Positions 1 to 64,000 of a stretch of 64,000 bases of DNA are shown piece by piece. A model generated the notes under the pieces. That model was not told the DNA's origin. It did no database searches and saw nothing but the letters and a program-made list of their open reading frames with translations. Location: assembly GCA_038046645.1 (NCBI GenBank), contig JBBSVU010000006.1:10304-74303 (forward strand), read 5' to 3'. Made by a program: the position numbers and the translations under genes. Numbering within the stretch: the first letter of the stretch is position 1; each line of letters opens with the position of its first letter. Source of the DNA: an archaeon. Its GTDB lineage: Archaea; Iainarchaeota; Iainarchaeia; Iainarchaeales; 0-14-0-20-34-12.

Positions 1-526
1 ACCATGGTTTTTAGTAGGCAAGATAAGAGAATCTGAAATACTTATAAAAATGTTTGAAAATAAACAGTTACTGCCAATATCTGTTGAAGAACAGCAAATG
101 TGGGATATTAACTTATTACAAAAATATTATTCCTCACTTTTAATTTTGGATTGGATAAATGAAAAAGCTGAGCAAGACCTGCTTGAACAGTATAACATAC
201 AACCAGGCATTTTGCACAGCAAACTGCTTATTTGTGATTGGATAGCTTACGCAATACAAGAATTGGCCAAAATACTTAACATGGATGAAAAGGCAGCTTA
301 TTTTTCACAAATTAGAAAAAGATTAAAATATGGCATAAAATCAGAATTAGTTGAATTAGTTGAATTGAAAAATATTGGAAGGATTAGAGCAAGAAGATTA
401 TTTAAAGCAGGAATAAAAAGCATTTCTGATTTGAAAAAAACAGACATAAAAGATGTTGAACGGGTTGTTGGAAAACAGTGCGCTGAATCTGTTTTTGAAC
501 AGCTGCACCTAAGTAAGCAGTCATAA
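1..526 (+). CDS. Ski2/Hel308-like DNA helicase, C-terminal part (gene starts upstream of window; frame 2 open from nt 2)
   Basis: Open frame runs to the window edge. The C-terminus has a helix-hairpin-helix motif (LKNIGRIRARRLFKAGIKSISDL) typical of Hel308 domain 5. Confidence 0.45.
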   Translation, partial: PWFLVGKIRESEILIKMFENKQLLPISVEEQQMWDINLLQKYYSSLLILDWINEKAEQDLLEQYNIQPGILHSKLLICDWIAYAIQELAKILNMDEKAAYFSQIRKRLKYGIKSELVELVELKNIGRIRARRLFKAGIKSISDLKKTDIKDVERVVGKQCAESVFEQLHLSKQS

Positions 527-530
527 CGTC

Positions 531-632
531 TAGGAACCCACGCCTAAAGGCGTGACAGAGTATCGAATAAGTATTAATAAAAAAATAGTTTAATAGTTTG
601 AAGGCATATATTATTAAAAGTTCGATACTCTG
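531..632 (-). repeat. Copy A (reverse orientation) of ~85-100 bp structured intergenic element; contains 12-bp inverted repeats CAGAGTATCGAA/TTCGATACTCTG and palindrome ACGCCTAAAGGCGT
   Basis: The reverse complement of 531-600 is about 92% identical to 40119-40187. Both copies lie between convergent genes. Confidence 0.6.
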
Positions 633-776
633 TTGGGCTTGTGGATAATGCTATTAATGTTCAAGAAAACAATGCCATTGCCTAAAGGCAATGGCTTCCA
701 CAAGCCAGACGTTATGAGTGACATTGCCATCGCTCTCCAATATGAATTTTCACTCCCATCATTGCCTGCTGATTAT

Positions 777-1400
777 TCATTTATTCTTAGTTTTGGGGTA
801 TTTGCAATATTCTTTAATTCTGCAAATTTCACATTTTGGGTTTATAGGCAAGCAAATATTTTGGCCAAATTTCACGAAAAGATTATTTATATATTTCCAA
901 TATTTATTAGGGACTTTTTGCATTAATTTTTGCTCTGTTTCTTCTGGCTTTTTTGTCTTTACTAACCCCAACCTGTTTGAGATTCTGTGAACATGGGTGT
1001 CAACTGCAATTCCATCCAAATCAAATGCATAAATTCTGACACATTGGGCTGTTTTTCTACCAACCCCAGGGAGGAATAATAAGTCAGCAAGAGTAGAAGG
1101 GACTTTTCCATGCCAATTATCTAATAAAATGCGGCTTAATTGTTTAATTCTAGCAGCTTTAACTTTATAAAATCCAACTTTCTTTATCAATTTTTTTATG
1201 TTTTTTAAATCAGCCCCTGCCAATTTTTCCGCTGTTGGATATTTCTCAAACAAAGAATCTGCGGCCTTTTTTGTTGTTTCATCCCTTGTCCTTGCACTTA
1301 GAACAGTCGAAACCAGAACCTTAAAATCAGAATTATATTTGAGTATTGGTTTGCTGAATTTATGTTTTTGTAATTCTTCAAAAATCCTTAAAAATTGCAT
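777..1400 (-). CDS. nth: Endonuclease III (HhH-GPD DNA glycosylase/AP lyase)
   Basis: HhH-GPD motif LPGVGRKTAQCV. C-terminal 4Fe-4S ligands C-x6-C-x2-C-x5-C (CLPINPKCEICRIKEYC). Confidence 0.85.
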   Translation of the reverse strand: MQFLRIFEELQKHKFSKPILKYNSDFKVLVSTVLSARTRDETTKKAADSLFEKYPTAEKLAGADLKNIKKLIKKVGFYKVKAARIKQLSRILLDNWHGKVPSTLADLLFLPGVGRKTAQCVRIYAFDLDGIAVDTHVHRISNRLGLVKTKKPEETEQKLMQKVPNKYWKYINNLFVKFGQNICLPINPKCEICRIKEYCKYPKTKNK

Positions 1401-1404
1401 TAAA

Positions 1405-2619
1405 TCACTTTTTCGGGCAGAGAATGGTTTTTGTGAATTCTTCAGGCACTGCCTCTTTGCAGACTGTTTGGATATCTTTCTTTGTTTTTAGTGTGGCTAA
1501 GGCCAAAAAATCCTCAAACTGCCTAAATCCAAAAGTGTCAGCAAATATATTCTGCTCAGCCATCACTAAGGGGTCTTCTCTAGCTATAAGTTGTTTCCCT
1601 TTGAAATACGCCCTTGCACGAGCTAATTGTTTGTCGGTAATACTGCCGTTCTTCAAATTATTGAATTCTTGCTCTATTAGATGGATTGCTTTCAAATAAT
1701 TTTTAGGGTTTGTTGCTAGATATACACAAAAAAAAGCGTGATTTTTATCCCCATCTACAAAGCTGTGCACATCATAGCAAAGCCCCCTTTTTTCCCTTAA
1801 TTCTTGAAAAAGCACTGAACTTAATCCTTCACCTAACATCGCACTTAATAAGTTAAAAACAGCTAATTGATTATTATCCTTTGATGAAAATGGAAAACCC
1901 ATGCAAACATGGGTCTGCTCCAAATCCTTAAGCAACATGCTTTCCCTTGGTTTCCAGCTAGAAAGATTAAACTTTTTCATCCCTGCTGGTTGCTTGCGTT
2001 TTTTTAAATCTGGAAGCCTTCTTTCCACTGAATCCAGTATCCTCCTTGCGGGAATCGACGTATTTATGCTAAAGCAAAAATTATTAGGGGAATAACATTC
2101 TTTAAAATATCTTTCAATATCCTTCTTTTTAATTGAAGAAACACTCTTTTCAGTTCCAGCTGTTTCAAAACCTAATGGGTGTTTGTGGTATAAATCAGAT
2201 AAAAAATTCTGAAAAACAAATCTTGTGGGATTATCCTTTATTTCAGTAATCTCACTTAAGATTATTTTCCTCTCTGTCTCAATCTCTTTTTTATCAAAAA
2301 CACTATTAAAAAGACAGTCAAATAGGATATCTAAGTTTTTTTCAAAAAAATCAGGCAATCCTTTTACATAGTAAGCCGTAGCTTCTTTTTTTGTATACGC
2401 ATTAGTTATGCTACCTGTCTTTTCAATATTGAAAGAAATCTCTTTACGGGTATGTTTTCTTGTTTTAGTAAAAAGCAGATGCTCAATGAAGTGGGCAACT
2501 CCAGCATATCTTTCTTCTTCCAATGCAGACCCAAAAGGTATATTTGCTAATGTCACTGTGCTGTATTTTGAAGAATCATAAAGTAGCTTAGCCCCAGATT
2601 CTAGCTGAAACACATTCAT
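1405..2619 (-). CDS. M16 family (insulinase/pitrilysin-like) zinc peptidase
   Basis: HxxEH zinc-binding motif (HFIEHLLF). Length and architecture fit the M16 family. Confidence 0.8.
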   Translation of the reverse strand: MNVFQLESGAKLLYDSSKYSTVTLANIPFGSALEEERYAGVAHFIEHLLFTKTRKHTRKEISFNIEKTGSITNAYTKKEATAYYVKGLPDFFEKNLDILFDCLFNSVFDKKEIETERKIILSEITEIKDNPTRFVFQNFLSDLYHKHPLGFETAGTEKSVSSIKKKDIERYFKECYSPNNFCFSINTSIPARRILDSVERRLPDLKKRKQPAGMKKFNLSSWKPRESMLLKDLEQTHVCMGFPFSSKDNNQLAVFNLLSAMLGEGLSSVLFQELREKRGLCYDVHSFVDGDKNHAFFCVYLATNPKNYLKAIHLIEQEFNNLKNGSITDKQLARARAYFKGKQLIAREDPLVMAEQNIFADTFGFRQFEDFLALATLKTKKDIQTVCKEAVPEEFTKTILCPKK

Positions 2620-2637
2620 AAAAACAACTATAGATAA

Positions 2638-2832
2638 TTATGTTTTTTTGTTCCTGTTTCTGCCAAAATTAGCATATTTTCTATACTTTATTTCAGTCCA
2701 AGGTTTTGGCTGTTTTGATCGCATTTTTAATTCTTCAGCCAATAACTTTTTCCTCATATCTTCAGTTACTTGCCCAAATAACAAACCTTTGAAATCAAAG
2801 TCGTCTTTAAATGAGGGATCTTCTCTAGTCAT
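2638..2832 (-). CDS. Small basic hypothetical protein (64 aa)
   Basis: ORF only, directly upstream of and co-oriented with the M16 peptidase gene. No recognisable motif. Confidence 0.3.
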   Translation of the reverse strand: MTREDPSFKDDFDFKGLLFGQVTEDMRKKLLAEELKMRSKQPKPWTEIKYRKYANFGRNRNKKT

Positions 2833-2885
2833 ATAACAGTCTATGCACCAGACTCTTTAAAAAGGTTATTAAAAACAACAGAATT

Positions 2886-3767
2886 ATGCCGCAGGAAAAA
2901 GTTATTGGTAATGACCAAAAAAACCCGGTTATGCAAAACAACAAGGAAGAGTTAATTAAAAAGTTTTCAAATGAGTTAATTGTTGCTGGGTACTCCCCAA
3001 AAACAGTGGTTATGTATTGCGGATATGTTTCTGAATTTTTTAACACACTAAAAAAGCCAATAACTGAATCAACGCATGATGATATAATTGCTTTTTTAGT
3101 AAATAAGAAATCTAAGAACGTAACTAATACTACTTTAGCACTAATCTATTCTGCGTTGAATTTTTTCTTCAAAAATTTCCTAAAAATAAAAATTTTAGAA
3201 GAGATAAAAAGGCCCAAAATAGGGAAAAAGATACCGATAGTTCTCACAAAAAATGAAGTAATCGCATTAATTTCGGCTGCAACAAAAAAAACGGATTCGT
3301 TAATTTTAAGCTTTTTATATTCCAGCGGCTGTAGGGTAAGTGAATGCACAAAATTAAAGGTAAATGACCTTGATATGGATAATTATACTGCAACTGTTTT
3401 TGGGGGCAAAGGAAATAAAGACCGCATCGTGATATTATCAAAAAAATGGGTTGAAGACATAAAACAGTACTTAAAAACAAGAAAATTACTAAGTGAATTT
3501 GTTTTTTGCAATTCATCTGGCAACAAAATATCTGAAGATGTGGTTCAGCGGATAGTAAAAAAATGCGCTAAAAAGGCAAACATAACTAAAGACACAACCC
3601 CGCACACTTTGCGCCACTCTTATGCAACCCATCTTTTGGAAAGTGGGGAAAGCATAAGAAAAATACAAGTTTTGTTGGGCCACTCAAATTTATCGACAAC
3701 CCAAATATATACTAGGGTAAGTACTGATGAGTTAAAAAAAGTAAAAAGCCCCCTTGATTCTTTATGA
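2886..3767 (+). CDS. xerA: Tyrosine recombinase/integrase, archaeal XerA-like
   Basis: C-terminal catalytic box HTLRHSYATHLLESGESIRKIQVLLGHSNLSTTQIYTRV (R-H-R-Y family). 293 aa. Confidence 0.75.
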   Translation: MPQEKVIGNDQKNPVMQNNKEELIKKFSNELIVAGYSPKTVVMYCGYVSEFFNTLKKPITESTHDDIIAFLVNKKSKNVTNTTLALIYSALNFFFKNFLKIKILEEIKRPKIGKKIPIVLTKNEVIALISAATKKTDSLILSFLYSSGCRVSECTKLKVNDLDMDNYTATVFGGKGNKDRIVILSKKWVEDIKQYLKTRKLLSEFVFCNSSGNKISEDVVQRIVKKCAKKANITKDTTPHTLRHSYATHLLESGESIRKIQVLLGHSNLSTTQIYTRVSTDELKKVKSPLDSL

Positions 3768-3915
3768 TGGGGGCGCACTTCCACTATTTTTTTAGCTGTT
3801 TTTTAGTTTAAAAACAAGAAAAAAGGCAAACATTTAAATAAACAAAATACATTATCTTATAAAAATAATTCTAAAAAATTAATAAATTAAAGGGCGGAAT
3901 AAGCGGGTGATTTAA

Positions 3916-4236
3916 ATGACATTAAGGCTTTCAGAGCTATTTGGGAAGGAAATTTTCACTTCCAAATCGGAACATAAAGGCAAGATCTTTGATCTTGTCA
4001 TTAATTTAGAGAAGGGTAGAATTGAAACAATAACTACTGAATCATTAAAGGTAAAATCAAAACAAGAAGCCAGAAAAATAATAACTGAAAAAAGCATTCC
4101 ATATAGAAAGGTAATGTCAGTAAAGGATATTGTTTTGGTGAGAGGGGATTCAGAAGTTGTTGAAGCTGAAGAAGAGCCTGTTGCTCAAAAAACAATTCAA
4201 CCTGGTGCGAGTTATAGATTAAGGCATAGAAGATAA
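3916..4236 (+). CDS. PRC-barrel domain protein
   Basis: N-terminal LSELFGKEIFT-KGKIFDLVINLEKGRIETI pattern typical of the PRC barrel. Confidence 0.55.
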   Translation: MTLRLSELFGKEIFTSKSEHKGKIFDLVINLEKGRIETITTESLKVKSKQEARKIITEKSIPYRKVMSVKDIVLVRGDSEVVEAEEEPVAQKTIQPGASYRLRHRR

Positions 4237-4371
4237 AGAATACAACGAAAGCACAGTAATTACTTGATTTTAAGTGTTTTAAGTAATAGTTTTTAAAGTT
4301 GTATGTATCATCTCTATACATAAGTAGCGAATAAATATGTTATAATTTAATTGTGGAAGTGTGGGGGTAGT

Positions 4372-4950
4372 ATGTCTACTGTAAAAGGATATTTTGTCCA
4401 ATATAAATTTATTTTTCCGGATTCAATTAAACATTCATCCTACACATACCAAAAGCTATTTAGGGCTATTTATGGATACACCCAAGTGGTTTTCAAATCA
4501 TCTGGCAAGCGTTATCGTTATCATAGGCAGGGAGTTTTATCTGAAGTTCCCTATATTCGATCAGGGAAAAACTGCGTAATTATCCCCCAAGCTGCGCTTC
4601 AAAAACTAACTACTTTTTTTAGGACTGGAATAAACCCAACCCATAAATGGCATGTTAAAGGAAATTGGAAGGCGGTTTATTATGTTGGGGAAAAAGAACT
4701 TAATCCAACTACGGTTAAAGATTCATTAGAGAAACAACTTGATCGTCTGTATTTATCTGAAGGTAAATCTGTTTTTAATGAGTTAAAAAGGTGTGAGGTG
4801 GGGGAGGTTAGTGAATCATATGCCAAGCATCTACTTTCCGAAGCTGAGAAAATAATAAAACAACCGTGGTTTGTTGTGGTTTATTCTTCTTCCCAAAATT
4901 TAAAAGATTTTAAGACTCTTTATTCAAAAATATTAACTAAATACCCCTAA
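4372..4950 (+). CDS. Hypothetical protein
   Basis: ORF with a GGGGGT Shine-Dalgarno-like sequence before the ATG at 4372. No recognisable domain. Confidence 0.45.
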   Translation: MSTVKGYFVQYKFIFPDSIKHSSYTYQKLFRAIYGYTQVVFKSSGKRYRYHRQGVLSEVPYIRSGKNCVIIPQAALQKLTTFFRTGINPTHKWHVKGNWKAVYYVGEKELNPTTVKDSLEKQLDRLYLSEGKSVFNELKRCEVGEVSESYAKHLLSEAEKIIKQPWFVVVYSSSQNLKDFKTLYSKILTKYP

Positions 4951-4954
4951 CTTA

Positions 4955-5419
4955 TCAATTACTCTCTGAAATAAGCTTTATTTTCTTTTTTTGTGGTTCT
5001 TTAGCCCTCAACTCATCTCTTATTTCATCAACCAACTCAAATAAAAACTCATTTTTCTTCCATTTTCTTATTCCCCCAACACTACTAGCCTCAAAAAAAC
5101 CAACATCAACCATTGTTTTTATGTATGGGTATAAACTTCTTTCATTTAAATATTCAATACCCACAACCACCTTTATCCTCCTTCTTATTTCTTCCATTGA
5201 AATCCACTCATCAAACCCAACTACTTTAGAAAGATGGTCGGCTTGAGTATCCTTCTTAAATCGAACAAAATCCCATACAGCGTATATTTTTTTTACCTTC
5301 TTATCCACAAATTCATCTTTAAATACTTCATTCATTTCTTTTTCTTTCGGTTCTGTTGCCCACACAACTATTGAATCTATGCGTTTTAGTAAAGATCGTA
5401 TTATTAGTTTAATTACCAT
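4955..5419 (-). CDS. Hypothetical protein
   Basis: ORF only. Repeated TACCTTATTG/GTAATTAC motifs lie in its upstream region (5420-5490). Confidence 0.4.
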   Translation of the reverse strand: MVIKLIIRSLLKRIDSIVVWATEPKEKEMNEVFKDEFVDKKVKKIYAVWDFVRFKKDTQADHLSKVVGFDEWISMEEIRRRIKVVVGIEYLNERSLYPYIKTMVDVGFFEASSVGGIRKWKKNEFLFELVDEIRDELRAKEPQKKKIKLISESN

Positions 5420-5765
5420 ATTTACCTTATTGATAGTAATTACTTAAAAATATTACGGTAATTACCTTATTGCCCCCAAACGCCACATATCTCTAAAGTA
5501 AGTGCTTTTTTATGCATTTTTATTTACCCACGCAACCCGCCTTAGTTTGATTTAATATTAAAAAACAAAGTAATTGATTTTTCATTAATGAAAAATCATC
5601 CCCTTGTTAGAAATCTAGTCTATTTTTTGAAAGTAATGATCCGTTTTTTATGTTTTTATCCCTTATCTTTAGGTTAGGACGTACCTAAAATCAGAGTAAT
5701 TGTTAATTTTAATATACTTTATTAAAAAAATCTACCATGGCCCATAAAATTAGAAAGTAATGGTA

Positions 5766-5855
5766 TAGCGGAGGAAGGATTTGAACCTTCGACCTTCGGG
5801 TTTCCAACATTAAAGTTATGAGCCCGACGGGCACTCCTGGCTGCCCTACCCCGCT
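5766..5855 (-). tRNA. Initiator tRNA-Met (anticodon CAT) with ~15-nt intron at canonical 37/38 position
   Basis: Hand-folded cloverleaf with an A1:U72 end pair and three consecutive G:C pairs in the anticodon stem (TCGGG/CCCGA). Loop CTCATAA with a 15-nt insertion. T-arm GAAGG-TTCAAAT-CCTTC. Confidence 0.7.
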
Positions 5856-6026
5856 ATTTTTCAGTAAATATAAGGACAAAAACGGTAGTATTCTATTTTA
5901 ATCGTTCTAAATTTACGTGTTTTACTAATCCTTGTTGCTTTTTATCCTTTTATTTAATAAAAAAGGAAAATACTCCTTTTTAAAGTTTAATTATTAATTC
6001 TAAAATACATCCAAGTTTATGTGTTT

Positions 6027-6557
6027 TTATGACATCTTTTTGAACTCTTTTACTATATTTTCTGCCTCATTTATCCTTTTTTTTGTTTTTTTTATTCTAA
6101 CATTACTATCTAATGAATTCATCTCTTTACCACAATCCGGGCAAATAAAGTTATATTGCGATGCTATTTCAAAAACTGCCTCAGAACAGCCCTTTTCACA
6201 AGAAAAAAAGCAATAATCCTGCATTTTTTCAATTTCCTTAGTTAATTTAGTTATTTCTTCTTGTTTATCCTTAATTAAATACTCTAAAATCTTTTTATTA
6301 TTTATTTTCCAAGTATATGAATACCATCCAGTATTCTTATTCTTCTTTCTTGCGTATTCAACAATTCCTTTATAATGCAGCCTATTTAAAGCAGTTCTTA
6401 TCTCTGTGACTTTTAGCTTTAATTTTTTTGCTACATCCTCATCCGAAAAACCATCTGATAAATAATATTTAGCTATTAATGGCATTGCTAATTGGCCACC
6501 ATTATTGGTCAAAAAATCTTGAACAAAATCATACTTAAAAATAGATTTTTTTACCAT
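6027..6557 (-). CDS. tfe: Transcription factor E (TFE alpha; TFIIE-alpha homologue)
   Basis: N-terminal winged helix (TGWYSYTWKIN) plus a C-terminal zinc ribbon (CFFSC...ICPDCG). 176 aa. Confidence 0.8.
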   Translation of the reverse strand: MVKKSIFKYDFVQDFLTNNGGQLAMPLIAKYYLSDGFSDEDVAKKLKLKVTEIRTALNRLHYKGIVEYARKKNKNTGWYSYTWKINNKKILEYLIKDKQEEITKLTKEIEKMQDYCFFSCEKGCSEAVFEIASQYNFICPDCGKEMNSLDSNVRIKKTKKRINEAENIVKEFKKMS

Positions 6558-6608
6558 ATACTATCTCCTATAATAAAAGGTATATAAACAAATCTCTTAT
6601 TAGTTCAT

Positions 6609-7142
6609 TTAATTTGTTTTTATTATATCTTTATTTGAATTACTTGGATTGATCTTTATTTTAGCATTTTTAAAATTAGCGTACATTGTTTTATCCTTCA
6701 TAATTTTATTCAAAAATATTGCCAAGGCAGCAATTTCTGAATGGGGTTGGTTCCCTATGCTGATATTATACTCACTTATTTCATAAACTTCTTTTGGAAC
6801 TTTTTGAGACCCTATTATGACCATAATTTTATTTTTCCTCTTTATTGATTTGATTTTTTTATAAATCTCTTTCCCATACATCGTTAAATGAATTAGGCAG
6901 TATCCTTCTTTTTTATAACTTTTTAAAGACTGCTTCCAATTATCAGTAAACTCAACCTTAAAATTGCCTCCCCATAAGGAGTTTATTTTAGAAATGGTAT
7001 CTTCTAATTCTTTATCATAAAATCCATCAATTATTATTTTTGAGGCATTTAGCGCCCTAGACACCAAACAAACATGGGTTGTTACTCTTAAATCTCTTAC
7101 GACCCGATGCCCATATCTAAATACAATAACTTCCTTTACCAT
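6609..7142 (-). CDS. tRNA (cytidine56-2'-O)-methyltransferase aTrm56 (SPOUT family)
   Basis: N-terminus MVKEVIVFRYGHRVVRDLRVTTHVCLVSRALNASKII matches the archaeal Trm56 family. Confidence 0.75.
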   Translation of the reverse strand: MVKEVIVFRYGHRVVRDLRVTTHVCLVSRALNASKIIIDGFYDKELEDTISKINSLWGGNFKVEFTDNWKQSLKSYKKEGYCLIHLTMYGKEIYKKIKSIKRKNKIMVIIGSQKVPKEVYEISEYNISIGNQPHSEIAALAIFLNKIMKDKTMYANFKNAKIKINPSNSNKDIIKTN

Positions 7143-7194
7143 ATCTAAGAGACCAGTAGAAATGTATTTAACTGTTTTTTATTATGTGTTAGGT

Positions 7195-8469
7195 ATGCTA
7201 GATATTAATCAAATTAGGCAAGCTCCGGATTTTGTTATTAAAAACATCGAACGAAGGAAAAATACGGAGAAAATACAATTATTGAAAGAATTAATAATTA
7301 AAGATGAAAAATGGAGAAAAGCAATTGCCGGCCTTAATGACTTAAACCATGTGCGTAATAATATTTCTAAAGAAATCAATGAGCTTAAGTTGAATGGGAA
7401 AGATATTTCAACGAAACTTGGGGAAGCAAAAAAACTTCCATTAGCAATAAAAGAAGCAGAAACCCTAGAAAATAATTTAAAGGACGAAGTGGATTCCCTG
7501 CTTTTAAAAATTCCGAATTTGTTGCATGAGTCAGTTCCTTATGGGGGGTCTGATGCTGATAATGTGGTAATTAAAACAAATGGAAAAATAAAGAAACCTA
7601 CTTTTGAATTAATTCACCACGGGGATTTGGCGGTCAATCTGGATTTGGCAGAATTCAAAAGAGCAACAAAAATCTCTGGTGTTGGGTTTTTTTATTTGAA
7701 AAATCAATTAGTGCTTTTAGATTTAGCATTGCAGCGATATGCTTTAGACATTTTAATTAAAAAGGGGTTTAGCCCAATCCAGCCACCTTTTTTAATCAGA
7801 AAAGAGCCATATCGGGGGGTTACCGACTTAGATTTCTTTGAAAATCAATTATACAAAACAGACGAGGATTTATTTTTGATTGCAACTGCAGAACATCCAA
7901 TCGCCGCAATGTATATGAATGAAACCTTAAACGAGGATGATTTGCCTATAAAATATGCTGGTCTTTCCCCTTGCTTTAGGAAGGAAATAGGCAAACACAA
8001 TATTGATGAAAAGGGGTTCTTTAGGGTGCATCAATTCAATAAAGTAGAGCAGTTCATTTTTTGTACTGAAGAGCAGTCTTGGGACCTTTTCGAAGGATTA
8101 GCTGAAAATTCTGAGAATTTGCTTACTGCTTTGGAAATACCCTACCAAAAAGTAAATGTGTGTACCGGGGATATAGGTGAAATTGCTACCAAAAAATATG
8201 ATATAAACGGATGGTCCCCAAGAGAGCAAAAATATATTGAATTAATGTCATGCTCACACTGTTCTGATTACCAAGCAAGACGGTTAAAAATAAAGTATTT
8301 GAAAGGGAATGAGAAGAAATTTGTGACCACTCTGAATAACACAATGGTTGCGACAACAAGATTGTTGAGAATACTTTTAGAGACTTATCAAACTAAAGAG
8401 GGCACATTTAAGGTCCCTAAGGTTTTGCAACCTTATTTGAATTGTAAGGAAATCACCAACCATAACTAG
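7195..8469 (+). CDS. serS: Seryl-tRNA synthetase
   Basis: N-terminal coiled coil followed by a class II core (GLSPCFRKEIG, FRVHQFNKVEQF). The ORF-track ATG at 7162 is probably upstream of the true start (MLDINQIR...). Confidence 0.9.
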   Translation: MLDINQIRQAPDFVIKNIERRKNTEKIQLLKELIIKDEKWRKAIAGLNDLNHVRNNISKEINELKLNGKDISTKLGEAKKLPLAIKEAETLENNLKDEVDSLLLKIPNLLHESVPYGGSDADNVVIKTNGKIKKPTFELIHHGDLAVNLDLAEFKRATKISGVGFFYLKNQLVLLDLALQRYALDILIKKGFSPIQPPFLIRKEPYRGVTDLDFFENQLYKTDEDLFLIATAEHPIAAMYMNETLNEDDLPIKYAGLSPCFRKEIGKHNIDEKGFFRVHQFNKVEQFIFCTEEQSWDLFEGLAENSENLLTALEIPYQKVNVCTGDIGEIATKKYDINGWSPREQKYIELMSCSHCSDYQARRLKIKYLKGNEKKFVTTLNNTMVATTRLLRILLETYQTKEGTFKVPKVLQPYLNCKEITNHN

Positions 8470-8509
8470 CGTTTTTAAATACTATCCTAAAAGGTTATTT
8501 GTACAAAAT

Positions 8510-8582
8510 GGGCCCGTAGCTCAGTTGGCAGAGCACTGGACTTTTAATCCAGGTGTCAGGGGTTCAAATCCCCTCGGGCTCG
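8510..8582 (+). tRNA. tRNA-Lys (TTT)
   Basis: Acceptor stem GGGCCCG/CGGGCTC. Anticodon arm CTGGA-CTTTTAA-TCCAG. T-loop TTCAAAT. Confidence 0.85.
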
Positions 8583-8676
8583 TTCTGCCTTTATTTTCTA
8601 AAAAAAAGAAGTTTTGTAATATAAAAAAGATTTAGGGAATGAATGGAATAGTTTAATATATTTTAGAAAGCAATTA

Positions 8677-8750
8677 GGGACAGTAGCTCAGCCTGGGAGA
8701 GCACACGGCTGAAGACCGTGGTGTCGCGAGTTCAAATCTCGCCTGTCCCA
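8677..8750 (+). tRNA. tRNA-Phe (GAA)
   Basis: Acceptor stem GGGACAG/CTGTCCC. Anticodon arm ACGG-CTGAAGA-CCGT. T-loop TTCAAAT. Confidence 0.85.
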
Positions 8751-8783
8751 TATTTATTCTTAAATTAAGAGGTAAATTCAAGG

Positions 8784-9524
8784 TTATACTTCTTTATATT
8801 CTTCTTCAATTTTTTTAATTATAATTCCCTTTTCAGCAATTTCTAAAGGATGCAGGTCTTCAGAATGTTTTGTTGCCCTCATTTTTCGTATATGCAATGT
8901 TCTGTTGCTTTGGGTGCCTATTCCCATATAATGAAGCACAACAACCCCATCTGCAACATATTCTTCTACCCCATATTTGCCGTATTTATTCTCCCCTTCA
9001 TTTGTTTCAGATATTATAATTGAAGTAGTGCCGCTTCTCATTAACATATAACTTATTTTCAAAACCGCCTTTCGTATTTCTTCCTCAGCCCCCAAGTTAA
9101 ATCCTAATGCTGCAATTGAATCAATTACGACCCTTTTTGCCCCAATCCTTTTTATATTCCTAATAATCTCCAAAAGCAATTTATCCACATCAAGACCTGA
9201 AGAAGGTAGAGAATATTCCTCTTCAGAAGGCATGCCCAATCTAGCTAATGAACCATCAATAATTGCTATTTTGTTTGCCCTTTCCAATTCTCTTAAATCC
9301 CATTTAAACCTTAAACAGTCTTCTCTTATAAGTTCAGGCCTCTCATCTAAACTAATATAAATCCCAGGTTCATTGAATTTTGTCGCCCCATTATAAATGA
9401 ATTGCATTGAAAATATTGTTTTCCCAGTTCCACAACCGCCACTTACTAAGAAGCACCTTCCTTTAGGTAACCCCCCTTCTACAAGGTCATCAAATCCAAC
9501 AATGCCTGTTTTTATCCTATCCAT
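8784..9524 (-). CDS. KaiC-like RecA-superfamily ATPase (single KaiC domain)
   Basis: GFDDLVEGGLPKG followed by the Walker A motif GGCGTGKT. 246 aa. Confidence 0.7.
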   Translation of the reverse strand: MDRIKTGIVGFDDLVEGGLPKGRCFLVSGGCGTGKTIFSMQFIYNGATKFNEPGIYISLDERPELIREDCLRFKWDLRELERANKIAIIDGSLARLGMPSEEEYSLPSSGLDVDKLLLEIIRNIKRIGAKRVVIDSIAALGFNLGAEEEIRKAVLKISYMLMRSGTTSIIISETNEGENKYGKYGVEEYVADGVVVLHYMGIGTQSNRTLHIRKMRATKHSEDLHPLEIAEKGIIIKKIEEEYKEV

Positions 9525-9560
9525 ATTGCCAGTCCCCTCTCATATTATACTTTTCTTCTA

Positions 9561-11429
9561 TTAAATTCTTTCTGCCTGCTTAACTATTGGTATTCTATTT
9601 ATGTCTGATAAAATCTGTTTTAGTTGGTCGCTTTTTGGCATATCTAGTTCTAATTCTATTTTAACGAGGTTTCCACTCTCATAATTTGCTTTTGTCGTTT
9701 TTACTAAAGATTTGTTGCGCTCAATTATTTTTAGTATGTCTGGGAGAAGATGAGGATAATCTACTGCAGTTAATGCAATCTTAGTGGAATATGTCTTTTC
9801 TTTCAAGCCCCCGAGCAAAAAGGGAGCTAATTTACTAATATCGCTTTTTATCCCTGTACAGTCTTTTCTATGTATTGTTGCTTTTCTTTTTGTTGTTTTA
9901 TATGAAACAACAATATCCCCCGGCAGTGGGTTACAACATTTTGCCAGCCTTATTTTTTCATATGGGTTTAAGATTTTCATTTTATCTTCTTTTTGTTTTA
10001 TCCCACCTAAAGACATGCCTAATTTTTTCCTGATTTTCATCCTTGCTCTATCCGTTTTTACAAAGTTTATCCATTGTTTTTTTATTTCATCCTTTTCCCC
10101 CTTTAATATTTCTACTGCATCCCCATTTACTAGCTCATAATCCAAGCCAACAGGTTTTTTATTTACTAGCACTTTTTTGCATTTGCTCCCTAAATCAGTG
10201 TGTATTTCAAAAGCAAAATCTAAAGCAGTACTGCCTGCCGGCAAAAGTACAACATCATTCTTTGGGGTAACAACAAATATTTTATTAGTCCCAAATTCAA
10301 TCTTTAATGATTCAAGCATGTTGCTTTTTGCCTTCCAATTCATTATTTGTTTTGCTAAAATAAGTTTTTTGTCAAAGAAAGGGTCTCTCCAGAATTTTTT
10401 ATACTGCCAGTGTGCGGCAAGCCCATCTTCAGCATCTTGGTGCATATCATAAGTCCTTATTTGTATTTCTACTTTATTTTTTCCCCAGCCTATTACTGTG
10501 TGAATGGACCGATACCTATTTGATTTTGGGTGTGCAATATAATCATCAAAATGTGGAAATTGGTTATATGCCCCATGAATTATCCCTAATATTGTGTAGC
10601 ACTCCTCTACGCTATTGCATATCACCCTTATGCCTAGTAAATCTGCCAAGTCAGAGACCTTTTTCCCTTGTGATTGTGTTTTTTTGAAGATGCTATAAAA
10701 GCTTTTAGGCCTTCCATAAATAGTTGCTTCAATACCCTGCTGTTTTAATTTTTCATTCAAATCTACAATTATTTCCTTTATTACCTTCTCTCTTTTTTCC
10801 CGCGTTTCCACAATTTCTTTTTTAATTGAGTAATATGCTTCGGGATTTAATATTTTGAAGCTTAAATCCCTAAGCTCCCAAGATATTTCATATAACCCTA
10901 ATTTATGCGCAATTGGGGCGTATACCTCTTCAGTCAGTTTTGCTAATTCATAAGTTTTTTGCTTTGGCATGTTTTGGGTATTCCTTAGATTATCTAAAGC
11001 CCCCGCGATTTCAACAAAAATAGTCCTGATGTCATTTGCAAGTATTAATATAATTAATCGTAGTTTGTCATTATTTAGTTTCCCAAAGTTTCTCCCGATT
11101 ACTTCGCTTATCTTTGCAGCTTCTTCAGAGATATTTGCTGCGTCTTTACCAACTAAATTTTCTAATGTTTTTTTCTGGTCAAGGTTGTTGTCCAAGAAAT
11201 CATGAGTTAATCCTGCACATATTGTCGTAAAATCCATATGTTGCTCGGCTAAACTAGTTGATACATTCAATAAATGTGAAATAAATGGCTTTCCAGATTC
11301 ACGTTTCTTTTCAGCATATTGTTTGTTTATAAAATCAAACGTCTTTTTAAGTAGTTCTGCATCGTATTCTGAATTGTATTTCCCCAGCTCTAGCTTTAGG
11401 TCTTCAAATGATGCATCAACATATCTCAT
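9561..11429 (-). CDS. Long RelA/SpoT homologue (RSH): HD hydrolase + (p)ppGpp synthetase + TGS + CC + ACT domains
   Basis: HD domain (ISHLLNV...LTHD). Synthetase motifs GRPKSFYSIFKK, DLLGIRVICNS, YIAHPKSNRYRSIHTVI, EIQIRTYDMHQDAEDGLAAHWQYK. TGS box KIFVVTPKNDVVLLPAGSTALDFAFEIHTDLG. KCCNPLPGD. Confidence 0.8.
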   Translation of the reverse strand: MRYVDASFEDLKLELGKYNSEYDAELLKKTFDFINKQYAEKKRESGKPFISHLLNVSTSLAEQHMDFTTICAGLTHDFLDNNLDQKKTLENLVGKDAANISEEAAKISEVIGRNFGKLNNDKLRLIILILANDIRTIFVEIAGALDNLRNTQNMPKQKTYELAKLTEEVYAPIAHKLGLYEISWELRDLSFKILNPEAYYSIKKEIVETREKREKVIKEIIVDLNEKLKQQGIEATIYGRPKSFYSIFKKTQSQGKKVSDLADLLGIRVICNSVEECYTILGIIHGAYNQFPHFDDYIAHPKSNRYRSIHTVIGWGKNKVEIQIRTYDMHQDAEDGLAAHWQYKKFWRDPFFDKKLILAKQIMNWKAKSNMLESLKIEFGTNKIFVVTPKNDVVLLPAGSTALDFAFEIHTDLGSKCKKVLVNKKPVGLDYELVNGDAVEILKGEKDEIKKQWINFVKTDRARMKIRKKLGMSLGGIKQKEDKMKILNPYEKIRLAKCCNPLPGDIVVSYKTTKRKATIHRKDCTGIKSDISKLAPFLLGGLKEKTYSTKIALTAVDYPHLLPDILKIIERNKSLVKTTKANYESGNLVKIELELDMPKSDQLKQILSDINRIPIVKQAERI

Positions 11430-11503
11430 AAATAACTTAAATCACCTCTCTTTAAATCCTTTTTCGCCTTCATAATTAAATACTTTTTGTTGGTTATTCT
11501 TTT

Positions 11504-12172
11504 ATGGAAAGAATTCTTTTTATTAATTTTAAGACTTATGAACAATCCACAGGCAAAAATGCCTTGAAATTAGCAAAAATTGCCGAGTCAGCCGCAAAAA
11601 AACACAATAAAAAAATAGTCCTTGTAGTGCAGCCTTTTGATTTGCAAGAAATTGCAAAGTCAGTTAGATTAGAAATTTTTGCACAACACATTGACCCTGT
11701 TGTTTATGGGGCAAATACCGGCAGCATTCTGCCTGAAGCTGTGAAGCAAGCTGGCGCTATTGGCACTATTTTAAACCATGCTGAAAAAAAGGTGGATGAT
11801 TTCTTTTTGGAAAAAGCGATTGCTAGGGCAAAAGAGGTTAACTTAAAGGTAATGTGCTGCGCTGAGAATATTGAAAGGGCAAAGAAAATAGCCTCATTTA
11901 AGGCTAAGCCAGATTTGATTGCAATTGAGCCGCCTGAATTAATTGGTGGAACAATTTCAGTTTCAGAAGCAAAGCCTGAAATAATTGAGGATGCGGTAAA
12001 AGAGATTCATAAAATAGCAAATATTGATGTAGTAACTGGGGCAGGCATAAATACTGTAAAAGATGTAGCCAAAGCAATTGAGCTTGGTTGTGTCGGGGTA
12101 TTTGTTGCATCATCCATAGTAAAATCAAATAACCCTGAGAAAGCAATTGAGGAATTGCTTTCCGGATTATGA
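11504..12172 (+). CDS. tpiA: Triosephosphate isomerase (short archaeal type)
   Basis: INFKTY start, NHAEKK, IAIEPPELIGG and TGAGI motifs. 222 aa. Confidence 0.85.
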   Translation: MERILFINFKTYEQSTGKNALKLAKIAESAAKKHNKKIVLVVQPFDLQEIAKSVRLEIFAQHIDPVVYGANTGSILPEAVKQAGAIGTILNHAEKKVDDFFLEKAIARAKEVNLKVMCCAENIERAKKIASFKAKPDLIAIEPPELIGGTISVSEAKPEIIEDAVKEIHKIANIDVVTGAGINTVKDVAKAIELGCVGVFVASSIVKSNNPEKAIEELLSGL

Positions 12173-12288
12173 CATGATTTTTCGCCCGCACGGTTAAAAT
12201 ATCGACATTTGTTAAATTATCTGAAAAATATTAGCATACTGTATTTATACTTTTTTATATTGAATATATCAGTTATATCATTTGGTGA

Positions 12289-13437
12289 GTGGTTGTTATG
12301 GATTTGTCTGATTTTAAGGTAAAAGATCTTATTTCGAAAGAATATCTTGCTTTGAATGTTGAAGATACACTTAGTGCTTATGTGGGTAAAATAGAATCCT
12401 GGAAACACGCAGAGGGATTAGTTTTTGATGATACTAATTCATTTAAAGGGATAATTTCTTTCAAAGGTTTGCTTAGGAAAAAAATAGACCCTTCCCAAGT
12501 TAAACTCAAAAAATTAATTGTTCAATTTCCAAAAATAAATGAAGAAGATAATATCATAAAGGTTGCTGAGTTGATGTATTATTCTGGTGCAAGGCTGCTT
12601 CCAGTCTTTTCAGGAAGTTCTTTTGCTGGCGTTATTTATGCGCAAGATATTATAAAGCAACTAGGAAAAGTTGATGATTTTAGGAAGATACGGGCTGAAG
12701 AGCTTGCAACCCAAAAACCACAATGCTTGAAAGAGTCTGACTCTTTTGAAAAAGCCTTACTTTTAATGGATAATACAAGAGTTAGAAAAATTCCAATAGT
12801 TAATAAAGAAGGAAGATTAACTGGCCTGTTGCTTATGGAAGATGCCCTAAAAAGGTACTATTCAAACATTTCAGCGCCAATGCAAATTTACGGGGCCAGC
12901 CCGCAAAGTCATTTTCCTGAAAAAACAGACCTTCTGAAGGTTTCAATAACTAGGGATATCAGCACAGATTATGCTGAAATTACCGAAAATGAAACATTGC
13001 CCCAAATTTTAAGTTCATTCCAGATTGATAAGGGGGTAATAATTACCAAGAACGGAATTCCGAGTGGGATAATTACTGCTAAAAATTTGTTGCAATTATT
13101 CTTAAGATTGAAGAAAGAAGAGAGAAATATTAGAATTAGCGATATGCCTGCTTTGGATGAAATAGATAAAGCAAAAGCAATTAATACAATAAATAAAACA
13201 TATGATAAAATTGACCGTATTTTAGGGAATAAACCAATGGTTTATTTTTATTTTAAGCATTATGCAAAGGAAGGGATGAGAAAAAAACATGTTGTGCATA
13301 TCAGAACTGCAGTTGGCAGCAAGAAGATCATAGTTGAGAAAAATGATTGGAAATTTCTTAATTGCCTACAGGATGTTTGTTCAGCATTTGAGACAGCAGT
13401 AATAAGGCAGTTCAAGAAAAAAGATTACCGGAAATAA
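12289..13437 (+). CDS. CBS-domain protein (multiple CBS pairs plus ~100-aa C-terminal domain)
   Basis: Repeated CBS-like segments of the form (V/I)xGIIS-KDLL. Confidence 0.65.
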   Translation: MVVMDLSDFKVKDLISKEYLALNVEDTLSAYVGKIESWKHAEGLVFDDTNSFKGIISFKGLLRKKIDPSQVKLKKLIVQFPKINEEDNIIKVAELMYYSGARLLPVFSGSSFAGVIYAQDIIKQLGKVDDFRKIRAEELATQKPQCLKESDSFEKALLLMDNTRVRKIPIVNKEGRLTGLLLMEDALKRYYSNISAPMQIYGASPQSHFPEKTDLLKVSITRDISTDYAEITENETLPQILSSFQIDKGVIITKNGIPSGIITAKNLLQLFLRLKKEERNIRISDMPALDEIDKAKAINTINKTYDKIDRILGNKPMVYFYFKHYAKEGMRKKHVVHIRTAVGSKKIIVEKNDWKFLNCLQDVCSAFETAVIRQFKKKDYRK

Positions 13438-13718
13438 ATTGCATTGAAATGGGCATCTAAAGATCGAAGATGTTAAGCGAGGCAAATTTAGCCTATTAAA
13501 TTGCTTAATTCCGTACTCCGATAGCACCCAAAGCATAGACTACCGTTGCTTTCTTCCGAACCTGGCGGGGTTCTTCTATGTAAAGGGCCTATTGGAACAG
13601 AATATCATTGCAATATAACAGATTTGCATTGCAAAACAAATCCTTTCTTTAGCATTCAGCCCCAGCGTATAGCGGATTTCTGGTTACAAGGAACCGCTAA
13701 CTCCCCAGCCTAGCCCAA
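13430..13718 (-). ncRNA. Signal recognition particle RNA (7S/SRP RNA)
   Basis: Lies in a 360-bp ORF-free gap. The RNA-sense strand begins GGGCUAGGCUGGGGAGUUAGCGGUUCCUUGUAACCAGAAAUCCGCUAUACGCUGGGGCUGAA, an Alu-domain consensus with CUGUAACC. It contains the helix-8 SRP54-binding hairpin CCAGGUUCGGAAGAAAGCAACGGUAG with a GGAA tetraloop. A TATA box TTTATAAAA lies about 25 nt upstream of the 5' G. The 3' end is approximate. Confidence 0.6.
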
Positions 13719-13796
13719 ATATTTTTCGTTAATTGTTTTTATAAAGCAGATTGTTGTCGGCAAACTGTTTTAATTAATTGCTGATAATGTATATTT

Positions 13797-14936
13797 ATGG
13801 ATATTTTTGAGCAATCTTTGATTAGTCATGGCAAATGGAAAGGCAAGATTTCTACTTCAGCAAAGGTCAAATTAAAAAACAAAAAATTGCTCTCTTTAGC
13901 ATATACCCCCGGGGTAGCAGAACCCTGCAAAAAGATTGCACTGAACAAGAATAGTCTTTATAACTATACAATAAAATCAAATTCTGTTGCAGTAATTAGT
14001 GACGGATCAGCTATTTTGGGTTTGGGGAATCTTGGAGCCGAAGCAGCTATCCCGGTTATGGAAGGCAAAGCCTTGATATTCAAAGAGTTTGCAAATATTG
14101 ATGCATTTCCTATTGTGATTAAAAATCAAAACCCTGAAAAAATTGTTGAAATAATTGAAAATATCTCCCCTGTGTTTGGTGCAATAAACCTTGAGGATAT
14201 TGCAGCGCCAAAATGTTTTTACATAGAAGAAAACTTGCAAAATTTGGGCATACCTGTTTTTCATGATGACCAGCATGCTACAGCTGTTGTGGTTCTTGCA
14301 GGCTTGTTTAATTCCTTAAAATTAGCAAAAAAGGAATTTTCTGATTGCAAAATAGTAATTAATGGCATAGGGGCTGCAGGTACTGCTATTACTAGATTAC
14401 TTTTGAGTTATGGCAAGCCTAAGGAGATTTTATTGTGTGATAAATATGGCCTTTTAGACCCACTAGATGTAAGAATTAGCGAAGAACAAAAACAATTAGC
14501 TAGAGAAATAGGTCAGTCCAGAAAAGGTTCACTTGCGGATTCTTTAGAAAATGCTGATATTTTTATTGGGGTGTCAGCACCAAATATCATCTCTAAAGAT
14601 ATGGTTAAATCAATGAGTAAAAAGCCAATAATTTTTGCTTTGGCTAATCCAATCTCGGAGATTTCACCGAAAGAAGCTAAAAAGGCTGGTGCCTTTATTG
14701 TTGCAACCGGAAGAAGTGATTTTCCAAACCAAGTTAATAATGCATTGGTGTTCCCGGGATTTTTTAAGGGTTTGCTTGATTCAAGGGCAAAAAAAGCTAC
14801 GTTGAAGATGAAATTAGCAGCAGCTTTTGCCCTTGCTAATATTGAAAAACCAAGTACTGAGAAAATATTACCGAATATTTTTAACAAAAAAATAGTTCCT
14901 TCAATTGCGAAGGCAGTCATAAATGCAAGCAAGTGA
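13797..14936 (+). CDS. NAD(P)-dependent malic enzyme (short type)
   Basis: SLAYTPGVA motif and the NAD-binding motif GIGAAG. 379 aa. Confidence 0.85.
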   Translation: MDIFEQSLISHGKWKGKISTSAKVKLKNKKLLSLAYTPGVAEPCKKIALNKNSLYNYTIKSNSVAVISDGSAILGLGNLGAEAAIPVMEGKALIFKEFANIDAFPIVIKNQNPEKIVEIIENISPVFGAINLEDIAAPKCFYIEENLQNLGIPVFHDDQHATAVVVLAGLFNSLKLAKKEFSDCKIVINGIGAAGTAITRLLLSYGKPKEILLCDKYGLLDPLDVRISEEQKQLAREIGQSRKGSLADSLENADIFIGVSAPNIISKDMVKSMSKKPIIFALANPISEISPKEAKKAGAFIVATGRSDFPNQVNNALVFPGFFKGLLDSRAKKATLKMKLAAAFALANIEKPSTEKILPNIFNKKIVPSIAKAVINASK

Positions 14937-15796
14937 TTTTTATGCAGTTTAAAGAAGATTTGGGAAATGCATTAGTTGAGTTATATAAGATAACCTCGAA
15001 CGTTTTGCCCTCAGATGTTATTTCTGCATTAAAAAAAGCACAGGAAACAGAAAAAGGCAATTCTAAACTTTTCATAGACTTTATTTTACAAAATATTGAA
15101 ATAGCAAAGCAGGAATCTAGGCCTATTTGCCAAGATACTGGTTTCCCTTTCTTTATTGTTTATTGCCCTAAAGGCGAATCAACTAAAGAGCTTGCGGAAA
15201 TAATCCATTCATCATCCGAAAAAGCAACTGCTAATTTCCTTAGGCCTAATTCAGTTAATCCTATTTCAGAAAAGAATATTGGAAATATTCCAGAAATACA
15301 TTTTAGGGAATGGGATAAAAACTATTTGCAGTTTGATTTGATGTTGAAGGGGGCTGGCAGTGAAAATGTTTCTTTTCAATACTCTTTGCCTGATATTTCT
15401 TTGAATGCACATCGGGATTTTGAGGGGGTTTTCAAATGCGCCTTGGATGCAGTTTTTAGAGCGCAGGGCAATGGCTGCCCCCCGGGCATTTTAGGGCTTT
15501 GTATTGGCGGTTCTAAAAATAATTCAATGCTTGAGGCAAAAAAACAGCTTTTCAGAAAGATTGATGATGTCAATTCAGATAAAAGGCTGGCTTTGCTTGA
15601 AAAAAACATTCTTTCTAAATCAAATAAATTAAAAATAGGGCCAGCAGGTTTAGGTGGCAAAAATACTTTGTTGGCTGTCAAAGCAACTGTTTTGCCAAGG
15701 CATCCTGCATCCTACTTTGTTTCTTTTTCCTATTCCTGTTGGGCTTTAAGAAGGCATTCGCTTAGATTCAAGGAAGGGGTGATTAAGTTTGATTAA
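14933..15796 (+). CDS. Class I fumarate hydratase / Fe-S hydro-lyase alpha subunit
   Basis: ICQDTGFPFF motif of the TtdA/FumA alpha family. Overlaps the start of the beta subunit gene. Confidence 0.8.
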   Translation: MIFMQFKEDLGNALVELYKITSNVLPSDVISALKKAQETEKGNSKLFIDFILQNIEIAKQESRPICQDTGFPFFIVYCPKGESTKELAEIIHSSSEKATANFLRPNSVNPISEKNIGNIPEIHFREWDKNYLQFDLMLKGAGSENVSFQYSLPDISLNAHRDFEGVFKCALDAVFRAQGNGCPPGILGLCIGGSKNNSMLEAKKQLFRKIDDVNSDKRLALLEKNILSKSNKLKIGPAGLGGKNTLLAVKATVLPRHPASYFVSFSYSCWALRRHSLRFKEGVIKFD

Positions 15797-16361
15797 ACTT
15801 AAGCTGCCGATCACTCCTAAAAAATTAAATGATTTAAATGTTGGTGACTATGTGGAGATATCCGGCAGAATATTTACTGCAAGAGACAAAGCTAGTAGAT
15901 GGTTATCATCAGAAAAAATCCCTGAAAAATTAAGTTCAAAGATAAAAAATTCCGTGATTTACCATTGTGGCCCAATCATGGCAGGAAAAAAATCCTTTGT
16001 TGCACTATCAGCAGGGCCAACAACCAGCGAAAGAATGTTCCCTTATTTAACTGATTTAAATAAAAAATATAGGGTTAAGGCAGTTATTGGAAAAGGGGGT
16101 TTTAGGAATACAAATATTTTCAAGAAAAATAAAATGGTATATTTGCATTCTTTAAGTGGGTGTGGAGCATTGCTCGCAAAGAAAATTATAAAAGTGCATT
16201 CAGTATTCGGGCTGAAAGAATTTGGGATGCCTGAAGCAATATGGGAAATTGAAGTAAAAGATTTTCCAGTTTTAGTAACAATAGATAGCAAAGGGAATAA
16301 TCTCCACGATAAGATTTATGCTGAATCTGGAAAAATTGCTAAAAAATTGGAAAACAGTTAG
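15789..16361 (+). CDS. Class I fumarate hydratase beta subunit
   Basis: LNVGDYVEISGRIFTARDKA beta-subunit (swivel domain) signature. Translationally coupled to the alpha subunit. Confidence 0.8.
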   Translation: MIKLKLPITPKKLNDLNVGDYVEISGRIFTARDKASRWLSSEKIPEKLSSKIKNSVIYHCGPIMAGKKSFVALSAGPTTSERMFPYLTDLNKKYRVKAVIGKGGFRNTNIFKKNKMVYLHSLSGCGALLAKKIIKVHSVFGLKEFGMPEAIWEIEVKDFPVLVTIDSKGNNLHDKIYAESGKIAKKLENS

Positions 16362-16416
16362 AAAAATAGGTGAAATATTCCCCACCTATTCTCCAAAACT
16401 GCAGATTTTTAGGTGA

Positions 16417-17373
16417 TTATTTATCTTCCTCTAAATCCTCGATTCCATTTTCAGTTATCTGGTAAATGGCTTCTCCGTCTGGCAAGAATGGGGAATCAAC
16501 AAGCTTTGCCACTCTTTTTGATGCCTTGCTCTTTCTGAGATATAATCGAGTTTTAGAAGCATGCCCTACTACATGTCCACCTATTGGGGCAGTAGGATCT
16601 CCGAATAGTATATCAGGCCTGCTCATTACCTGATTTGTTACAAGAACTGCAATATTATGGGCCTCAGCTAACTTCATCAGTTGCCTCATATGTTTGTTTA
16701 ATTTCTGTTGTCTTTCAGCTAAAAGGCCTCTTCCAATATATTCAGATCTAAACTGTGCGGTTAACGAATCCACAATTAACAGTTTGATATTTTTCTCCTT
16801 AATTATTTGGTCTGCTTTTTCAGTAAGAATCATTTGATGATCAGCATTATATGCCTTTGCAACAAAAATATTTTTTAGTGTTTTTTCCGGTTCCAAACCT
16901 TTTGCCTTTGCAATACTTACAATTCTTTCTGGCCTAAATGATGATTCAGAATCAATGTACAAAGTATTTCCCCCCAATCCTCCTTTATCTTTTGCTAATT
17001 GGACCATTACTGCTAACTGGAAACACCATTGGGTTTTGCTTGAAGACATCTCACCATATACCTCAGTAATGCTTTGGGTTTCTACCCCCCCTCCAAGCAA
17101 AGTATCTAATTCATTGCTCCCTGTGCTTATCTTCCCAATTATTTCCCTTCTTTTAAGTATCTTTTCCGCGCTTTCAAAACCCATATCAAGGGCATCCCTG
17201 GCGGCTTTAATTATCTTTTCAGCGGTTTTTTCCCCTAATTCTGCCACTTCCATCAATTCCCTTGGGGAAGCCACAGCAATATTCTCCAATGATTTATAAT
17301 TAGCTTTATATAGTTTCTCGGCTGCTTGCGGTCCAACACCAGGCAAGTCAGTAATTTCCTTTATTTCTGCCAT
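16417..17373 (-). CDS. radA: DNA repair and recombination protein RadA
   Basis: N-terminal HhH (DLPGVGPQAAEKL) followed by a RecA core with GEMSSSKTQ Walker A. 318 aa. Confidence 0.9.
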   Translation of the reverse strand: MAEIKEITDLPGVGPQAAEKLYKANYKSLENIAVASPRELMEVAELGEKTAEKIIKAARDALDMGFESAEKILKRREIIGKISTGSNELDTLLGGGVETQSITEVYGEMSSSKTQWCFQLAVMVQLAKDKGGLGGNTLYIDSESSFRPERIVSIAKAKGLEPEKTLKNIFVAKAYNADHQMILTEKADQIIKEKNIKLLIVDSLTAQFRSEYIGRGLLAERQQKLNKHMRQLMKLAEAHNIAVLVTNQVMSRPDILFGDPTAPIGGHVVGHASKTRLYLRKSKASKRVAKLVDSPFLPDGEAIYQITENGIEDLEEDK

Positions 17374-17454
17374 TTTTTCACCATACTATGCTTGTGCGAT
17401 TTTTTATTTATAAATGCTTTGGAAGAGTAGATTTCCCCTGAACTCCGTCTTTTC

Positions 17455-17757
17455 TTTTTCTCTTAGGAAGAGAAAAAGAAAATATAGGCTGTCAAAAGAA
17501 AAAGAGAAAAGAAAATATGGGTTGCCGAAAGAAAAGAGAAAGAAAAAGTAGGTTACAACTAATATCAAAGGACAAAAATAAAGAAACAAAAGTCGTCCTT
17601 TGATGGCTATAAAAAGACATTATAAAAGTTTCTAGATTAATGTCTTTTTATATAAAATCCAAGGGATTTTAGTGTACATTAAAATTCATAAGAATTTTAA
17701 TTGTATTAAGAGAAAGAAAACTTTGGTTGCCAAGAAAAAGAAAAGAGAATGTAAGTT
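17455..17757. repeat. Degenerate purine-rich ~33-bp tandem repeats (3 + 2 units, core GAAAAGAGAAA...TRGGTTGCCRAAAG) flanking two hairpins (17566-17601, 17611-17648)
   Basis: Read directly from the sequence. Located between the RPA stop and the radA start. The hairpins are followed by T-runs on the minus strand (likely RPA terminators). The repeats lie in the radA upstream region. Confidence 0.5.
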
Positions 17758-17792
17758 GCTATTAAAAATAACTGATTTATACTTGGCCTTTG

Positions 17793-19094
17793 TTATGGTA
17801 GGTTAAAACTTCTTACCCCTACTCCTAATTTATCTTCAAATGTATTCTTTCTCACATTGCCTTCTAGTTCAATCTTTTTTCCTAAAATGTTGTTTGAAAT
17901 TTCCTCAATAAGGTCATCGCTATTTTTTGTTTCTAATTCACTTTTAATTTTATCCGCTTCCTTCCCAATTATTGCCTCAGCGTTTTCCCTGAAAAATGTT
18001 GTGTCAATGCTGCCTGTGCCGTCATCTACTGTTAATGAAATTATCGCGGTGGGCATCCCCTTTTGTTTGCATTCATCACATTCCCCTGTTTCCCTGTTCA
18101 CTTTCTTGCTGCACTGCGGGCAGCTGTCATAAACAAGCCTTCCGCGGTTTACTGAAAGGATTGTGCCAGAAATTTTTATTCTTGAATCAGTTTCAGTTAT
18201 CTCTGATATTTTTTTTTCAACAGCCGATTTTATGCCCCCAAGCTCTTCTAATTCAGGAATTTTTTCTTCTGTTTTTGGGGTTTTTAAAACTCTGGCAGAA
18301 TACCCTAAATGCAATTCAATATCCTTTAATCCTTGTTTGGTATAAGCCCCCTCAATTTTAATTAAATCGCCTGCTTTTAATTTTAAAATCTCATCAACCA
18401 TATCATTCCATGCAGTAGCCCTTATTGCCTTTGTCCCGTCATTTAGCATGAAATTTATTACCCCCTTTTTTATTCCATCTTTTTCAAAATAGTTTACAGG
18501 AAAAATATTTATTACCCGGGCTATCACATCAACATTCTGCAACCCCTCTTTTATTTCATTTAATTTCATCAGATTATTTGATTCACTTAATATGATAGTT
18601 TCATTTGTATTCTTATCAATCTGCGAGGAAAAGCCAATATTCAAAGAAGGTTTTTCATTGAACATCGAAATATAGCAATTTTTAAGCAGCAGGATGTGAT
18701 TCTTCTGCACATCTTCAAGCTCTTTTACGTGGTTATGCCAGGCGGTTGCCCTGCATTCCCCGGTTTCATCTTCCACAAGCATATTGCACAACAGCCCTTT
18801 TTTCCCGTTTTTCTCAAACTTTTTTGGTGCATAAATGTGTTTTACCCGCACTAAAATTGTAACTGTTTGCATGCCCTCTTTTAACTCATTTATTTTCGAC
18901 CTTACAACATTAGCTTCCAAATCAATTCCATAATCCTTTGCAACCATAAATGCTGCGCCTTCCTTGCTTAAAAGCCCAGCCATTTTTTTTTGCTTTCTGT
19001 CTATTTTATCAAGGATTTCTTCATTGCTCTTGCCTGTCTCCTTTATTATCCTTTCAAGAATGCTTTCAAAATTTGCCGCTTGCATAGTATTCAA
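17793..19094 (-). CDS. Replication protein A (ssDNA-binding, OB folds + zinc ribbon)
   Basis: Tandem OB-fold pattern and the zinc ribbon CPQCSKKVNRETGECDECKQ. Confidence 0.8.
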   Translation of the reverse strand: MNTMQAANFESILERIIKETGKSNEEILDKIDRKQKKMAGLLSKEGAAFMVAKDYGIDLEANVVRSKINELKEGMQTVTILVRVKHIYAPKKFEKNGKKGLLCNMLVEDETGECRATAWHNHVKELEDVQKNHILLLKNCYISMFNEKPSLNIGFSSQIDKNTNETIILSESNNLMKLNEIKEGLQNVDVIARVINIFPVNYFEKDGIKKGVINFMLNDGTKAIRATAWNDMVDEILKLKAGDLIKIEGAYTKQGLKDIELHLGYSARVLKTPKTEEKIPELEELGGIKSAVEKKISEITETDSRIKISGTILSVNRGRLVYDSCPQCSKKVNRETGECDECKQKGMPTAIISLTVDDGTGSIDTTFFRENAEAIIGKEADKIKSELETKNSDDLIEEISNNILGKKIELEGNVRKNTFEDKLGVGVRSFNLP

Positions 19095-19141
19095 TTATCC
19101 CTTACAAACAATTTTAACCTTATGCGAACCAGCATTATTTT

Positions 19142-19792
19142 ATGGTTCATGAGATTAAACCGAAGATTTTTACCTTAAAATCAAACAATGAAGGATCCAA
19201 TGTTTATTTAATAAAAGACAAATTAAATGTGCTTATTGATTCCTCCTTATCCAAGAATTTTGATTTGATTATTGGTCTCTTGCGCAAGTTGGATTTAGCG
19301 CCGGTTGATATTGATTTGATTCTGCACACCCACGGGCACGCAGACCACATAGGTTGCTCAGCCTTTTTCGAGAAAGCAAAGAGAGCCATGCATCCATTCG
19401 ATGCTTTCCAAGTGAATGAAAAGAAAGATGATTTTTCCTATGCCTATTTTTTCAATCAGAAAGAATATCCTGAAATAGGCAAATTTCTTTCAGATTCAGA
19501 AATAATTGATTGTGGCAGCATTAAACTAAATGTAATTTTTACGCCAGGGCATACAAAAGGCTCGGTTTGTTTTTTTGAACCAAAAAACAAAATACTTTTT
19601 TCTGGTGATACCTTGTTTTATGGGGCATATGGAAGGACAGACCTGACTTCAAGTGATGAAGCAGACATGAAATCATCTCTTGAAAAACTTTCAAATATTG
19701 ATTTTGAGGTTTTGCTTCCAGGGCACGGAAGGTTTTTGACTGGAAAAAAAGCGCAGAAATCAAATATTGAAAATTTGCTGGCTTTGTTTTAG
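19142..19792 (+). CDS. MBL-fold metallo-hydrolase
   Basis: HTHGHADHIG (HxHxDH) motif. Confidence 0.75.
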   Translation: MVHEIKPKIFTLKSNNEGSNVYLIKDKLNVLIDSSLSKNFDLIIGLLRKLDLAPVDIDLILHTHGHADHIGCSAFFEKAKRAMHPFDAFQVNEKKDDFSYAYFFNQKEYPEIGKFLSDSEIIDCGSIKLNVIFTPGHTKGSVCFFEPKNKILFSGDTLFYGAYGRTDLTSSDEADMKSSLEKLSNIDFEVLLPGHGRFLTGKKAQKSNIENLLALF

Positions 19793-19833
19793 TTCGAAGA
19801 GAAATAGCGCACAGCATGGTTTAAATACCTGTT

Positions 19834-20637
19834 TTGCCCCTATTTTATCTTATGATTAAAGACCATTTTGGGAAAACCTATCAGAAGATTGTGGCTGAAT
19901 TGGATAAAAAAAAGGGTTTGGCATTTTTGGTCATAGACCCGCCAAATCAGGAACCGAAGTTAGCAGGAAAGCTGGCGCAGATTGCAGAATCCAATAATTT
20001 CGGCGCAATTGCCATTGGGGGGTCAGTTGGGGCGGAAGGAAAACTGCTTGAAGAAACCCTGCAGGAGATAAAGGATAACTGCAAGCTTCCTAGAGTTTTA
20101 TTCCCTGGCAATATCTCAACATTGTCGGCAAATGCTGATGCTATTTATTTTATGAGCATGTTAAATTCAACAGATCCTTATTATATTACCGGGGCACAAA
20201 TAGCTTCCTCCTCATCTATTAAAAGAATTAAATTAGAAGCAATCCCTACTTCCTATATTATTGTTGAGCCAGGAAGGGCAGTTGGGTGGATGGGCAAAGC
20301 CAAATTAATACCCAGGGATGTTCCGTATCTAGCAGCAATAACTGCGTTAGCAGGGCAATATATGGGGGCTCATTGGGCAATCCTTGAATCAGGGGGAGGA
20401 GCACCAGAACCAGCTCCGCTTGAGATGATTTCATTCACAAAGAAAATGATTGATATTCCGTTAATTGTTGCTGGTGGTGTCAGAACTCCTGATTGGGCCT
20501 ATAAAGTAATCAAGGCTGGGGCAGATATCATTCACATTGGCGCTGCAATAGAGGCAACAAATGGAGATTTGAAAAAAGCAGATTCCAGGATTTCAGAATT
20601 CAGCAAAGCAGTTGAAAAAGCAGCAAGGGAAAAATAA
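19834..20637 (+). CDS. Geranylgeranylglyceryl phosphate synthase (PcrB/GGGPS family)
   Basis: LVIDPPNQEP, IAIGGS and IVAGGV motifs of the GGGPS TIM barrel. Confidence 0.7.
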   Translation: MPLFYLMIKDHFGKTYQKIVAELDKKKGLAFLVIDPPNQEPKLAGKLAQIAESNNFGAIAIGGSVGAEGKLLEETLQEIKDNCKLPRVLFPGNISTLSANADAIYFMSMLNSTDPYYITGAQIASSSSIKRIKLEAIPTSYIIVEPGRAVGWMGKAKLIPRDVPYLAAITALAGQYMGAHWAILESGGGAPEPAPLEMISFTKKMIDIPLIVAGGVRTPDWAYKVIKAGADIIHIGAAIEATNGDLKKADSRISEFSKAVEKAAREK

Positions 20638-20673
20638 TTCTTTTTCTTATCCCTATTTTTGCAATAACCTAAA

Positions 20674-21594
20674 TTATTTTCTTATCTTTTTCTCTTTTTC
20701 TAGAATCTCAAAAACAGTCCTTGCAATCGCTTCCTTAGTATCATAGCTTGGTTTCCAGCCTAATGCCTTTATTTTTTCTATGCTATACCATCTCCCCCTT
20801 GTTAACCTGTCAAGATGCTCTGGGCTTACAATTGATTTTTTGCCAAATAGTTTTCCAATAACTAAGTAAAAATATGCCAAAATTTTTCCAATAACAGTAG
20901 GAACGCTTTTCTGGTTTTTGTTCATTCCCAAGGATTTTCTTATTTCAAGTATTACCTCTTTCAATGTAAGCGGGCTTTCTTCTGCAATATTCAATGTTTC
21001 CCCAGCTGCTTTTTTGTGTTCAACCACAAATATGAGTGCATTAACCAAATCAGTAATATAGATCATCTGCCATTTATTCTCCCCATTCCCTATTAGTGGG
21101 AAATCCTTTCTAATTAGCTGAATTATTTTTTCCCAATATTCATTTTGCCCGAGAATAATTGTCGGCCTTAGAATATTTATAGTAATTAACTCTTGATATT
21201 CATTCAGAATACGCTCTGCTAATAATTTAGTTTTTTCATAATGTGTTTTGGGGTTTAATTTAGATTCTTCTGTTTTTATTTCTTCACAATCGCCATAAAC
21301 CCCTACCGAACTCATTAAAATAAATCTTGAAACTTTGTTTTCAACAGCTGCTTTAATCAGATTTTCAGTTCCAGTAATATTTACTTTATTTAGCAGCGGT
21401 GAATGTTCATCCAAAACAGCAGCCAAATGCAGGACAATATCAATTGAGCCGCACGCAGCTCTGCACTGCCCCACATCTAAAATGTCTTCCCCTTTTTTGG
21501 AATCAAATTCCCGGATCCAATGCCCCCTTTTTCTAAGAACCTCAACAATTCTCTGCCCAACAAAACCTGAAGAGCCGGTTACTAAAATACGCAT
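20674..21594 (-). CDS. NAD-dependent epimerase/dehydratase (SDR family)
   Basis: N-terminal Rossmann motif MRILVTGSSGFVG. Confidence 0.75.
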   Translation of the reverse strand: MRILVTGSSGFVGQRIVEVLRKRGHWIREFDSKKGEDILDVGQCRAACGSIDIVLHLAAVLDEHSPLLNKVNITGTENLIKAAVENKVSRFILMSSVGVYGDCEEIKTEESKLNPKTHYEKTKLLAERILNEYQELITINILRPTIILGQNEYWEKIIQLIRKDFPLIGNGENKWQMIYITDLVNALIFVVEHKKAAGETLNIAEESPLTLKEVILEIRKSLGMNKNQKSVPTVIGKILAYFYLVIGKLFGKKSIVSPEHLDRLTRGRWYSIEKIKALGWKPSYDTKEAIARTVFEILEKEKKIRK

Positions 21595-21753
21595 GATTAT
21601 CCACAGTGTTTTATGATGTTAAAAAAAAATAATATATTGTACTGAGTTAAGTATAATTTATTAATAAATGTTTTTGTTGACAATCTTTTTTCCAATAACT
21701 ATGAAATTTCACCAAATGCTCTATTTTTAACCTTTTTTTTGGTTTGATTAGTT

Positions 21754-22821
21754 ATGATAGGCATAGATGGAGCACACGGTGAGTCCGGAGGGCAGATTTT
21801 AAGGACAACTTTGGCATTATCCGCACTTTTGCAAAAAGAAATAGAAATAAAAGATATTAGAAAAGGCCGTGAGAAACCAGGCTTGAGGCCACAGCATTTA
21901 GCTGCAGTAAAAACAATGGCTAATGTTTGCAATGCCAGGATTTCTGGCCTGTTTGAAAATAGCACTGCTTTAACTTTTAATCCTACAAAAATCCAGTCAG
22001 CACAATTGAATATTAATATTTCAACCGCAGGTTCAGCTGCATTGCTTTTGCAGCAATTATTTCCAGTTGCATTGTTGGAGGAATTTACCTTTAGAATTGT
22101 TGCTGGCACCGATGTTCCATTTTCTCCATCACTTAATTATTTGAATGCTGTTTTTTGCCCTATCATCAAAAAATTGGGTGCGAATTTTTCACTTGAACAA
22201 ATGGCTCATGGCTATTATCCCATAGGAAATGGCCGTGTTGTTTTTAGTTCAAAAAAAGCAAAGCTTCCATTAAAACCAATAAACATCAGCAAATTAGGCA
22301 ATCTTGAGTGCTTTAAACTATTTTCACATTCTTCAGGGCTGCCAATGGAGGTAGTGGATAATCAATTATGTGCAGCAAAAAATATTCTCTCAAAGAATTT
22401 TGAGGGTATTGATATTTTTGACAAGATTGATTTTTCATCCAGAAAGGATACGATAGGCTCAGGGATAGACATCTTTGCATGTTTTTCCTCTGGTGCGGTT
22501 TTAGGCACAAATTCTTTAGGTAAAAAAGGCATTCCGGCAACAAACGTTGGGAATGAGGCAGCAGAAAAAATCGTTTCAGAATTAAAAGCTGAAAAACCTT
22601 GCGATTCCCATTTGGCTGACCAGCTTATTATATATATGGCTCTTGCAAAAGGCATTTCAAAGATAGAGTGCACAAAATTGACAAACCATGCTCTGACAAA
22701 TATCTGGGTCATAGAGCAATTTTTGCCAGTAAAATTCCAAGTAACTGGGAATCTTAATGAAGCAGCAGAGATTTCAGTTGAAGGCATTGGATTTACCCTC
22801 CAAGATAACCCAAGTCTTTAG
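21754..22821 (+). CDS. rtcA: RNA 3'-terminal phosphate cyclase
   Basis: IDGAHGESGGQILRTTLALSAL and PGLRPQHL motifs. Confidence 0.85.
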   Translation: MIGIDGAHGESGGQILRTTLALSALLQKEIEIKDIRKGREKPGLRPQHLAAVKTMANVCNARISGLFENSTALTFNPTKIQSAQLNINISTAGSAALLLQQLFPVALLEEFTFRIVAGTDVPFSPSLNYLNAVFCPIIKKLGANFSLEQMAHGYYPIGNGRVVFSSKKAKLPLKPINISKLGNLECFKLFSHSSGLPMEVVDNQLCAAKNILSKNFEGIDIFDKIDFSSRKDTIGSGIDIFACFSSGAVLGTNSLGKKGIPATNVGNEAAEKIVSELKAEKPCDSHLADQLIIYMALAKGISKIECTKLTNHALTNIWVIEQFLPVKFQVTGNLNEAAEISVEGIGFTLQDNPSL

Positions 22822-22857
22822 AATTAAAATAAGTAGTTATTCAGAATTCCTTGCTGC

Positions 22858-24051
22858 TTATTCTTTACGGTATTTCTTTTTTGCATTATTTAATGCAATG
22901 TGCACTGCCTGAGTACTTAAAGGCATTTCAGGGTCTAATACCTTACCAACTTCCCACAAATAAGGGAACCTTCCCTTTTCCCTAATTGTCCTTCTTACAA
23001 GTTTTGTATAGGCAGCAACAGCCCTTCTTTCTGAGGGTGCTAGATTGGCAGGCATTTCCTGCGTAAAAAATTCAGAATATCTATTTTGACTAACAATGCT
23101 TGACCTCCCATCTGAAGGTATGCTTGTAGTTTCTGCAACCTCCCTATATCTTTGTAATGTACTTCTTTCTCTTTTACTTTTTCTGAAAGTATTCAATATA
23201 AAAAAATTAGTGTGCATTCCAATAAAGGAATGTACTTTCATTCCTTTCGTTGGATCATACTCATCCAATTTTTCAAATAGCATTGCAGTTATTGCAGCAA
23301 ACATCTCACTATTATTGCAATTATACCTTTTCATAATGCTGTAGATTAAGCCTTTATTTTCTTTTATTTTATTGGCTTTTTCCCTAGGGCTGAAAAGATT
23401 TGTTTTTACTGCTTTATGCTCAATCCTTTTTGCTTTTCCCTTTTGCCTTAATTTTTCATAAATAGAGACTACATCATTTTTAGTTATGGTTCCATCGCCA
23501 TGTTCTTTTATATACTGTGGAATGTCATTTATTCGAATTTTTCTGGCAGGATCCGTTAAAATTTTCTTAACCATTGCTAAATCCCTTTCGCTAGGTAAAG
23601 GCCCTTGGCGATGTGTCTCTAGAAAAGCTAATTTTCCTAATCTTCTAATTTCTGGTTCAGTCCTTAATCCAGAATTTATTAAAATGGCACGCACAGTTCT
23701 TCCAGCGACTTTAATTCCTTCATCACCCATTTTTCTGGTGATCTCCTCAACATTCAATTTTCTAGTCTTCCCTAAAGGGCTTTCCACTTCTGAAGCAGCC
23801 AATTCTTTTATCTTTTCTATTGTTTCTGTAGGAACCTTCTGGTCTGAAAGTGCAATTCTTTTTGCCCTATCCCATTGTTCTTTTGATAGTCTTGAATACT
23901 TTCGAACAGTAGTTGTATCAACCCCAATACGCTCTGCTATCTCTATTTGTGTTAATGGCCTTTTTCTTGGTCTTTTTGCAAGTTTTCTTATTGTTGCTGT
24001 AACTTTTTTATTAGGAACCTTGGCGTTTGGGAATCTTCCTTTTGCTAGCAT
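22858..24051 (-). CDS. HTH-containing protein with C-terminal sigma-70 (ECF-like) region-2 and region-4-like segments; paralogue of 53901..55202
   Basis: HTH segment LTQIEIAERIGVDTTTVRKY. The stretch LFEKLDEYDPTKGMKVHSFIGMHTNFFILNTFRKSKRE matches the ECF sigma region 2.2-2.4 pattern. The C-terminal segment LAPSERRAVAAYTKL...STQAVHIALNNAKKK resembles region 4. Both paralogues carry an IPSDG motif. Confidence 0.5.
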   Translation of the reverse strand: MLAKGRFPNAKVPNKKVTATIRKLAKRPRKRPLTQIEIAERIGVDTTTVRKYSRLSKEQWDRAKRIALSDQKVPTETIEKIKELAASEVESPLGKTRKLNVEEITRKMGDEGIKVAGRTVRAILINSGLRTEPEIRRLGKLAFLETHRQGPLPSERDLAMVKKILTDPARKIRINDIPQYIKEHGDGTITKNDVVSIYEKLRQKGKAKRIEHKAVKTNLFSPREKANKIKENKGLIYSIMKRYNCNNSEMFAAITAMLFEKLDEYDPTKGMKVHSFIGMHTNFFILNTFRKSKRERSTLQRYREVAETTSIPSDGRSSIVSQNRYSEFFTQEMPANLAPSERRAVAAYTKLVRRTIREKGRFPYLWEVGKVLDPEMPLSTQAVHIALNNAKKKYRKE

Positions 24052-24121
24052 AATCTTATTACTTATAAAATAGTTATTAAATTGTATGGAATGGTTATCC
24101 TGATTTTGTCTTCAATTAAAT

Positions 24122-24502
24122 TTAAAGCAATTCATTTTCAAGCAAATCAACAATCATATTCTTTACAATTTCATTGCACCTTTTCTTTGGCTTTAAAATC
24201 CTGCAGCATGCTACTTTATTCCTTGCAATAAATTTCTGGTGCAGTTTATTGCTGATTGCATAAGCTTCAGCTTTGCTCAAATCCTTGTTTTTCAGGTTGG
24301 AAATTAAGATTGCTCCGATTAATGCCCCACATACACACCCCGAATTCAAACCAGAGCCAAAAAACTGTGCCAAATTTTCAAATTCTTTTTTGTTTTCCAA
24401 ACCTAGCTTCTCTGTGCATATTTTAAGGACACATTCACAACAATTCTTTTTGCCATACATTTCATTTACTAATTTCTCAATTTCTTTTTCATCAATCTTC
24501 AT
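24122..24502 (-). CDS. Cys-rich putative redox-active protein (C_GCAxxG_C_C-like)
   Basis: Cysteine pattern CCECV...SGCVCGALIGA...ACC. Confidence 0.55.
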   Translation of the reverse strand: MKIDEKEIEKLVNEMYGKKNCCECVLKICTEKLGLENKKEFENLAQFFGSGLNSGCVCGALIGAILISNLKNKDLSKAEAYAISNKLHQKFIARNKVACCRILKPKKRCNEIVKNMIVDLLENELL

Positions 24503-24510
24503 AAGAACCC

Positions 24511-25284
24511 CTATTTTGTTATCTTTTTAATTAATTTTCCTTCACAATTCTTATCTGCAACTTTCCACAATTTTTCGAAATGTTCTGCATATGTTTCCGC
24601 TAACTGTTTATTCCTTATCATAATTACGCTGATTGGCATCTGCCAAATCACAATGGCAATTTTATCTCCATAAATAAAAGTGTTAGTGGGGTTTAGGTAT
24701 TCGGATTCAAGAAATCTATATTTTGTGGATGGGTTATCAAAAATCAGAATGCCTTTCTTCTTGAGGGAAATTACCCTTTCCTTTATGCCATTTTCCCTGA
24801 GCTTTCTGAAGTATTGTGGCATAAAAATTGGCAAAGTTTCATCATATTTTGTGTCATCAAGCCCGAATAAGCAAACATCTTTTTTTGTGCGGATAATATC
24901 CGTCAAAAATACCTTCAAACCTTCTTTTCCCTTAAACACTTCTACTTTTGTCTCCAGGTTATCTTCTTGTGACCAAGAAATAAGATCGGGCAAGCAATTC
25001 TGAAGCTCTTCTTTAGTTTTTGCTATTTCATTATTTTTTTCTTCAAGATACTCTAAAAGCTTGTTAGGGTGATGTGCTTGGAACACCTTCTTTTTACCTT
25101 TATGCACATAGCTTATTAGTCCTCTTTTTAGTAATGTTTCAAGTTTGTCGTAAACATGTGGTCTATAAATGCCTGTTTTTTGTGAAAGTTCATATGCTGA
25201 AGCTTCTCCACCCCTCAACAATGACACATATATTTGAATTTCATTATCAGATAGCCCCATTTTCTTTAATACTTCTAATTTCAT
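24511..25284 (-). CDS. TrmB-family transcriptional regulator
   Basis: N-terminal winged HTH (LSDNEIQIYVSLLRGGEASAYELSQKTGIYRPHVYDKLETLLKRGLI). Length about 257 aa. Confidence 0.7.
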   Translation of the reverse strand: MKLEVLKKMGLSDNEIQIYVSLLRGGEASAYELSQKTGIYRPHVYDKLETLLKRGLISYVHKGKKKVFQAHHPNKLLEYLEEKNNEIAKTKEELQNCLPDLISWSQEDNLETKVEVFKGKEGLKVFLTDIIRTKKDVCLFGLDDTKYDETLPIFMPQYFRKLRENGIKERVISLKKKGILIFDNPSTKYRFLESEYLNPTNTFIYGDKIAIVIWQMPISVIMIRNKQLAETYAEHFEKLWKVADKNCEGKLIKKITK

Positions 25285-25373
25285 AAAAATTACTTGTGTA
25301 AATGTCTTTAAAATATTTTCGTCCTAGTTCTGGACGACAGAAACATATTAACAAAAGAAATTATTGTTAATAT

Positions 25374-25742
25374 ATGTTCGTGGAAATAATTTGGCATTTG
25401 ATTCAGTTTGATATCATTTGGTTTGTTGATTTGCTTTTAGCCAATCTGCACTGGGCTTTTGCATTCTTTGCCTTGGGTTTTATCTTCTTTAATGGCAAAA
25501 ACCCCTGGAAGAAATTTATTGTATTGGCAACAGTCCCGCTTATTTGGGAGGACTTTAGCGCTTTAACAGGGATTGTTTTATTTATTACAGAGTTCTTGGC
25601 AATTTACTATGTTATACAGATAGCAACCTTAAGATTTGCTGAGGATTATCCGCAAATATCCAATAAATTGCACTGGGTGGAAGAATTTTTCACAATGGCT
25701 TTAGTTCTTTTGTTTAATTTTGGAGGTTTGTTATGGCAATAA
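25374..25742 (+). CDS. Small hydrophobic membrane protein (hypothetical)
   Basis: ORF predicted to have 3-4 transmembrane helices. Confidence 0.35.
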   Translation: MFVEIIWHLIQFDIIWFVDLLLANLHWAFAFFALGFIFFNGKNPWKKFIVLATVPLIWEDFSALTGIVLFITEFLAIYYVIQIATLRFAEDYPQISNKLHWVEEFFTMALVLLFNFGGLLWQ

Positions 25743-25921
25743 CAAGAATATTTTTTGCATTTTCAATAGCATTCCTTCTGCATATGTTTGCAGGCCTTTT
25801 TTTAGGGCCTGGGATTGGGAATTTACAGGAAGGTTTTTTCACTCCTTTTGGTTTTTTATTAACTGCGGGAGTAGCGTTTGTTGAAATGACTTTTCTGGCC
25901 CAATAATTGGAATCAAATCAC

Positions 25922-25955
25922 TGACGCTCCATGGGCTGAAGCCCATGGAGCGTCA
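25922..25955. terminator. Perfect 15-bp GC-rich palindrome TGACGCTCCATGGGC-TGAA-GCCCATGGAGCGTCA between convergent genes; T-run follows on + strand
   Basis: Read directly from the sequence. Overlaps the ribD stop codon. Confidence 0.5.
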
Positions 25956-27038
25956 CATCTGTTTTGTGCGGAGCATCAAATCTTTGCCGCTTTTTTTGAT
26001 GTCCAATATTTTCAGCTTAGCTTTTACTGTTTCATCAATAAAATCAATTCCATTTTTTACTTTTTTTTGGGAAATAAAAAATAAAATTTCATCATTTAAT
26101 CTTTCTTTCAAAAAACTTGAATTAATCTTCTGTCCCCCCTCTACAAGAATGCTGGTAATTCCTCTCTTGCCAATTTCTCTTAGAACCTCTTTCAGATTCA
26201 AGAAGCCGTTTTTTTGCGTCACCTTAATAATTTCAATCTTTTTGTTTGGATTTTTCCCCAGCATCTCTTTTTCTTTGTTTTTTCCCCTATTTTTCGAGCA
26301 GAAAATTATTGTTTTAGCATTGCTTTTAAACAATTTCGCATTTTTTGGAGTTTTCAATTCAGGGTCAAGAATAATTTTTATTGGATCTCTCCCAGTTTTC
26401 AATCTGCAATTTAATTTTGGATTATCCTTCAAAACAGTATTTATGCCAACAAGCAAAGCATTACACTTATTTCTTAATTCATGCACTTTTTTTTGGCTTT
26501 CTTTGCCTGTGATTTTTCTCCCTTTGCCGTCCCCCCAAGTAATCTTTCCATTTTTTGTAATCGCAATCTTCAGAAGCACATAAGGTTTCTTTGTTTTCAT
26601 CCATATTATGTATTCTTTATTCAATTCTTCTGCTTCTTTCCTGCACAACCCAACTTTAATCTTAATTCCTGCATTTTCCAATTCTTTAATTCCTCTGCCC
26701 GCAACAATTGGATTGACATCAAGCATTGCAACATTAACTTTTTTGATTCCGGCTTTAATTATTGCCTTTGTGCAAGGTCCGGTTTTTCCATAATGGCAGC
26801 AAGGCTCTAATGTAACAAACATTTCTACATTTTCAGTTGATTTCCTGCCCTTTCTTTTCCAAGCATCTGCAATTGCATTAATCTCAGCATGCTCTTTTCC
26901 AAATTCTTTATGCCAGCCTTTACCAATGATTTTCCCGTTCTTTGCAATTACGCAGCCTACTGATGGGTTTGGGTGTGTAAAACCAGTGCCTTCCTTAGCA
27001 AGTTTAATCGCCAATTGCATGAAATACTTTTTTCCCAT
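25953..27038 (-). CDS. ribD: Bifunctional riboflavin biosynthesis protein RibD (deaminase + reductase, bacterial-type fusion)
   Basis: CMP/dCMP-type deaminase motifs HAEINA and PCCHYGKTGPC. C-terminal RibD reductase domain. Confidence 0.85.
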   Translation of the reverse strand: MGKKYFMQLAIKLAKEGTGFTHPNPSVGCVIAKNGKIIGKGWHKEFGKEHAEINAIADAWKRKGRKSTENVEMFVTLEPCCHYGKTGPCTKAIIKAGIKKVNVAMLDVNPIVAGRGIKELENAGIKIKVGLCRKEAEELNKEYIIWMKTKKPYVLLKIAITKNGKITWGDGKGRKITGKESQKKVHELRNKCNALLVGINTVLKDNPKLNCRLKTGRDPIKIILDPELKTPKNAKLFKSNAKTIIFCSKNRGKNKEKEMLGKNPNKKIEIIKVTQKNGFLNLKEVLREIGKRGITSILVEGGQKINSSFLKERLNDEILFFISQKKVKNGIDFIDETVKAKLKILDIKKSGKDLMLRTKQM

Positions 27039-27239
27039 TAGCCTACTTAATAAAAAGCTTTTTTTAAACTGAATTCTGCATTATGTTTTTGAAAGTATTG
27101 AATATATGGTTCCTTGCCCTAGAAATAGCTTTTTAAACCTTATATTGAATAATTTCTTCCTATATAGATTCTATTTTTGTTAGAGTCTCCGGCCTTAGGG
27201 CCGCAGAAAATATCCCCTGTAAAGGGTTGAGGTGAATAG

Positions 27240-27851
27240 ATGGCAGTATATGACGTTCCTGCAAGGGAATTAATTGAAGCAGTTGCTCTAGATTTGGAAA
27301 GTAAATTTAACATAGTGCAACCAGCATTTGTTGAATACGTAAAATCAGGCTCGCACAAGGAAAGGGCACCTGACCAAAAAAATTGGTTTTACGTAAGAAT
27401 GGCCTCTTTATTATATAGGGTTTATAAAGAAGGTTCTGTTGGTGTTAGTTCATTAAGAACTTATTATGGTGGAAAAAAAAGGAGAGGGGTTAAGCCGCCA
27501 ATATTCAGGAAAGCCTCAGGCAAGGTTATTAGGTTAGGTTTGCAGAATTTAGAGAAATCAGGCTTAATACAAAAAGGCGCAAAAGGTAGGGTTATTTCGC
27601 CAAAAGGGGTTTCATATTTAAACAAAAAATCAAATGAAGTAAAGAAAGTAGTGGCTGATAAAGTAAAGTTTGCGGCAGAAAAGAGATTGCAGGAATTGCA
27701 GGAAGCAGAAAAAAGAAGATTGTTGGCTGAAAAACAACAAAAAGAGAAACAAGCGGCAATGCAAAAGCCCCAAAGAAAAGACGCTAATGCCCCAAAACAA
27801 GCCAAGCCAGAATTTGAGAAAAAGCAAGAGGAGCATAAGAAAGAGAAATAA
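27240..27851 (+). CDS. rps19e: Ribosomal protein eS19 with ~60-aa K/E-rich C-terminal extension
   Basis: VYDVPARELIEAVA...DQKNWFYVRMASLLYRVY...GVSSLRTYYGG core. SD sequence GAGGTGA 7 nt upstream. Confidence 0.85.
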   Translation: MAVYDVPARELIEAVALDLESKFNIVQPAFVEYVKSGSHKERAPDQKNWFYVRMASLLYRVYKEGSVGVSSLRTYYGGKKRRGVKPPIFRKASGKVIRLGLQNLEKSGLIQKGAKGRVISPKGVSYLNKKSNEVKKVVADKVKFAAEKRLQELQEAEKRRLLAEKQQKEKQAAMQKPQRKDANAPKQAKPEFEKKQEEHKKEK

Positions 27852-27874
27852 GGGAGATTTTTCTTTCTTGGTGA

Positions 27875-28180
27875 TTGCATATGGATGCTGAATTAGAAGA
27901 GTTAAAACAGCAAAGGGCATTCCAATTGAAGCAAGCCGAGCAGCAGGCCCAGGCAGAAGCACAATTGAAGCAATTGCTTGACATCATTATGACCCAAAAA
28001 GCAAAAGAGAGAATAATGAATGTTCGCTTGGTAAATAAGGAGCTTTATTTAAAAGCAGCCCAGTATATACTATTAATGTACCGCGCCGGGAAGCTGCAAG
28101 GAAAGCTCGAGGAAGAAGGATTAATCCAATTGTTAAAATCATTATCCCAAAAAAGGGAAATAAAGATCGTGAGGAAATAA
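27875..28180 (+). CDS. PDCD5-like dsDNA-binding protein (COG2118)
   Basis: Conserved position after rps19e and family-like sequence. Confidence 0.65.
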   Translation: MHMDAELEELKQQRAFQLKQAEQQAQAEAQLKQLLDIIMTQKAKERIMNVRLVNKELYLKAAQYILLMYRAGKLQGKLEEEGLIQLLKSLSQKREIKIVRK

Positions 28181-28182
28181 TT

Positions 28183-28386
28183 ATGGCAGCTAGAAAAGAT
28201 CAAGAATTCAAGGATTTTCTTGTTTCCAAAAGGAATAGCATAAAACCAGGGATAAGTAGTGCCCCGGTTTGGGTTTTCCAGAAGGCAAACAAGAGAATTT
28301 GGAATCCTGTACAAAAAAGGCACTGGAAGGATGTTGATTTTGGAAAGAAATTTGAACACAACAAGGTTTCAGAGCATAAGAAATAA
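28183..28386 (+). CDS. rpl39e: Ribosomal protein eL39
   Basis: PVWVFQKANKRIWNPVQKRHWK core. Conserved gene order. Confidence 0.75.
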   Translation: MAARKDQEFKDFLVSKRNSIKPGISSAPVWVFQKANKRIWNPVQKRHWKDVDFGKKFEHNKVSEHKK

Positions 28387-28397
28387 ATGGTGAAAAT

Positions 28398-28817
28398 ATG
28401 GATTTGCAGGAATTAAAGATTAGCTTTAGGGATGTTTTTGAATTGCCTAAAAGCAAAAGGGCTAATAAATTAGTGAATAAACTTAAAAATTTGTATAAAA
28501 CAAAGAAAATGCCGGTAAAACTTTCAAATAAATTGAACGAATTTATTTGGGAAAGGGGCAGGGAAAAGGTTCCACGTTTGCTAGACCTTATTGTTGCAAA
28601 GGAAAAGGATGCAATATATATGTTCTTAGCAACAGAGAGAAAGGAAGCAGAAAAAATGCTTGCTGAGAAGAAGAAAAAATCAGAAAAAGAGAAAGTAAAG
28701 AAGGAAGAAAAATCCAAGGTCTCAAAGGAAGAGAAGAAAGAACTAGAAGTACAGGAGAAAAAGACTGAAGAAAAGCAGGCATTAGAACAAGATTTCGCAA
28801 AGACAGCTATGAAGTAA
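28398..28817 (+). CDS. rpl31e: Ribosomal protein eL31 with K/E-rich C-terminal extension
   Basis: LNEFIWERGREKVPRLLDLIVAKE core. Conserved gene order. Confidence 0.7.
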   Translation: MDLQELKISFRDVFELPKSKRANKLVNKLKNLYKTKKMPVKLSNKLNEFIWERGREKVPRLLDLIVAKEKDAIYMFLATERKEAEKMLAEKKKKSEKEKVKKEEKSKVSKEEKKELEVQEKKTEEKQALEQDFAKTAMK

Positions 28818-28833
28818 TTGTTAGTGTTTTTTC

Positions 28834-29496
28834 ATGCATATTGATAAAGGATACATCAGAGCAAGCCCCTATGTCGGGATTTTTATGCGGGCTTCTGATG
28901 ACTTTATCCTTGTGCCTGATTCTATTTCTGATAAAGAATTTTCACAGGTTGCAAGTGTTTTTACAAACACTAAAATCATTAAATGCTCAATGGCTGGTTC
29001 TCAGTTAATAGGCATACTAAGTATTTCACTGAAGAATAAAATAGCAGTTTCGGATATTGTTACTGAGAAAGAAATTGCGCATTTAAGGCATTACGGATTG
29101 CAAGTCCATGTAATAAAAGGGGTAAGTGCCATTGGAAACCTTGTTTGTTTGAATGAATTTGGCGGGTTGTGCAGCAAGGCATTAACCGAATCCCAAGTTA
29201 AAGAACTCGCAACCTTTTTTGAAATACCCTTTCTGAGAATGACAATTGCAAAGTCTGACCTTGTTGGGGCATCATGTGTTGCAACAAGCAAAGGATTTAT
29301 TGTTAATCCTGGAATTAATGAGGAAGAATTCAAAAAAATAAAATCAATTTTTAAAATAAATGGCCAATTAACCTCTTCAAATTATGGTGACCGTTTTGTT
29401 GGCAATGGCATTATTGCTAACAACAATGGTGTTTTGGTCGGTGACCATACCACAACACATGAGCTAATAAGGATAGATGAAGCTTTCAGGGAATGA
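28834..29496 (+). CDS. eif6: Translation initiation factor 6 (aIF6)
   Basis: Pentameric repeat pattern (GIFMRASDDFILVP, IGNLVCLNEFGGL, GNGIIANNNGVLVG). 220 aa. Confidence 0.85.
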   Translation: MHIDKGYIRASPYVGIFMRASDDFILVPDSISDKEFSQVASVFTNTKIIKCSMAGSQLIGILSISLKNKIAVSDIVTEKEIAHLRHYGLQVHVIKGVSAIGNLVCLNEFGGLCSKALTESQVKELATFFEIPFLRMTIAKSDLVGASCVATSKGFIVNPGINEEEFKKIKSIFKINGQLTSSNYGDRFVGNGIIANNNGVLVGDHTTTHELIRIDEAFRE

Positions 29497-29564
29497 GCTT
29501 TTAGGCAAAACATACATAATTATTATTTGTTAACATGATATATGATTACAAATAAGGTGATTTT

Positions 29565-30053
29565 ATGGCAGAAGCAAATAAGGAAGTGAAGCTTTCTTTA
29601 GACCAAGTATTTAATTTATATCAAACCCAAAGAAATCAGTTGGAAGGGATTGCCCAGCAGATGAATACTCTTAACAATTATGTTATTGATGTAAACAATG
29701 CAGAGCAGTCAATGAAGGAATTGCAGGAAAATACAGCAAATGAGATATTATTTTCAATAGGTTCTGGAGTTCATATTGCTGCGGAGCTCAAGGATTTGAA
29801 AAAAGTAAAAGTAAATTTGGGAGTAGATATCTTTGAAGATATGTCCTTAGATAACACAAAAACATTTCTAGAGAAGAAAAAGGCAGATTTGGTTAAAGTA
29901 ATGGAGCGTTTAAAGCAACAGGAGCAGGAGCTTCTGAAAAGTATTGCTGGCTTGGAACAGGTATTGAATGCCGCACAGCATAAAATGGTTGAAGCGCAAA
30001 AAGCCCAGCAAGCCCAAGGAAATGTAAAGAAACCATTGCCAATCATCTCGTAA
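29565..30053 (+). CDS. pfdA: Prefoldin alpha subunit
   Basis: Coiled coil - beta hairpins - coiled coil pattern. Position between eif6 and ftsY. Confidence 0.65.
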   Translation: MAEANKEVKLSLDQVFNLYQTQRNQLEGIAQQMNTLNNYVIDVNNAEQSMKELQENTANEILFSIGSGVHIAAELKDLKKVKVNLGVDIFEDMSLDNTKTFLEKKKADLVKVMERLKQQEQELLKSIAGLEQVLNAAQHKMVEAQKAQQAQGNVKKPLPIIS

Positions 30054-30198
30054 TTGGCAATCTTTTTTCTATTTGTCAAAAATTCTTCTTTTTGACTTAC
30101 AACGTTAGGCTTGCGCAAGCTGCAGATTTCCGATATTTTTAGGGAAATTTAGTGGATTTATTAATCCAAATATTTTTAGGCATTCCCTTGCTTAATTC

Positions 30199-31413
30199 TT
30201 GAATACTATGTTTGATATTTTAAAGAATAAAATAAAGGGATTTACTGACAAGCTAAAGCAAAAAATTGGTGCTGAGCCGCAGGCCGAAAAAGTACAAGCA
30301 GAAGAAAAACAGGCTGATGCAGAAATTATTGAAAAATCCCCTTTGCCTGAAGAAACCTTCGCTGAAGAACCAATTGAAGAAAAACCAGCAGAATTGGAAG
30401 AACCCGAAAGTTTAGAAAAACCTGCTGCAGAACCGGCTAAAGAAACTCAAAAAATTACTGAAGTTCAAAAGAATGGCAGCATTGATTTAGAGAAATTAAA
30501 AGTAGATGATAAAAGAGAAATTAAGGCATCGGTTTCAGCCACTTCCCAACTAAAAAGCTTTTTTAGTTCCCATATTGTTATTTCAGAAAAAGATATTGAC
30601 GAGTTATTGTATGATTTTGAATTAGCATTGCTCGAATCCGATGTTGACCAGGATACTGCAACATTCCTTTGTGAAAAAATAAAAAAAGAGCTTGTTGGCA
30701 AGAAGATTCCAAAAGGAAAAGAATTTGACAATTTCATCAAGCAGGAAATAAAGAATGTATTTGCAGAATCAATTTGTGTTGAACACCAGAATATTTTATC
30801 TTTGATAAAAAATAAAACAGAAAAGCCGTTTGTGATTCTTTTTTTAGGCCCTAACGGAGCTGGGAAAAGCACCAGCATGGCAAAATTAACAAACCTGCTT
30901 CAGAAAAACAATCTTTCAGTTATTTGGTCTGCTTCTGATACTTTCAGGGCAGCAGCAATTGAACAGCTTGAAAAGCATGCCGAGCGTCTGAATGTTAGAT
31001 TAGTGAAACATAAATATGGATCAGATCCTGCAGCTGTTGCATTTGATGCGGTCAGTTCCGCAAAGGCAAAGAAGATTGACCTTGTTTTGATTGATTCTGC
31101 TGGAAGGCAAGATACTAACCAGAACCTTATGGAAGAACTCAAAAAAATCGTGAGAGTAATTAAACCAGATTTGAAAATCTTTGTTGGGGAAGCCCTCTCC
31201 GGAAGATCCCTCTTGGAGCAAGCAAAAGTATTTGATAAGGAATTATCAATAGATGGCTTTATCCTGACAAAGATAGATACTGACACAAAGGGCGGAACAT
31301 CTATTTCTTTATTGCATACCCTGAAAAAACCAATTTTCTATATTGGAATTGGTCAGGGATATGATGATCTGTTAGAATTCAGCAATGAGTTTATTGTTGA
31401 TAGAATTGTATAA
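30199..31413 (+). CDS. ftsY: Signal recognition particle receptor FtsY
   Basis: Acidic N-terminal region followed by an NG domain (GPNGAGKSTS, DTFRAAAIEQL, DSAGRQ, TKIDTDTKGG). Confidence 0.9.
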   Translation: MNTMFDILKNKIKGFTDKLKQKIGAEPQAEKVQAEEKQADAEIIEKSPLPEETFAEEPIEEKPAELEEPESLEKPAAEPAKETQKITEVQKNGSIDLEKLKVDDKREIKASVSATSQLKSFFSSHIVISEKDIDELLYDFELALLESDVDQDTATFLCEKIKKELVGKKIPKGKEFDNFIKQEIKNVFAESICVEHQNILSLIKNKTEKPFVILFLGPNGAGKSTSMAKLTNLLQKNNLSVIWSASDTFRAAAIEQLEKHAERLNVRLVKHKYGSDPAAVAFDAVSSAKAKKIDLVLIDSAGRQDTNQNLMEELKKIVRVIKPDLKIFVGEALSGRSLLEQAKVFDKELSIDGFILTKIDTDTKGGTSISLLHTLKKPIFYIGIGQGYDDLLEFSNEFIVDRIV

Positions 31414-31508
31414 ATTCCATTATTTTTTAGCTAAAACATAAAAGTAATAAAGCAAAAATAGAAAAATAAAGGGAAAAATCCCTTTACTTTATTAAAATTT
31501 TACTTATT

Positions 31509-32639
31509 TTACACTAAGGTTTTTGGCTCAACGAAAGGCAAACCAAATGCGTCCGCAACTCCCTTGTGGGTAATCTTTCCCTTGTATATATTCAATCCTC
31601 TCATGAAACCATCATCATCCTTCAATGCCTTCAATCCCTTGTTTGCAAGCTTTATTGCATAAGGCAAGGTAGCTGTTGTTAATGCAATTGTGCTAGTCCT
31701 TGGATATGCCCCAGGCATATTAGCAACACAATAATGTGTTACCCCCCCTACCTTATATACTGGGTCTGCATGCGTTGTTGCATGGCTTGTTTCTACACAT
31801 CCACCCTGGTCAATCGCAACATCCACAATAACTGAACCGTCCTGCATTGTCAGTACCATGTCTTTAGAAATTACTTTCGGGGCTTTTGCTCCTTCAACTA
31901 AAACTGCGCCAACAACTAAATCAGCATCTAAAATTTCTTTCGCAACCTTTGCTTTGTCTGATTTTTCAAATCTTGCTTTAGGGTATTTTTTCTTCAATTC
32001 TGCTATTCTTTTATCACTTAATTCAAAAAGAACTACATCTCCCCTTAACCCATATGCATTCATTAGGGCATTCTCACCTACAACCCCTCCTCCAATAATA
32101 ACTGTTTTTGAAGGTTTGGTATTTTCTACTGGTGACAACAACATCCCTCTCCCTTGGAACGGTTTTGCCAGATAATAAGCACCCATTATTACTGCCATTT
32201 GCCCAGCTACCTCACTCATCGGCTTTAAGAGTGGCAATTTTCCGTCTTTTTCAACAGTTTCATATGCTACACAACATATCTTTCTTTTTAACATTTCATC
32301 AGTCAATTGTTTTCCCGAGGCAAAGTGGAAATAGGTAAACAATATTTGGTCTTCTCTGAAATGGTCATATTCCTGAGGCAATGGTTCTTTTACTTTTATT
32401 ACCATATCTGATTTTGTGCATACCTCTTTTGGTGTTGCCAATAGTTGAGCACCAGCAGCAGTATATTCCTCATCCTTAAATCCAGAACCTAAGCCTGCTC
32501 CCTTCTCTACAAAAACAGTATGGCCGGCTTTTGTTAATTCTTTTGCTCCGCTAGGAGCCAAACCAACCCTGTTTTCGTTGTTTTTTATTTCTTTAATAGT
32601 TCCAACTATCAAATTCTCGCCCCCCATCATAGATGGCAA
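31509..32639 (-). CDS. ald: Alanine dehydrogenase
   Basis: KEIKNNENRVGLAP N-terminus and NAD-binding GGGVVG motif. Confidence 0.85.
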   Translation of the reverse strand: MPSMMGGENLIVGTIKEIKNNENRVGLAPSGAKELTKAGHTVFVEKGAGLGSGFKDEEYTAAGAQLLATPKEVCTKSDMVIKVKEPLPQEYDHFREDQILFTYFHFASGKQLTDEMLKRKICCVAYETVEKDGKLPLLKPMSEVAGQMAVIMGAYYLAKPFQGRGMLLSPVENTKPSKTVIIGGGVVGENALMNAYGLRGDVVLFELSDKRIAELKKKYPKARFEKSDKAKVAKEILDADLVVGAVLVEGAKAPKVISKDMVLTMQDGSVIVDVAIDQGGCVETSHATTHADPVYKVGGVTHYCVANMPGAYPRTSTIALTTATLPYAIKLANKGLKALKDDDGFMRGLNIYKGKITHKGVADAFGLPFVEPKTLV

Positions 32640-32785
32640 ACAAACTCTGAGATTAAAGTATTAAATAGCTTTGCTTTTTCAAGCTGCAGATTCCCTGCAA
32701 TTGTCGATTATCAACTGCAGGGTTGTTTTTATGCAGTAAAAAGCGTTCAATTATTTGATAAATATTATGTTTTACAAAAGTAACT

Positions 32786-34132
32786 ATGCTTGGCGAAAAA
32801 CTAAGACAGGCCTTGGACATACTTCAACATTCTGCTTTAGACCGAGATACAATTAAAGCAGTAACAAAAGAAATGCAAAGAGCCTTAATCTCAAGTGACG
32901 TTCCCCTTGATTTAGTTTTAGACTTAAGCAAAAAGATTGAAGAATTCTCAAATGAAAAGCCGCAAGCAAATATTACTATTAGGGAACATTTGATAAGAAA
33001 AATTTATGATAGTTTGGCAGAATTGCTTGGCGGAGATTTTGAATTACCACAAACAAAAAAAATTCTCCTTGTTGGACTTTTTGGGACTGGTAAAACGACA
33101 ACCACCGCTAGATTGGCAAAGTGGTATGCAAAAAGAGGCAAGTCTGTTTTAGTTGTTTGTGCAGATACTTTTAGGCCAGCAAGTTATGAACAATTGCAGC
33201 AGCTTTCCGAGAAAGCACAAGTAGCGTTTTATGGTGAAAAAAATGAAAAATTGCCTTATAAAATTGTCCAAAATGCTTTGCAGAAATTCAAGGATAAAGA
33301 CATTATAATTGTTGATTCAGCAGGAAGAAGTGCTCTTGATAGGGAAATGGTTGATGAGGTAAAAGACATCCACATGGTATTTGCTGCAGATCAGAACTGG
33401 CTTGTTCTTTCAGCAGATATCGGGCAGGTTGCGAACAAACAAGCAAAAGCATTCCATGATGCTATCGGAGTTAACGGAATTATAATTACCAAGATGGATG
33501 GTTCAGCAAAAGGAGGAGGTGCATTAGCAGCATGTCACCAGACAAAAGCGCCTGTTTATTTCATTGGAGTAGGGGAAAAGCTTGAGGATTTGGAACAGTT
33601 TAATGCTACGCGTTATTTGAGCAGGATACTTGGATATGGCGATTTGCAATCCTTAATTGAAAAAACAGCAGAGCTTTCATCTGATGAAGAATTGTCGCCA
33701 GAGGATTTGTTAAAAGGCGATTTTACATTAAAAACATTTTACAAACAATTAGAAATGGCCCGTAAGATTGGGCCTTTTGCCAAAGTAGCGGAAATGCTTG
33801 GCATGAAACAGCATCTACAGGCCGAACAGCTAAAAGTAGGGGAAGAGAAACTTAAATCCTATAAAGTAATCATGGACAGCATGACTCCGCAAGAGTTAAA
33901 TGACCCTGATATTTTAAGCAAGCAAAGAATCCACAGGATTGCAAAAGGTTCAGGAAAATCAGAATCAGATGTCCGTGACCTTATCAAGCAGTACAACCAA
34001 ATGGCAAAGATGTTCAAGCAGTTCAGCAAGCTGAATGAAAAGGATTTGCAAAATATGGATCAATCAAAGATGCAGCGCATGATGAAAAAAATGCAGCTTG
34101 GCGGAAAGAAAAAGAGATTGCTCATACGGTAA
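32786..34132 (+). CDS. srp54: Signal recognition particle protein SRP54
   Basis: N, G (GLFGTGKTTT, DTFRPASYEQL, DSAGR, TKMDGSAKGG) and Met-rich M domains. Confidence 0.9.
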   Translation: MLGEKLRQALDILQHSALDRDTIKAVTKEMQRALISSDVPLDLVLDLSKKIEEFSNEKPQANITIREHLIRKIYDSLAELLGGDFELPQTKKILLVGLFGTGKTTTTARLAKWYAKRGKSVLVVCADTFRPASYEQLQQLSEKAQVAFYGEKNEKLPYKIVQNALQKFKDKDIIIVDSAGRSALDREMVDEVKDIHMVFAADQNWLVLSADIGQVANKQAKAFHDAIGVNGIIITKMDGSAKGGGALAACHQTKAPVYFIGVGEKLEDLEQFNATRYLSRILGYGDLQSLIEKTAELSSDEELSPEDLLKGDFTLKTFYKQLEMARKIGPFAKVAEMLGMKQHLQAEQLKVGEEKLKSYKVIMDSMTPQELNDPDILSKQRIHRIAKGSGKSESDVRDLIKQYNQMAKMFKQFSKLNEKDLQNMDQSKMQRMMKKMQLGGKKKRLLIR

Positions 34133-34162
34133 AAAAATAAATCTAAGTATTGTTGATGGCTT

Positions 34163-34966
34163 ATGTTATTTTTGGAAATCAGATTGGCAATATTATTTTT
34201 AGTCTGCGTTCTGGCAACAATTACTGACCTAAAAAAAGGCTTAATCTATGATAAAATTACCCTGCCCGCCGTAGGTTTAGGGATCATCCTTAATATCCTT
34301 GATTTTAACATTTATAATTTTGCAATCCCCTTTTTTGTTTTCATCTTCTTTTTGATTTTATATTACTTAGGCAAGCTTGGGGGCGGGGATGTTAAATTAT
34401 TCCTAGCAGTTTCTTTATTGCTCCCATTTTACAACGACCAAATCTTTATCATTCCGGCATTATTTTTTTCTGCGTTGTTTTCAGTTATTTTCCTTTCGGT
34501 TTTTTACACAGTGAAATATATAAAATCAGGGATTGATTTGCAGAAAAACAAAAAGGGCATTCTGCAAGCATCAGTGCTTGCAATGTTGATTTTAGTTTAC
34601 GGCTTTTTTATGTTATCTACAGCCACACTTTCACTGAATTCTGTTTTGTTCATTACAATTCCATTGCTTTTTGCCATGCCTTTTTTGGCTTTCCAGAGCG
34701 GAATAAAGGAAAAATTCTTTTTGAAATATGTTTCTCTTTCTGATCTTGAGGAAGATGAGGTAATTGCAAAGGAATTCTTTGAAAATAAGGAGATGTTCCA
34801 GGCAAAAGGGATAATTACTGAAGAGGATAAAATAAAATTAAAACAACTAGATATAGACAAAGTCCCTGTTTACCGGGAATTGCCGCCATTTGCCCCCTTC
34901 TTTCTAGTTGGAACAATTTTGGCATTATTATTCCCAAATTTTTTAAGCCTGCTTTTTATTTCCTGA
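34163..34966 (+). CDS. A24-family prepilin/preflagellin peptidase (polytopic membrane protein)
   Basis: TDLKKGLIYD and GGGDVKL catalytic Asp motifs within transmembrane helices. Confidence 0.65.
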   Translation: MLFLEIRLAILFLVCVLATITDLKKGLIYDKITLPAVGLGIILNILDFNIYNFAIPFFVFIFFLILYYLGKLGGGDVKLFLAVSLLLPFYNDQIFIIPALFFSALFSVIFLSVFYTVKYIKSGIDLQKNKKGILQASVLAMLILVYGFFMLSTATLSLNSVLFITIPLLFAMPFLAFQSGIKEKFFLKYVSLSDLEEDEVIAKEFFENKEMFQAKGIITEEDKIKLKQLDIDKVPVYRELPPFAPFFLVGTILALLFPNFLSLLFIS

Positions 34967-35048
34967 AACGTTAATTATAAATTCTGCAGATGTGCTATAC
35001 ATATACCACACAGTAAATTTGGATTTATATTCTTTGGAGGGATTTTTT

Positions 35049-35561
35049 ATGGCAAAGAGTCATGGCATTAACAGAGGTTTATGGGTTACCTTGGGAGTTG
35101 TTGCTGCTGTTGCCGGCGGGTTTGCTGGTTCGCAGGTTAATACAATGGGCCAAGCATATGATTTGGCAAGAAGGGAATTTTCTGAAGCAGAAGTTAGGAA
35201 ATATACTAAAGAGATTGATAGGTTAACTTGGGCTGTTGCTGGTGAAAAAATAAATTTGGGCATAGATACAGTTGTAGGAAAAGATACTGCCTGGAGAGAA
35301 AAAAAGATAGATTCAATGGCCAAGCGTGTTGAAGGAATGAAATTTGATAAATACCGTATTGGAACCGGAAGGCTTTCTTTTTTGGAGCATTTTAAAGTAA
35401 TAAAAGGCGCACCAAAATTCTTTAAACCAACTCTCCCAAAAACGGCTAAACGAATGAAGCAGGCTGGAATGGGTGCAGGTGCAGGGGCTGGATTTATTGC
35501 TTTAGGTGCTGCAGCAGCTGCAATCAGGAGAAGAAGAAGCCATCACCACGCAAGAAGATAA
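35049..35561 (+). CDS. Hypothetical membrane-anchored protein with Ala/Gly-rich C-terminal TM and basic tail (RRRRSHHHARR)
   Basis: SD sequence GGAGGG before the ATG at 35049. N-terminal and C-terminal hydrophobic segments. Confidence 0.4.
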   Translation: MAKSHGINRGLWVTLGVVAAVAGGFAGSQVNTMGQAYDLARREFSEAEVRKYTKEIDRLTWAVAGEKINLGIDTVVGKDTAWREKKIDSMAKRVEGMKFDKYRIGTGRLSFLEHFKVIKGAPKFFKPTLPKTAKRMKQAGMGAGAGAGFIALGAAAAAIRRRRSHHHARR

Positions 35562-35762
35562 TTATAATTATAGCAAACGACATTAATTTTTGAACAAATA
35601 TTATCGTTTACTAGATAGCAAATGACATTGAGTTGGTCAATTATTTTTGTCATTTGCTATATCTTCTTATCCCCCTGAGTTTATTCCTTGCGCAGAAAAA
35701 TCCTCCTGCCTTAAACCTATGCAAGGCATGAAAAAATAAGAGAAATTCAGATTAAAAAGAAA

Positions 35763-36563
35763 TTATTTTATTGGTTTAAGCAGATTATAATCTACAGGAA
35801 TCTTCTTGATTAAGCTATAATTTATTGGGATCTTTTTGAATTTTCCAACACTTGAATATAATACAAACAGCCCAAATTTATCCCCTGCCTCTAATGTCCT
35901 TAAATCATAGCTTCCTTTAGTACTTTGTGCCATCCCAAACATAGTATTGCTTTCACAACCTTGGGCCCAAACATCCGCCAACCCTATGGCATGGCCTAAT
36001 TCATGTGTTAATATCCCTTGAAAATCTATTTTGTTCTGGTTCTGCAAGTAATCGCCCCAGTCAAAATCCTTTGCATTGAATTCTATGTTTGCGCCAATTA
36101 TCTTGTCTCCATAATAGTAATATTTTGCTTGTGCTGGTATGTATTTTCCCAATTTTGAATCCTTATTGAAATAAATGAAAGTATTGTCACCAGAGGTTTC
36201 TATGCTTGAATTAGGGTCAATTCCTACGATCCCAAATATGTTCGTGTTATACATTTCCCAAGCATTTATTGTATTTTTTGTTGCATTTTCTACTGCCAAA
36301 CTGCTTAATCCGGAATAATTTGTCGGGTTTACCAAAATATTCAGCGGTTCTTTTACCTTTGGCCCAATGAATCCATAGCATTTCTGTTCTGGCTCAGGTG
36401 ATGATGATGCCAATGGCAGAAAATTCGGATTTTGAGGAATAGTTTTTTCTGTGAGATTGTTCTTTTTTGCATACTCCTGGCTGATTGCATATGAAAATCC
36501 AGCCAGTAAAACTATCAGAATTATTATGCTAAATAATCGCATTACATTTACCTTATTGCTCAT
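35763..36563 (-). CDS. Secreted metzincin-like zinc metalloprotease (HELGHAIGLAD)
   Basis: N-terminal signal/TM segment. HExxHxxGxxD motif. Confidence 0.65.
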   Translation of the reverse strand: MSNKVNVMRLFSIIILIVLLAGFSYAISQEYAKKNNLTEKTIPQNPNFLPLASSSPEPEQKCYGFIGPKVKEPLNILVNPTNYSGLSSLAVENATKNTINAWEMYNTNIFGIVGIDPNSSIETSGDNTFIYFNKDSKLGKYIPAQAKYYYYGDKIIGANIEFNAKDFDWGDYLQNQNKIDFQGILTHELGHAIGLADVWAQGCESNTMFGMAQSTKGSYDLRTLEAGDKFGLFVLYSSVGKFKKIPINYSLIKKIPVDYNLLKPIK

Positions 36564-36631
36564 AATAATCTTCTGAAAAGAACTGTTTAAAAAGGCGGAA
36601 TTTATTGGGTTTTCCCTTATTTCTGCTATGC

Positions 36632-36973
36632 TTAATTAACTGCTTTTCTTAAGGCTTTCTTAAAACCGCACTCCTTGCAAACAACCCTTTCAAAGCCTTT
36701 TTCAATAACAATCTCGGCATTTTTCCCTTTCTTCAAGAATGCACCGCATTTCTTGCAGAATTTTTCCTTGAATTCCTTTGGAATCTTTACCCTATTCCGT
36801 GTTCCGATCTTCCTTACCAATTCAACATATCTCTTGCTTCTTTCAGGGTGCTTTTCAAACTCTGTTTCAGCTAACTCAAATAATCGGTAAATCCTTTCCA
36901 AAGAAATCTTTTCCACAAAACCCTTATTTGCCATAAAAATCATTTTCTTTTTGTTATCCTTAGAAACATTCAT
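36632..36973 (-). CDS. rnp4: RNase P protein component 4 (Rpp21/Rpr2)
   Basis: Helical N-terminus followed by a zinc ribbon (CKKCG...CKECG). Confidence 0.7.
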   Translation of the reverse strand: MNVSKDNKKKMIFMANKGFVEKISLERIYRLFELAETEFEKHPERSKRYVELVRKIGTRNRVKIPKEFKEKFCKKCGAFLKKGKNAEIVIEKGFERVVCKECGFKKALRKAVN

Positions 36974-37082
36974 GCAGGCATACTGAAACTGGATTAACTG
37001 TTATTTTAAACTGAATTATTAATTCATGCGATAGAAAGGGTTAAAAAGATATTACTCTATTATTAACAATATTAAAATTATA

Positions 37083-38411
37083 GTGTATACTAAAATTCAT
37101 AAGTATATTATTTTGGTAATGAGGCAAAAACATATGCTGGAAAATAAAAATGGGAAATTTTTCCCAAGAAAACTGTTTTCGCCTTTGTTGTCGCTGGCAA
37201 GGGATAAAAAAGTTTCTTTGATTTTAGGCGCAAGACAGACAGGAAAAACCACCCTTCTAAAGCAGCTTTACTTAGAATTTTCTAAGGCTAACAAATGCCT
37301 TTTTTTAGATTTGGATGTTTTGTCAAATTATGAAAAAGTCAGCACCTTTGAAAAGTTGTTGAACACCATTAAAGTTAATGAGTATGCTGAAGATCAGAAG
37401 GATTTCTTTTTTCTGTTTCTTGATGAATTCCAAAAATATCCTTCAATGACAAAGATTATGAAAAATGTTTATGATAACTTAGACAATGTTAAGATCTATG
37501 CGTCAGGTTCTTCTTCTGTGACTATAAAAGATCAGGTGCAGGAATCATTAGCTGGGAGAAAGAGGATTATCGAGCTTTTTCCGCTTGATTTTGAAGAATT
37601 TTTATGGTTCAAGCAAAGGCATAAGCTTGCTAAAAACCTTTTAAATATAAGCAAATTGAAGGGGAGGGATTTGCATTCTTCACTGAAGGAGTATTATGCC
37701 TTGTTGGAGGAATTTCTCATTTTTGGCGGTTACCCTGAGGTTGCCTTGAAAAGCACTAAGGAAGAAAAAATCGAGGTGCTCTCAAGCATTTTTGATCTTT
37801 ATGTTAAAAAAGACCTGGTTGAGTACTTAAATATGGAAAAAATTCTTGAAACAAAGAAGTTGATTGAATTTTTAGCAGTGAATAACGGGCAAAAAATAAA
37901 ATATGAGGCTCTATCTGCAATTACTTCTTTAACGTTTAATGAAATAAAAAGGCAGATTGAAATATTAAGCGAAACTTATGTTATTGAAGTTTTGAGACCA
38001 TTTTACACCAATAAGAATAAAGAGATAGTAAAGATCCCCAAGATTTATTTTGTAGACCCTGGCGTAAGAAATTTTTTCATAAATAATTTCAATGGATTAG
38101 CATTAAGGAATGACTATGGTTTCCTGTTTGAAGGGTTTGTGATATCCGAACTTTTGAAGAAGGGAACAAGAAACCTGAAATTCTGGCAAGATAAGAACGG
38201 AAATGAAGTTGATATCATTATTGAAGGTACTGGTTTAATTCCAATTGAAGTAAAATTCAAGCAAAACCTAAAGTCAGAAGATTTTAGGGGCATTGAAGCG
38301 TTCTTGAAGGAATACACTAAAGTGAAAAAGAGTTATTTAATCAACCTGAATTTCCAAAAAACCCAAAGAAAAATCAAATTCATTTTGCCATACTGCCTAA
38401 ATCTGCGGTGA
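37083..38411 (+). CDS. AAA-family ATPase with DUF4143-type C-terminus
   Basis: Walker A motif GARQTGKTTLL. 442 aa. Confidence 0.7.
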   Translation: MYTKIHKYIILVMRQKHMLENKNGKFFPRKLFSPLLSLARDKKVSLILGARQTGKTTLLKQLYLEFSKANKCLFLDLDVLSNYEKVSTFEKLLNTIKVNEYAEDQKDFFFLFLDEFQKYPSMTKIMKNVYDNLDNVKIYASGSSSVTIKDQVQESLAGRKRIIELFPLDFEEFLWFKQRHKLAKNLLNISKLKGRDLHSSLKEYYALLEEFLIFGGYPEVALKSTKEEKIEVLSSIFDLYVKKDLVEYLNMEKILETKKLIEFLAVNNGQKIKYEALSAITSLTFNEIKRQIEILSETYVIEVLRPFYTNKNKEIVKIPKIYFVDPGVRNFFINNFNGLALRNDYGFLFEGFVISELLKKGTRNLKFWQDKNGNEVDIIIEGTGLIPIEVKFKQNLKSEDFRGIEAFLKEYTKVKKSYLINLNFQKTQRKIKFILPYCLNLR

Positions 38412-38434
38412 GTTTCTGGCAAAATAAATTTTTT

Positions 38435-39406
38435 CTAAGTTATCAACGAATAATTCAGTTTATGCTCCTTTGTGATTGTTAAAATCTCGCAAGAATCAAT
38501 AATATCGGAGAACTTCTCCCTTAGTTCATCCATTATTTTCCTTAGCTCTTCCCTTCCTTTTACCTCAAAATCAAAATGGACATCAGCCAACCCAATCTCC
38601 TGTATTAAATAAATTACATTTGGATGGTTCTCCCCATAACCTACAAAATCCTGCAGCCTTTTTGCAGTAATATTCCTCAATGAAAATATTGCCTTGAAAT
38701 AATAAAGCCCGATCTTCTCCAAATTTAATCTAATCCAATGGTGGATTAACCCTATCTTTTCAAGCCTTTTAATCCTATAGCTTACTGCTTCCGGGGTAAT
38801 TCCTGCCTCTTTTGCCAATTCCTGCAATGTTGCCCTTGAATTTTTTGATAATTTCAATCCAATTTCAATATCAATTTTATCCAATTCTGCTTTCTCTGCA
38901 GGCACAAAAATATTCCTTGAACTTTCTTTAGGTATTTTCTCCTCAATGAGGTATTTTCTGTTGAAATAACTCAATCTTGTCCTGAAATAAAAAGTTCTAG
39001 CTTTAATCTTTTCCCCAAATTTGTATGTAAATTGCTGCAAAAAATCAAAATAATCTGCAATTGTCTTCCATCTAGTATTTATTAATAAATCCCAATGGCC
39101 TTCAGTTGAAACAACCCAGCTAACGTTATTGCTTTCTTTAAAATAATTTATTATTTGATTTTCATCTTCTTTTGTTGCTCCCTTGAATTTGAATAAGATT
39201 GCATAGTCTGTGTAACCCAATGCCCCAATATTCCATGTTGTAATAAACTCTTCAATTATCCCTCTTTCTAACATCCTTTCAATCCTGAATTTCACTACTT
39301 GTTTGCTTAACCCTACTTTTTTTGCTATTTCTGAATATGATTTCCTTGAATTTCTATCTAATTCAAATAAAATCTTGCGGTCCTTCAAATCTAGTTCATA
39401 TGCCAT
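38435..39406 (-). CDS. Tandem-domain Lrp/AsnC-family transcriptional regulator
   Basis: Two HTH-AsnC modules (DRKILFELDRNSRKSYSEIAKKVGLS and KLSKNSRATLQELAKEAGIT). Confidence 0.7.
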   Translation of the reverse strand: MAYELDLKDRKILFELDRNSRKSYSEIAKKVGLSKQVVKFRIERMLERGIIEEFITTWNIGALGYTDYAILFKFKGATKEDENQIINYFKESNNVSWVVSTEGHWDLLINTRWKTIADYFDFLQQFTYKFGEKIKARTFYFRTRLSYFNRKYLIEEKIPKESSRNIFVPAEKAELDKIDIEIGLKLSKNSRATLQELAKEAGITPEAVSYRIKRLEKIGLIHHWIRLNLEKIGLYYFKAIFSLRNITAKRLQDFVGYGENHPNVIYLIQEIGLADVHFDFEVKGREELRKIMDELREKFSDIIDSCEILTITKEHKLNYSLIT

Positions 39407-39468
39407 ATATATAACTATCCTAAATAGTTATATTTAATTATTTTGTTTTGACAAAAAATTGACTACTA

Positions 39469-39858
39469 ATGTATTTCTTTTACAAAAGCAATATGTTCTA
39501 TATGGGTGAGTATTTTTTCAGGTTTTTGTCAGAGCTGCTTTCATTTAATTTTACTTGGATTATTGATGCTGCTTTGCTTAACCTGCAATGGGTTTTTGTT
39601 TTCGCTTTGTTTGCTTTTTTCCTTATTGGGGAAAAGAATTTGCTGAAAAATACTTTTTTTGTTTTCTTTTACTTGTTTGCGTTCACTTCCATAATCCTTT
39701 TTATTGGCTGGAGCTTTGGTGCATTGTACCTCTTCTGCAATTTTATACTCCAGTGCTTTATAAGAATTTTCATTCCGAACAGCAAGTATTTTTACCAAAT
39801 TCTAGCTTCCAGCATTTACTGTTTGATTGGATTTTTAAGCCTGGGCGGTTTTTTATGA
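39469..39858 (+). CDS. Hydrophobic small membrane protein (hypothetical; alternative frame 39588..40022 equally hydrophobic)
   Basis: ORF in a T-rich region. The frame assignment is uncertain. Confidence 0.25.
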   Translation: MYFFYKSNMFYMGEYFFRFLSELLSFNFTWIIDAALLNLQWVFVFALFAFFLIGEKNLLKNTFFVFFYLFAFTSIILFIGWSFGALYLFCNFILQCFIRIFIPNSKYFYQILASSIYCLIGFLSLGGFL

Positions 39859-40104
39859 TAAAACAATTCCTAAAAGCAGTGAACATTTCAATTTCCCTGC
39901 TCATATTATTTTTCATATTGGGCCTTTTTGGGTTTCAATTAGTCTCTCCCCAAACATTTTCCTTGTCAGGCCTGGCAGTTTTTATTACCGTGGCTTACTG
40001 TGAGGTTTTGTTTGGGATTTGATTAAAAACAAAATTTATAGTAATTAAAATTTTAGTATGAGCTTGCTTTTGTTATCAGTTATTCCCATTTATAAAGGAT
40101 TTCT

Positions 40105-40187
40105 ACAGAGCTCCTTCAAACTATTAAACTATTTTTTTATTAATACTTATTCGATACTCTATCACACCTTTAGGTGTGGGTTCCCAT
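40105..40187 (+). repeat. Copy B (forward) of the structured intergenic element (see 531..632); contains palindrome CACACCTTTAGGTGTG
   Basis: About 92% identity to the reverse complement of 531-632. Lies between convergent genes. Confidence 0.6.
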
Positions 40188-40219
40188 ACGCTTTGACTAG
40201 CTATAACTGTCTTTTCAAA

Positions 40220-40759
40220 CTACCAACTTATGACTATTACTGCAGGGCCTTCAAATACTTCTGTTCCAATAGTAATTCTTATGCTGCCTGTCGTATCTTC
40301 AGGATTACTGCTTTGAGTTAACATTACTTCAATGGGCTTTGTTATCCAAGAAATGTTTCCTGTTGGGTTTGCTGTGAATTCCAAGGTTCCTTCTAATTGA
40401 TTGTATAGGCCAGTTTTAGCTGTTTTCCAATGAACTTTCTTTCCATCCTTTACTGAAGACAGATTTCCATTACCTTTGAGCCATACATTGTAATATATAT
40501 CTGTCATTGTAACAAATTTTCCACCGCCACTGATATCGATTGTTTTTCCTCCACTAGTAAGGTCTGTGGCAGAAAAACTAAACGTGCGAATGGCTGTCCA
40601 ATCAGATTTGTTGTTCAATATAGCTGTCGTGAGCAGGGTAGTAGTGTTGTTCAAGTTTATTGTTGTTATTGTCAAAACAACTAAGAGTGCAAGCGTTAGC
40701 ACAATTACTGCGGCAAGATGTACCTTTCTTTCATCCCAAAACATAACTTTTTCTTCCAT
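40220..40759 (-). CDS. Hypothetical membrane-anchored protein (possible archaeal pilin-like: N-terminal hydrophobic segment after charged leader)
   Basis: N-terminal MEEKVMFWDERKVHLAAVIVLTLALLVVL. Thr/Asn-rich ectodomain. Confidence 0.4.
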   Translation of the reverse strand: MEEKVMFWDERKVHLAAVIVLTLALLVVLTITTINLNNTTTLLTTAILNNKSDWTAIRTFSFSATDLTSGGKTIDISGGGKFVTMTDIYYNVWLKGNGNLSSVKDGKKVHWKTAKTGLYNQLEGTLEFTANPTGNISWITKPIEVMLTQSSNPEDTTGSIRITIGTEVFEGPAVIVISW

Positions 40760-40870
40760 ATGTTAATTATTAAAGTTTTCAAGTATTTAAAACCAATGCT
40801 TTAGTTCGTTGATAACTTTAAACCAAAACCTTCTTCTTTTAGGATTTCTAATTCTGCTTCTCATTTTGAA

Positions 40871-41028
40871 TGCAGCCGACGGGATTCGAACCCGTGTCAA
40901 GACCTATCCTCATTTTTTAAATATCCAAAATTCTTTTCTTTGGATAATACCTAGACTTTCTTTTCTTTCTAAGAAAAGAAAGGCTTGGTTTTGGAAGGGT
41001 CTGATGCTAACCACTACACAACGGCTGC
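40871..41028 (-). tRNA. tRNA-Gly (TCC) with ~85-nt intron in the anticodon loop
   Basis: Exons fold into a cloverleaf: acceptor GCAGCCG/CGGCTGC, anticodon arm AGACC-CTTCCAA-GGTCT, T-arm ACGGG-TTCGAAT-CCCGT. The intron forms a long hairpin. Confidence 0.65.
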
Positions 41029-41187
41029 TTTTAGAGCATATACAACATTCCTTAATGCTATTTTTATTACTTTCCATTCTTTCGAGTACTGAGTATTATC
41101 CACGCAGGGATAAACCAATGAACAATATATTTTTATTTACTCAATACCTGTTCCATATAGTTATTGGGAGTAATAAGGGGATTATAG

Positions 41188-41817
41188 ATGAAAGGCGCTT
41201 TTATAGTATTTGAAGGATTAGATGGCTCGGGAAAAGGCACAATGCTTGCTAGGGCTGCGGATTATTTATTTAATGAATATAAGTCATTTGACCGCTTGAT
41301 GATAACAAGGGAACCAACCTATTCTGGCACAGGAAAACAGATAAGGAAAATGCTGCAGCAAAGCGATTCGCCAATGAGCGATGCAAAGAGATTATTGCAA
41401 TTATATTTAGATGATAGAAAAGACCATTTGGAATTTTTAAGGCCTTTAATAAACAAAAATTGTGTCATACTTTGCGACCGTTATAAATATTCAACTTTAG
41501 CATACCAGCAAACACAGGGAATTCCATTAGATAGCATTGTAAAATTACATGAAAAAATGTTGGTTCCTGACATTGTTTTCTTTTTGGATGTTTCTCCAGC
41601 AGTTGCATTGCAGAGGATTAAAGAAAGCAGGTCTTCAACAGAAAAATTCGAAAAGGAATTCTTCTTTGAGGAATTAAGAAGTAATTATTTAAAACTTCCA
41701 AGCCTTTTACCAAATGAAAACATAAAAATAATTGATGCAAACAGGTCAAAGGATGAAGTTTTTGAGCAGATAAAGTCTCATTTGGATATTTTCTTTAAAA
41801 GCAAAATGTCTGAGTAG
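41188..41817 (+). CDS. tmk: Thymidylate kinase
   Basis: FIVFEGLDGSGKGT P-loop. 209 aa. Confidence 0.85.
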   Translation: MKGAFIVFEGLDGSGKGTMLARAADYLFNEYKSFDRLMITREPTYSGTGKQIRKMLQQSDSPMSDAKRLLQLYLDDRKDHLEFLRPLINKNCVILCDRYKYSTLAYQQTQGIPLDSIVKLHEKMLVPDIVFFLDVSPAVALQRIKESRSSTEKFEKEFFFEELRSNYLKLPSLLPNENIKIIDANRSKDEVFEQIKSHLDIFFKSKMSE

Positions 41818-41860
41818 CAGCATGTTTCCTAAAAACAAATAAAGGACAAAAGGTGATTTT

Positions 41861-42907
41861 GTGAATATTTCAGAAGCAATTAATTTCTCTATTTTTTCCT
41901 GGATAAGGAAGAAGGAATTTTTTAGCAAAGCATTGCCTTTTTGGGTTTCATTCATTGTTTTTTATGCACTTCTTATTGCATTTGTCCTATACTTCTTTGC
42001 GGATTTATTCTCCGCCTTGGCATCCAACACCTTTGAACAGTACCTTCTTACTTTATTTAAGCCAGCCTATCTTTCAGAATTCCTAGGCAAGATGTTCCTG
42101 GCAATATTCCTTATCCTGATTATAGTTGTTTTATTCTGCGTTGCCATTAATTATTTTTATTTCAAGCTTTTGCAATATGCATTAACCCAAAAAGGGGTAA
42201 AATCGCAGAATCTAACCATAAATCTTTTCATAAGGCTTTTTATCCTTCAAATCCTTGCCTTTTTTGCCTTATTATTTTACCCTCAAGACAAAAAGCTTTT
42301 AGCTATACAATGGCTTAGCCTTATTCTTTTCGTTTTTGCCATACTTTTTAGTTCATTAACCCCCGTTGTTGCAATATTTGGCCTTTGCATATTGCCGTAT
42401 GCCCTTCTTGTAATCCATAATGCCATACGGTATTCACAAACAGTAACCTGCATGCTTGTTGGTAATTCATCCTATTCAGAATCATTGAAAAATTCTTGGA
42501 ATCTTACTGAGAATAGGTTCTGGGAAATACTTTTTACCCAATTTGTTGTCCTTATCGTGATGGCTTTGCTTTTGGCAGGGCTAAGCTTTGTGTTATCTGC
42601 AATTGTGAACATTATCTTAGTATTAGCGGTTCAAAATGAGGTTATCCGCTATATTATTTCTGATTCCTTCTCCAATATTGTATTTGCACCAGTAGGCTAT
42701 TTTGTCCAGGCTTTTCTTTTAGCTTTCATATATTCAAACCTTATTTCGGGAAAAGGCAACCTTTGCTGTGCTGGGGAAAAATCTGAAAAAGAACCCAGTG
42801 AAGAAATCGCTAAAACAGAGGAACATAAAGAAAAGAAAGCTGTTCCTAAGGCTGAAGCAAAAAAGGCTAATTTAACAAAAAATTCAAAACTCAAAACTAA
42901 AAAATAG
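41861..42907 (+). CDS. Polytopic membrane protein (hypothetical) with K/E-rich C-terminal tail
   Basis: Predicted to have about 8 transmembrane helices. Confidence 0.5.
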   Translation: MNISEAINFSIFSWIRKKEFFSKALPFWVSFIVFYALLIAFVLYFFADLFSALASNTFEQYLLTLFKPAYLSEFLGKMFLAIFLILIIVVLFCVAINYFYFKLLQYALTQKGVKSQNLTINLFIRLFILQILAFFALLFYPQDKKLLAIQWLSLILFVFAILFSSLTPVVAIFGLCILPYALLVIHNAIRYSQTVTCMLVGNSSYSESLKNSWNLTENRFWEILFTQFVVLIVMALLLAGLSFVLSAIVNIILVLAVQNEVIRYIISDSFSNIVFAPVGYFVQAFLLAFIYSNLISGKGNLCCAGEKSEKEPSEEIAKTEEHKEKKAVPKAEAKKANLTKNSKLKTKK

Positions 42908-42909
42908 AG

Positions 42910-42982
42910 TGCGGCCACCGGGAATCGAACCCGGCTCCCAACCTTGGCAAGGTTGAATCATCAGCCAATAGACCATGGCCGC
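42910..42982 (-). tRNA. tRNA-Gly (GCC)
   Basis: Acceptor stem GCGGCCA/TGGCCGC. Anticodon arm CAACC-TTGCCAA-GGTTG. T-loop TTCGATT. Confidence 0.85.
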
Positions 42983-43018
42983 ATTTTTTACTAACTAAAT
43001 AAATTCCTTGAAATAGTA

Positions 43019-43195
43019 TTAAAAACTAATTCTTTTGCTCTTCAGTTCCTTCTTTAGGTTGTGTTTTATCACTGGATCAGTAGTTGTTTCAAGCAATTGC
43101 CTTACATCGTCAGGGCTAACCTCAACAGTCCTGAATACCAATTCTCCGTTTTGCCCTGTTACTAACATATCGATTTTGACCTTCTTGTTTGCCAT
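43019..43195 (-). CDS. Small ORF (58 aa, MANKKVKIDMLVTGQNGELVFRTVEVSPDDVRQLLETTTDPVIKHNLKKELKSKRISF), not in ORF track
   Basis: Hand translation. Lies immediately upstream of tRNA-Gly(GCC) on the same strand. No known motif. Confidence 0.25.
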   Translation of the reverse strand: MANKKVKIDMLVTGQNGELVFRTVEVSPDDVRQLLETTTDPVIKHNLKKELKSKRISF

Positions 43196-43321
43196 ACATT
43201 AAAAGTATGCCTTTGTTTAATAAAATGCTTTTGAATGGCTTGAACTGATATTCAGTTGTGCCTTATTGCAAAAAATTATCTAGGATTACCCTTTTTATTA
43301 ACAATTAGACATTTACTTATT

Positions 43322-44299
43322 ATGCGTTATTTTACAATAGTTTTGATTTTGATTGTATTTACCCTGCTAGCAGCAACAGCAAGCGCTAAATATTCTTCAA
43401 AAGACTGTTTTTTCAAAGAACATAAATTAAAAATAATCAAACCGCTTTCCTTGGCAAAGGACAACCTTTTAGTTAATGCTATCAATAAAAAAATTACCCC
43501 AATTAATATTTCATTATGCAATTTATCCAATTTTATCGAAAGAAAAACACCGCCAGAAGTTATTGCAACATACTCAGCTGTTTTGCTAAAAGGAAAGCCA
43601 ACAATTAAGGTAGATATTGAGTATTCAAAAAAAATTTCCAAAAAAGAAAATTCACAGAATAAAATCTATCGCCTTTATATTGATCCAGTAACTGCCAATA
43701 TTACTCTAATAAAATACCAGTCAAGGTTAGTTAGAAAGGCGTATTCAAGGTATGCTGCAAATTATTTCCTTTCTGACCGCGATTTGAACCTTTTAAAATA
43801 TTTAATCATGCCAAAAACCGCTATTTTTGCGAAATATTTTAACGAATCTAAATCTACAGATGAAGCATCACCAGAGCAAGCAATGCCACAAGATGATTAT
43901 TTTGAATTCCCGCAAGATGCTAACATATTACAGGGAGATGGGATACACCCAAGTGCCTCAGGGACAAAGGTAATCGCAAACAATAATGTTGCAATTCAAT
44001 TCAACAAAATAGCCATAATAGGCGATTCACAGATATCCTTGCTTTTTGACATTTATATCGGTGAGGAAAAACTGAATATTATGCCATTGATTATTTCAGG
44101 CAGCATCTTTTCATTTGAAGGCAAATTCTATGGCTTGAAGGTGAATGTGGATAAAAGCTATCAGGTGCAAGGCATTCCACTTAAGCAAATTGTCAAATTA
44201 ATTAAAAATTCAAACTATATTTCCATTGAAATTTCCTCGCTTATTTCTGAGAAGGTTACATCCTGTGCAATTTTACAACAAATGTTTAGAAAAAAATGA
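43322..44299 (+). CDS. Secreted/membrane-anchored hypothetical protein
   Basis: Signal-like N-terminus MRYFTIVLILIVFTLLAATASA. Confidence 0.45.
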   Translation: MRYFTIVLILIVFTLLAATASAKYSSKDCFFKEHKLKIIKPLSLAKDNLLVNAINKKITPINISLCNLSNFIERKTPPEVIATYSAVLLKGKPTIKVDIEYSKKISKKENSQNKIYRLYIDPVTANITLIKYQSRLVRKAYSRYAANYFLSDRDLNLLKYLIMPKTAIFAKYFNESKSTDEASPEQAMPQDDYFEFPQDANILQGDGIHPSASGTKVIANNNVAIQFNKIAIIGDSQISLLFDIYIGEEKLNIMPLIISGSIFSFEGKFYGLKVNVDKSYQVQGIPLKQIVKLIKNSNYISIEISSLISEKVTSCAILQQMFRKK

Positions 44300-44303
44300 T
44301 GCA

Positions 44304-45509
44304 ATGTCCTGCAGCTTAATATGCCCAAATATGCCTTTAAATAACCAGGAAAAAATAACAACAGAAAACATTAATTTCTTTTTTTCACAAACATTTGATG
44401 CAGCATTGAAAGAATCAGTTCAAGCGGCCTTTGCAGAGTGTTATCCTAAGGTAAAGAATTATCTCCAAATTATGCCATATTCAAAATTAAATGTTAAAGC
44501 ATATTCCAAGCAAGATTGCCCTGACTGCACTTATTATGTCACAAATATCGGTGGAATTGATTTAACCTTGTATGAACAACAAGAATGCGGTGAAACATTT
44601 GCCCATGAGCTTACCCATTATTTTAATTATGCCAGCTCTCTTTCCCCTAATATTCTTGAAGAAGGCAGAGCAGTATTTATTTCAAAAGACATTGTTTCTG
44701 AAAATCAGGGGATGCAATCAAGCAAGGGCATAGATTGCTTGGCTGATTCATGGAAATATTCAGGGGAAAAGCCATTATCTGAAAAGATTGGGGAAGAGAC
44801 CGTTTGTGTTAATAATGCTACATCCAATTGCGGCAAAAAAACACTTTGGCAGATCGTAAATACCCCAGTATCTTTACTGACAAAAACATTTTCTAATGGT
44901 TACACCTTGAAGGTACAGGATTATTCATCCAATAAATTATCTTTTGACCTTTTTGATGAAGCAAATCAATTTTTGGAAAATGTAACATTAAAGCCATTGG
45001 AGTTTTTTGAAGGAAATAATTTCTTAGTCCATTTCGGCAAAATTATTACCCCATCTCCAATAAATCAGCAAATAGTACTGTTATTGATGCTTGATGATTA
45101 TAATTTACAGTGCTTTGTTGAAAATAAGCAGCAGTGCAATGTAAAAGCATCAAGCTGGCCGGAGAATAAATTTGCAAAGCTTGAAGAAGCGACATATTCA
45201 ATCAATTCTTTGAATACTGGATATTGTTTCTTCAAAGCCCTTAATTCTTTAAGTGCGGGCATTGTTAAAGCGTTATCTGAAAAAATGGCGTCTTCAAGAA
45301 ATGACTTCAAGGTATTCTGCACTGAAGATTTTCTTAAAACAAAGATTCAGCCATCAGATTTAAACATATTAAAGCAAAAATACGGCCTTGAAACTTATAT
45401 TGACCAATGCAAATTTTCAGCAATCCCGGCAGCACTTTTAGGCTGCCCAATGAACCTTGGATGTTACAGCTATTATGACCCTGTACAAGGTTGGGTTAAT
45501 ATTGAATAA
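44304..45509 (+). CDS. Cys-rich hypothetical protein with HExxH motif (FAHELTHYFNY); possible zinc-dependent hydrolase
   Basis: ORF plus the motif. The start is probably Met27 of the track ORF (MSCSLICPN). Confidence 0.45.
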   Translation: MSCSLICPNMPLNNQEKITTENINFFFSQTFDAALKESVQAAFAECYPKVKNYLQIMPYSKLNVKAYSKQDCPDCTYYVTNIGGIDLTLYEQQECGETFAHELTHYFNYASSLSPNILEEGRAVFISKDIVSENQGMQSSKGIDCLADSWKYSGEKPLSEKIGEETVCVNNATSNCGKKTLWQIVNTPVSLLTKTFSNGYTLKVQDYSSNKLSFDLFDEANQFLENVTLKPLEFFEGNNFLVHFGKIITPSPINQQIVLLLMLDDYNLQCFVENKQQCNVKASSWPENKFAKLEEATYSINSLNTGYCFFKALNSLSAGIVKALSEKMASSRNDFKVFCTEDFLKTKIQPSDLNILKQKYGLETYIDQCKFSAIPAALLGCPMNLGCYSYYDPVQGWVNIE

Positions 45510-45547
45510 TTCAGGGGAAATCTACTCTTCCAAAGCTAATTTAAATG
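45510..45547 (+). promoter_or_regulatory. Promoter cassette: motif TTCAGGGGAAATCTACTCT + 9 nt + TATA-like AATTTAAAT, 20 nt before ATG 45567
   Basis: One of four copies at identical spacing (also 56523-56558, 58794-58829, 63964-64000). Confidence 0.55.
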
Positions 45548-45566
45548 ATAAAAAGCAACAATAACT

Positions 45567-46355
45567 ATGAATCTTTCTTTGATGTCTATTGAATATTTAA
45601 CTAATTCATTGTTAGATCCAAAAGTAATCACAAGAGAAGTAAAAGTCACTAAAAGAGATGCTTACTTTGATTTTATTGTTTATAGGAATGCAAGACGTTC
45701 GAGAATTCCGTTTGAACTTAATTCATCCATTGCATATCTTTGTGGAGTTATTTTAGGGGACGGTAGCATATCACTAATTCATAGGAAAAAAGTAAATACC
45801 GTTCTACCTTATACCTTTCTAAAAATATTCAACCAATCATTACCATTCTTACTTCAAATTAATCGCCTTTTTAAAGAAAATTTTGGGACTGAAGGCAAAC
45901 TATATAAAAAAAATTATTGTAACTGTTATGTTCTTCAAGTTTCTAATAAAATAGTTTGGTTATATTTTGTTAAACTACTTGGTTTGCCTATTGGTAAAAA
46001 AAGCAACATTAGTATTCCCCGATCTTTATTAAATAAGAATATTTTCAAATATTTTGTTGCAGGTCTAATGGATACTGATGGTTATTTTTCAGAAAACTCC
46101 TTTGGAATAATGCTTTCTGGATCTAATTTGATTTTTTTGGAGTCAATAAAAAAATATTGCAAGTGCTTTTATGGCATTAATTTTAGAAAAACTAATATAA
46201 ATACTTTAGAAGTTAATGGTAAATTATTTCAAAGAGCGCAGATAACTACTTCTGCGAATTCCATGAATACGTTTAAAGGAATAATTCCCCTATGTCATGA
46301 AAAATGGGATGGGCCCGGTGAGGATCGAACTCACGAGTTCCACCGTACCCAGTGA
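45567..46355 (+). CDS. Free-standing LAGLIDADG homing endonuclease (two LAGLIDADG motifs)
   Basis: YLCGVILGDGSI and FVAGLMDTDGYF motifs. The 3' end overlaps an antisense tRNA gene. Confidence 0.7.
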   Translation: MNLSLMSIEYLTNSLLDPKVITREVKVTKRDAYFDFIVYRNARRSRIPFELNSSIAYLCGVILGDGSISLIHRKKVNTVLPYTFLKIFNQSLPFLLQINRLFKENFGTEGKLYKKNYCNCYVLQVSNKIVWLYFVKLLGLPIGKKSNISIPRSLLNKNIFKYFVAGLMDTDGYFSENSFGIMLSGSNLIFLESIKKYCKCFYGINFRKTNINTLEVNGKLFQRAQITTSANSMNTFKGIIPLCHEKWDGPGEDRTHEFHRTQ

Positions 46356-46429
46356 TTAAACTTGTAAGGGTTACGCACCCCCCATTTCTGGAAGATTTGG
46401 CGTCCTAACCACTAGACCACGAGCCCATA
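46312..46429 (-). tRNA. tRNA gene with ~40-nt intervening sequence; isotype unresolved (anticodon region reads CUUCCAG: Gly-UCC or Glu-UUC-like)
   Basis: Good acceptor stem (GGGCTCG/CGGGCCC), D-arm (GTCT-AGTGGTTA-GGAC) and T-arm (GTGAG-TTCGATC-CTCAC). A canonical anticodon stem could not be closed by eye. Confidence 0.5.
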
Positions 46430-46527
46430 TCATTTTCTTCTTTATTCCAAAGAAGAATGATAGTCCATTATATTATACGAATAGCAATATTTAAATATAA
46501 AAGTCTTCTATTACTAATAATATTTAT

Positions 46528-46947
46528 ATGATTGGTGGTGTAAAAATGCAAGGCTTAATGAATGTAAGGGTTGCTGGTCAGCAAATTCAGCTGATTAAGC
46601 TAATGGGCGCGTTCGTGATATTTGCTGCAATACTGATGTTTTTCATGGCTGCAGCCGAGATGTTTGAATATTGGGGCAATATCAAAACAATTGACAGCTG
46701 TTTAGGCATTGCAAAAGGGGATGTAGACTTCTTCAAGGAATGCAAAACAATGGCTTTTGAAGCCTTTGGCGTTTTTGTAAAGCCAGACCAGTCTGCCTTA
46801 AATGGCAAGCAGCTTTATATTGTTTTGATTAAACCTGTAGCATCCTTATTCATCTGGATTGCAATTTTAATCCTGGGATTCATAATATATGGTTTGCCAT
46901 CAAAGGTAATGGTTCCAGTAAAAAAAGACTTTAAAGTAAAAAAATAG
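46528..46947 (+). CDS. Small membrane protein (hypothetical)
   Basis: ORF with transmembrane segments. Downstream hairpin GGGAAG-TATTC-CTTCCC followed by a T-run. Confidence 0.4.
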   Translation: MIGGVKMQGLMNVRVAGQQIQLIKLMGAFVIFAAILMFFMAAAEMFEYWGNIKTIDSCLGIAKGDVDFFKECKTMAFEAFGVFVKPDQSALNGKQLYIVLIKPVASLFIWIAILILGFIIYGLPSKVMVPVKKDFKVKK

Positions 46948-47011
46948 AAAAATAAATTAAAGGGAAGTATTCCTTCCCTCTTTTTCAAATTTTAATTTTT
47001 AGTTGTCGCTT

Positions 47012-48259
47012 TTACTCTGCAGCAATAATTCTTGTTTTATTGCCTTCTTTTACATTGCCTTTCTTAATCCCGACAAGGAAATCCACATTGGATTCTTCGC
47101 AAGTATCCAATAATCTCTTTGTTATGATTCCATCGAAGACAACAGCCTTAATCCCCTTTTCTTTAGTAATGCTTTTTACCAAATCGCGGACATTTACTGT
47201 TTCTATTTCTTCATGTGCTGCATTTAGCAATTTTGCTGTCAGGCTTCCTTTTATTGAAGCCAGGATTGTTGGGAATTTGTCTGGCATTGGAGCTTCAACA
47301 GCAGCTGCTGTTTCAACAACCGGTTCGGCTGCTTGCTCTGTTAACCCTTCTGCTGGTCTTTCAAAGCTCTCAGGCCTTTCAATCCTTTCAGGTCTTGGTT
47401 CATATGATGGCCTGTATTCCGCTTGCTCATATCTTTCCCTTGGATTTTGGGCAGCAGCGAATTTCTTTCTTAAGGCCATTTCTATTTCCTTCCTTGTTAA
47501 TTCCTCTACTTCTTTGCCATCAGGTGCCCTAGCTATATAATCTATTTTTGCGGAACCCATCAATTTTCTGATTATTAAATCTCCGCCCCTGTCCCCATCT
47601 ATGAATGCTATCACTTGTTTCTTCTTTGCTAGTTCAGCAATGCTTGGTGGAATATTTCCGCCCTGCATCCCAACAACATTTTTGATGTTGTGCTTTAGCA
47701 TGTTCAAGACATCAGCCCTTCCTTCAACCAAAATTATTGAATCGCTTTCTTCAATTGAAGGGCCAGCAGGCAGCTTATCTTTGCCATAACTTGTTACTTG
47801 GCTTTTCTTTACTTCTTCCTTTACCCTATCTGCTATTTCAGTAGAGTCAGGCATTTCTTCATGCAATAATTTTTGCAATAAAGCAACAGCCCTTTGTGTA
47901 ATAAATTCTCTCTTCTTTGACCTCATATCCTGTATGCTCACTGCCTTGAATACTGATTTGTAAGGCCCTACCTTATCAACAGTTTCAATTGCTGCTGCAA
48001 GTATGCATGTTTCAACCATGTCCATTGAACTTGGTATGATTAAATCACCAAAAGTATTGCCTTCCTGCAATCTTTGGTTTATTTCAATCCTTCCAATCTT
48101 GCCAGAGTTTTGCAATTCCCTAAGGTCTAAATCCTCGCCAACAAGGCCTTCACTCTGACCAAATACTGCTCCAACAATATCGTGCTTTTCTACTATGCCC
48201 TCAATCCTGAAGTTTACCAAAACTTCATATTTGGCAGTATTAATATATGTTTTTGCCAT
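47012..48259 (-). CDS. dnaG: Archaeal DnaG-like primase (Toprim domain)
   Basis: Toprim motifs ILVEGRADVLNML and IAFIDGDRGGD. N-terminal pattern conserved in archaeal DnaG. Confidence 0.8.
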   Translation of the reverse strand: MAKTYINTAKYEVLVNFRIEGIVEKHDIVGAVFGQSEGLVGEDLDLRELQNSGKIGRIEINQRLQEGNTFGDLIIPSSMDMVETCILAAAIETVDKVGPYKSVFKAVSIQDMRSKKREFITQRAVALLQKLLHEEMPDSTEIADRVKEEVKKSQVTSYGKDKLPAGPSIEESDSIILVEGRADVLNMLKHNIKNVVGMQGGNIPPSIAELAKKKQVIAFIDGDRGGDLIIRKLMGSAKIDYIARAPDGKEVEELTRKEIEMALRKKFAAAQNPRERYEQAEYRPSYEPRPERIERPESFERPAEGLTEQAAEPVVETAAAVEAPMPDKFPTILASIKGSLTAKLLNAAHEEIETVNVRDLVKSITKEKGIKAVVFDGIITKRLLDTCEESNVDFLVGIKKGNVKEGNKTRIIAAE

Positions 48260-48328
48260 AAATTCACCTTTTTTGTATATTATTCAAACTTTACTTCAGA
48301 TAAAAAATTAATTTTACAAAAGTAAAAT

Positions 48329-48592
48329 TTATTCTAGAGAATTAGAGTTTAATTTTAAGGAATTTAACATATCCGCAGTACAATCAAGGCCAATGGCCTT
48401 GTTCTTGCTTGTTTTTCCTTTTAAAATCCTTACTTCACAATTACAAAGCTTCCGCAATTCCTTAACAAGCTCAAGATTTGCCTTGCCCTCTTCAGGCCTT
48501 GATTTCAGATGAATTTTAAATAAATCCTTATCAGAATCAAAGCAAATCCCAAAGCCTTTGCTGTTAGGAATCACTTTAGCGTTAATTATCAT
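48329..48592 (-). CDS. DUF167/YggU-family protein (UPF0235)
   Basis: Size and sequence pattern. Confidence 0.55.
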   Translation of the reverse strand: MIINAKVIPNSKGFGICFDSDKDLFKIHLKSRPEEGKANLELVKELRKLCNCEVRILKGKTSKNKAIGLDCTADMLNSLKLNSNSLE

Positions 48593-48710
48593 AGATATTA
48601 AGAATGATCAATTAAACTCTAAATCTTCCAATAAACATTACAGTGCTAGACACTGATTTATATATGTTTATAATTACTCCCTATTACATTCAATTAAAAA
48701 AGGTATTCTA

Positions 48711-49103
48711 ATGGCCTATTACGACAAAGGAGCTAATGCAGAAAGGGAATTGCTTTATTTATTTGCAGAAAGAGGCTTTTCCGTGGTTAGATCTGCAGGA
48801 TCTGGCAAAATAGACCTTCCAACGCCAGATATAGTTGCAATGAGCCCCCGAAATCAGTATGCTATAGAATGCAAGGCACAAGCTGGTGCCTATTTGAATA
48901 TAAAGAATGAGCAGATGTTTGAGCTTATAAAATGGGCAAAGAATGCCTGCATTGACTTGTGTATTGCATGGAAGATTACAAGCAAGGGTTGGCGTTTCCT
49001 AAAGCCTGAACAATTCAAGCAGAACAAGAAAGGTTTTTTGATCTCAAAAGATGATGCTTTGGAAAACGGCCTTTCGCTGGAAGATTTTATCAGGCAGAAC
49101 TAA
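48711..49103 (+). CDS. hjc: Holliday junction resolvase Hjc
   Basis: GANAERELLYLFAERGFSVVRSAGSG...DIVAM...AIECKA nuclease fold signature. Confidence 0.8.
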   Translation: MAYYDKGANAERELLYLFAERGFSVVRSAGSGKIDLPTPDIVAMSPRNQYAIECKAQAGAYLNIKNEQMFELIKWAKNACIDLCIAWKITSKGWRFLKPEQFKQNKKGFLISKDDALENGLSLEDFIRQN

Positions 49104-49181
49104 CTTTGCAATTTCTCAGATGTGCTTAATCAGCCCTAATTTTTATGTGCTTGGTCTTCCCCCTTTACTTATAAAAATTGA

Positions 49182-50138
49182 TTGATTCCCCTATTTTATA
49201 TGCCAAACCTGAGGAGATTTTTTTCAGGGAAAAAGCCAAAATCTTTGCCGTCCGGCGTTTCAAAAAAAGACAGGCAGAGATATAAAAGCCTGAAAGGCAG
49301 AAGGATTCCAAAAAGACCTTCTGTGGGGGGGGCAAAATTGGAAAAAGGTCTTTCCCTGGCAACAAGAACAAAATTATTGGCCCCGAAGATTGAAGAATTT
49401 CTGCGAGGAAAAACCAAAGGTAGGAATCTTCTTTATGCTGATACTCTTAGCTGGTCTCTTCGACGCGTTCTATTTACTATTTTTGAAACAGTTGGTGAAG
49501 GTTTGCCAAGGGAAGTTTTTGACAGATCATTACCTGAAATATTCGCTCAAGCCGTTAGGCAGAAAGGAATAAGGTCAATTGCTGAAGTAGGTGCAGGAGA
49601 AACAGGAATTTTGACCGAAGCAAATGATTTGCTTGGGAAATCTAGAGTAAAAAGATATTCTGTTGGTGGAATGTCTGATCGTGAAAAATCTGCTTGCCGA
49701 AGATTGGGCATTGAAGTTATTCCAGAATATGCGGGGGATTTATCTAGAAGACATAAAGGAAAATGTGATCTCATAGTCGCAAGCAATGTATTCAGTTTTG
49801 GTGGTTCAGATGCCGGAGTTGGTAGTAATTCAATGAATAGGGCTTTTCTACAAAATACTAAAGCAGTTGTTGATTTGATTAAAACTTTAAGCAATAACCC
49901 AAATGCAAGGATTGTTTTGACAGAAGCAGAAGATTGTTTATTATTAGCTAGAAAAGAAATTGAGAGATATGCTAGAGTTGAAAGATGGCAACAAACAGAT
50001 ATGCCCAATGCACGTTATATTAGGGATCCTTTTTTCATAGAATTAAATGCAAGAAAAGCAGGCGGTCCTGCCCTTGCAAGAAAAATGAAAGAAGCACCAA
50101 ATATTGTTGTGCTTGCCCCACCACGTAAAATTCAATGA
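49182..50138 (+). CDS. Putative class I SAM-dependent methyltransferase with ~120-aa Lys/Arg/Pro-rich N-terminal extension
   Basis: Motif I IAEVGAGETG and motif II CDLIVASNVF. Locally higher GC than flanks. The start codon is uncertain. Confidence 0.45.
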   Translation: MIPLFYMPNLRRFFSGKKPKSLPSGVSKKDRQRYKSLKGRRIPKRPSVGGAKLEKGLSLATRTKLLAPKIEEFLRGKTKGRNLLYADTLSWSLRRVLFTIFETVGEGLPREVFDRSLPEIFAQAVRQKGIRSIAEVGAGETGILTEANDLLGKSRVKRYSVGGMSDREKSACRRLGIEVIPEYAGDLSRRHKGKCDLIVASNVFSFGGSDAGVGSNSMNRAFLQNTKAVVDLIKTLSNNPNARIVLTEAEDCLLLARKEIERYARVERWQQTDMPNARYIRDPFFIELNARKAGGPALARKMKEAPNIVVLAPPRKIQ

Positions 50139-50224
50139 ATTTTAAATGGAAAGAAAAAATAAACCCAAGAGTTTACTAATTTCAGCAAGTTAAAATAAAA
50201 GCTATTTGTTACTAGTTTTTTATA

Positions 50225-50378
50225 TGAACAAAATAAAATGTATTTGTGGAAAAGCAGCCAATCAAAAAGATTTCAATATCCAAGGTTTTCAAGTAAAAGG
50301 CTGGCAGTGCCCAAGTTGCAAAAGGATTGAATATTCAGATGATATAAATAAAGTTTTGGTTATTCAAAAAGCGTAGAA
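50225..50378 (+). CDS. Small zinc-ribbon protein (51 aa; CICG...CPSC), not in ORF track
   Basis: Hand translation showing a CxC...CxxC pattern. Confidence 0.3.
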
Positions 50379-50486
50379 AATTATTGAATGTACTTTCTTA
50401 GCATCTATTTCTTTTTTAGCAATAGTTTCTTTTCTCTTGCAGACCTATTTTCTCTTTTCTTTTTTAAAGAAAAGAGAAAACGGTAA

Positions 50487-50589
50487 CGAGCCCGCTGGGA
50501 TTCGAACCCAGGACACCCAGATTAAGAGTTTCACCTCATGTTATAATCAAATAACAGAACTGGTGCTCTGCCAACTGAGCTACGGGCCC
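50487..50589 (-). tRNA. tRNA-Lys (CTT) with 30-nt intron at a non-canonical position (within the 5' strand of the anticodon stem, ~30/31)
   Basis: The exons reproduce the tRNA-Lys(TTT) body exactly (GGGCCCGTAGCTCAGTTGGCAGAGCAC...). Anticodon arm CCAG|intron|A-CTCTTAA-TCTGG. Confidence 0.7.
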
Positions 50590-50633
50590 ATTGCACAAAA
50601 TACCTTTTCTGGGTAGTGTTTAAAAATAGAACT

Positions 50634-50819
50634 TTAGTGCTTTGATTCCTTGTTCATTGCCTTTTCCTTTTCTTCCTCATCAAGCAAAGATTTCACTTTT
50701 TTCAGGCGTTCTATGGCTTCCTTAATTAAGACCCTTCTTCTTACGCTGTTTTCAGCCAAAGACCTTCTTTCCAATTCAACAATAATCTGCTCTAATTCAA
50801 GAAACATCATAGAAATCAA
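50634..50819 (-). CDS. Small coiled-coil hypothetical protein (61 aa)
   Basis: ORF only. Confidence 0.2.
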   Translation of the reverse strand: MISMMFLELEQIIVELERRSLAENSVRRRVLIKEAIERLKKVKSLLDEEEKEKAMNKESKH

Positions 50820-50865
50820 TATCAGTATAATAAAACAGAACTTTTAAATAATCACTCTTTTGAAT

Positions 50866-51420
50866 CTAATGCAATAACAATCTCCTGCTTAATCTTGCAG
50901 TTTTGGCACCAACAGCTTCTTTTCTTTTTTTAAACTCGCTCACTTCTTTTGGTTTAAAATAGGATACATCGGTTCTGGCGTGTGCGGATAAATTATAGTC
51001 ACCCTTTAAAACAATAATTCCTATTGAAGGAAAATTTTTTCTTAATCTCTCCATCGCTTCTGCACAACACCGCTCTTTATATAATCCTGCTAAAAGAACC
51101 CTTGTTGGGGCAATTCCTAATTCAGCACAGCGAGCTTCCATATTTTTTGGCTCTTCTGTGCCGTGCAGCAAATGAAATCTTCCTTTTTCAATTCCCATTC
51201 TTTTGAAAAAGCGGTCCATTCTTTTTTCTTGGTACTCATTAATAACTTCCCAAAAAACAGGCAAATTATGTTCTCCTGCAAACCTTAAAAGTTTTTCAAT
51301 TTTCTTTAAATGGTTAAGGTCTTTAGCTTCGAGCGGGTGGTTAATTACCTCTGGTTCTGGTTTTTGTGAAGGGCTATGCACTATGTAAACAACAGGGCCT
51401 TTGTAATTTGCAGTTGTCAT
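50866..51420 (-). CDS. Isochorismatase-like cysteine hydrolase family protein (tentative)
   Basis: VLLAGLYKERCCAEAMERLRKNFPSIGIIVLKGD resembles the isochorismatase-fold C-terminal strand-helix with catalytic Cys. Confidence 0.4.
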   Translation of the reverse strand: MTTANYKGPVVYIVHSPSQKPEPEVINHPLEAKDLNHLKKIEKLLRFAGEHNLPVFWEVINEYQEKRMDRFFKRMGIEKGRFHLLHGTEEPKNMEARCAELGIAPTRVLLAGLYKERCCAEAMERLRKNFPSIGIIVLKGDYNLSAHARTDVSYFKPKEVSEFKKRKEAVGAKTARLSRRLLLH

Positions 51421-51501
51421 ACTTGAATAAGCAGCATAAAATTAAAAAGAACCTTGATTTTCTGAAGTTCAAATTCAGTTGGATGAACTAAGTAAAATAT
51501 G

Positions 51502-52161
51502 TTACATCAAGGTAGCAACAAATAACAGTGTAATGCCGATAAGCGCCATTATTACTGTGACTATTATTGAATCCATAGTCATTGCCTGGCTGTTTGTAAA
51601 AAACATGTATAAAGCACCTAAGCAGAATATTAATCCAAGTGCTATTAATCCCAAGGAAATAAATTTATTTCTTGACCCTACTCCCTTAACCTTCATCTCT
51701 TCCATGTCTTTTTCAATTGTATTAATCCTTAAGCCTAATTCATTTAACGCATTTTTTGTCCTGTCTGTCAAATCTGTTACTGCTCGTATATTTTCGCCCA
51801 TCTGCTGCTGGAATGTCTTGCTCTGCCCTGTAATATTCTTTTCATAATCTTCCAAGTCTTTCATTACCTCAGAACTCACTTTCTTTTTCATATCCTTGCT
51901 TACAACTTCAGATTGATCCTGCAAATATTTTATTATTTTTGGCTTTTCATTATCCATATCTGTTGAAACAATTTTGCTGATTTCATTTCTCAATAATGCA
52001 AAGGTGTCTGCCTGCCCTAATAAAAGAAGCCTTTTTGCCTTTTCAGGCTCTACCCCCAAAGATTGCAATGTTTGTATTATTTTTTCTTCAGATTCCCCTT
52101 CCTTTACCATATCTTGGATTATTTGGATAATGCTTGACTCCTTTTGTTCTTTTGCAGCCAT
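51502..52161 (-). CDS. Hypothetical protein with C-terminal transmembrane helices
   Basis: ORF with a hydrophobic C-terminus. Confidence 0.45.
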   Translation of the reverse strand: MAAKEQKESSIIQIIQDMVKEGESEEKIIQTLQSLGVEPEKAKRLLLLGQADTFALLRNEISKIVSTDMDNEKPKIIKYLQDQSEVVSKDMKKKVSSEVMKDLEDYEKNITGQSKTFQQQMGENIRAVTDLTDRTKNALNELGLRINTIEKDMEEMKVKGVGSRNKFISLGLIALGLIFCLGALYMFFTNSQAMTMDSIIVTVIMALIGITLLFVATLM

Positions 52162-52814
52162 TATTCAATCACCGTTTCTATTTTCAATTCCTTTATAGTA
52201 TCTAGTACCTTTACTTTAAATATTATCTGTGCAGTTCCTTTTCCTATTGCTGTGAATTCAAATTCTTCAGTAACGCATTTCCCTTCTTCTTTAGTGATTA
52301 ACCTATCTAACGAGCCGTCATTATCAATATTTGAGTCATCAGCTTCCAGCAGTTTTTCATCAATGTTTATTTCAATCTCCCCTTCTTCCATTTCATCCGA
52401 GCATATTTCTAAGTATATTTTAAAATTCATCCCTGATTTAACCATCTTAGGGTAATTAGCGCTTAGGTTTAAAGGGATGCCAGCCTCCATTTTTATTATG
52501 GCAGTGCTTACAGGCACATGCCAAGGGGCAGAAGCAGTTATTTTGGCAATATTTTTAGGCATATCAATTTCTTTCTTTTCTAACGGCTTTAACTCTTCAA
52601 TAAAGCCTATTTTATTTCCTTTTTCGTCTAAAATATCAATGTTTTTTATCAAATGTGAGGTGGTGTTGCTGATGAATAATTTTTCCCCTGCTGAAGTAAC
52701 TTCCCTGTCTAGTTTTAGCCCGCTATTAAAAAAAAGCAGAAGCAGAAAAATTGCTATGAATATGGCATAAATTATCCCGAAAAAAAAGATCACTCTTTTT
52801 TTATTCTCAAGCAT
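52161..52814 (-). CDS. Hypothetical membrane-anchored protein
   Basis: N-terminal transmembrane segment. Acidic C-terminal region. Confidence 0.45.
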   Translation of the reverse strand: MLENKKRVIFFFGIIYAIFIAIFLLLLFFNSGLKLDREVTSAGEKLFISNTTSHLIKNIDILDEKGNKIGFIEELKPLEKKEIDMPKNIAKITASAPWHVPVSTAIIKMEAGIPLNLSANYPKMVKSGMNFKIYLEICSDEMEEGEIEINIDEKLLEADDSNIDNDGSLDRLITKEEGKCVTEEFEFTAIGKGTAQIIFKVKVLDTIKELKIETVIE

Positions 52815-52886
52815 ACTATGCTAATAGATATTCTTTTAATAAAGTTAACCGTGCAAATGAGAAATCTAAATTTTTTAAAAATATTT

Positions 52887-53363
52887 TTAGCAGTCAGCAG
52901 CATTTGCCAACTGTTTTAATGTATATTCTCCTTTCAATATCTGGCCATTTATTGCCCAAGTAGGATAGTCTGAAATATTTGCTTTTTCACATTCATTAGA
53001 AAGTTCTATGCCAGTAATACATTCGATATAATTAATGTGTACAAAAGCGCTTCCAAATGCTTCTTTCTGGCTTACCGTATGTTTACTCCAATTTGCGCCA
53101 TATAATTTCGCATTCTTACTGCCTAAACACACTGCAATATCCGTATTTGCAATCTCTATTGTTTCAGGTGATTCTTCAAGTATATCTTCCTGAAATTCAG
53201 TTTGTGTTTTGTTGCTGCCAGCATCAAGCCATATTGCTGCCAATCCCCGTAATCCACTGCCGGCTAGGGGATTTGCCTTATTGGATAGGCTCATAAATCC
53301 AAAAGCCACAATCAGCAAAACAAAAATCCAGAAGGCTTTGCTTAATACAAATCTCTCAAACAT
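52887..53363 (-). CDS. Membrane-anchored thioredoxin-fold protein (VKOR-associated Trx-like) with degenerate active site (WSKHT instead of WCxxC)
   Basis: LYGANWSKHTVSQKEAFG...YPTWAINGQ resembles the Trx-like domain partnered with VKOR. Confidence 0.45.
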   Translation of the reverse strand: MFERFVLSKAFWIFVLLIVAFGFMSLSNKANPLAGSGLRGLAAIWLDAGSNKTQTEFQEDILEESPETIEIANTDIAVCLGSKNAKLYGANWSKHTVSQKEAFGSAFVHINYIECITGIELSNECEKANISDYPTWAINGQILKGEYTLKQLANAADC

Positions 53364-53373
53364 GGTTTACTCA

Positions 53374-53751
53374 TTATATTAATTTGAGATTGCCAGTGAT
53401 TTTATCTATATCTATCTCAGGCACAGGGCCTATGGCAAAGCAGGTCTTTGTCCCTGCAATAATTTGGGTTCTTCCAGCATCAGTAATTAGTGCTGGCATT
53501 CCCTGAAACCTTTTCTTAACAGCTTCAAACATCTCAAGCAATTCCTTTTCGCTTCCAACCTTTAAAACAACCTTTTCTTGGCCAGAATTTTTCCAAGCAT
53601 CAACCCATTCAGGCTCTTTATTCAATGCCTTTTCATATGCCCCCAAAGATGCATGCGAAGATTGCGCAGCTAATTTCCCTTTACCCATCTTCAAATCTGC
53701 CCTTATTACAATTACCTGCTTGAAGTTCATTATTAAATCAAATACAAACAA
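53374..53751 (-). CDS. pth2: Peptidyl-tRNA hydrolase, archaeal Pth2 type
   Basis: KQVIVIRADLKMGKGKLAAQSSHA signature. About 120 aa. Confidence 0.85.
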   Translation of the reverse strand: MFVFDLIMNFKQVIVIRADLKMGKGKLAAQSSHASLGAYEKALNKEPEWVDAWKNSGQEKVVLKVGSEKELLEMFEAVKKRFQGMPALITDAGRTQIIAGTKTCFAIGPVPEIDIDKITGNLKLI

Positions 53752-53900
53752 TAATAAAAATAGATTGATTTATTAGGACAAGTAACAAAAGAGGCAGAAA
53801 GAGCAGTTGTAATAATGTAGCCGCATGAAGAATAACAAGCCCAATCCCTAATTCAGAACCTTCCATTACTTTAAAAAATTCTTTTATTGCTGTTTTTATT

Positions 53901-55202
53901 ATGGTTACAAGGCGAAGATTAGGTATTAAACATAACTCATTGCTCACATGGCGTTCGATTGATAAGGAAAGATTAGTTCACAGGCCTAACGTAAAGATAT
54001 GCTCTAAGCAGATTAGTGTTTCTTTTTTGGAATGGCTGAAGCATTTAGAATCTCCTTACACTTTTCTCAGCAGATTAAAAGCAGAAAAGAAAGGCGAGAA
54101 ATATTTAAGGCCAAAATCTGAAAAGCAAAGGAAAGAGGATTTGGTCCAATTGGAAAAATTTTGGTATGTTACCAAAGGAAGGGTATTGCTAGGGAAATTG
54201 TTTGCGGACAAGGATTTGACTGAAGCAGGGATTGCTAAGGAGATGTCTAGGCAGGGCTTTAAGATGAGCCGTGAATTTGTCAGGCAAATAAAGGTTGCAT
54301 GGCAGCTTGAAAGGGATACTCGGTTTACCCGTGCCACAAGAACCCGTAAAAAAGTGCTTGATCTTATTAAAGAACATCCTACTTGGTCTTTTAAAAAAAT
54401 TGGTGCAGAGGCAGGAATTGGCACTGAGTATGCTTCTCATATTGTCCAGTCAGCCGGAGTAAAGAAACCCCCTGCAGGAAGGGTTTCCCCAGAAGAGCGT
54501 GCTGCCAGAGAAAACTTTTTGTACTCTGCTGGCATTGAGTTTTCTGGGCCTGTTCGCACGCCTTCAATTAAGATGAAGGCGCATGCAATTCACATGTATA
54601 CTAAGTATCGTGATAATGATGGCAACAATTTTGTTGTTCGGCATTATAACCCTTTTTTGAAGTTGACTTCTGGCAAGGTTGATACATCTATTAGGATTTT
54701 GGATAAATATGGTGTGGACTGGAGAGATGATGATAAGGGTTTATGGCGATTGATTAGTAACAGTACTTCTACGCTTAGGGCTAGATTGGGATTGTTTGAA
54801 TTGCTTGGAGTCTCTCCTGAATTACATTATTTGCTAATCTGTAACTTTCGTAATGGAATTAGGCATTTTAACCAGGAGGGTTTTGCTTCAATGCGCGAAG
54901 CCGTTGTTTCCCATAATATTCCTGTGCTGAAAAATTTTGTTAGAGGAACTTGTAATAAAATGCTGAATAGAAGTGCAAGACCCCCTAATGCAGATTTTTT
55001 TGAAGCTGCTGAAAACGCCTTTGTTACTGTAATGAGCGAATGCAAGCATCCTGAAAAACACCCTGCGGCTTTTCTTACATTAGTTTCTCATGCTATAGGT
55101 GATGCCTTAAATAAAGAGGCAATACATTTTGCTAGGACAAGCTCAATAGAAGATTTTACTGATATTCCTTCTGATGGAACAAGGCCAAGGAGAAAATTAT
55201 AA
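53901..55202 (+). CDS. HTH-containing protein with C-terminal sigma-70 region-2-like segment; paralogue of 22858..24051
   Basis: HTH-like GIAKEMSRQGFKMSREFVRQIK and IGAEAGIGTEYASHIVQ. C-terminal DFFEAAENAFVTVMSECKHPEKHPAAFLTLVSHAIGDAL and a shared IPSDG motif. Lys/Arg-rich N-terminus. Confidence 0.45.
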   Translation: MVTRRRLGIKHNSLLTWRSIDKERLVHRPNVKICSKQISVSFLEWLKHLESPYTFLSRLKAEKKGEKYLRPKSEKQRKEDLVQLEKFWYVTKGRVLLGKLFADKDLTEAGIAKEMSRQGFKMSREFVRQIKVAWQLERDTRFTRATRTRKKVLDLIKEHPTWSFKKIGAEAGIGTEYASHIVQSAGVKKPPAGRVSPEERAARENFLYSAGIEFSGPVRTPSIKMKAHAIHMYTKYRDNDGNNFVVRHYNPFLKLTSGKVDTSIRILDKYGVDWRDDDKGLWRLISNSTSTLRARLGLFELLGVSPELHYLLICNFRNGIRHFNQEGFASMREAVVSHNIPVLKNFVRGTCNKMLNRSARPPNADFFEAAENAFVTVMSECKHPEKHPAAFLTLVSHAIGDALNKEAIHFARTSSIEDFTDIPSDGTRPRRKL

Positions 55203-55610
55203 AGCAATTCCCTTAAAATTTTTATAAAAAATTTAGTGAAAAGTGAGGACGGAATAGGGAAATTTTTTTTCACTGAGAACTCACTTCCATAAGCTTTAAA
55301 AACATCTTTTCCAGATTTTCTTATATGGAATTTGTTTTTTCAAAAAAAGAAATTTCTTTCAACAGAGAACTGTCTTTTCTTGACAGGTTTGTGTTGAAGT
55401 TCACCAAATTACTTGAAAAGCATAAAATTGACTATGTGATTATTTCAGGTTATATTGCAATTTTGTTTGTAGGGAAAAGTTAAAATAAAATTTACCTTAA
55501 TAATCTATTTTTGTAGACTAAACAAATAGTATCCCACTTGCCTTATACCCCCGTTTTTATTTATTATGTATTCTATTCTATTTTTATTTATTCTGCATTT
55601 TATTTAACAT

Positions 55611-56501
55611 ATGCCTGTATTAAAAAAACCCGCACCAAGGCCAAGAAGGCCTTTTGCTGAAATAACCGAATCAAGAAAAGGCCCTCTGAATGTAGCGCTT
55701 GCTGATTTTTATGACGAACATGGCAGATGGGTAAAAAGAAAATCAAAGGTAACGGTAGGGGGCAGATTAGTAGAGAGGCGCAAGCACACTGTTGATAAGG
55801 AAGGGCCTAAATATATACAAGATGTTTATTCTGACAAAGGTAAGCTTATTGGTTCTATCATAACCCAAAGAGAACCTGCTTTTGATTTAAATAGAGGGGA
55901 AGACAGGTTTCATCTTGAGGTTAAGGATAAAAGGCGTGGTCAGATTAGAACAATAGATGCAATACACAAAGGAAAATTTGAAGATGTAAATATTGCCCAT
56001 TTAAATGAATGGCTTTCAGCCGAAATATTAGATATGCCTATATTTGATAGGCCTATTTTTGATAAGCCTGATTTTGCAAGAAATCTTGCAACTGCATTAA
56101 CTAGGGCTCCATATTTTTTCTTTGAAAACTTTTCAGATGCAAGAATGGAAGAATTTGCAAGGTATGTTGCTGAACATAAATACGAATTTATGTCCGGCAT
56201 AAGCAAAAATCCCGACGGTTTTTGGAATTCTTTGCATAAACATAAATATGCTTTTGCAAAAAACCTTGAGCGTTTCTTGTTGGAAGGCCATATAGAAAGG
56301 GATAACGCCCTGATGATTGCATTTAAATTAAGTGGCGTAAATCTGGCTGGTGAAGGAAGGTTAGCGCCTGCAATAAGGCGCAGTATGCGGCAAGAGGAAA
56401 TTGATAAACAAGCAAGAGCCAATGCTGAACAAAGAAGATTATTGCAAGAAGCAGAAAGGGCTGTTGTAATAAAACCGCCATCCAAGCAACCAAAAAAGTA
56501 A
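55611..56501 (+). CDS. Hypothetical protein (Pro/Arg-rich N-terminus MPVLKKPAPRPRRP; FDRPIFDKPDF repeat)
   Basis: ORF with coding-like composition. No known domain recognised. Confidence 0.45.
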   Translation: MPVLKKPAPRPRRPFAEITESRKGPLNVALADFYDEHGRWVKRKSKVTVGGRLVERRKHTVDKEGPKYIQDVYSDKGKLIGSIITQREPAFDLNRGEDRFHLEVKDKRRGQIRTIDAIHKGKFEDVNIAHLNEWLSAEILDMPIFDRPIFDKPDFARNLATALTRAPYFFFENFSDARMEEFARYVAEHKYEFMSGISKNPDGFWNSLHKHKYAFAKNLERFLLEGHIERDNALMIAFKLSGVNLAGEGRLAPAIRRSMRQEEIDKQARANAEQRRLLQEAERAVVIKPPSKQPKK

Positions 56502-56522
56502 CCTTATTTTTATTTGCAAACT

Positions 56523-56558
56523 TTCACAGGAAATCTACTCTCTCCATTTGTTTATAAA
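56523..56558 (+). promoter_or_regulatory. Promoter cassette copy: TTCACAGGAAATCTACTCT + 9 nt + TTTATAAA, 24 nt before ATG 56583
   Basis: Same motif and spacing as 45510, 58794 and 63964. Confidence 0.55.
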
Positions 56559-56582
56559 CCCCAAATTCTCTTTTATTTCAGA

Positions 56583-57680
56583 ATGAATCCTTTAAGAATA
56601 ATTTCTGAAGCTGTTGAAAACATAAAGCAGAATGAGGCAAAGAGAGTAGATGCAGTAAAAGAAATTCTTGCAAAAAAATATTCGAAAATTGATTTTGATA
56701 CAGGTTCAAAAAATTGCTTGCTTGAAGATAAATTGGTTTTTCCAATTGCTGAACATACTTTGAATTCAAGGATTGCGGCGGTTGATTCAGGCTTTGTTGG
56801 AAAAAACCTTTATTCTTTTGACCTGCTTTTCATAAGGACAGCAGGTGTACTTTTTACTTATAAAAACAACATTCTTGAGAGGGCAGCATATTACCCAGAA
56901 ATGTTTTCCTTCCCAAAGCCAATTTTCATCAATGGAGCTTTACAATTAGATGAAAGCTCGGTTTCAAGAAGCCTTTACCGCCTATTTGAAGAAATTGGCT
57001 TAGCCAAAGAAATAATTGAAAAGGAAAAGCCGGAATACTGTTTAATCGACGGTTCAATTATTCCACAGCATGCAGACAAGCCAAGAAAGGATTCTAAGGT
57101 AACAAATTCATATTCAAAGGTTATTTCCCTATTTGAAAGTTTATACAAAGCAGCAGAAGATAATGGCACAATTTTAATCGGATGTATTGAAGATTCAAGA
57201 GGTTCAAGATTCAGGGAAATAATCCAGCAGAATTTTGTTTCTGAACTGAATAAACCAAGGTTAGATGATTGCTATGATTCTGTTTTGTTGGATTCCTTGC
57301 TAAAAGAAAAGGAAAGAACCTCTGCATTCCATTATACAAACAATATCGAAATGCACCCTATACTTTCAGATTTTAATGAAAAATATTCAAAAGCCGTGAA
57401 TGTTTGTTACTTAAAACCTTCAAAATATGATCGTGCATTAAGGATTGAATTTTTGTCAAATGAAAGGAATGAAAAACTAACTGAATTTGTGGATAAAATT
57501 TCACCCGTAATCTGCCAATTGTCATCACTGCACAGGGAATATGCATTTCCCTCCCCTTTAATAGAAGCAGATTTAAGGGCAGGTTTAAATCCAGACGAAA
57601 TAGAATTTGTTTTCAACAAAATAGCTGACAAATTAGGCAATAATTTTAGGCTAATGCGCAGGGATTCAAGGCCGTTTTAA
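56583..57680 (+). CDS. NurA-like nuclease (RNase H-like fold) - tentative
   Basis: RIAAVDSGFVG near the N-terminus and CLIDGSIIPQ mid-protein resemble the NurA catalytic Asp motifs. The real start is probably ATG 56583 (MNPLRIIS), downstream of the TATA box. Confidence 0.45.
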   Translation: MNPLRIISEAVENIKQNEAKRVDAVKEILAKKYSKIDFDTGSKNCLLEDKLVFPIAEHTLNSRIAAVDSGFVGKNLYSFDLLFIRTAGVLFTYKNNILERAAYYPEMFSFPKPIFINGALQLDESSVSRSLYRLFEEIGLAKEIIEKEKPEYCLIDGSIIPQHADKPRKDSKVTNSYSKVISLFESLYKAAEDNGTILIGCIEDSRGSRFREIIQQNFVSELNKPRLDDCYDSVLLDSLLKEKERTSAFHYTNNIEMHPILSDFNEKYSKAVNVCYLKPSKYDRALRIEFLSNERNEKLTEFVDKISPVICQLSSLHREYAFPSPLIEADLRAGLNPDEIEFVFNKIADKLGNNFRLMRRDSRPF

Positions 57681-57824
57681 ACAAGCATTATTGAAGTTAT
57701 CCTTAACCTATTTATTCTATTTGTTCACTATTTTAATATGCCTAGCCCAAAACCCTCAAGAAAAGTTATGTTTAAGAAAAACATTCTAATGCTAGTTGGG
57801 GTTAGTTCCCTCTTAGCCAATTAC

Positions 57825-58715
57825 CTAGGTAAAATATGCTTTCTTAGGGAATTGTATTGAGCTTGCTGTTCCTGCTACCAAACGCCCGTTACCTGTCTTT
57901 GGGTCAATTACTACAAAAAAGCATTTTGCTATCTCAGCACATAAATTAGGGGTGGCACTTTCTTTTGCTAGGTTGCTTAGTTCTGCTTTAGCTTTCAATA
58001 TCTTATCTCTGTATTCTTTGAACTGCTTGCGTAATTCTTCATAATTGGGAATGTTCTTTCTGCGTGTTGCATAATAATCTAATACTTGTTTAGTTCCTCC
58101 TTCAGATAAATCCTCAACAGGCAACACAGCGCAAGTCATTACCTGTTCTGGATTTGTTTTTACTAATTTATAAGATTCAATGGTTGGAATGCCCATATTT
58201 CGCAATATTTTAAAATTTTCATTTTCAAGGTGAAGCCATATTGTTCCATGCCTATGGCTTACAAAATAATTTTCATCAAAATATCTTTTTCTTATTGCAG
58301 CAGGCACATTATCAGGCAATTCCCCAACTCCAATAATCCCTAAATTCATCTTTCCTTCTAACTCAGAAAGCTGCCTTCTGACCCAATTATCAGGATATCT
58401 GCAGGCTTTAAGTGCAAACCATTTTCTTTCACCAGTTTTATGGTCATCAAATTGCCCTGCCCTAAAAACAAGTATCTTGCCACCAACCCCTAAAAGCCTT
58501 GGGTCTTGCTTGCTTATTGCAACAGTTTTGATGCCTCTTGGAAAAATATATCTAAATCTTTCCATAACAAGTGTTTGCATGCTATTTCTGCTGACTTCTG
58601 TTACTTTCAGTTCAGCACTTCTTTCAATCATATCCTTTCTTCTTAAGAGTTTTGACAATTTTCTTAATCCTTTGTGAAATCTGTTCTTTAGTCCCAGCAA
58701 ACTTGGCTTAATCAT
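57825..58715 (-). CDS. Hypothetical protein (basic N-terminus; HRHGTIWLHLENEN segment), divergent from HerA-like gene
   Basis: ORF only. Confidence 0.45.
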   Translation of the reverse strand: MIKPSLLGLKNRFHKGLRKLSKLLRRKDMIERSAELKVTEVSRNSMQTLVMERFRYIFPRGIKTVAISKQDPRLLGVGGKILVFRAGQFDDHKTGERKWFALKACRYPDNWVRRQLSELEGKMNLGIIGVGELPDNVPAAIRKRYFDENYFVSHRHGTIWLHLENENFKILRNMGIPTIESYKLVKTNPEQVMTCAVLPVEDLSEGGTKQVLDYYATRRKNIPNYEELRKQFKEYRDKILKAKAELSNLAKESATPNLCAEIAKCFFVVIDPKTGNGRLVAGTASSIQFPKKAYFT

Positions 58716-58793
58716 ATTCTACTCATATTGCAACCTTCTTAATTATTTTTGGTTTGCAGGTAATACACAAAAAGTGTCCACTAGAAAGAATAG

Positions 58794-58829
58794 TTCAGGG
58801 GAAATCTACTCTTTGCAATGCTTTATAAA
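58794..58829 (+). promoter_or_regulatory. Promoter cassette copy: TTCAGGGGAAATCTACTCT + 9 nt + TTTATAAA, 24 nt before ATG 58853 (divergent region shared with 57825..58715)
   Basis: Same motif and spacing as the other copies. Confidence 0.55.
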
Positions 58830-58852
58830 CAACCTTTTGGCTTAAGTAATTC

Positions 58853-61800
58853 ATGGTTATAAATAATTCACAGACTGTTGGCACAGTAATTTCAGCAATA
58901 AATTCCCCAAACCCTAGTTCTGCAGATTTTGTTGTTACCTCTGGCTTAATACACAGAGGGCAATTTGTTGAAATAGAAAATCCATCAGGCAATTTTATTG
59001 CCTTGGTAATGGACGTATATAAAACAAACAAATATTTTGAAAGGGCTGACTCAGTAAAAGAATTTGAATCAAAAGGCCAAGCATTATTTGAACAGTTTCC
59101 TGTACACGAATGGGAATACCTTGTCGCAAATACAAAACCTTTAGGTGTGTACTCTGGCGACAATTTCTACAGGCCAAGCTTTCCTCCATCCCCAGGATCA
59201 AAGGTAAGGATTGCTGATTCTGAAAAATTAAAAAAATTCTTCCATTTTGATGAATCTGGCTTGCATTTAGGCAATGTTGAATACCATGATTTATCTGTTA
59301 AACTGAATCTGTCAAGGATGTTGAAGAAACACCTAGCAATTTTAGCTATGTCTGGTTCGGGAAAATGCGGTGATTACAATCTTGAAATATTGTTGAGTAA
59401 TGGCAGGACAATTAAGCTTGGTGAGCTTGTTGACAACCATTTGAAAAATAAAAAAGTAATTGAAGATAATGTCGAGGTCTGTGATGTTAATCCAAATAAC
59501 TTAAAAGTAATTTCCATAGGTAAAGATAATCAACCAATAACCTCTGAAATTAAGGCGTTTATGAGGAGGAAGGCCCCAAAAAAGATGTTTAGAATCAGGA
59601 CAAGAACAGGCAAACAATTATTGATTACTCCAGAGCACCCAATACCGATTCTAAATGAACAAATAAATTGGATTCAAGCTAAAAATCTTGCTAAAAAAGA
59701 TTACCTAATTACGACAATGCCCCTAATAGAGGGATCAGAACAAATAATTGATTTTGTCCAATTATGGAAGAATTCTTCTAAAGTCAGAGTTGATGATGAG
59801 CTTATTCTGGCTGAATTAAAATCTAAACTTTTTGAGAAATATTCAATAAAAGAGTTTTCAAAAATCATTAATATGACCCCCCAAAAACTACAATATTTAT
59901 TATCGCATTCAGGAGTTCCTTTGGATTATCTAAAATTAATTTGTAACAAATTAGGCGTGGATTTTTTGGAGATATGTTCAAAAATAAAAACATTAAAAGT
60001 ACTGTCTTCCAGAATCCCTGCAAAGGTTATTGTTGATGAAAAATTTGCAAGATTTATGGCTTATTTGTTAGCAGAAGGACATAATAGTGGTCAAACTATT
60101 ATTTTTACTAATAGCTCTACTTTAATTAGGGAAGATTTTAGCAATCTAACAAAATTATTTGGTGTTACTGCAAGCATTAATAGAAAGAGGGATATTGAAC
60201 TTAGAATTTATAACAAACTTTTAGCAGACAGTTTATTTAAGTTAGGTTTTACTGATTCTAGTTGGACCAAATATATTCCAGAGGAGATTCTATTAAGTAA
60301 AAAATCAGTTTTAGCAGCTTTTTTGGGTGCATTTATTGATTGTGATGGTTATGTTAGTTCTAAGAAATCACATATCGAAATAACGCTTGCCAGTAAACAG
60401 ATGTTAGACAACATAGAACAGATAGTTTTGCGATTTAAGTTAAATCCAATAAGAAAGATAAAAACAGTTAAAGGCAAACAATATGGCAGGTTATTTTTAG
60501 GCGGTGCGGATTATTTAACTATCCTAAATAATGAATTAACCCTTTTAATAGACTATAAAGCAAAAGCGCTTAAGGAATGTTCCTTAAAAAAACCAAATTC
60601 AAACATTAGGGTAATCCCCAACATTAAACATACTTTAGCTTTCCTACAAAATAAGCTTAATTTAACCCAAAGCCAATTTGTTAATATTGCTAATTATTTG
60701 TCGCGAGAGGAAAGGCATGATGATCCAACACCCACTTCGTTAAAATCTTTACTGAATGAATTTGAACATAATTATGAAAGTATTCAGAGTACCCTAGCTC
60801 AAACAAAAAAATTATTTTATGCTATGCCAAATTTAACTGAAGAAGATGCAAAAAAAATACTTGTAGATGCCTACTCTAAATATGATTTTAACAAAATTGC
60901 TAAAAATACAAATATTTCAAGCACTACCGCAAGAAGAGTAGTAAGAGGTTTAACCGAACCAAACCTAAATACCTTTTGCCTTGCTAAAAATGCCTTGGCT
61001 TTAGAAAATGAATCTGATTTAGGCATAGATGTAATTACTAATTTAGACTTTAAGCAACTAGCCAGTCAAATTAGGGTTTTGTGTAAAAATATTGGTTGTG
61101 AAATACAGGAGTTATGCAACAGAAGTGGGTTTAACGATCAATATTTGGATGGTTATTCTTACAATCCCTTAAATACAATAAGGTATTCAAATATCTACAA
61201 GGTTTTGTATAATCTCTTTATTATTTCATTAGATAAAGAAAAGCAATTGCCTGAAATTAGAGAGAAACTTGATTTTTTGCACACACTTATTTCTGATAGC
61301 TTATTTTTTGATGCAATTGAATCTGTTGAAGAGGTTGATTATGACAAAGAATATGTTTATGACTTATGTGTAAAAGAGCACAATTTTGTTGCAAATAATC
61401 TAATCATTCACAATAGTTTTTCAACAGCTTGTTTAATTGAAGAGCTCCTTAACCGGCAAAAAGAAAAAGGCAGGATTGCAATTGTTGTTTTAGACCCGCA
61501 TGGTGAATATTCCAGCTTTGCCCAGCCTGTGAAAGATGGCAAGTATGAGGATTTTTCTGACCGCACGAAAATCATTAAAGCCCAAAACATCAGAATAGCT
61601 GTGCCAAAAATGAGCGTTCATATGCTTTCTGGAATAATTCCTGGATTAACAATTCCGCAGAAAAGGGATTTAAGCAGGATTTTATCAAGCCTTAAAGAAG
61701 ATATGTATCGCGGCTTAGGGCCTTTTGATTGGTCACATGTAAAAGATGCAATTTTGAAAGATGACAATATAAAGCAAAATTCAAAATTCCCTTTAATGGG

Positions 61801-62449
61801 CTGGATTGATGATCTAATGTCCTATAACTTATTTGCGAGGACAGATATGCCTGCTGTTTCTGAATTAATTAAACCAGGAACATTAACAATACTTGATTTT
61901 TCAGACATAGTGAACATGAAAAAGAAGCAGATGATTGTAAGTTATTTTGCAAACAAGCTGTTTGATGAAAGAAAATCAAATGTAATTCCCCCGACACTTT
62001 TAATTGTGGAGGAAGCTCATCAATGGTGTCCGCAGATGGCATCAGAAGAATCAGCTATTTCCCGTTCCATTCTGCGAACAATTGCAAGGGAAGGAAGAAA
62101 ATTTGGAATGTCCCTTTGCATAATTTCTCAAAGGCCTGTTCAGCTTGATACCACAACACTTTCACAATGTTCCACTCATTTAATTTTGCGCATTACAAAC
62201 CCAAACGATTTGAAACACATAGCAGAATCATCAGAAGGAATTGACCAAAGAAGTTTTGGAATAATAAATTCCTTGCAGGTTGGGGAAGGATTGCTTGTTG
62301 GGGAAGCAACAGGCTATCCATTATTTTTTAAGGTAAGGTATAGGAAATCAATGCCAAGCAAGCATGAAATTTCCCTAGAAGATGCAGCTTTGAAATTTGA
62401 AAGCTCTGCAGATAAAACAAAGGCTGAAACCGAGGGATTTTTGGAATAA
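58853..62449 (+). CDS. HerA-like FtsK/HerA-superfamily ATPase interrupted by a 683-aa intein in the Walker A motif (extein ~515 aa)
   Basis: N-terminal HAS-barrel-like region. Walker A GSGK|C...HN|S restores GSGKS after splicing. DPHGEY, LLIVEEAHQW and ISQRPVQLD motifs typical of HerA. Confidence 0.75.
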   Translation: MVINNSQTVGTVISAINSPNPSSADFVVTSGLIHRGQFVEIENPSGNFIALVMDVYKTNKYFERADSVKEFESKGQALFEQFPVHEWEYLVANTKPLGVYSGDNFYRPSFPPSPGSKVRIADSEKLKKFFHFDESGLHLGNVEYHDLSVKLNLSRMLKKHLAILAMSGSGKCGDYNLEILLSNGRTIKLGELVDNHLKNKKVIEDNVEVCDVNPNNLKVISIGKDNQPITSEIKAFMRRKAPKKMFRIRTRTGKQLLITPEHPIPILNEQINWIQAKNLAKKDYLITTMPLIEGSEQIIDFVQLWKNSSKVRVDDELILAELKSKLFEKYSIKEFSKIINMTPQKLQYLLSHSGVPLDYLKLICNKLGVDFLEICSKIKTLKVLSSRIPAKVIVDEKFARFMAYLLAEGHNSGQTIIFTNSSTLIREDFSNLTKLFGVTASINRKRDIELRIYNKLLADSLFKLGFTDSSWTKYIPEEILLSKKSVLAAFLGAFIDCDGYVSSKKSHIEITLASKQMLDNIEQIVLRFKLNPIRKIKTVKGKQYGRLFLGGADYLTILNNELTLLIDYKAKALKECSLKKPNSNIRVIPNIKHTLAFLQNKLNLTQSQFVNIANYLSREERHDDPTPTSLKSLLNEFEHNYESIQSTLAQTKKLFYAMPNLTEEDAKKILVDAYSKYDFNKIAKNTNISSTTARRVVRGLTEPNLNTFCLAKNALALENESDLGIDVITNLDFKQLASQIRVLCKNIGCEIQELCNRSGFNDQYLDGYSYNPLNTIRYSNIYKVLYNLFIISLDKEKQLPEIREKLDFLHTLISDSLFFDAIESVEEVDYDKEYVYDLCVKEHNFVANNLIIHNSFSTACLIEELLNRQKEKGRIAIVVLDPHGEYSSFAQPVKDGKYEDFSDRTKIIKAQNIRIAVPKMSVHMLSGIIPGLTIPQKRDLSRILSSLKEDMYRGLGPFDWSHVKDAILKDDNIKQNSKFPLMGWIDDLMSYNLFARTDMPAVSELIKPGTLTILDFSDIVNMKKKQMIVSYFANKLFDERKSNVIPPTLLIVEEAHQWCPQMASEESAISRSILRTIAREGRKFGMSLCIISQRPVQLDTTTLSQCSTHLILRITNPNDLKHIAESSEGIDQRSFGIINSLQVGEGLLVGEATGYPLFFKVRYRKSMPSKHEISLEDAALKFESSADKTKAETEGFLE
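59366..61414 (+). mobile_element. Intein with LAGLIDADG homing-endonuclease domain (Cys1 ... His-Asn, +1 Ser)
   Basis: Starts CGDYNLEILLSNGRTIKLGELV (block A). LAGLIDADG blocks FMAYLLAEGHNSG and LAAFLGAFIDCDGYV. Ends FVANNLIIHN followed by S. Confidence 0.8.
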
Positions 62450-62465
62450 TCATCAACTTGCCTAT

Positions 62466-63101
62466 TTATTTCCTTAATTCTTTAATAATCTGGTCCCTGG
62501 CCTGAATGCATGCGTTTTTGCATTCTTCATTTAATGGTGATGGAAGATTTCTGCTATCAACAATCTCCTTATCAGTTATTTTGCCAATTGCTGAAACAGC
62601 CCTAGTTATTCCTTCTTGGTATTCTGCTTCACTTTTACTTCTTAGCCCAAGCAAGTGTTTAAAACTCTCAATTGATCCAGTGCGGCTTCCAGTAATTGGT
62701 ACGGCATATTGCACTACAAAGTGGAGGCGCAAGCGTTCACCAGTGTGTTTGTTGCCATTTCTTATTGATTCAATGACTCTTTCTTTTGTTCCTAAATATA
62801 TTGGCCTTACTGCATCAACAATTGCATTTTCTGCATACAGCTCTAAAGCATCGCCATACCTTGCTTTTAAATCTTTCCAGAACCTGGCATAAATTGTTTC
62901 TAAACGTCTTAATTCACCTGTTCCCTGCTCTGGGGGAAGAGCACCTTCTTTAATCCAAACAAGCTGTTTTGCTAATTCTTCACTGCATTCTCTTTTCAAT
63001 TCCTTTAATGGCGGGCGCCGTATTGGAATAGCTTCATGGCTTTCAATAGACCTTCTTCGTGCCATATTCCAAGGAACTGGTTTTGCTGGTGCTTTTGGCA
63101 T
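62466..63101 (-). CDS. Hypothetical protein (Pro/Lys/Arg-rich N-terminus MPKAPAKPVPW..RRRS)
   Basis: ORF only. Confidence 0.45.
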   Translation of the reverse strand: MPKAPAKPVPWNMARRRSIESHEAIPIRRPPLKELKRECSEELAKQLVWIKEGALPPEQGTGELRRLETIYARFWKDLKARYGDALELYAENAIVDAVRPIYLGTKERVIESIRNGNKHTGERLRLHFVVQYAVPITGSRTGSIESFKHLLGLRSKSEAEYQEGITRAVSAIGKITDKEIVDSRNLPSPLNEECKNACIQARDQIIKELRK

Positions 63102-63181
63102 AATATTTACTTCTTTAGAACTGTTTATATTTGTTATTATGTAGTAGAATGTGTTTCCTTTAGTTTATAACAAAAACTATC

Positions 63182-63901
63182 TTGATTTATTTTTTAGGAT
63201 TGTTTTTAATTGTTTTATGTGCTTATTTTTGTATGCCTGTGAAGTTAAGAACCAGAACAATTAGATTTAGGGAACGGCAGGGCCAAGATACTTATTATTA
63301 TGAATTAATTAAGGAAAGAATAAAGCGCCGTTGGAGATATCGTATCCGTAAAGGATTAATGAAGGCAGCAGAATGCCATAGTGCAATATTTAACAGGTTG
63401 AAAAAATTAGGAATCCCAATATCTACTTTATATGATGTAAGAACCGGCGGGATGCAATATACTGCCAAGGATATGTCAAAAGGCGGCTATTTAAGGATAA
63501 TTAATGCATATGAAGCAACAATTGCAGCAAGAAAGCGTACAAAAAAATGGGCTGATGCATCTGCCTACTGGAAAGACAACCCTATCTCGAATATGCGCAG
63601 CATTGTTTCAGGCATTACTAGGGATTTGGCAATAATGCACAAAAATGGCTTGTTTATTTCAGGGCGAAGAGTTGTTCTTGAACCTTGGCTTGTTTATTTT
63701 CGCGGAAAAGAAAATGAGAAGCAAAGAATTGCATCAAGGGCAATCACTGATGTCGGGTCAATACTTGAAACATCCAAAATGAGTATTAATGATATTTATG
63801 ATGCATATATGGATAATATTGAAGACCTACATATTAGTTTTCCTGAAGAATATCAAAGCCTTATTGATAAAACATATGCAAAATATTTTACTTCGGCCTA
63901 A
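63182..63901 (+). CDS. Hypothetical protein (N-terminal hydrophobic segment then Arg-rich region)
   Basis: ORF only. Confidence 0.4.
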   Translation: MIYFLGLFLIVLCAYFCMPVKLRTRTIRFRERQGQDTYYYELIKERIKRRWRYRIRKGLMKAAECHSAIFNRLKKLGIPISTLYDVRTGGMQYTAKDMSKGGYLRIINAYEATIAARKRTKKWADASAYWKDNPISNMRSIVSGITRDLAIMHKNGLFISGRRVVLEPWLVYFRGKENEKQRIASRAITDVGSILETSKMSINDIYDAYMDNIEDLHISFPEEYQSLIDKTYAKYFTSA

Positions 63902-63963
63902 CCATCTAATTCAATGAAAAGGTCTTAGCTTAGCATTCAGGGGAAATGCCCCTAGAGGGAAAG

Positions 63964-64000
63964 TTCAGGGGAAATCTACTCTCCTTCAATTTCTTTAAAT
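63964..64000 (+). promoter_or_regulatory. Promoter cassette copy: TTCAGGGGAAATCTACTCT + 9 nt + TCTTTAAAT at window end (target gene outside window); truncated copy TTCAGGGGAAATGCCCC at 63936-63952
   Basis: Same motif and spacing as the other copies. Confidence 0.5.

What the first reader, a model, noticed from the sequence alone, without database searches (positions are those of the whole stretch)
59366..61414. 683-aa LAGLIDADG intein splitting the Walker A lysine/serine of the HerA-like ATPase
- The intein begins with Cys immediately after GSGK and ends ...NNLIIHN followed by Ser. Excision restores a perfect GSGKS P-loop.
- It carries two LAGLIDADG blocks.
- Its splicing or flanking regions are unusually large (about 220 aa before the first LAGLIDADG block and about 250 aa after the second). 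This suggests extra DNA-recognition modules.
- P-loop insertion sites are classic intein homing sites. HerA inteins are uncommon.
- The intein is markedly more AT-rich than the surrounding island.
Basis: partly seen in the sequence, partly recalled or inferred. Interest (0 to 1): 0.6.

Follow-up and report, generated by a model that had tools for sequence, protein, structure and literature searches.

The report
Large homing intein in HerA P-loop
A DNA-repair ATPase gene (herA) of an uncultured groundwater DPANN archaeon is interrupted, exactly inside its ATP-binding loop, by a real but ordinary-in-kind self-splicing protein element (intein) that carries a homing endonuclease and unusually many helix-turn-helix DNA-binding modules.

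Summary
ORF 58853-62449 (+) encodes a 1198-aa HerA-family ATPase. Codons 172-854 (nt 59366-61414) are a 683-aa insert running from Cys1 to His-Asn, followed by Ser+1. Removing it restores GSGKS. An orthologue with 89% identical exteins lacks the insert precisely.

The insert matches Pfam Intein_splicing and LAGLIDADG_3. It has all the splicing blocks and both endonuclease acidic residues. Its predicted fold matches solved endonuclease-containing archaeal inteins.

The extra length is real. There is a roughly 97-aa helix-turn-helix module before the endonuclease and a 255-aa all-helical module after it.

About 18 clusters of HerA proteins, from two HerA clades, carry the same intein family at the same site. 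Its nearest relatives in other hosts are P-loop inteins of MCM (24% identity over the same domain order). Part of the post-endonuclease module is shared with them.

The intein is AT-richer than its exteins (30.3% vs 37.1% GC), and this also holds in a second host. No "island" is evident, because the neighbourhood is conserved chromosomal synteny.

Verdict: a new member of a known kind, an unreported HerA P-loop intein allele with an expanded accessory architecture. Splicing and homing are inferred, not shown. Interest is modest.

The parts
58793..58813 (+). 21-nt motif GTTCAGGGGAAATCTACTCTT just upstream of the herA TATA-like box (TTTATAAA at 58822-58829). It is the probable promoter-proximal operator of the interrupted gene.
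   Evidence: Four copies in the window with at most 1 mismatch, 0 expected in shuffles. Each lies 6-9 nt upstream of a TATA-like box. It is also present upstream of the intein-free herA in L001. Its function is inferred.
58853..59365 (+). N-extein of the HerA-family ATPase (aa 1-171). It covers the N-terminal barrel region and the start of the ATPase domain, up to Walker A ...SGSGK.
   Evidence: The spliced product matches Pfam DUF87/HerA, NCBIfam HerA models (1.4e-45, below the equivalog cut-off) and Sulfolobus HerA 4d2i (3.4e-34).
59366..61414 (+). The intein as a whole: 683 aa, from Cys1 to His682-Asn683.
59366..59710 (+). N-terminal Hint (splicing) subdomain, intein aa 1-115. Block A is Cys1. 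Block B is TPEH at aa 88-91 (nt 59627-59638).
   Evidence: TIGR01445 intein_Nterm 1.3e-13. Matches Pho/Pab CDC21-1 inteins at 9e-14 and 2e-11. Beta-strand model with pLDDT about 85. C1 and the T and H of block B are invariant in 16 family members.
59711..60001 (+). N-side accessory module (aa 116-212) containing a Cro/C1-type helix-turn-helix (aa ~158-204).
   Evidence: Pfam HTH_26 7.4e-5 (23.4 bits, cut-off 22) and HTH_3 0.004. Relatives hit HTH_26, HTH_23 or HTH_Tnp_ISL3 at the same place. Helical model with pLDDT 86-90. The module is absent from family members P0130, P0131 and P0136, so it is facultative.
60002..60535 (+). LAGLIDADG homing endonuclease domain (aa 213-390). Motif 1 is at aa 230-240 (nt 60053-60085) with catalytic Glu237. 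Motif 2 is at aa 319-330 (nt 60320-60355) with catalytic Asp327.
   Evidence: LAGLIDADG_3 6.8e-16 in two stretches. Matches the endonuclease domain of the VMA inteins 7qsu/7qss at 7e-29 and 2e-28. E237 is invariant and D327 is conserved in all but one of 7 close relatives. Model confidence is low for aa 238-300.
60536..61300 (+). C-side accessory module (aa 391-645), all-helical. It opens with the conserved motif N-x-N-x-x-x-I-P-N (aa 411-419) and a first HTH-like unit shared with MCM P-loop inteins. Two further HTH-like units follow, including ISSTTARRVV at aa 517-526. A long helix then leads back to the Hint domain.
   Evidence: AF2 model pLDDT 82, with 13 helices. No significant whole-domain PDB match, but local matches to HipB/XRE HTH at probability 0.9-0.97 with E about 1. 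HTH_3 is hit in 3 of 6 family members and in relatives. hhalign between the N-side HTH and C unit 2 gives probability 85%. The profile search finds this module only inside inteins.
61301..61414 (+). C-terminal Hint subdomain (aa 646-683). Block F is YVYDLCVKEHNFVAN (aa 663-677). Block G is NLIIHN (aa 678-683).
   Evidence: VYDL, NF and the terminal HN are invariant in 16 family members.
61415..62449 (+). C-extein, starting with the +1 Ser nucleophile (the Walker A Ser). It contains Walker B (LLIVEEAH) and the rest of the ATPase, and ends with the stop codon.
56583..57680 (+). nurA, the usual operon partner of herA. Here it is separated from herA by an inserted antisense orphan ORF (57825-58715).
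   Evidence: Pfam NurA 1.9e-13. Gene call of 365 aa in L005. NurA and HerA are directly adjacent in the intein-bearing relative L002.

Best explanation
Nucleotides 59366-61414 encode a canonical class-1 intein. It is a Hint splicing domain interrupted by a two-motif LAGLIDADG homing endonuclease. It sits between the Lys and the Ser of the Walker A motif (GSGK|S) of the chromosomal HerA-family ATPase of a DPANN (Diapherotrites/Iainarchaeota-like) groundwater archaeon.

Inferred mechanism, protein level: the gene is translated as a 1198-aa precursor whose ATP-binding loop is split and therefore inactive. The steps are then:
1. Cys1 performs an N-S acyl shift.
2. Ser+1 attacks the thioester.
3. 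Asn683 cyclises with the help of His682.
4. An O-N shift yields the 515-aa HerA with an intact GSGKS, plus a free 79-kDa intein.

Inferred mechanism, DNA level: the free intein's endonuclease cuts intein-less herA alleles at the P-loop codons. Recombinational repair then copies the intein in (homing). The one to four helix-turn-helix modules on both sides of the endonuclease domain most likely lengthen the DNA contact around the target.

What is shown: the exact boundaries, the empty allele, all catalytic residues, the fold, the family and its sporadic distribution. What is inferred: splicing itself, endonuclease activity and the role of the HTH modules.
For: Boundaries and restored P-loop.

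Family and structure matches:
- Pfam Intein_splicing 1.1e-22, LAGLIDADG_3 6.8e-16, HTH_26 7.4e-5.
- TIGR01445 1.3e-13, plus matches to the intein parts of intein-containing NCBIfam models.
- Solved relatives: VMA-intein endonuclease domain 7e-29, CDC21-1 inteins 9e-14.
- AF2 model pLDDT 79. Foldseek top hits are TliVMA intein 4e-17, PI-PkoII 2e-15 and PI-PfuI 2e-11, and many mini-inteins match at rmsd about 2 A.

Empty site:
- Orthologue P0008 has 89% identical exteins and 82% identical DNA, with no insert and the same GSGKSFSTACLIEELL.
- 113 of the 120 best orthologues are about 510 aa.

Family:
- 6 clusters at 41-45% identity, and 18 representative clusters at E<=1e-10, are all HerA/DUF87 proteins with GxGK|C...HN|S.
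- C1, T..H, VYDL, NF, HN and the LAGLIDADG acidic residues are conserved.

Mobility signals:
- The intein occurs in two HerA clades whose exteins are only 35-39% identical to the window's, while their inteins are 35-41% identical to it.
- NJ trees of inteins and exteins disagree.
- The intein is 7-9 GC points below its exteins in two hosts of different GC.

Not an artefact: the identical protein is on 5 contigs from at least 3 assemblies.

The P-loop is the documented hot spot for inteins (PMC4513877, PMC4760082).
Against: - No experiment exists. Splicing and cleavage are inferred from conserved residues only.
- The first half of the endonuclease domain is modelled with low confidence (pLDDT below 50 for aa 238-300).
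- In the window's own sequence, the HTH assignment of the C-side module rests on sub-threshold matches. It is firmer only in relatives.
- The trees are unbootstrapped NJ trees, so horizontal transfer is suggested, not proven.
- AT-richness could also reflect relaxed selection rather than foreign origin.
Confidence: 0.9

Rival explanations
1. The intein is real and splices, but its endonuclease is no longer active. On this view the element is a vertically inherited relic at the end of the homing cycle, kept only because imprecise loss would destroy the P-loop. The extra HTH modules would be decaying baggage.
For: - One close relative has the second catalytic Asp replaced by Asn (P0004, DCNG), and two distant ones have D-A instead of D-G.
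- Intein identity (26-47%) is mostly lower than extein identity, as expected for faster, less constrained evolution.
- Low GC at all three codon positions could reflect relaxed selection.
Against: - The window's copy keeps both catalytic acids (E237, D327) and the full architecture.
- The 255-aa accessory module has 26 invariant positions across the six sequences of the A3 alignment, and its length is conserved (665-688 aa in most members). This argues for purifying selection.
- The closest orthologue is empty while more distant HerA genes are occupied, and the trees are incongruent. Both fit ongoing gain and loss.
Confidence: 0.25
2. The intein has been co-opted. One version is a conditional splicing switch that keeps the HerA-NurA end-resection motor off until a signal (DNA damage, single-stranded DNA, redox) triggers splicing, as described for the P-loop intein of Pyrococcus RadA. 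Another version is that the excised HTH-rich protein acts as a DNA-binding regulator, in the manner of WhiA.
For: - The P-loop position makes the precursor necessarily inactive.
- Conditional splicing of a P-loop intein in a recombination protein is documented (PMC4513877, PMC5790916).
- Multiple HTH modules are more than any solved intein shows.
- WhiA (LAGLIDADG plus HTH) appears among the structural matches (3hyi, E 9e-4).
- herA shares a promoter motif with radA.
Against: - There is no direct evidence.
- The patchy distribution and empty close orthologue argue that the host does not need the intein.
- The intact endonuclease residues are explained more simply by selfish homing.
Confidence: 0.1
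3. The 683-aa segment is a native HerA insertion domain, or a non-splicing Hint-like (BIL or hedgehog-type) module, rather than an intein.
For: There is a weak sub-threshold Pfam Hint hit (0.0024). Some HerA clades do carry extra C-terminal domains.
Against: - A precise empty site exists in an orthologue with 89% identical exteins and in more than 100 others.
- The complete intein block set is present, including the terminal HN and the +1 Ser.
- Intein_splicing scores far above its cut-off.
- The insert splits an essential catalytic loop, which only makes sense if it is removed.
Confidence: 0.01
4. The insertion is an assembly chimera, with intein DNA from another organism joined into herA.
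For: The window comes from metagenome-type data, and the intein has a different GC content.
Against: - The identical 1198-aa protein is encoded on five contigs from independent assemblies and runs (ERZ1292620, ERR3858129, ERR3858128).
- The reading frame is continuous.
- The same architecture recurs in 18 diverged clusters.
Confidence: 0.01

Closest known systems
MCM-a / CDC21-1 P-loop inteins of archaeal MCM helicases. Examples are the Halomicrobium katesii MCM intein (locus L008) and the Pyrococcus abyssi and P. horikoshii CDC21-1 mini-inteins (PDB 6rpp, 6rpq).
   Same: - Same insertion point relative to the ATPase motif, directly after the Walker A Lys (GK|S).
- Domain order matches the haloarchaeal MCM-a intein throughout (24% identity, BLASTP 4e-17, 5e-13 and 4e-10). 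The match covers Hint-N, the endonuclease, the N-x-N-x-D-x-I-P-N motif with its following HTH unit, the long pre-block-F helix and Hint-C.
- Hint-N is most similar to the CDC21-1 inteins (9e-14).
- MCM P-loop inteins are the best non-HerA hits of the accessory-module profile.
   Different: - The host protein differs: a HerA/FtsK-class ATPase, not the AAA+ MCM.
- The HerA intein is about 200 aa longer. It has an extra HTH module between Hint-N and the endonuclease, and two extra HTH-like units in the post-endonuclease module.
- Identity is low, so common descent by ectopic transfer between P-loops is an inference.
TliVMA and PhoVMA inteins (PDB 7qss, 7qsu, 7qst; PMC8966425)
   Same: - They are the best solved matches by sequence (endonuclease domain, 7e-29) and by fold (4e-17).
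- They share the three-part plan of Hint, LAGLIDADG endonuclease and an accessory domain. In TliVMA the accessory domain resembles an HTH DNA-binding protein and alters cleavage behaviour.
   Different: - The host (V-ATPase subunit A) and the insertion site differ.
- The window's intein has 97 aa before the endonuclease and 255 aa after it. The 432-aa TliVMA chain aligns to it only over Hint-N, the endonuclease domain and Hint-C.
PI-PkoII (PI-TkoII, PDB 2cw7) and PI-PfuI (1dq3)
   Same: They are large archaeal inteins with additional domains. PI-TkoII has an accessory domain plus an extra domain IV, and PI-PfuI has an accessory domain. Both are significant structural matches (2e-15 and 2e-11).
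   Different: - Their hosts are DNA polymerase and ribonucleotide reductase.
- Their extra domains showed no whole-domain similarity to the window's C-side module.
- They are 454-537 aa, against 683 aa here.
Pyrococcus horikoshii RadA P-loop intein (PDB 4e2t, 2lqm; PMC4513877)
   Same: It is also an intein at the end of the Walker A loop of a recombination and repair ATPase. It is a structural match to the Hint domain and the model case for conditional splicing.
   Different: It is a mini-intein of about 170 aa, without an endonuclease or accessory domains. Conditional splicing has not been tested for the HerA intein.
Other inteins in the same HerA orthologue group: site b after Walker B (EEAHQF|C...GN|C, about 340 aa; P0028, P0030 and others) and site c (LSQ|C...HN|C; P0130)
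   Same: They share the host family and are LAGLIDADG-containing inteins in conserved ATPase motifs.
   Different: They occupy different insertion sites and belong to unrelated intein families. The window's gene has neither, although it keeps the Cys at both sites (QW|CPQ and LSQ|CSTH).

Membership tests
Intein (class 1, Hint-domain protein-splicing element) | An in-frame insertion in a conserved host-protein motif that is precisely absent from orthologues. | tested here: met
   P0008 has 89% identical exteins and reads SGSGKSFSTACLIEELL without an insert. 113 of the 120 best orthologues are about 510 aa.
Intein (class 1, Hint-domain protein-splicing element) | An N-terminal nucleophile (Cys or Ser at position 1) and the block B T-x-x-H motif. 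| tested here: met
   Cys1, and TPEH at aa 88-91. C1, T and H are invariant in 16 family members.
Intein (class 1, Hint-domain protein-splicing element) | Blocks F and G, with a terminal His-Asn followed by a +1 Ser, Thr or Cys. | tested here: met
   YVYDLCVKEHNFVAN...NLIIHN|S. HN and the +1 Ser are present in all 16 members.
Intein (class 1, Hint-domain protein-splicing element) | A match to curated intein profiles above threshold. | tested here: met
   PF14890 at 81 bits (cut-off 35.8). TIGR01445 at 51.7 bits (cut-off 24.5).
Intein (class 1, Hint-domain protein-splicing element) | A Hint fold. | tested here: met
   In the AF2 model the Hint parts have pLDDT about 78-91. Foldseek aligns about 120 columns to many mini-inteins at rmsd 1.8-3 A with TM(target) about 0.6.
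Intein (class 1, Hint-domain protein-splicing element) | Autocatalytic excision and extein ligation. | not testable with these tools
   This requires expressing the precursor and detecting the 58-kDa and 79-kDa products.
LAGLIDADG homing endonuclease (two-motif, monomeric) | Two LAGLIDADG motifs, each ending in a catalytic acidic residue before Gly. | tested here: met
   LLAEG (E237) and IDCDG (D327). PF14528 matches in two stretches at 6.8e-16.
LAGLIDADG homing endonuclease (two-motif, monomeric) | The fold and sequence of an intein-nested endonuclease domain. | tested here: met
   Aligns to the endonuclease domain of 7qsu/7qss over aa 211-384 at 7e-29 and 2e-28. The model is weak for aa 238-300.
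LAGLIDADG homing endonuclease (two-motif, monomeric) | Site-specific cleavage of the intein-less allele, with homing. | not testable with these tools
   Only indirect signs are available: patchy distribution, incongruent trees and compositional contrast.
HerA (NurA-associated DNA-end-resection ATPase, HerA/FtsK class) | The DUF87/HerA central ATPase domain with Walker A and Walker B. | tested here: met
   PF01935 at 1.1e-21. GSGKS is restored on splicing and LLIVEEAH is Walker B. The spliced product matches Sulfolobus HerA 4d2i at 3.4e-34.
HerA (NurA-associated DNA-end-resection ATPase, HerA/FtsK class) | A score above the NCBIfam HerA equivalog cut-offs. | tested here: not met
   Best is NF040937 at 155.6 bits against a cut-off of 800. 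This is a divergent DPANN member, so it is called HerA-family rather than an equivalog.
HerA (NurA-associated DNA-end-resection ATPase, HerA/FtsK class) | Genomic association with nurA, and with rad50/mre11. | tested here: met
   nurA lies 1.2 kb upstream in the window and directly adjacent in L002. A Rad50-like SMC_N gene lies about 4 kb downstream in L005 and L002. mre11 was not looked for.
Accessory DNA-binding domains of endonuclease-containing inteins (ACD, sensu PMC8966425) | An extra folded module between the Hint and endonuclease parts with the character of a DNA-binding fold. | tested here: inconclusive
   The N-side module passes the Pfam HTH_26 cut-off marginally (23.4 against 22 bits). 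In the window's own sequence the C-side module is HTH-like only by sub-threshold or local matches. Relatives give clearer HTH_3 hits. DNA binding itself was not tested.

The most novel reading that the evidence does not exclude
The HerA P-loop intein may not be merely selfish. It could work as a DNA-sensing post-translational switch, with its four HTH-type modules binding DNA (damaged DNA, or the herA/radA promoter region). Splicing, and hence activation of the HerA-NurA resection motor, would then be coupled to DNA damage. Alternatively, the excised 79-kDa LAGLIDADG-plus-HTH protein could act as a WhiA-like regulator of the recombination genes that share the 21-nt promoter motif.
Probability: 0.08. 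Interest if true: 0.65.

Novelty: new member of a known kind. Interest (0 to 1): 0.3.

Why it matters
It adds HerA, the motor of the archaeal NurA-HerA DNA-end-resection machine, to the list of P-loop ATPases colonised by inteins. In fact the HerA orthologue group carries inteins at three different catalytic motifs.

Its similarity in domain order to MCM P-loop inteins supports the idea that inteins can move between unrelated ATPases through the shared Walker A sequence.

For enzyme engineers, the family offers a natural series with and without an N-side HTH module, and with a three-unit C-side module. Such a series could show how accessory domains tune homing-endonuclease specificity.

For annotation, it explains a 1198-aa 'HerA' and warns that the functional protein is 515 aa.

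None of this changes current understanding of inteins.

Tried and rejected
- Foldseek against the PDB for that domain gave no significant whole-domain match.
- Pfam on the window's own C-side module and its three sub-blocks gave only E>0.04 hits. PHROGs gave nothing for it or for the neighbouring orphan ORFs.
- Scan of IMG/VR viral contigs for the accessory module: no relative, so there is no evidence for a viral vector.
- Scan of GTDB representative genomes: no close relative. Only distant MCM-type and other P-loop inteins in haloarchaea, Micrarchaeota and Aenigmatarchaeota turned up.
- Literature: no paper in the held library mentions a HerA intein. Novikova et al. 2016 do not list HerA in the main text, and their supplement is not held.
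- DNA repeats around the junctions: only short chance matches, with no target-site duplication or terminal repeats, as expected for an intein.
- All-against-all BLASTP of the ten ORFs tested between 49 and 64 kb (four orphan ORFs beside nurA and herA, and six further upstream): no paralogy.
- The 'island' idea was rejected because the gene order nurA-herA...rpoK-S17e-rad50-EF1beta-CCA is conserved in a relative of 51% GC.
- The native-domain and assembly-artefact readings were rejected (see the rivals).
Full report
**Observation**

The window contains one long ORF at 58853-62449 (+), 1198 aa. The string GSGK|C places a Cys at codon 172 (nt 59366). The string NNLIIHN|S ends at nt 61414. The intervening segment is exactly 683 aa, and deleting it gives a 515-aa protein that reads ...AMSGSGKSFSTACLIEELL....

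**What the insert is**

- Pfam gives Intein_splicing 1.1e-22 (81 bits, cut-off 35.8), spanning residues 9-683. It also gives LAGLIDADG_3 6.8e-16 in two stretches and a Cro/C1-type HTH (HTH_26, 7.4e-5) at intein residues 158-204.
- NCBIfam gives intein_Nterm 1.3e-13, plus matches to the intein portions of intein-containing aIF2, RpoA'', V-ATPase, Tes, RtcB and DnaB models.
- Among solved structures, the endonuclease domain aligns to the Thermococcus/Pyrococcus VMA inteins (7qsu/7qss, 7e-29 and 2e-28). The N-terminal Hint part aligns to the Pyrococcus CDC21-1 (MCM P-loop) inteins (9e-14 and 2e-11).
- An AlphaFold2 model built on seven sequences has mean pLDDT 79. Foldseek against the PDB returns endonuclease-containing inteins first: TliVMA 4e-17, PI-PkoII 2e-15 and PI-PfuI 2e-11. 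Dozens of mini-inteins then superpose on about 120 columns at about 2 A rmsd.
- All canonical catalytic positions are present: Cys1, block B TPEH (aa 88-91), block F VYDL...HNF, His682-Asn683 and Ser+1. The two LAGLIDADG acidic residues are Glu237 and Asp327.

**It is an insertion, not a native domain**

A search with the spliced extein finds an orthologue, P0008, with 89% identical exteins and exactly 515 aa. It has the uninterrupted sequence SGSGKSFSTACLIEELL. Its DNA (L001) aligns to the window on both sides of the insert at 81-82% identity, with the break at the predicted junction.

Of the 120 best orthologues listed, 113 are about 473-537 aa. The other seven are about 850 aa and carry a different intein, at a different site directly after Walker B (EEAHQF|C...GN|C).

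The window's exact 1198-aa protein is encoded on five contigs from independent groundwater assemblies (ERZ1292620 'Hain_H52', ERR3858129, ERR3858128). Chimeric assembly is therefore excluded.

**The host gene**

The spliced protein matches Pfam DUF87/HerA, NCBIfam HerA models (1.4e-45, far below the equivalog cut-offs) and Sulfolobus HerA 4d2i (3.4e-34).

nurA lies upstream. A Rad50-like gene, rpoK, S17e, EF-1beta and the CCA-adding enzyme lie downstream. The same order is found around an intein-bearing relative from a 51% GC organism, where nurA and herA are adjacent. This is conserved chromosomal synteny, not an island.

The organism is an archaeon, shown by an archaeal SRP RNA. Named orthologues are Diapherotrites/Iainarchaeota MAGs.

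**The extra length**

The intein divides as follows:

| Part | Intein aa |
|---|---|
| Hint-N | 1-115 |
| N-side accessory module | 116-212 |
| Endonuclease | 213-390 |
| C-side accessory module | 391-645 |
| Hint-C | 646-683 |

The N-side module is helical with pLDDT 86-90. It passes the HTH_26 threshold marginally. Relatives hit HTH_26, HTH_23 or HTH_Tnp_ISL3 at the same position. It is missing from three family members (P0130, P0131, P0136), so it is a facultative cassette.

The C-side module, modelled alone, is an all-helical domain with pLDDT 82. It has no significant whole-domain match in the PDB. It does have local matches to XRE-type HTH proteins (HipB, probability 0.9-0.97, E about 1). 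Three of six family members hit Pfam HTH_3 there (best 2.8e-5), and more distant relatives do so more clearly. Profile-profile comparison links the N-side HTH to the second C-side unit (hhalign probability 85%).

So 'extra DNA-recognition modules' is a reasonable reading. It is firm for one module and probable for two or three more. DNA binding itself is untested.

HTH-like accessory domains in endonuclease-containing inteins are already known (TliVMA, PI-TkoII; PMC8966425). What is unusual here is their number and size.

**The family**

A direct search with the intein finds only six clusters, at 41-45% identity. All are HerA proteins with the same junctions. A profile of the C-side module, searched against 1.84 billion representatives, finds 18 proteins at E<=1e-10. 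Every one examined is a DUF87/HerA protein with GxGK|C...HN|S.

They fall into two HerA clades: the approximately 510-aa NurA-type and a roughly 650-aa type with a C-terminal winged-helix region. One protein (P0130) also has a second intein, at a third site (LSQ|C...HN|C).

Weaker hits (1e-8 to 1e-4) are P-loop inteins in MCM, plus one in a T2SSE/VirB11-type ATPase. All of these are again inserted right after the Walker A Lys.

The MCM-a intein of the cultivated haloarchaeon Halomicrobium katesii shares the same domain order with the window's intein (24% identity; BLASTP 4e-17, 5e-13 and 4e-10). The match covers Hint-N, the endonuclease, the N-x-N-x-D-x-I-P-N motif with the following HTH unit, the long helix before block F, and Hint-C. 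The HerA intein thus looks like an MCM-a-type P-loop intein with two added cassettes. Descent by transfer between P-loops is an inference.

**Signs of mobility**

- The closest orthologue is empty, while HerA genes that are only 35-63% identical are occupied.
- Inteins from the distant 650-aa HerA clade (P0129, P0134; exteins 35-37% identical) are more similar to the window's intein (39-41%) than inteins from closer HerA genes are (P0140-P0143; exteins 45%, inteins 26-32%).
- Midpoint-rooted NJ trees of inteins and exteins disagree (no bootstraps).
- The intein is 6.8 GC points below its exteins in the window (30.3% vs 37.1%). That places it at the 2.5th percentile of equal-sized windows, and the bias is seen at all codon positions. 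It is 9 points below in the 51% GC relative (43.1% vs 52.1%).

These facts fit a homing element with an active or recently active endonuclease. They do not prove activity. One relative has lost a catalytic Asp, so the 'relic' alternative keeps appreciable weight.

**Mechanism**

The mechanism is inferred from the established chemistry of class-1 inteins and LAGLIDADG enzymes. The precursor has a split Walker A loop and cannot bind ATP. The splicing steps are:
1. An N-S shift at Cys1.
2. Transesterification to Ser+1.
3. Asn683 cyclisation.
4. An O-N shift.

These rebuild GSGK-S. The released intein cuts empty herA alleles at the P-loop codons and is copied in by recombination.

**Comparison, novelty and scores**

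P-loops are the documented hot spot for inteins (PMC4513877, PMC4760082). HerA does not occur in the main text of the 2016 survey and so is absent from its tables of the top intein hosts. No paper in the searched library mentions a HerA intein.

This is therefore a previously undescribed allele of a well-understood kind of element, with an expanded accessory architecture. I rate it a new member of a known kind, with interest 0.3.

The most novel reading not excluded is a DNA-responsive splicing switch or a WhiA-like second function of the excised HTH-rich protein. I put that at about 8% probability.

**Dead ends**

- Two structure libraries were unavailable.
- No viral relatives were found.
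- No close relatives exist among GTDB representatives.
- No meaningful DNA repeats lie at the junctions.
- The neighbouring orphan ORFs have no family assignments.

Noticed in passing
window 58793-58813 (+), 17423-17443 (-), 45509-45529 (+), 63963-63983 (+); also L001 ~122-143: A 21-nt motif, GTTCAGGGGAAATCTACTCTT, occurs four times with at most 1 mismatch, against 0 expected in 100 shuffles. Each copy lies 6-9 nt upstream of a TATA-like box and about 45-60 nt upstream of a start codon. The genes are herA, radA (16417-17373, Pfam Rad51 4.6e-92), a free-standing LAGLIDADG ORF, and the gene starting just past the window end. It looks like a shared operator of a recombination/repair regulon in this DPANN lineage.
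   Followed up: partly
window 57825-58715 (-), 62466-63101 (-), 63182-63901 (+), 55611-56501 (+): Orphan ORFs of 211-296 aa, with no Pfam or PHROG family, are interleaved with the nurA-herA module. One sits antisense between nurA and herA, which are adjacent in the relative L002. The two after herA correspond to no aligned DNA in the contig of the closest relative, L001. These look like lineage-specific insertions of unknown nature.
   Followed up: partly
related proteins P0028, P0030, P0038, P0062, P0103, P0122, P0123 and P0130; window codons for QW|CPQ and LSQ|CSTH in the C-extein (61415-62449): The same HerA orthologue group carries two further, unrelated inteins. One is a roughly 340-aa LAGLIDADG intein right after Walker B (EEAHQF|C...GN|C). 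The other is at LSQ|C...HN|C. The window's gene has the nucleophile Cys at both sites but no intein there. HerA is thus a three-site intein host.
   Followed up: partly
window 45567-46355 (+): A free-standing 262-aa ORF has two LAGLIDADG-like motifs (LGDGSI and MDTDGYF; Pfam LAGLIDADG_3 6.8e-11). It is not inside an intein or an obvious intron, and it is preceded by the same 21-nt promoter motif as herA and radA.
   Followed up: partly
window 17448-17546; L001 57-159: A purine-rich 33-nt tandem repeat (2.4 copies) and an adjacent inverted repeat (TCTTTTCTTTTTCTCTT AGG AAGAGAAAAAGAAAA) lie upstream of radA. The same sequence (91% identity over 103 nt, higher than the coding DNA) lies upstream of herA in the relative L001. 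This suggests a mobile or shared regulatory cassette.
   Followed up: partly
window 40871-41028 (-), 50487-50589 (-), 5766-5855 (-); 13447-13720 (-): Rfam finds three tRNA matches much longer than 71 nt (158, 103 and 90 nt), presumably intron-containing archaeal tRNAs. ARAGORN missed two of them. An archaeal SRP RNA (124.5 bits) is also present.
   Followed up: no
window 16417-17373 (-) and 17793-19094 (-): radA (318 aa) has no intein, although its P-loop is a classic intein site. An RPA-like multi-OB-fold protein is its neighbour.
   Followed up: no
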